Positions 1 through 9,212 of a stretch of 9,212 bases of DNA are shown piece after piece. Both the position numbers and the translations under genes were made by a program. The stretch spans positions 1 through 9,212 of the IMG/VR virus record IMGVR_UViG_3300005859_000239, one strand, 5' to 3'. The notes under the pieces are model-generated. The model saw nothing but the letters and a program-made list of their open reading frames with translations. It had not been told where the DNA came from and did no database searches. Within the stretch, counting starts at the first letter, position 1; every line of letters starts with the position of its first letter.

Positions 1-10
1 TAAATATAAT

Positions 11-376
11 TTAGCTGTCAATTCTGTATTCAAATTTGACTTTACTTTTTTCTCTGACATCTTGACCTAATTTATAAATTATGACATTTTTATATTTTTT
101 ATAATGAACAATAACTAACGGTTGACAATTGCAAAAATTAAAAATTTCACAAAATCGAAACAGTTTTTCGATTTGAAATTTATCAACATAAACATGGTCT
201 GCAGATGTTGATTTTACTTCAATTGGGAAAATTATGCCATTTTTTGTAGCTATGATATCTGGAATTGCTTGTTTTCCAGTTCCGGAAACCGGAATTCTAA
301 TAGCTTTATAGCCATGTTTTTCTAATAATTCTACAGTTTTATATTCATAATATTTTCCAGATTGTCTAATATTCAT
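11..376 (-). CDS. hjc: Holliday junction resolvase, archaeal Hjc family (rudiviral, SIRV2 ORF121-like), 121 aa
   Basis: PD-(D/E)xK motifs GKYYE...RIPVSG...PDIIA...IEVKS. The ATG at 376 is preferred to the TTG at 379 and lies 21 nt after a TATA-GTC element. Confidence 0.95.
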   Translation of the reverse strand: MNIRQSGKYYEYKTVELLEKHGYKAIRIPVSGTGKQAIPDIIATKNGIIFPIEVKSTSADHVYVDKFQIEKLFRFCEIFNFCNCQPLVIVHYKKYKNVIIYKLGQDVREKSKVKFEYRIDS

Positions 377-379
377 CAA

Positions 380-448
380 ATAAAAATCAAAAATTATGAC
401 ATATATATGTTTAAATTTGTCAGATCATAAATTCTTAAATCGATATTC
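380..448. promoter_or_regulatory. Divergent promoter region for hjc and the methyltransferase, with two TATA-GTC elements
   Basis: Minus strand TATATATGTC (GAC at 398-400); plus strand TTTAAATTTGTC (GTC at 419-421). Confidence 0.65.
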
Positions 449-1969
449 ATGGAAAGATTGTTAGATAATTTAGAACATTATATTCCGAAAATAGAGAAAC
501 TAATATTAGAAAAAGAAAAAGGAGGAAGAAAAAGAGAAATAAGCTTACATAGATGGTGGTCCAAAAGATTTATTTATTTATATAGAAGTATTCTCTCATC
601 TTTTCTATTAAATGAAGATAATAAATTTTTTGAAGCTGTTGAAAATCCAGAATTGTTAGATGCAGATAAACAAATTTATTTAGAACCGATGGCCGGAGGC
701 GGAACTGGTATCGTTGAAGCTTCGTTATATAATTTTATTGCTTACGGCATAGATATTAATCCATTAGCAGTAAGAATAATTCATGGTTATTCAGTATTAC
801 GCAATAATGTTGATTTTAACAAAATAATATCTGTAGTTGAAGAAGTAAAAAATGAATTAAGTCAGATTTGGACCTATAAAGGACAAGAAATTTCTTATTT
901 CTTCATTACAAGAGAAAAAGTTCCATCTTGGATAATGTCGCATGGAAGGAAGAAGATAATTCTTTGTCCGAATTGCGGAAGAACATTTTGTACAAAGAAT
1001 TCAGATAAAGTTGAATGTCCTTATTGTAATTACGATATACAAATTACTATAAAACCTATTTATGAACCAAAAAATTTTGTTACTTATTCAAATTGGAAAG
1101 TTTTCGGATTTATTGTAAATAAAAAATTTATGTTTGACAGGGATTGGTTAATTGAAAGAAACAAATTAATGAATATAAATTTACATATTGATATAGATGT
1201 TAATATAAAAGAATTAAAAGAAGGCAAAAGATTATTACAAATTGGAATTTCTGAACCTGAACAATTATTTACAAAAGCTCAATTGCTTACTTTTCAAAAA
1301 ATTGCTGAAAAATCTAAAAAACTTGGAGAAGATGAGAGATTGCTTTTAATGTTAGCCGTCAGTGATTCTGTGAAAACCTGCAGTGTTCTGTCAAAATGGT
1401 ATCCGTTACAAAATGAACCAGTAATCTATGGTGGAGGAGTTAAAGGATTTTGGGTACCTGAATATACTGTGGAAACAAATCCATTAGCTCTACATGCCAG
1501 AAGTACAATATTTTCTAACATTAAAAATCAGCAACTTATAAAGAAATTTAATTTCAGAGGAGAAATAAATGTGATTCAAGGAGATGCTTTAACTATAAAT
1601 TATCCAAAAAGCGATTTAATAGTTTTAGATCCTCCATATTACAAAATTGCCCCAAGTTATGCTTCTTTAAGTTTTCCTCATATTGTGATAGCTAATTTGT
1701 TTGAAAAAATATCACTAAGAGAATCATTAAACAAAGAGATTAATAATACTGACTATTTTGAAAAAATTCTTAAAATTTTAATTAAAAGCAAACAAGCATT
1801 AAAAGATAATGGAAGAATTGTATTAATGATTAATACGAATATATCTAATGAAATTATAGAAAAATCTGGACTTGACATTATAAATAGATATGAAATACTA
1901 GGCGAATCACCTGGTAAACTAGGTAGATCCGAAAATAGAAAAATTAATCTTATTATTTTAGGGAAATAG
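449..1969 (+). CDS. DNA amino-methyltransferase (probably N6-adenine) with Zn-ribbon, DUF1156/COG1743-like, 506 aa
   Basis: N-terminal LHRWWSKR (DUF1156-type LHxWWxRR). SAM-binding motif LEPMAGGGT...GIDINP, Zn ribbon CPNC...CPYC, LFTKAQLL and ETNP segments, and catalytic DPPY near the C-terminus (motif I before motif IV). Confidence 0.88.
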   Translation: MERLLDNLEHYIPKIEKLILEKEKGGRKREISLHRWWSKRFIYLYRSILSSFLLNEDNKFFEAVENPELLDADKQIYLEPMAGGGTGIVEASLYNFIAYGIDINPLAVRIIHGYSVLRNNVDFNKIISVVEEVKNELSQIWTYKGQEISYFFITREKVPSWIMSHGRKKIILCPNCGRTFCTKNSDKVECPYCNYDIQITIKPIYEPKNFVTYSNWKVFGFIVNKKFMFDRDWLIERNKLMNINLHIDIDVNIKELKEGKRLLQIGISEPEQLFTKAQLLTFQKIAEKSKKLGEDERLLLMLAVSDSVKTCSVLSKWYPLQNEPVIYGGGVKGFWVPEYTVETNPLALHARSTIFSNIKNQQLIKKFNFRGEINVIQGDALTINYPKSDLIVLDPPYYKIAPSYASLSFPHIVIANLFEKISLRESLNKEINNTDYFEKILKILIKSKQALKDNGRIVLMINTNISNEIIEKSGLDIINRYEILGESPGKLGRSENRKINLIILGK

Positions 1970-2092
1970 ATTTTTTACAATTCTTATTATAGAAAAAGAT
2001 TATATAAGCTAAATCATTTAAATATTTTTTATTTTGAACTTGCACTCACAACAACTAAAAATATAATTGTCAGTCAGAAATAACTTAAATTC

Positions 2093-2374
2093 ATGAACCC
2101 AGAACTTGAAAGAATTATAGAAATTGTTGCAGAAGAGACAAAATTGAATAAAAAAGAAGTTGAGGAATTAAAAAAAGAAGTTAGCTATCTTGAAAATGCA
2201 ATTCTTGATGTATTTAATAGCTATCCAGATGGAAAAATTGATAAAGCTTCTGCTCTAGTATATCTTGCTTACTTGCTCGGTCAGGTAATTGAAGAGGATT
2301 ATGAATTTTCATTCTTCTTAGCAATTGTAAAAGCAGTTTATGATAGCAAAAAGACGGCAAAATTGAAAAAGTGA
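2093..2374 (+). CDS. Hypothetical small helical protein, 93 aa
   Basis: Clean ORF with its own TATA-GTC element (ATATAATTGTC, GTC at 2069-2071, 21 nt before the ATG). Confidence 0.8.
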   Translation: MNPELERIIEIVAEETKLNKKEVEELKKEVSYLENAILDVFNSYPDGKIDKASALVYLAYLLGQVIEEDYEFSFFLAIVKAVYDSKKTAKLKK

Positions 2375-2466
2375 CAGTGCAAGTTTGAAATTATAAGCTT
2401 GAAAACTATAAAAAAAGTTTCAAATTATAAATTCAGAGCTAAGCATGAAACGGCGAAATTGAAAAA
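2354..2466. repeat. Nested imperfect direct repeats
   Basis: ACGGC(A/G)AAATTGAAAAA at 2354-2370 and 2450-2466 encloses AAGTTT(G/C)AAATTATAA at 2381-2396 and 2415-2430. Confidence 0.7.
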
Positions 2467-2470
2467 ATAG

Positions 2471-2926
2471 TTATTCATTCAGAGCTTTTACAAATACCGG
2501 AGTATGCGTTCTTGAAGTTTCCCCGACAAACTTGAATCCGGCTTTCTTGTAAAGGGCGTTTGAATGATCATCAAATCCTAAAGTCCATAAATATTCAAAT
2601 CCATCTTTTCTTAGTTTTTCACTAAGGTCTTCTAGAAAACGGACAAGATAGTCTCCTGGTGCAGTTTTTGTAATCCTACGAATGAAGTAAGTCCTATCAT
2701 TCGGGATATTAAAATGAGAAGCGATAAAATGGAATGGCGTATTATCGTGGAGCCACGCAACTGCGGTAATGAAACCGTCACACATGTACATGAAGTAACG
2801 CGAATTTTTCCCCGCTCCACCGCCGATTGGCAAGCCTTGGGCGTGATAATACCTTATGAGCATTCTTACTAAATCTTTTTCAAAATCATTTTCAATTTCC
2901 TTAACTTCACAAATCATAGTTGTCAT
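2471..2926 (-). CDS. Putative GNAT-family acetyltransferase (rudiviral core, SIRV2 ORF154-like)
   Basis: C-terminal N-ALYKKAGF-x-VG GNAT motif. YYHAQGLPIGGGAGKNSRYF and AVAWLHDNTPF match the rudiviral family as I recall it. Confidence 0.85.
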   Translation of the reverse strand: MTTMICEVKEIENDFEKDLVRMLIRYYHAQGLPIGGGAGKNSRYFMYMCDGFITAVAWLHDNTPFHFIASHFNIPNDRTYFIRRITKTAPGDYLVRFLEDLSEKLRKDGFEYLWTLGFDDHSNALYKKAGFKFVGETSRTHTPVFVKALNE

Positions 2927-2976
2927 CTATTTTGTAAACGTATATCATTAATATTTTTAGATGAGTCAGAGAAACA

Positions 2977-2990
2977 GACTTTTAAATGTC
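2977..2990. promoter_or_regulatory. TATA box flanked by inverted GTC (GAC-TTTTAAAT-GTC), possible bidirectional promoter
   Basis: Reads TTTTAAATGTC on + (18 nt before ATG 3009) and ATTTAAAAGTC on - (towards the GNAT gene). Confidence 0.6.
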
Positions 2991-3008
2991 ATTCTAGATT
3001 TTCATTTT

Positions 3009-3311
3009 ATGAGTAAGCGAATAGCTATTTACATGAAAAGAGAGGAAAAGCAAATGTTGAAATTCTATGCTTCTCAATTAGGAATGTCAATTTCAGAATT
3101 TATAAGATTTTTAATTAAGGAGTTCTCAGCTGAAGATTTAAAATATTTTGAAACTAGATATAAACCAGATTTAGAGTTTTTAGTTACAGTTGATGAAGCA
3201 ATTCTAAAAAAGTTGGAAGATATGGAGATAAAATTACTAAGACCGCGGTCAACTATTGTGAGGGCTATGATATTGACTTTATCGCAAAATGTCGAGCAAA
3301 ACTCGACATGA
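3009..3311 (+). CDS. Tandem ribbon-helix-helix DNA-binding protein, 100 aa
   Basis: Two RHH units: KRIAIYM..EEKQML..YA..LGMSISEFIRFLI and FLVTVDEAILKKLE......PRSTIVRAMI. The start is moved from 2961 to ATG 3009 because the promoter element lies at 2980-2990. Confidence 0.85.
   Translation: MSKRIAIYMKREEKQMLKFYASQLGMSISEFIRFLIKEFSAEDLKYFETRYKPDLEFLVTVDEAILKKLEDMEIKLLRPRSTIVRAMILTLSQNVEQNST
3289..3309. repeat. Perfect 8-bp inverted repeat ATGTCGAG-CAAAA-CTCGACAT
   Basis: Read directly; it lies 36 nt upstream of the 466-aa gene. Confidence 0.75.
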
Positions 3312-3345
3312 TAGCTAATAAACTCTAGTTTGGGAATTTTATATT

Positions 3346-4746
3346 ATGACTAGGAAGAAAGGGCATAGATCAATCGCACAAATGAAGTATCACCTTTACG
3401 AGAAGGTGCTTTATCGCAAATCATTCCCCGCGTTTTCGGAAATGTTTAACGCTGGAGTTGAGTCAGTTTTACCAACTCCGCTTGTGAACATCCACGTTCC
3501 TAAAGGATTAAACACTAACTACGGGATTGCTTACGCTTCAATTATTTCATCTCTTCTCTCTGCTCTTAATAATTTAGCAATTTCAAAATTTAATCCGGAT
3601 TTTAATAGCTTGCCAAATTTACAACTTGGAGGAAGTTTATTCTTCGGACAAACTTCTGGAGTTGATTTTGTAAATCAATATTCACAATTGTATGATGATT
3701 ATGTTGATCTTTGTTCAATTTTGTATCAACCTGCTATTTTTGATGAGACTTACTTTGATCTTTCAGTTTATCAACCTGCAAATACTATTGAGAATAGGAA
3801 TGAAGCTTGTAAGAAAATTGAACAATATTTTAACAGTTTGACAACTTCAAATATTAGCATTAACTTGCAAAATTTAGGAGTTGGAATTACTAATATCCCA
3901 AGTGTTGATAATTATTCATTTTCTAATTTGCAAAATACCGGAATTGGAGATTTATTAAGCTCATTAAATATTAATTATAATCAACTTCCAGATTTAGCTA
4001 AATTTATAGTTGCATTTATTCCGAATTTAAATGATATTATCAATAGCGGATTTGCTTTAGATGTCGGATGGCTCGATAGATGTGTTTTACCGATAGAAAT
4101 TGAAAATAGTCAAGGGTATAAAGTTCAACTTGAGAATGGAATGATTTTACAGAATTTTGCAGATGTTTTTGGAATGATATTGGATTATACGCCATTAGAT
4201 TTTGCTATTTTAATTCCAGAATTTAATCCACAAAGTGTTAATGAATTAGATTTAGTTGCAATTTTAACCGCTGATAAAACTGTAATTTCAATATTTGGTA
4301 GCTTATTTAAAGCTCATCTTTATGACCCTTCTCCAGGTGGCGAAAATATAACTTATAGCTCAGAAATTGAAAATTATGCAGTCTCATACGAGCAATTTTT
4401 ACAAGTTCAAAGAATTGTAAATCAAAGATATTCAAACATTTGGTATGCTAAAATGATAGCTTCAGCAATTTTAGAAATTGCAAGATATCCTTATCAACAA
4501 AACTATAGCTACAATAGCGGAAAAAGAACATTGTCATATAATGATTTCTTAAATTATTGGAGAACAAAATGGAAATTCTACGGAGTTTCAGATGCAGATT
4601 TAGAATTTGCTAAACAATTTGGCGAACAAATGCAAGGACAAGCTAAAGTTGAGAATAGGCTCAAATTGTCTCAGAAAGGAGCTAAAGCTAAGCAATACAA
4701 ATCAATTTTCTATTACAAAAACTTTAAAAATATTGCAGAAAGATAG
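3346..4746 (+). CDS. Minor virion structural protein (SIRV2 ORF488-like), 466 aa
   Basis: N-terminus RKKGHRSIAQMKYHLYEK, size, and synteny between the ORF154-like and ORF110-like genes. Confidence 0.8.
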   Translation: MTRKKGHRSIAQMKYHLYEKVLYRKSFPAFSEMFNAGVESVLPTPLVNIHVPKGLNTNYGIAYASIISSLLSALNNLAISKFNPDFNSLPNLQLGGSLFFGQTSGVDFVNQYSQLYDDYVDLCSILYQPAIFDETYFDLSVYQPANTIENRNEACKKIEQYFNSLTTSNISINLQNLGVGITNIPSVDNYSFSNLQNTGIGDLLSSLNINYNQLPDLAKFIVAFIPNLNDIINSGFALDVGWLDRCVLPIEIENSQGYKVQLENGMILQNFADVFGMILDYTPLDFAILIPEFNPQSVNELDLVAILTADKTVISIFGSLFKAHLYDPSPGGENITYSSEIENYAVSYEQFLQVQRIVNQRYSNIWYAKMIASAILEIARYPYQQNYSYNSGKRTLSYNDFLNYWRTKWKFYGVSDADLEFAKQFGEQMQGQAKVENRLKLSQKGAKAKQYKSIFYYKNFKNIAER

Positions 4747-4759
4747 AATAATGATGAAT

Positions 4760-4873
4760 ATGATAATTAAAAAGAAGAAAGAATGGAACAGAGATCCAAA
4801 TACTTTCAATGGAAAATTTTTAATTCATCGGAAGTTATCAAAGAGAAAAATTGAAGAGATATTAAAAAGCTAG
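4760..4873 (+). CDS. Possible small basic protein, 37 aa (alternative ATGs at 4751 and 4754)
   Basis: Non-overlapping 3' part of track ORF 4607..4873, starting just after the 466-aa stop; 12 of 37 residues are K/R. Confidence 0.45.
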   Translation: MIIKKKKEWNRDPNTFNGKFLIHRKLSKRKIEEILKS

Positions 4874-4928
4874 ATAACTAAAGTTGAAACTTTCAGAGTT
4901 TAAAAATTTTTCTGTTTATCTTTATGCT

Positions 4929-5153
4929 TCAAACTGCTAAGTAAACTTTCTTTTTTAGTCTTCCAGTTTCTTGATTTTTTTCCCAAATAATCTTTACTAG
5001 TCCTTTTTTCTCAAGCGTTTTTATTCTTTTATGCATAACTATTTTATAGCCGACTGTATGAGAAAATGTATTTTGCAATTTATCTAACCATTCTGATCCT
5101 CCATTTTCTTTGAGATATTCTAAAATTTTTTGTTCTTCTTTACCTATTCTCAT
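4929..5153 (-). CDS. Winged helix-turn-helix protein, 74 aa
   Basis: QKILEYLKENG...IKTLEKKGLVKI...GRLKKKVYL wHTH pattern; GATATTTGTC element 19 nt upstream (GAC at 5173-5175). Confidence 0.85.
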   Translation of the reverse strand: MRIGKEEQKILEYLKENGGSEWLDKLQNTFSHTVGYKIVMHKRIKTLEKKGLVKIIWEKNQETGRLKKKVYLAV

Positions 5154-5291
5154 AATTTTAAATTAAGTTTATGACAAATATCAATTTACTTTATTCTAAT
5201 TACTCAATTAGCTCAACTAATATTCCTCATATCATAAATATGGCAAATTTGCTTTGAGTTTATTTATTTTAGTTTTGTGAAATAATCATTC

Positions 5292-5654
5292 ATGCAGGTT
5301 CAAGACCCATTTGCAAATATTTTCGGTCCCGTGAGAATTGCAATTGATAAAATTAGAGAATTAGAATTACATGGTCAAATTTATGGACTTAGTAAATACT
5401 TGCCTAACTCTGTAATTGTTTTGAAAAATTCAGAGTTGCCAATGATTGTAGATTTATATGTTCCCGGATTTACATTTTATTTTGAATTTTTAATTGCAAA
5501 AGATCCGAAAACTAACATAATTGCAATTGCAGACTTTAGAGTTGTATATCCACAACCTTACGCTAAACAAATTGATTCAGTTTATCAAACATTCAAAGAA
5601 AAAGAAAATTTGAATTTTGATAATTTAGAAGAAGAAACAGGTGAGGAAGAATGA
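5292..5654 (+). CDS. Conserved rudiviral protein (SIRV2 ORF110-like) with acidic tail, 120 aa
   Basis: Clean ORF, AT-rich TATA-like sequence near 5259-5270, synteny. Confidence 0.75.
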   Translation: MQVQDPFANIFGPVRIAIDKIRELELHGQIYGLSKYLPNSVIVLKNSELPMIVDLYVPGFTFYFEFLIAKDPKTNIIAIADFRVVYPQPYAKQIDSVYQTFKEKENLNFDNLEEETGEEE

Positions 5655-5782
5655 GCTTAAAAATTAAATATCAAATTTTAAGTTATTCTTCCGATCCAGT
5701 GCAAATTCTGAATTGTAAACTTGAAAGTCATACAAAAAATTTCAAAATACAAATTAATAAATTAAGCACAAGGCGAATCTGA
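5651..5782 (+). CDS. Small protein not in the ORF track, 43 aa (MSLKIKYQILSYSSDPVQILNCKLESHTKNFKIQINKLSTRRI)
   Basis: ATGA overlap with the upstream stop, SD-like GGTGAGG at 5640-5646, and a stop 2 nt before the next ATG. Confidence 0.7.
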   Translation: MSLKIKYQILSYSSDPVQILNCKLESHTKNFKIQINKLSTRRI

Positions 5783-5784
5783 AG

Positions 5785-6006
5785 ATGAGTGAGCTAACTC
5801 TTGTATTTACAATTATTTCAACTTCAATAACTACTATATTTGCAATTGTACAACTCTACTTCAAAATTAAACAAGCTTTGAAAGAAGCAGTCAAAGACAT
5901 AGTAAATTCAGAGCTTATTAATTTGAAAAACGAAATTGAAGAATTAAAAATGAATCAGAAAGAATTAGCAAAACAAATTGAAGAATTAAAAAAGAAATTA
6001 AGCTAA
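5785..6006 (+). CDS. Small protein with N-terminal transmembrane segment and C-terminal coiled coil, 73 aa
   Basis: Hydrophobic LTLVFTIISTSITTIFAIVQLYF followed by heptads LKNEIEELKMNQKELAKQIEELKKKL. Confidence 0.85.
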   Translation: MSELTLVFTIISTSITTIFAIVQLYFKIKQALKEAVKDIVNSELINLKNEIEELKMNQKELAKQIEELKKKLS

Positions 6007-6060
6007 TGTTTTCGAATGTTTTATATTTGTCATATTACAAATTTTTATATAGATGAGATA

Positions 6061-6267
6061 ATGACAGATGAAACAAGATATATAAAAATTAAATTATTGT
6101 CTAAATGGTTAAATGATATATCTAAGGAAATTGTAAATAATAAAACTTTAGATGATGAAGATTTAATAGGCTTGTTAATGAGTATGAAAAATACAATTTC
6201 AGAACTTGACAAAGAAATAGAAATTATGATAGGCGAAATTACAAAAAATAAAAAAAGTCAAAAATAG
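6061..6267 (+). CDS. Hypothetical helical protein, 68 aa (probable paralogue of 7093..7275)
   Basis: The start is moved from 6016 to 6061 because TTTATATTTGTC (6020-6031) lies inside the extension. Confidence 0.75.
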   Translation: MTDETRYIKIKLLSKWLNDISKEIVNNKTLDDEDLIGLLMSMKNTISELDKEIEIMIGEITKNKKSQK

Positions 6268-6277
6268 GCGTATTAAA

Positions 6278-6589
6278 ATGGAAATTATAAAAGATTATGC
6301 GTTGGATGATTTAGATTTGATGATAATTTTAGCTATAGGAAAAAAGGGAAATTCAAGTAAAAAAATTCAAAAAACAGTTATAGAACTTTCAAAATTGCTA
6401 AACGTGAAAATTGATTGTATTGAAGATATTATTGAGAGATTGAATTCAATGTCAAGAATACCATTCTGGTTAAAGATAAATTATAAATATAGATTGAATG
6501 AATTAGGTAAAATAGCATATCATATGACAATAGAAAAATTGAAGGAAAAACAAAGGCAAGATATATTAAAAATATTAAACGAATTTTAG
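6278..6589 (+). CDS. Probable winged-helix protein, 103 aa
   Basis: LDDLDLMIILAIG...KKIQKTV...YRLNELGK pattern; 10 nt after the previous stop. Confidence 0.7.
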   Translation: MEIIKDYALDDLDLMIILAIGKKGNSSKKIQKTVIELSKLLNVKIDCIEDIIERLNSMSRIPFWLKINYKYRLNELGKIAYHMTIEKLKEKQRQDILKILNEF

Positions 6590-6607
6590 ATTAAAAGAAA
6601 AAAAGAA

Positions 6608-6907
6608 TTATAACTTTTTAATATATTCTTTAATTTGAGATATTTCTTCACTTCTCAGATTCAAATTAGGATCATATAAAATCTTTGTATTTCCTGCTTC
6701 TTTCGCTAAAATTGCAAGATCTCTTTCAAGCAATAATTTTCTTGTAGGATTGAGATGATGAAGTACAAGATGAGATGATAAATGTTCTGTGTACATTCCA
6801 CAAATTGGACATCTGTAGTCCTTATAATGAACAAACATGTGTTTTATATATTGTTTTCTAATTGTAAATATTTGTTTGCAGATAGGACAATAATAATGTC
6901 TTGGCAT
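6608..6907 (-). CDS. Double C2H2 zinc-finger protein, copy A, 99 aa
   Basis: CPIC-x12-H-x3-H and CPIC-x9-H-x4-H; SD-like AGGTGA upstream. Confidence 0.9.
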   Translation of the reverse strand: MPRHYYCPICKQIFTIRKQYIKHMFVHYKDYRCPICGMYTEHLSSHLVLHHLNPTRKLLLERDLAILAKEAGNTKILYDPNLNLRSEEISQIKEYIKKL

Positions 6908-7036
6908 TTACTCAATCACCTTGACTTCTAAACCAAAATCTTTGCACATCTTTATGATATTTTTAGCTAACTTATCATCTTGTCTTTTGACATGGAATCT
7001 TGTAAGATTTGAACATTCTATTATGATCTCTTCCAT
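6908..7036 (-). CDS. Small protein not in the ORF track, 42 aa (MEEIIIECSNLTRFHVKRQDDKLAKNIIKMCKDFGLEVKVIE); in-frame upstream ATGs at 7060 and 7069
   Basis: GGTGA 4 nt before the ATG, stop abutting the next ATG (TAA-ATG), and BRE/TATA-like GAAAAATTTATA upstream at 7069-7080. Confidence 0.7.
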   Translation of the reverse strand: MEEIIIECSNLTRFHVKRQDDKLAKNIIKMCKDFGLEVKVIE

Positions 7037-7092
7037 ACTTTCACCATATTTATATCTCATTTTAAGCATATAAATTTTTCGGTTTATCGATT

Positions 7093-7275
7093 CTAAGATT
7101 TGTCAATTATTGTTGTTATTTTATTATTAATTTCATTAGATATGCTTTTCACAGCTAATAATAAATTTTTTACCTCATCATCAGAAAGATTAGAATTTGT
7201 TATTATTTCATTTAATAATTTGCATTCTATTTTTGCAAGCTCATTTAATGTTAATAAATCCATTTTGTTTACCAT
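7093..7275 (-). CDS. Hypothetical helical protein, 60 aa (probable paralogue of 6061..6267)
   Basis: SD GGTGA at 7281-7285; follows zinc-finger copy B on the same strand. Confidence 0.75.
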   Translation of the reverse strand: MVNKMDLLTLNELAKIECKLLNEIITNSNLSDDEVKNLLLAVKSISNEINNKITTIIDKS

Positions 7276-7291
7276 TTAATTCACCAAGAAA

Positions 7292-7591
7292 TTATAATTT
7301 TTTCAAAAGTCTGGTTATTACTATCTTATCCGATTTTCCTAAATTAAGATCTTTATCATATAAAATTTTCGTATCTCCAGATTCTTTACATAAAATTGCC
7401 AAATCTCTTCTATATATTGCATTTTTTCTATAATACAGATGATAATATACAAAATGTTCTATGAATCTTGTGGTTTTCATGCCACAATATGGACATTCTT
7501 TTCCATTAAAATGTTTTAATGCATGTTTCTTAATTTCTTTTCTTCCATAAATTGTACTTTTGCAAATATAACAATAAAATTTTTGTGCCAT
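7292..7591 (-). CDS. Double C2H2 zinc-finger protein, copy B, 99 aa
   Basis: CYIC-x12-H-x3-H and CPYC-x9-H-x4-H; gap-free alignment to 6608..6907. Confidence 0.9.
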   Translation of the reverse strand: MAQKFYCYICKSTIYGRKEIKKHALKHFNGKECPYCGMKTTRFIEHFVYYHLYYRKNAIYRRDLAILCKESGDTKILYDKDLNLGKSDKIVITRLLKKL

Positions 7592-7602
7592 GTTTTGTTC
7601 AC

Positions 7603-7845
7603 TTAATCATTATCATTTGGAATTAATAAGTAAAAATAATCTTTTTCTTTTGCGATAACTTTCCTAAGTCCTATAAATCTATGAAAATAAAATTCATAAC
7701 CAAATTTTTCAATTTTGAGATGTTCACAAGATCCAAATTTTATAACTTTATCATTTTCAATTTCTGCTAACATTTTATTACATTTACTACAAAAATATTG
7801 AATTTTGTTTCCATTTTTAATTTCTATTAATCTAAGTTCTTCCAT
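7603..7845 (-). CDS. Small putative Zn-binding protein (CxxC...CxH), 80 aa
   Basis: YFCSKC...GSCEH. ATG 7845 is preferred to GTG 7854, which is probably part of an SD-like AGTGA. Confidence 0.75.
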   Translation of the reverse strand: MEELRLIEIKNGNKIQYFCSKCNKMLAEIENDKVIKFGSCEHLKIEKFGYEFYFHRFIGLRKVIAKEKDYFYLLIPNDND

Positions 7846-7855
7846 ATCAATCACT

Positions 7856-8863
7856 TTATTCTAAAAATCTAACATATAAATTCTCAATGTCATATTTCTT
7901 TGCCAATTCTCTTAAATTTTTACTTCTTTCTTCTCTATCTTTTAATTCTGTAGCTATCATAATTGCAGATATCATATCTTGAATATCAAATTTATGAATT
8001 TTCCAAGTTTGTCCGTGGTCTTTATCGTAATAAGTCTCAACTTCTGAAGATTTAATCAAAAGATTCCATTGCCAAGATGTAAATTCATCAAATGGTGGAA
8101 TTAATTGATGAATTACCGGCGTTCCCATAGCCATTGATTCAAGGACTGGTAAACCAAAACCTTCAGTTCCAGAAGGTACAATAATGTAGTCCATGACTTT
8201 ATAAAATGCAAATATATATTCTCTTTGATTTAACCCAAATTCTGCTACAAAATGAACATTTTCCGGAACTTCAAAATCTCTAAATGCCTTATGCGAAATT
8301 ATGAAAAAATGGACTTTTTTTGCTAAATCTGGAAATTTAGAATTCAAAGTTTGAAAGACTTTAATCATTAAATCCATATTTTTTCTTTTTGTTAATCCTG
8401 AAACAATTCCGAATTTTATGGAATCTGGAAAATCTTTGTCTAACTTTTGTTTTAATTGTGGAGCTAATTGTTCAGCTTTTTCAACAATTTCAAAATTGAT
8501 CCCATGAAATACCGGCAAGTCAGTTTGTAAACCTACTTCTTGTAAATTTTCAGCTGAAAACTTTGAGTTTGGTATAAATATTATGTCTTTTAACAAATAT
8601 TGATTTACAATATTCAAATTTGGAATTCCGTCACATGTAGTATAAAAATACTTGATGCCGTGGAATTCTCGGAAAGTGTATAAGTAGGGATTTAAAGAAG
8701 GCGGATGAAAAGGCATAAATACAATTAACTTTTCTGACTTTGGAATTAAATAAGGATTTGTTGAAATTGTTACAGTTTCTCCATTTTTTCTCAAAACGTA
8801 AGCTATATCTTCCGAAACATTACGGATAGATGAATAATTCATAGTTAGAATTACGGTTTTCAT
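7856..8863 (-). CDS. GT4 (GT-B) glycosyltransferase, SIRV2 ORF335-like
   Basis: KRKN and PSGTEGFGLPVLESMAMGTPVI (E-x7-E) motifs; 335 aa; located near the capsid gene. Confidence 0.93.
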   Translation of the reverse strand: MKTVILTMNYSSIRNVSEDIAYVLRKNGETVTISTNPYLIPKSEKLIVFMPFHPPSLNPYLYTFREFHGIKYFYTTCDGIPNLNIVNQYLLKDIIFIPNSKFSAENLQEVGLQTDLPVFHGINFEIVEKAEQLAPQLKQKLDKDFPDSIKFGIVSGLTKRKNMDLMIKVFQTLNSKFPDLAKKVHFFIISHKAFRDFEVPENVHFVAEFGLNQREYIFAFYKVMDYIIVPSGTEGFGLPVLESMAMGTPVIHQLIPPFDEFTSWQWNLLIKSSEVETYYDKDHGQTWKIHKFDIQDMISAIMIATELKDREERSKNLRELAKKYDIENLYVRFLE

Positions 8864-8899
8864 GAGATTTTTTTAAATGTCATGACATTAAAAAATCAT
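8864..8899. promoter_or_regulatory. Overlapping palindromic divergent promoters
   Basis: Perfect 14-bp palindrome AATGTCATGACATT (8876-8889) flanked by T and A tracts, giving a TATA-GTC element on each strand. Confidence 0.75.
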
Positions 8900-9070
8900 A
8901 TGAAGTTATTGCTTTACGAATGTCCAGTTTGCGGAAAAATATGTAAAAGTAAATGGAGTATGAAAGATCATCTCGAAAGATATCATAAAGGCATAACAAT
9001 TAGAGATTGCAAACGAATAAGTGCAAAAACTGGAGAATATATAGAAACAAAAATTGATGATAATGAATAA
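8900..9070 (+). CDS. Single C2H2 zinc-finger protein (SIRV2 ORF55-like), 56 aa
   Basis: YECPVCG...MKDHLERYH. ATG 8900 is preferred because ATG 8882 is the centre of the promoter palindrome. Confidence 0.85.
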   Translation: MKLLLYECPVCGKICKSKWSMKDHLERYHKGITIRDCKRISAKTGEYIETKIDDNE

Positions 9071-9160
9071 TTCCAAGTTAAAAAGTTAAAAGTTAATTTT
9101 TTTAAATTCTGAACTTGAACTAATTTGGTCTTAATTTCAAATTTAAAAAATCTGAAATAG

Positions 9161-9180
9161 GAAAAATAAAAAAATAAAAT
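9161..9180 (-). terminator. Oligo-T terminator downstream of the capsid gene
   Basis: ATTTTATTTTTTTATTTTTC on the minus strand, 13 nt after the stop. Confidence 0.5.
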
Positions 9181-9193
9181 AGCTTTAAATATT

Positions 9194-9212
9194 TTAGCTT
9201 ACATATCCAGTT
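9194..9212 (-). CDS. 3' end of the rudiviral major capsid protein (partial, ...TGYVS*)
   Basis: The minus strand reads A-ACT-GGA-TAT-GTA-AGC-TAA. This matches the SIRV capsid protein C-terminus (GSPTGYVS) as I recall it and is at the syntenic position. Confidence 0.75.

What the first reader, a model, noticed from the sequence alone, without database searches (positions are those of the whole stretch)
449..1969. Orphan, compact DUF1156/COG1743 Zn-ribbon DNA methyltransferase in a rudivirus core region
Seen: intact LHRWWSKR, EPMAGGGT, CxxC..CxxC and DPPY motifs, plus a rudivirus-type TTTAAATTTGTC promoter element. Known: this family is usually larger and cellular, and sits in DUF499/SNF2-helicase BREX-related defence loci; I do not recall it as a rudivirus core gene. 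Inference: a host defence methylase was captured, trimmed and put under viral control. It may pre-methylate viral DNA against Sulfolobales BREX-like or R-M immunity, or act as a decoy subunit. No partner ATPase or helicase gene is in the window.
Basis: partly seen in the sequence, partly recalled or inferred. Interest (0 to 1): 0.8.

Follow-up and report, generated by a model that had tools for sequence, protein, structure and literature searches.

The report
Rudivirus methyltransferase captured from host defence
A hot-spring archaeal virus carries a stand-alone DNA-methyltransferase gene copied from a host helicase–nuclease immunity module and wired to a viral promoter, most likely to disguise its own DNA; the trick is familiar, but the host module appears undescribed.

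Summary
Window 449-1969 (+) is an intact 506-aa ORF with the HRWWS, GGGT, 4-Cys Zn-ribbon and DPPY motifs, 28 nt downstream of a rudivirus-type TATA+GTC promoter. The window is a Usarudivirus-like contig.

The gene sits between Hjc and a 93-aa gene that are adjacent in SIRV9/SIRV10, and it is absent from all deposited phage and archaeal-virus records. Three other metagenomic rudivirus contigs carry it in the same slot.

It belongs to a rare, compact archaeal branch of the DUF1156 Zn-ribbon methyltransferases (hhalign E=3.8e-44), but the window protein itself passes no curated model threshold.

In 14 non-viral loci the homologue is always linked to an SF2 helicase, an HKD/PLD nuclease domain and usually an unknown ~450-aa protein. 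None has a DUF499 ATPase.

One such linked copy is 86% nucleotide-identical to a rudiviral copy, exactly from 5' leader to stop codon. Viral copies are under purifying selection (dN/dS 0.10-0.22).

"Captured and put under viral control" is therefore well supported. "Trimmed" is not, because Sulfolobales host copies are equally short, and "DUF499/SNF2 loci" is wrong for this branch.

The protective self-methylation function is inferred, not shown.

The parts
11..379 (-). Holliday-junction resolvase (Hjc), conserved rudiviral gene forming the left border of the insertion slot
   Evidence: PF01870 E=5e-20 and phrog_6591 E=9e-58. Collinear with SIRV9 at 81% nt identity.
407..448 (+). Rudiviral promoter cassette (TATA-like TTTAAATT plus GTC at 410-421) followed by a short spacer up to the ATG
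   Evidence: Exact 12-mer at 410-421. Homologous to the SIRV9 ORF38 promoter. The GTC element is described for SIRV1/2. Replaces the GGTG-box plus TTG start seen in the system-linked copies and in L013.
449..1969 (+). 506-aa compact DUF1156-like Zn-ribbon SAM-dependent DNA (probably N6-adenine) methyltransferase, solitary in the virus
   Evidence: AF2 model pLDDT 89.4, pTM 0.90. Best full-length fold matches are DNA methyltransferases. dN/dS 0.10-0.22.
545..568 (+). LHRWWSKR motif in the N-terminal helical (DUF1156-like) domain, residues 33-40
   Evidence: H34, R35, W36, W37 and S38 are nearly invariant. Aligns with IHRWWARRP of canonical DUF1156 proteins.
683..706 (+). Motif I / SAM-binding loop EPMAGGGT, residues 79-86, after core strand 1
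   Evidence: P80, G83, G84, G85 and T86 are invariant. Strand 76-79 followed by helix 86-93 in the model.
803..1558 (+). ~250-residue insert (residues 119-370) splitting the Rossmann core after strand 2; presumed target-recognition domain
   Evidence: Secondary structure of the model. Same topology as described for BR and type-3 BREX methyltransferases. It is the fastest-evolving region.
965..1027 (+). 4-Cys Zn ribbon (C173, C176, C190, C193) inside the insert
   Evidence: The four Cys are invariant in 28 sequences. Weak Zn-ribbon Pfam hits. Residues around the Cys are only 33-56% conserved with more distant copies.
1628..1639 (+). Motif IV DPPY (catalytic), residues 394-397
   Evidence: Invariant in all 28 sequences. 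It follows strand 388-393 in the model.
1971..1976 (+). T6 run directly after the stop codon; plausible archaeal oligo-T terminator (inference)
   Evidence: Read from the sequence. Not tested.
2061..2092 (+). Degenerate second copy of the promoter cassette (ATATAATTGTC, about 21 nt, then ATG) now serving the displaced 93-aa gene
   Evidence: Alignment A1. In L002 the two copies form a 77-nt direct repeat bracketing the gene, and L013 has a 46-nt equivalent.
2093..2374 (+). 93-aa conserved Usarudivirus gene (phrog_12149); right border of the slot
   Evidence: phrog_12149 E=3e-16. 38% identity over full length to SIRV9 ORF38, E=7e-21. It abuts Hjc in SIRV9 and SIRV10.

Best explanation
The ORF encodes an active SAM-dependent DNA amino-methyltransferase, most likely N6-adenine. 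It is a minimal DUF1156-type enzyme: an N-terminal helical domain with HRWWS, then a Rossmann core split after strand 2 by a ~250-residue recognition insert that carries one 4-Cys Zn ribbon, and no C-terminal HTH extension. In hyperthermophilic archaea this enzyme is the modification subunit of a conserved R-M-like module made of the methyltransferase, an SF2 DEAD helicase, an HKD/PLD nuclease and an unknown ~450-aa protein. A Usarudivirus-like lineage copied only the methyltransferase, from its 5' leader to its stop codon. It landed between Hjc and the 93-aa gene. It first kept its own GGTG box and TTG start (the L013 state). Later it was fused to a duplicated rudiviral TATA+GTC promoter with an ATG start (window, L002, L015). 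When expressed in infected cells it would methylate replicating viral DNA at the host module's recognition sites, so that the helicase-nuclease treats the virus as self. Shown: gene integrity, motifs, fold, family placement, insertion site, partner linkage in cells, near-identical linked copy, purifying selection. Inferred: DNA as substrate, target base, defence role of the module, and the protective effect.
For: The gene is intact, with invariant catalytic and SAM motifs. The model is confident and its best full-length fold hits are all DNA methyltransferases (Dam and Mcbe1). hhalign to canonical DUF1156+N6_N4 methyltransferases gives E=3.8e-44. PADLOC hits are MTase_II 5e-19, plus PglXI and HmaB. 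The empty site is seen in SIRV9 and SIRV10. The same slot is filled in L002, L013 and L015. In 13 cellular loci plus L028 the homologue is next to a homologous helicase, with the HKD protein and the unknown partner present wherever the contig extends; none of the 5 viral loci has them. The clade holding the rudiviral copies (97/99; it also holds the system-linked L028 copy) nests among the other system-linked Sulfolobales copies, with moderate support (83/85) for that nesting. L028 (system-linked) and L013 (rudiviral) share 86% nt identity, bounded at -20 nt and the stop codon. The promoter was swapped and duplicated. dN/dS is 0.10-0.22 over dS 0.4-1.9. Virus-encoded methyltransferases are an accepted anti-R-M strategy in archaeal viruses (PMC13465236).
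Against: There are no methylation data. Neither the module nor this enzyme branch has been tested experimentally. The host of this virus is unknown, and no system-bearing genome was shown in the same sample; the genome scan did not return the S. islandicus hosts of isolated SIRVs. The window protein fails all curated thresholds: N6_N4_Mtase 21.4 bits versus 26.7, no PF06634 hit, NF042963 15.6 bits versus 1000. The Zn-ribbon region is only 56% identical between the window and the linked copy L028, so specificity may have drifted. UPF0020/Trm11-type RNA methyltransferase models also hit the motif I region. Only 9.2 kb of a genome of about 35 kb is visible. The AU test for keeping all linked copies together gives p=0.07, so it is not formally rejected.
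Confidence: 0.6

Rival explanations
1. Decoy or inhibitor: the viral protein acts mainly by binding the host helicase-nuclease or the unknown partner and poisoning the complex, not by methylating DNA.
For: It is a homologue (74-83% aa identity) of a subunit of a multi-protein module. Subunit mimicry is a known anti-defence logic (own knowledge).
Against: GGGT, DPPY and the four Zn-ribbon Cys are invariant in all viral copies. Purifying selection acts across the whole length, with core regions 74-90% conserved. A pure decoy would be free to lose catalysis.
Confidence: 0.1
2. Viral housekeeping or host takeover methylation: the enzyme marks viral or host DNA for replication, transcription timing, packaging, or discrimination of viral from host DNA, with no link to immunity.
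For: The gene lies in the central conserved block next to Hjc and behind a promoter type shared with ordinary viral genes. Orphan methyltransferases with regulatory roles exist (own knowledge).
Against: It is absent from all 23 deposited SIRV genomes, so it is dispensable for the rudiviral cycle. Its closest relatives are the modification genes of helicase-nuclease modules.
Confidence: 0.12
3. RNA (for example tRNA or rRNA m2G/m6A) or protein amino-methyltransferase rather than a DNA enzyme.
For: PF01170 (UPF0020) hits 15 of 28 members. The best PDB sequence hits are Trm11-type tRNA methyltransferases and Nop10-like or RpoP-like Zn ribbons. DPPY also occurs in RNA m2G enzymes (own knowledge).
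Against: Those hits cover only ~40 residues around motif I or the Zn ribbon. The end-to-end homology is to DUF1156+N6_N4 DNA methyltransferases. All full-length fold hits are DNA methyltransferases. The obligatory partners are a helicase and an HKD nuclease.
Confidence: 0.07
4. The transfer went from virus to host: the linked copy in L028 acquired a viral methyltransferase, and the viral gene is the older resident.
For: P0007 and P0008 fall inside the clade that holds the rudiviral copies, at an unresolved fork. Keeping all linked copies together costs 31 lnL units, but p=0.07.
Against: The methyltransferase-helicase-HKD linkage spans Sulfolobales, Desulfurococcaceae, Thermococcus, Methanocaldococcus and Bathyarchaeia, whereas viral copies form one narrow group. 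The least-modified viral copy (L013) still has the cellular-type GGTG box and TTG start. Deposited rudiviruses show the empty site.
Confidence: 0.08

Closest known systems
HmaB / BR-system DUF1156 N6-adenine methyltransferases (Hma, i.e. DUF499-centred BREX-related systems; bioRxiv 10.1101/2025.10.09.681413; PADLOC HmaB)
   Same: N-terminal helical domain with the HRWW(A/S)RR motif. Rossmann core with GGGT and DPPY. Recognition insert after core strand 2 with a 4-Cys Zn finger. Homology at E=3.8e-44 over 537 columns. Partnered in cells with a helicase-nuclease effector.
   Different: About 510 aa instead of about 720-1000 aa. It lacks the C-terminal HTH triad and the extra Zn fingers. No DUF499 ATPase in any of 14 loci. 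The helicase is DEAD/Cas3/DpdJ-like rather than Swi2/Snf2, and the HKD domain is C-terminal. It is far below the NF042963 cutoff.
PglXI, the type-3 BREX methyltransferase
   Same: Nested recognition insert in the methyltransferase core. Weak PADLOC hit of 7.8e-08 over residues 172-399. The preprint states that the BR and type-3 BREX methyltransferase cores are equivalent.
   Different: No PglZ, BrxC or other BREX genes nearby. Much shorter, with a different N-terminus.
Orphan DNA methyltransferases of phages and archaeal viruses (anti-restriction by self-methylation)
   Same: A solitary methyltransferase on a virus, derived from a host modification gene and expressed from a viral promoter. The strategy is reported for 295 archaeal viral genomes (PMC13465236).
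   Different: Different protein family. First case found here in Rudiviridae. The donor is a helicase-HKD module rather than a classical type I/II R-M system. The function is not yet tested.
DISARM and type III R-M systems (comparison for the cellular donor module)
   Same: A separate methyltransferase combined with an SF2 helicase and a nuclease (PLD in DISARM). Weak DrmA-like helicase hits.
   Different: No DUF1998 (DrmB) and no DrmD/DrmE. No PADLOC DISARM assignment. Different methyltransferase family. Type III Res carries a PD-(D/E)XK nuclease, not HKD (own knowledge).
Rudiviral core SAM-dependent methyltransferase (SIRV2 gp41, ORF158a)
   Same: Annotated as a SAM-dependent methyltransferase in a rudivirus.
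   Different: 158 aa, a different genome position, and no significant similarity (E=0.018; no tblastn hit).

Membership tests
DUF1156 / COG1743 Zn-ribbon DNA methyltransferases (superfamily level) | End-to-end homology to proteins carrying PF06634 plus PF01555 | tested here: met
   hhalign of A2 against A5 (P0029-P0032): probability 100%, E=3.8e-44, 537 aligned columns. 11 of 28 family members hit PF06634, best E=8.6e-06.
DUF1156 / COG1743 Zn-ribbon DNA methyltransferases (superfamily level) | The window protein itself matches Pfam PF06634 at its curated threshold | tested here: not met
   No PF06634 hit at E<=0.01 for the window protein.
DUF1156 / COG1743 Zn-ribbon DNA methyltransferases (superfamily level) | SAM-binding motif I and catalytic (D/N)PPY, with a Zn finger in an insert after core strand 2 | tested here: met
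   GGGT, DPPY and the four Cys are invariant. The topology is seen in the AF2 model, pLDDT 89.4.
BR / Hma-type methyltransferase (HmaB; NCBIfam NF042963 DUF1156_antiphage) | Score above the NF042963 equivalog cutoff | tested here: not met
   15.6 bits against a cutoff of 1000. PADLOC HmaB gives only 2.5e-07 over ~110 residues.
BR / Hma-type methyltransferase (HmaB; NCBIfam NF042963 DUF1156_antiphage) | [quoted passage not shown] | tested here: not met
   The protein ends at residue 506, directly after the last core strand. The alignment stops at column 634 of 856 of the canonical proteins.
BR / Hma-type methyltransferase (HmaB; NCBIfam NF042963 DUF1156_antiphage) | Genomic linkage to a DUF499 AAA+ ATPase and a Swi2/Snf2-type helicase | tested here: not met
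   No DUF499 in any of 14 linked loci. The partners are a DEAD-type helicase, an HKD protein and an unknown ~450-aa protein. No partner of any kind is present in the viral loci.
Pfam PF01555 N6_N4_Mtase | Score at or above the gathering threshold | tested here: inconclusive
   The window protein scores 21.4 bits against 26.7. 21 of 28 family members hit at E<=0.01, best 4.4e-09.
Virus-encoded orphan (anti-restriction) DNA methyltransferase | Located on a viral genome without a cognate nuclease | tested here: met
   The window is collinear with SIRV9 over 9.2 kb. No helicase, HKD or unknown partner is found in the window, L002, L013, L014 or L015. Caveat: only 9.2 kb of the genome is visible.
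Virus-encoded orphan (anti-restriction) DNA methyltransferase | Methylates viral DNA and thereby relieves restriction | not testable with these tools
   This needs methylome sequencing and plating assays.
DISARM (for the cellular donor module) | DrmA helicase plus DrmB (DUF1998) plus DrmC (PLD) core | tested here: not met
   Only generic SF2 similarity to DrmA. No DUF1998. PADLOC gives no match for the HKD protein or the unknown partner beyond noise.

The most novel reading that the evidence does not exclude
The viral gene is a natural pointer to an undescribed immune system of hyperthermophilic archaea. The system has four components and no DUF499: a compact DUF1156-like methyltransferase, a DEAD helicase, an HKD nuclease and a novel ~450-aa protein. 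The rudiviral copy would then be the first counter-defence against a BREX-related or Hma-like system found in an archaeal virus, caught at two stages of domestication: own leader and TTG start in L013, viral promoter and ATG start in the window.
Probability: 0.4. Interest if true: 0.7.

Novelty: new variant of a known kind. Interest (0 to 1): 0.5.

Why it matters
Defence systems of Sulfolobales other than CRISPR are poorly known, and few anti-defence genes of their viruses have been identified beyond anti-CRISPRs. This gene gives a concrete, testable pair. One side is a conserved methyltransferase / helicase / HKD / unknown module found from Sulfolobales to Thermococcus and Methanocaldococcus. 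The other is a viral copy of its modification subunit. The series L028, L013 and window also documents, at nucleotide resolution, how a rudivirus acquires a host gene and rewires it with a duplicated viral promoter. The slot next to Hjc appears to tolerate accessory genes. If the module restricts viruses, it widens the BREX-related/Hma group to a minimal form without the ATPase.

Tried and rejected
1. Direct Pfam and NCBIfam assignment of the window protein gave only sub-threshold hits. Family placement needed the 28-member scan and hhalign.

2. PDB sequence and fold searches found no close solved structure, only generic Rossmann matches of TM 0.15-0.27.

3. The structure of the unknown ~450-aa partner, predicted from 11 sequences, had pLDDT 51 and was unusable. 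I ran no fold search on it. It has no Pfam or PADLOC match and is unrelated to the rudiviral 466-aa protein.

4. I first labelled all nine 71-80% relatives as viral. This was wrong: L028 (P0008) is helicase-PLD-linked. Contexts for P0004, P0006 and P0007 remain unknown.

5. The IMG/VR and JGI metagenome scans with the single protein returned only the window itself and L002.

6. L014 and L025 have no nucleotide match in the phage collection, and L028 has no Rfam match.

7. The sigma-70 promoter scan is not applicable to archaea.

8. Enrichment of the exact 12-mer promoter at up to 2 mismatches was not significant.

9. DISARM, type III R-M and classical BR/Hma were considered for the donor module and rejected as memberships.
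Full report
**Observation.** Window 449-1969 (+) is an uninterrupted 506-codon ORF with an ATG start and a TAG stop.
- LHRWWSKR, residues 33-40
- EPMAGGGT, residues 79-86
- CPNC...CPYC, with C173/C176/C190/C193
- DPPY, residues 394-397

In an alignment of 28 full-length homologues, GGGT, the four cysteines and DPPY are invariant and HRWWS is nearly so. TTTAAATTTGTC lies at 410-421, with its GTC 30 nt before the ATG. As a loose 12-mer it is not enriched in the window (12 matches versus 8.4 expected). The cassette is nevertheless homologous to the promoter of SIRV9 ORF38. A TATA-like box followed by GTC precedes six leading genes of the window. A GTC downstream of the TATA box is a published feature of most SIRV1/2 promoters (PMC5569661, citing Kessler et al. 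2004).

**What the window is.** It is IMG/VR contig UViG_3300005859_000239. It is collinear, at about 80% nucleotide identity, with the Yellowstone Usarudiviruses SIRV4-11 and isolate V65. Its genes include Hjc, a conserved 466-aa protein and a glycosyltransferase, and in the V65 record the matched stretch lies between the minor and major capsid protein genes.

In SIRV9 and SIRV10, Hjc and a 93-aa gene are divergent neighbours separated by about 70 bp. The window's 93-aa gene is their homologue (38% identity, E=7e-21). In the window, a segment of about 1.6 kb carrying the methyltransferase sits between them. Window-SIRV9 homology runs unbroken from Hjc through the promoter to the start codon, window position 453.

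tblastn of the protein against 50,697 phage and archaeal-virus records finds nothing. The small SAM-dependent methyltransferase of SIRV2 (gp41) is unrelated. So this is an accessory gene, not a core gene.

**Family placement.**
- The window protein alone passes no curated threshold: N6_N4_Mtase 21.4 bits versus 26.7, no PF06634 hit, NF042963 15.6 bits versus 1000.
- Its best defence-library match is a type II methyltransferase model (5e-19 over residues 68-464), with weak PglXI and HmaB hits.
- Across the 28-member family, 21 hit N6_N4_Mtase, 15 hit UPF0020 and 11 hit DUF1156.
- A profile-profile comparison with canonical DUF1156+N6_N4 proteins of 722-882 aa gives probability 100% and E=3.8e-44 over 537 columns. 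The canonical proteins add extra Zn fingers and a C-terminal extension of about 220 residues.
- A search of 1.84 billion representative proteins finds 4731 relatives at E<=1e-3, but only about 16 representative clusters match the compact form end to end at E<1e-100. The Sulfolobales-plus-virus clade (about 510-540 aa) is the shortest.

**Structure.** The AlphaFold model is confident (pLDDT 89.4, pTM 0.90). It shows:
- an N-terminal helical domain;
- core strand 1, the GGGT loop and strand 2;
- an insert of about 250 residues with a beta-rich Zn ribbon and helices;
- the rest of the Rossmann core, beginning with the strand that ends in DPPY.

This is the topology described for BR and type-3 BREX methyltransferases (a recognition insert after strand 2 with a 4-Cys finger), minus their C-terminal HTH triad. 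No close solved structure exists. The best full-length matches among predicted viral structures are all site-specific DNA methyltransferases, both N4-cytosine and N6-adenine. DPPY favours N6-adenine (own knowledge), but the target base is not established.

**The cellular context defines a module.** I examined 13 distinct cellular loci:
- Stygiolobus caldivivus chromosome
- a Sulfolobales single-cell genome
- a Thermoprotei MAG
- Desulfurococcaceae and Infirmifilum MAGs
- Thermococcus sp. M36
- Methanocaldococcus
- metagenome contigs

In every locus the homologue lies next to a homologous DEAD/ResIII SF2 helicase. Wherever the contig continues, there is also a protein ending in a PLD/HKD domain and an unannotated protein of about 416-489 aa.

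In Sulfolobales the helicase and HKD proteins are fused into 1467-1726 aa. The N-terminal part is 30% identical (2e-71) to the free helicase. The C-terminal part matches the HKD protein at 1e-19. The HxK motif is kept in most copies. The unknown partner shares a (L/I)(L/I)PxPxS motif, has no family match, and could not be modelled (pLDDT 51).

No DUF499 ATPase is present and no PADLOC system model fits. None of the five viral loci has any partner.

**Capture.**
- In the maximum-likelihood tree, the nine sequences closest to the window form a clade (97/99). It is nested in the Sulfolobales group, sister to the Stygiolobus and L005 copies (83/85), with the ~610-aa proteins of other archaea as outgroup.
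- Four members of the clade are proven rudiviral and occupy the same slot: window, L002, L015 and L013.
- One member (L014) sits among tandem C2H2 zinc-finger genes typical of crenarchaeal viruses.
- One member (L028, P0008) is followed, with the same 17-nt convergent overlap as in L006, by a fragment 64% identical (1.6e-83) to the Stygiolobus helicase-HKD C-terminus. Its flanks have no rudiviral similarity. My first labelling of the whole clade as viral was therefore wrong.
- L028 is 83% identical in protein, and 86% in nucleotides, to the rudiviral L013 copy. The homology starts 20 nt upstream of the start codon and ends at the stop codon.
- A single rudiviral acquisition is compatible with the data (AU p=0.43). 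Forcing all linked copies together costs 31 log-likelihood units (p=0.07).
- Host-to-virus transfer is favoured for three reasons: the wide phyletic spread of the linked form, the empty site in deposited rudiviruses, and L013 retaining the cellular-type GGTG box and TTG start.

**Domestication.** In the window, L002 and L015 the cellular leader is replaced by the rudiviral cassette TGTTTAAATTTGTC, about 25 nt of spacer, and an ATG. In L002 a 77-nt direct repeat containing the promoter and first codons brackets the gene. L013 has a 46-nt equivalent. In the window the downstream copy has decayed to ATATAATTGTC. "Put under viral control" is therefore supported. "Trimmed" is not: host Sulfolobales copies are 516-537 aa versus 506-514 aa in viruses.

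**Selection.** Pairwise dN/dS among the viral copies is 0.10-0.22 at dS 0.4-1.9. The gene has therefore been kept functional for a long time. The residues around the Zn-ribbon cysteines change fastest, as expected of a specificity element.

**Mechanism and rivals.** The best-supported reading (confidence 0.6) is an active orphan DNA methyltransferase that modifies viral DNA at the sites recognised by the host methyltransferase/helicase/HKD module, so the virus escapes restriction. The rivals are:
- a decoy subunit (0.10), disfavoured by the invariant catalytic residues;
- a regulatory or takeover methylase (0.12), disfavoured by the gene's absence from all isolates;
- an RNA or protein methyltransferase (0.07), supported only by local motif-I similarity;
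- virus-to-host transfer (0.08).

DNA as substrate, the target base, the defence role of the module and the protective effect are all inferences.

**Comparison and novelty.** Virus-encoded methyltransferases as counter-defence are well known, including in archaeal viruses (PMC13465236). What is new:
- the family, a minimal DUF1156-type enzyme that fails two defining features of BR/Hma methyltransferases;
- its presence in Rudiviridae;
- the donor module, which I did not find in the literature I could search.

I rate it a new variant of a known kind, with interest 0.5.

Noticed in passing
window 2961-3311 (+): A 116-aa ORF with two ribbon-helix-helix (CopG/NikA-like) motifs. It lies in a segment (about 2880-3343) with no blastn counterpart in SIRV9, where the two flanking genes are only 135 bp apart. 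This looks like a second accessory insertion near the methyltransferase.
   Followed up: partly
window 6017-6063: A third copy of the promoter cassette (TGTTTTATATTTGTCATAT...; 88% identical to the SIRV9 ORF38 promoter) lies inside the listed ORF 6016-6267. The real start of that gene is probably the in-frame ATG at 6061.
   Followed up: partly
window 6009-6589: This segment matches SIRV9 (L001 6879-6287) in the opposite orientation, so there is a local inversion relative to SIRV9.
   Followed up: no
L014:1-3116: The most divergent member of the viral clade (P0009) sits next to three tandem C2H2 zinc-finger genes (phrog_9929) and a 72-aa fragment of a different DNA methyltransferase (phrog_18146). 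There is no nucleotide match to any deposited virus. It is probably another crenarchaeal virus that carries the gene.
   Followed up: partly
L025:1-4366: P0014 is close to the system-linked P0013 copy. It is followed by a PAPS-reductase-like gene, two RHH repressor genes and a phrog_28406 protein instead of the helicase. This may be another mobile, solitary copy.
   Followed up: partly
L028:1-130: The first ~130 nt of this otherwise AT-rich contig are 63-68% GC. They have no ORF and no Rfam match. The cause is unexplained; a chimeric assembly end or part of a structured RNA are possibilities.
   Followed up: partly
L004:11568-12068 (-): In this Sulfolobales locus the helicase fusion is shorter (1467 aa) and lacks the HxK motif. 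A separate 166-aa ORF lies between it and the methyltransferase and may be the split-off HKD domain.
   Followed up: no
L029 (SIRV2) 18836-19672: In SIRV2 the ORF154 homologue abuts Hjc directly. Usarudiviruses have the 93-aa gene there, and the window has the 93-aa gene plus the methyltransferase. The Hjc-proximal junction therefore looks like a recurrent site for accessory genes.
   Followed up: partly

What the first reader, a model, noticed from the sequence alone, without database searches (positions are those of the whole stretch)
6608..7591. Diverged duplicate double-C2H2 proteins with a conserved unknown C-terminal domain
Both are exactly 99 aa and align without gaps at 43/99 identity. 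The finger residues between the Zn ligands have diverged, while RDLAILxKExGxTKILYDxxLNL is 18/23 identical. This fits a variable recognition module with a constant effector or dimerisation domain, such as heterodimeric or specificity-diversified viral regulators or host-factor adaptors.
Basis: partly seen in the sequence, partly recalled or inferred. Interest (0 to 1): 0.6.

Follow-up and report, generated by a model that had tools for sequence, protein, structure and literature searches.

The report
Paralogous rudivirus two-zinc-finger proteins
Two real, intact, diverged copies of a small zinc-finger gene sit in one operon of a hot-spring archaeal rod-shaped virus; the family is already catalogued, has no known function, probably binds DNA, and has been copied repeatedly in related viruses.

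Summary
Window 6608-6907(-) and 7292-7591(-) encode two 99-aa proteins that align without gaps at 43/99 identity (E 3e-27), with an 18/23 identical motif at residues 62-84. The window is a fragment of a Yellowstone-type rudivirus (Usarudivirus-like). Both proteins are full-length members of PHROG 12334 (unknown function), which SIRV4-11 carry as a single copy.

The N-terminal half holds one classical C2H2 finger and one shortened CCHH finger. The C-terminal half is a small three-helix unit with no Pfam, PDB or fold match. A search of 1.84 billion protein representatives found it only in this one architecture.

- Identity between the copies is about equal in both halves (21/52 and 22/47).
- Conservation is concentrated in an invariant RDLAILxKE helix, and the last 15 residues are the most diverged.
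- Among orthologues the finger half is the more constrained one (omega 0.21 against 0.36).

The duplication is old and is conserved in a second contig. Relatives carry independent tandem arrays of 2-3 copies. The most likely function is a small basic nucleic-acid-binding regulator, which is inferred and not shown. Dimerisation is untested and no RNA data exist. Interest is modest.

The parts
6608..6907 (-). Copy A (ZnF-A), 99 aa, last gene of the operon. Finger 1 lies at 6827-6889, finger 2 at 6755-6811, the conserved motif (residues 62-84) at 6656-6724.
   Evidence: ORF. Full-length match to phrog_12334, E 3e-24. An orthologue in L008 is 74% identical over 99 columns, with omega 0.18. AF2 model pLDDT 93.6, pTM 0.77.
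7292..7591 (-). Copy B (ZnF-B), 99 aa. Finger 1 lies at 7511-7573, finger 2 at 7439-7495, the conserved motif (residues 62-84) at 7340-7408.
   Evidence: ORF. phrog_12334, E 1e-32. 51-53% identical to the single copy of SIRV4-11. Orthologue in L008 is 79% identical, omega 0.27. AF2 model pLDDT 82.
6908..7069 (-). ORF53 (phrog_12004). Its stop codon abuts the ATG of copy A. It is the usual upstream neighbour of the zinc-finger gene in relatives.
   Evidence: Gene maps of 20 loci. Sequence.
7093..7275 (-). ORF60 (phrog_10862, cluster c1), lying between the two copies. A second, distant c1 member lies at 6016-6267(+).
7603..7854 (-). ORF83 (phrog_19843), a small CxxC...CxH protein between the glycosyltransferase and copy B.
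7856..8863 (-). Group-1 glycosyltransferase, 335 aa, first gene of the tightly packed six-gene block. It is a rudivirus core gene.
   Evidence: Pfam Glycos_transf_1, E 1e-12. 57-87% identical in 42 rudivirus records.
6916..6920 (-). GGTGA Shine-Dalgarno-like motif 8 nt upstream of the ATG of copy A. A matching GGTGA lies at 7281-7285 before ORF60.
   Evidence: Read directly from the sequence. The assignment as a Sulfolobales ribosome-binding motif rests on general knowledge.
6593..6607 (-). T-rich tract (TTCTTTTTTTCTTTT) directly after the stop codon of copy A, a likely archaeal terminator closing the operon.
   Evidence: Read directly from the sequence. Function is inferred.

Best explanation
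The two ORFs are functional paralogues of a small, basic protein family (pI 9.3-9.8) that is specific to Yellowstone-type rudiviruses (Usarudivirus and metagenomic kin). Each protein is predicted to be one compact body. It contains a classical C2H2 finger, a shortened CCHH finger joined by a 5-residue linker, and a three-helix C-terminal unit. The first of those helices carries the invariant RDLAILxKE sequence. I infer that the protein binds nucleic acid, most likely viral or host DNA, as a transcription regulator or architectural factor. Binding would run through finger 1, whose helix keeps K11, K18, K21 and K22. The helical unit would brace the fingers and offer a second conserved surface. 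The genes lie in a variable slot downstream of the core glycosyltransferase. In the window they are co-transcribed in a six-gene block (GT, ORF83, ZnF-B, ORF60, ORF53, ZnF-A). The slot gains copies repeatedly: two separated copies here and in one other contig, and tandem doublets and a triplet elsewhere. This suggests paralogues take on different targets. Shown: homology, architecture, distribution, purifying selection, copy-number variation. Inferred: zinc binding, DNA binding, the regulatory role, co-transcription.
For: The rudivirus context and synteny with SIRV4-11 come.

Family-wide invariance covers all eight zinc ligands, P34 and L64/A65/L67/E70/L77. R62/D63/I66/K69/I76 are at 90% or more.

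The N-terminal half is homologous to tandem C2H2 fingers: PDB profile search, ZBTB20 E 5.5e-7 and CTCF 8e-6. zf-Di19 matches 12 of 36 members, best E 4e-6. Finger 1 superposes on solved C2H2 fingers (2els, 1.0 A over 30 columns).

The compact fold has pLDDT 93.6 and pTM 0.77. The family is basic, median pI 9.8.

Purifying selection acts on both copies and on both halves.

The same two-copy order occurs in NCBI contig LAFT01000075, locus L008. L020 has three tandem copies, and L026 and L027 have two each.

Gene spacing is 0-23 nt, with GGTGA motifs and a T-tract after copy A.

AFV1p06 is so far the only characterised archaeal-virus C2H2 protein, and it binds DNA (PMC3541406).
Against: There is no experimental datum for any member of the family. 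No RNA run holds the sequence, so expression is inferred only from selection and operon signals.

The window copies fall below the Pfam gathering scores.

The predicted compact packing and the 5-residue linker differ from DNA-wrapping tandem fingers: superpositions on DNA-bound arrays give about 10 A rmsd. Canonical major-groove reading by both fingers is therefore doubtful.

C2H2 fingers also bind RNA and proteins.

The gene sits among structural and late-type genes, not among known early regulators.
Confidence: 0.5

Rival explanations
1. The family is a protein-protein adaptor or anti-defence / host-takeover factor. The invariant charged face of the RDLAILxKE helix would bind a host protein. 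Copy-number expansion would reflect an arms race with the host.
For: The gene is confined to one geographic lineage and counts as variable relative to SIRV1/2 (PMC5454432). Amplification to 2-3 copies is recurrent. Polar residues R62, D63, K69 and E70 are as invariant as the zinc ligands. The predicted compact fold is unlike DNA-wrapping finger arrays.
Against: The SIRV9 and SIRV10 orthologues and their upstream neighbours are absent from the held supplementary lists of the regulatory-motif screen for archaeal anti-defence genes. The gene lies in the central block, not at the genome termini where rudiviral anti-CRISPR genes cluster (general knowledge; PMC5454432). All parts are under purifying selection with no sign of diversifying selection. 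PADLOC hits are weak and driven by the Cys pattern.
Confidence: 0.2
2. The two copies form an obligate A/B heterodimer, or homodimers, through the conserved C-terminal helix. This would double the DNA site that is read.
For: The most conserved segment is shared almost unchanged by both copies (18/23). The pattern R-D...K-E is self-complementary for an antiparallel helix pair (read from the sequence; inference). Both genes are in one operon.
Against: Most relatives have one copy only, so a heterodimer cannot be the ancestral mode. AlphaFold packs this helix into the monomer's own core at high confidence. No computation here supports an interface.
Confidence: 0.15
3. The CxxC...H...CxxC...H pattern is a degenerate zinc-braced HNH (beta-beta-alpha-metal) nuclease and not a pair of fingers.
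For: Weak matches to HNH models: phrog_8048 E 0.0014, phrog_1271 and phrog_2255; retron HNH TIGR02646 E 0.016; PtuB E 0.007.
Against: No conserved Asn or Asp-His: positions 29-31 vary across K, D, N, G, E and Y. Residue 37, directly after the second CxxC, is N or G. Finger 1 has exact classical spacing and the classical hydrophobic positions. Profile hits to true C2H2 arrays are far stronger. AF2 gives two beta-beta-alpha units.
Confidence: 0.03
4. One copy is a decaying, non-functional duplicate.
For: Copy A has the longer branch (0.25 against 0.07) and scores lower against the PHROG model.
Against: Both copies are intact, keep all eight ligands and the invariant helix, have orthologues in L008 with omega 0.18 (A) and 0.27 (B), and carry ribosome-binding motifs.
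Confidence: 0.05

Closest known systems
PHROG 12334 / SIRV4-11 'hypothetical protein' (e.g. SIRV10 ORF22, YP_009362806; UniProt A0A1X9SJT7, 'C2H2-type domain-containing protein')
   Same: Same family, same length and same architecture. The slot downstream of the glycosyltransferase is the same. Identity is 45-53%.
   Different: Those isolates carry one copy. The window carries two, separated by two small genes. No member has a known function.
Classical eukaryote-type C2H2 zinc fingers (Pfam PF00096; ZBTB20, CTCF, Zif268)
   Same: Finger 1 has the exact Y-x-C-x2-C-x3-hydrophobic-x5-hydrophobic-x2-H-x3-H pattern and the beta-beta-alpha fold. Profile matches cover positions 3-51.
   Different: Finger 2 has a 9-residue Cys-His spacer and H-x4-H. 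The linker between the fingers is 5 residues, not the TGEKP-type 7. The fingers are predicted to pack with a helical extension and not to form a flexible array.
zf-Di19 (Pfam PF05605), the two atypical C2H2 fingers of plant Di19 DNA-binding proteins
   Same: This is the best Pfam match across the family. It spans both fingers as one 54-position unit (residues 4-51 to profile 2-53).
   Different: The window copies are sub-threshold (20.6 and 15.7 bits against a cut-off of 27.5). There is no Di19 C-terminal region, and no evolutionary link has been shown.
AFV1p06 (Acidianus filamentous virus 1 gp06), the characterised archaeal-virus C2H2 DNA-binding protein (PMC3541406)
   Same: A small archaeal-virus protein with a eukaryote-type finger plus a family-specific structural extension. 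It binds DNA in EMSA.
   Different: It has one finger with a Glu as fourth ligand, a beta-strand extension, and disordered termini. It belongs to a different family and did not appear among the PDB profile hits.
Neighbouring rudiviral single-finger protein (window ORF62, 8882-9070; phrog_6283; SIRV2 ORF55 position)
   Same: A C2H2 finger protein in the same gene block. Copy A's finger 1 matches phrog_6283 at E 6e-6. hhalign of ORF62 against the family gives E 3.5e-4.
   Different: It has one finger, no helical C-terminal unit, and the gene block carrying it is present across Rudiviridae, including Icelandic SIRV2.

Membership tests
PHROG 12334 (rudiviral 99-aa protein family) | Full-length match to the family HMM | tested here: met
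   Copy B E 1.2e-32, residues 1-99 to profile 1-99. Copy A E 3.1e-24, residues 1-99 to profile 1-99.
PHROG 12334 (rudiviral 99-aa protein family) | Rudivirus genome context downstream of the core glycosyltransferase | tested here: met
   Gene maps of the window and 19 related loci. SIRV9 and SIRV10 annotation.
Classical C2H2 zinc finger (PF00096) | C-x2-4-C-x12-H-x3-5-H spacing with conserved hydrophobic positions | tested here: met
   Finger 1 is C7-x2-C10-x12-H23-x3-H27, with I/F14 and I/F/Y20 conserved. Finger 2 does not meet it (x9 spacer).
Classical C2H2 zinc finger (PF00096) | Score at or above Pfam's gathering threshold | tested here: not met
   Copy A scores 20.1 bits against a cut-off of 25.2. 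Copy B has no PF00096 hit at E 1 or below. The family profile nevertheless hits solved C2H2 arrays at E 5.5e-7.
Classical C2H2 zinc finger (PF00096) | Beta-beta-alpha fold around the metal site | tested here: met
   AF2 secondary structure. Superposition on 2els gives 1.0 A over 30 columns, on 2emb 1.1 A over 27. This is a predicted model only.
Classical C2H2 zinc finger (PF00096) | Zinc binding and nucleic-acid binding | not testable with these tools
   Needs metal analysis and EMSA on purified protein.
zf-Di19 (PF05605) | Two-finger unit scoring above the gathering threshold | tested here: not met
   Copy A scores 20.6 bits and copy B 15.7 bits against 27.5. 12 of 36 relatives match at E 0.01 or below, best 4.4e-6.
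HNH / beta-beta-alpha-metal nuclease | Conserved catalytic His (usually D/H-H), Asn and metal-binding His/Asn between and after two CxxC pairs | tested here: not met
   No conserved Asn. Positions 29-31 and 37 vary. Only weak HMM hits.
Helix-turn-helix / Myb-like tri-helical DNA-binding domain (considered for residues 55-99) | Significant structural or sequence match to an HTH family | tested here: inconclusive
   The best hits are generic three-helix matches: Z 5.7 (TadD), 4.3 (R2 N-terminal region), 3.7 (DeoR N-terminal domain). The list is flat down to Z 3.6. No Pfam or PDB sequence hit.
Archaeal-virus anti-defence gene families (Aca8-regulon screen, PMC11065993) | Listed among the 116 ADG families | tested here: not met
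   The accessions of the SIRV9 and SIRV10 orthologues and of their upstream neighbours do not occur in the 9 held supplementary files. The held text may be incomplete.

The most novel reading that the evidence does not exclude
The family could be an undescribed fold type: a C2H2 finger pair fused into one compact body with a three-helix unit that carries an invariant charged helix (RDLAILxKE). It occurs nowhere else among 1.84 billion protein representatives. Its repeated amplification (1, 2 or 3 copies in a single slot of North American rudiviruses) could mark it as a host-interaction or counter-defence factor and not a plain transcription factor.
Probability: 0.15. Interest if true: 0.55.

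Novelty: new member of a known kind. Interest (0 to 1): 0.3.

Why it matters
C2H2 fingers are rare outside eukaryotes, and only one archaeal-virus finger protein (AFV1p06) has been studied. This family offers a compact, confidently modelled, thermostable two-finger protein with a private helical extension. It also shows natural copy-number variation in viruses (SIRV4-11) that grow on a genetically tractable host. It is a convenient test case for how archaeal viruses use eukaryote-type fingers, and for whether gene amplification in the rudiviral variable slot tracks host interaction. As it stands, this is an annotation-level refinement of a catalogued hypothetical family and not a surprise.

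Tried and rejected
- **Complex prediction of copy A with copy B:** no verdict (score 0.02, mark 0.32). This is not evidence for or against binding.
- **ESM Atlas feature search with residues 53-99:** no usable hit.
- **Atlas shape search:** only finger-type rows, all with TM under 0.5.
- **Sequencing-run search:** one DNA metagenome run, probably the source sample, and no RNA. Expression could not be tested and read laying was not used.
- **HNH-nuclease reading:** rejected, because no catalytic residues are conserved.
- **Canonical HTH reading of LAILxKExG:** not supported. The hydrophobic positions after the Gly do not fit, the 'recognition' helix would be 4 residues long, and fold matches are generic.
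- **SIRV2 ORF156, which occupies the same slot:** unrelated (hhalign probability 0.15%).
- **DNA-level repeats between the copies or candidate operator repeats:** nothing beyond AT-rich noise.
- **Recent in-genome duplication:** the ML tree puts copy B with the single-copy SIRV-type genes (97/96 support) and copy A outside. The AU test does not reject A+B as one clade (p 0.144). Only the minimum age is settled: the duplication is older than the window/L008 split.
- **Literature searches for rudiviral C2H2 proteins:** no study of this family was found.
- It was redone by reading /data/window.fa.

Full report
**What the window is.** The 9212-base window is an IMG/VR virus record, about 30% complete, with roughly 27% G+C. 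Its genes are those of a rod-shaped virus of Sulfolobales. They include an Hjc resolvase (11-379), a group-1 glycosyltransferase (7856-8863) and an RHH protein (2961-3311), plus a 466-aa protein (3346-4746) shared with SIRV-like genomes. The glycosyltransferase region is about 80% identical in DNA to SIRV4, SIRV8, SIRV9 and three further Yellowstone isolates. Gene order matches Usarudivirus genomes in inverted orientation.

**Checking the observation.**
- ORFs at 6608-6907(-) (copy A) and 7292-7591(-) (copy B) are both 99 aa.
- They align end to end without gaps at 43/99 identity, E 3e-27.
- Residues 62-84 are 18/23 identical. A window that rich arises in only 0.4% of shuffles of the identity pattern.
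- The two halves are otherwise equally similar: 21/52 for residues 1-52 and 22/47 for residues 53-99.
- The last 15 residues are the most diverged part, at 4/15.
- Synonymous sites inside the motif are as diverged as elsewhere (pS 0.57). The motif is therefore held by selection on the protein and not by recent gene conversion.
- No DNA repeat links the two genes.

**Anatomy of the protein.** A 36-member alignment shows these invariant residues: C7, C10, H23, H27, C33, P34, H46, H51, L64, A65, L67, E70 and L77. C36, K11, M38, R62, D63, I66, K69 and I76 are at 90% or more.
- Finger 1 is a textbook C2H2 finger (C-x2-C-x12-H-x3-H) with both conserved hydrophobic positions. Its helix keeps basic residues at 18, 21 and 22.
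- Finger 2 is shortened (C-x2-C-x9-H-x4-H) and follows a 5-residue linker. Two relatives carry an 8-residue insertion in that linker.
- Pfam gives only sub-threshold finger hits for the window copies. Across the family the best model is zf-Di19, which spans both fingers (12 of 36 members, best E 4e-6).
- A family profile finds solved tandem C2H2 arrays (ZBTB20 E 5.5e-7, CTCF 8e-6) over positions 3-51 and nothing for the C-terminal half.
- AlphaFold2 with the deep alignment gives copy A a pLDDT of 93.6 and pTM of 0.77. It shows two beta-beta-alpha units followed by helices 56-71, 75-78 and 86-98. Copy B with a shallower alignment gives the same secondary structure (pLDDT 82).
- Single fingers superpose on solved C2H2 fingers (1.0 A over 30 columns). 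Superposition on DNA-bound arrays gives about 10 A, which fits a compact arrangement and not beads on a string.

**The C-terminal unit.**
- Residues 53-99 have no Pfam hit and no PDB sequence hit beyond an 18-residue chance match to Spy.
- They have no Atlas look-alike.
- Structurally there are only generic three-helix matches, Z 5.7 or below, with a flat list down to Z 3.6.
- A profile of this part was scored against 1.84 billion cluster representatives. It found seven proteins: five full-length relatives of 99-105 aa with the same architecture or fragments of such proteins, one further 51-aa fragment, and one spurious repeat protein.
It is not a mobile module, because it exists only fused to these two fingers.

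**Distribution and history.**
- The neighbouring glycosyltransferase occurs in 42 phage-collection records covering all rudivirus genera.
- The finger protein occurs in only the 19 Yellowstone SIRV records, once each. Icelandic SIRV2 has an unrelated ORF156 in that slot.
- A scan of IMG/VR gave 20 loci. Most have one copy, usually directly after a phrog_12004 gene.
- L020 has three tandem copies, and L026 and L027 have two each.
- NCBI contig LAFT01000075 (L008) repeats the window's exact order, GT, ZnF-B, c1, phrog_12004, ZnF-A. Its A and B orthologues are 74% and 79% identical to the window's.
- In the maximum-likelihood tree, copy B nests with the single-copy SIRV-type genes (support 97/96) and copy A lies outside that group.
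- The AU test does not reject A and B forming one clade (p 0.144). The duplication is therefore at least as old as the window/L008 split, and its exact origin stays open.
- The window also holds two members of the flanking c1 family. This fits duplication or recombination of a small module and not of the finger gene alone.

**Selection.**
- Nei-Gojobori estimates for orthologues give omega 0.18 for A and 0.27 for B. For B both halves give the same value.
- Pooled over 46 orthologous pairs, omega is 0.21 for the finger half and 0.36 for the C-terminal half.
- Column entropy tells the same story: 1.37 against 1.50, with the minimum in residues 62-77 (0.75) and the maximum in residues 85-99 (2.02).
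- The fingers are therefore not a fast-evolving recognition module set against a constant effector domain.

**Expression signals.**
- GT, ORF83, ZnF-B, ORF60, ORF53 and ZnF-A follow each other with gaps of 0-23 nt on one strand.
- GGTGA motifs precede ORF60 and ZnF-A, and a T-rich tract follows ZnF-A.
- Only one DNA metagenome run holds the sequence and no RNA run does. Expression therefore remains inferred.

**Most likely function.** The proteins are basic (pI 9.3-9.8) and carry a canonical finger with conserved lysines. They belong to the class for which the one studied archaeal-virus example binds DNA (PMC3541406). I take them to be small nucleic-acid-binding regulators or architectural factors (confidence about 0.5). 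Paralogues probably differ in target.

The rivals are:
- a protein-binding or counter-defence role (0.2). The orthologues are not in the held lists of the Aca8-based anti-defence screen;
- dimerisation through the conserved helix (0.15). The single complex job gave no verdict;
- a degenerate HNH nuclease (0.03);
- one dead copy (0.05).

**Verdict.** The family is already catalogued (PHROG 12334; hypothetical or 'C2H2-type domain-containing' proteins of SIRV4-11), so this is a new member of a known kind. What is added here:
- the two-copy state and its conservation in a second contig;
- tandem arrays in relatives;
- the exclusive finger-plus-helix architecture;
- a confident compact model;
- the finding that the finger half is the more constrained one.

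Noticed in passing
L020:3983-5008 (IMGVR_UViG_3300026885_000015); L026:3623-4300; L027:1829-2506: Related rudivirus contigs carry the zinc-finger gene as a tandem triplet (L020) or doublet (L026, L027). These copies have a short extra N-terminal 'GxxKG' extension (105-113 aa) and lack the phrog_12004 upstream gene.
   Followed up: partly
window 6908-7069 (-): ORF53 (phrog_12004, 41-53 aa in relatives) directly precedes the zinc-finger gene in most loci, here with stop and start abutting. The conserved pair hints at a functional couple. It has no Pfam hit.
   Followed up: partly
window 7603-7854 (-) and 8882-9070 (+): Two more small putative zinc-binding proteins flank the glycosyltransferase: ORF83 (CxxC...CxH, phrog_19843) and ORF62 (single C2H2 finger, phrog_6283). 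That makes four such genes within 2.5 kb.
   Followed up: partly
window 7093-7275 (-) and 6016-6267 (+): There are two distant members (27% identity, E 0.02) of the same small helical family (cluster c1, phrog_10862), one next to each finger copy. This suggests a module was duplicated or recombined, not a single gene.
   Followed up: partly
window 449-1969 (+): A 506-aa ORF with a weak DNA-methylase match (N6_N4_Mtase, E 2.6e-4, sub-threshold) and an internal CxxC...CxxC stretch. It lies next to the Hjc resolvase gene (11-379).
   Followed up: no
P0004 and P0009 (metagenomic relatives of copy B): An 8-residue insertion sits exactly in the linker between the two fingers. This shows the linker tolerates length change although the fold is predicted to be compact.
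   Followed up: no
P0018 and P0022 (from the exhaustive search): P0018 has Tyr in place of the fourth Cys (C36). P0022 is a 51-aa protein that keeps only the C-terminal unit after an unrelated N-terminus. Both may be decaying copies or assembly or gene-calling artefacts.
   Followed up: no
L003 (SIRV9, NC_034620) 5001-5300: RefSeq annotates the SIRV9 orthologue as a 62-aa ORF28 (locus 5112-5300). This misses the first finger, although the full 99-aa frame is open from 5001. L008's copy A was likewise called as 88 aa. Public gene calls truncate this family.
   Followed up: partly
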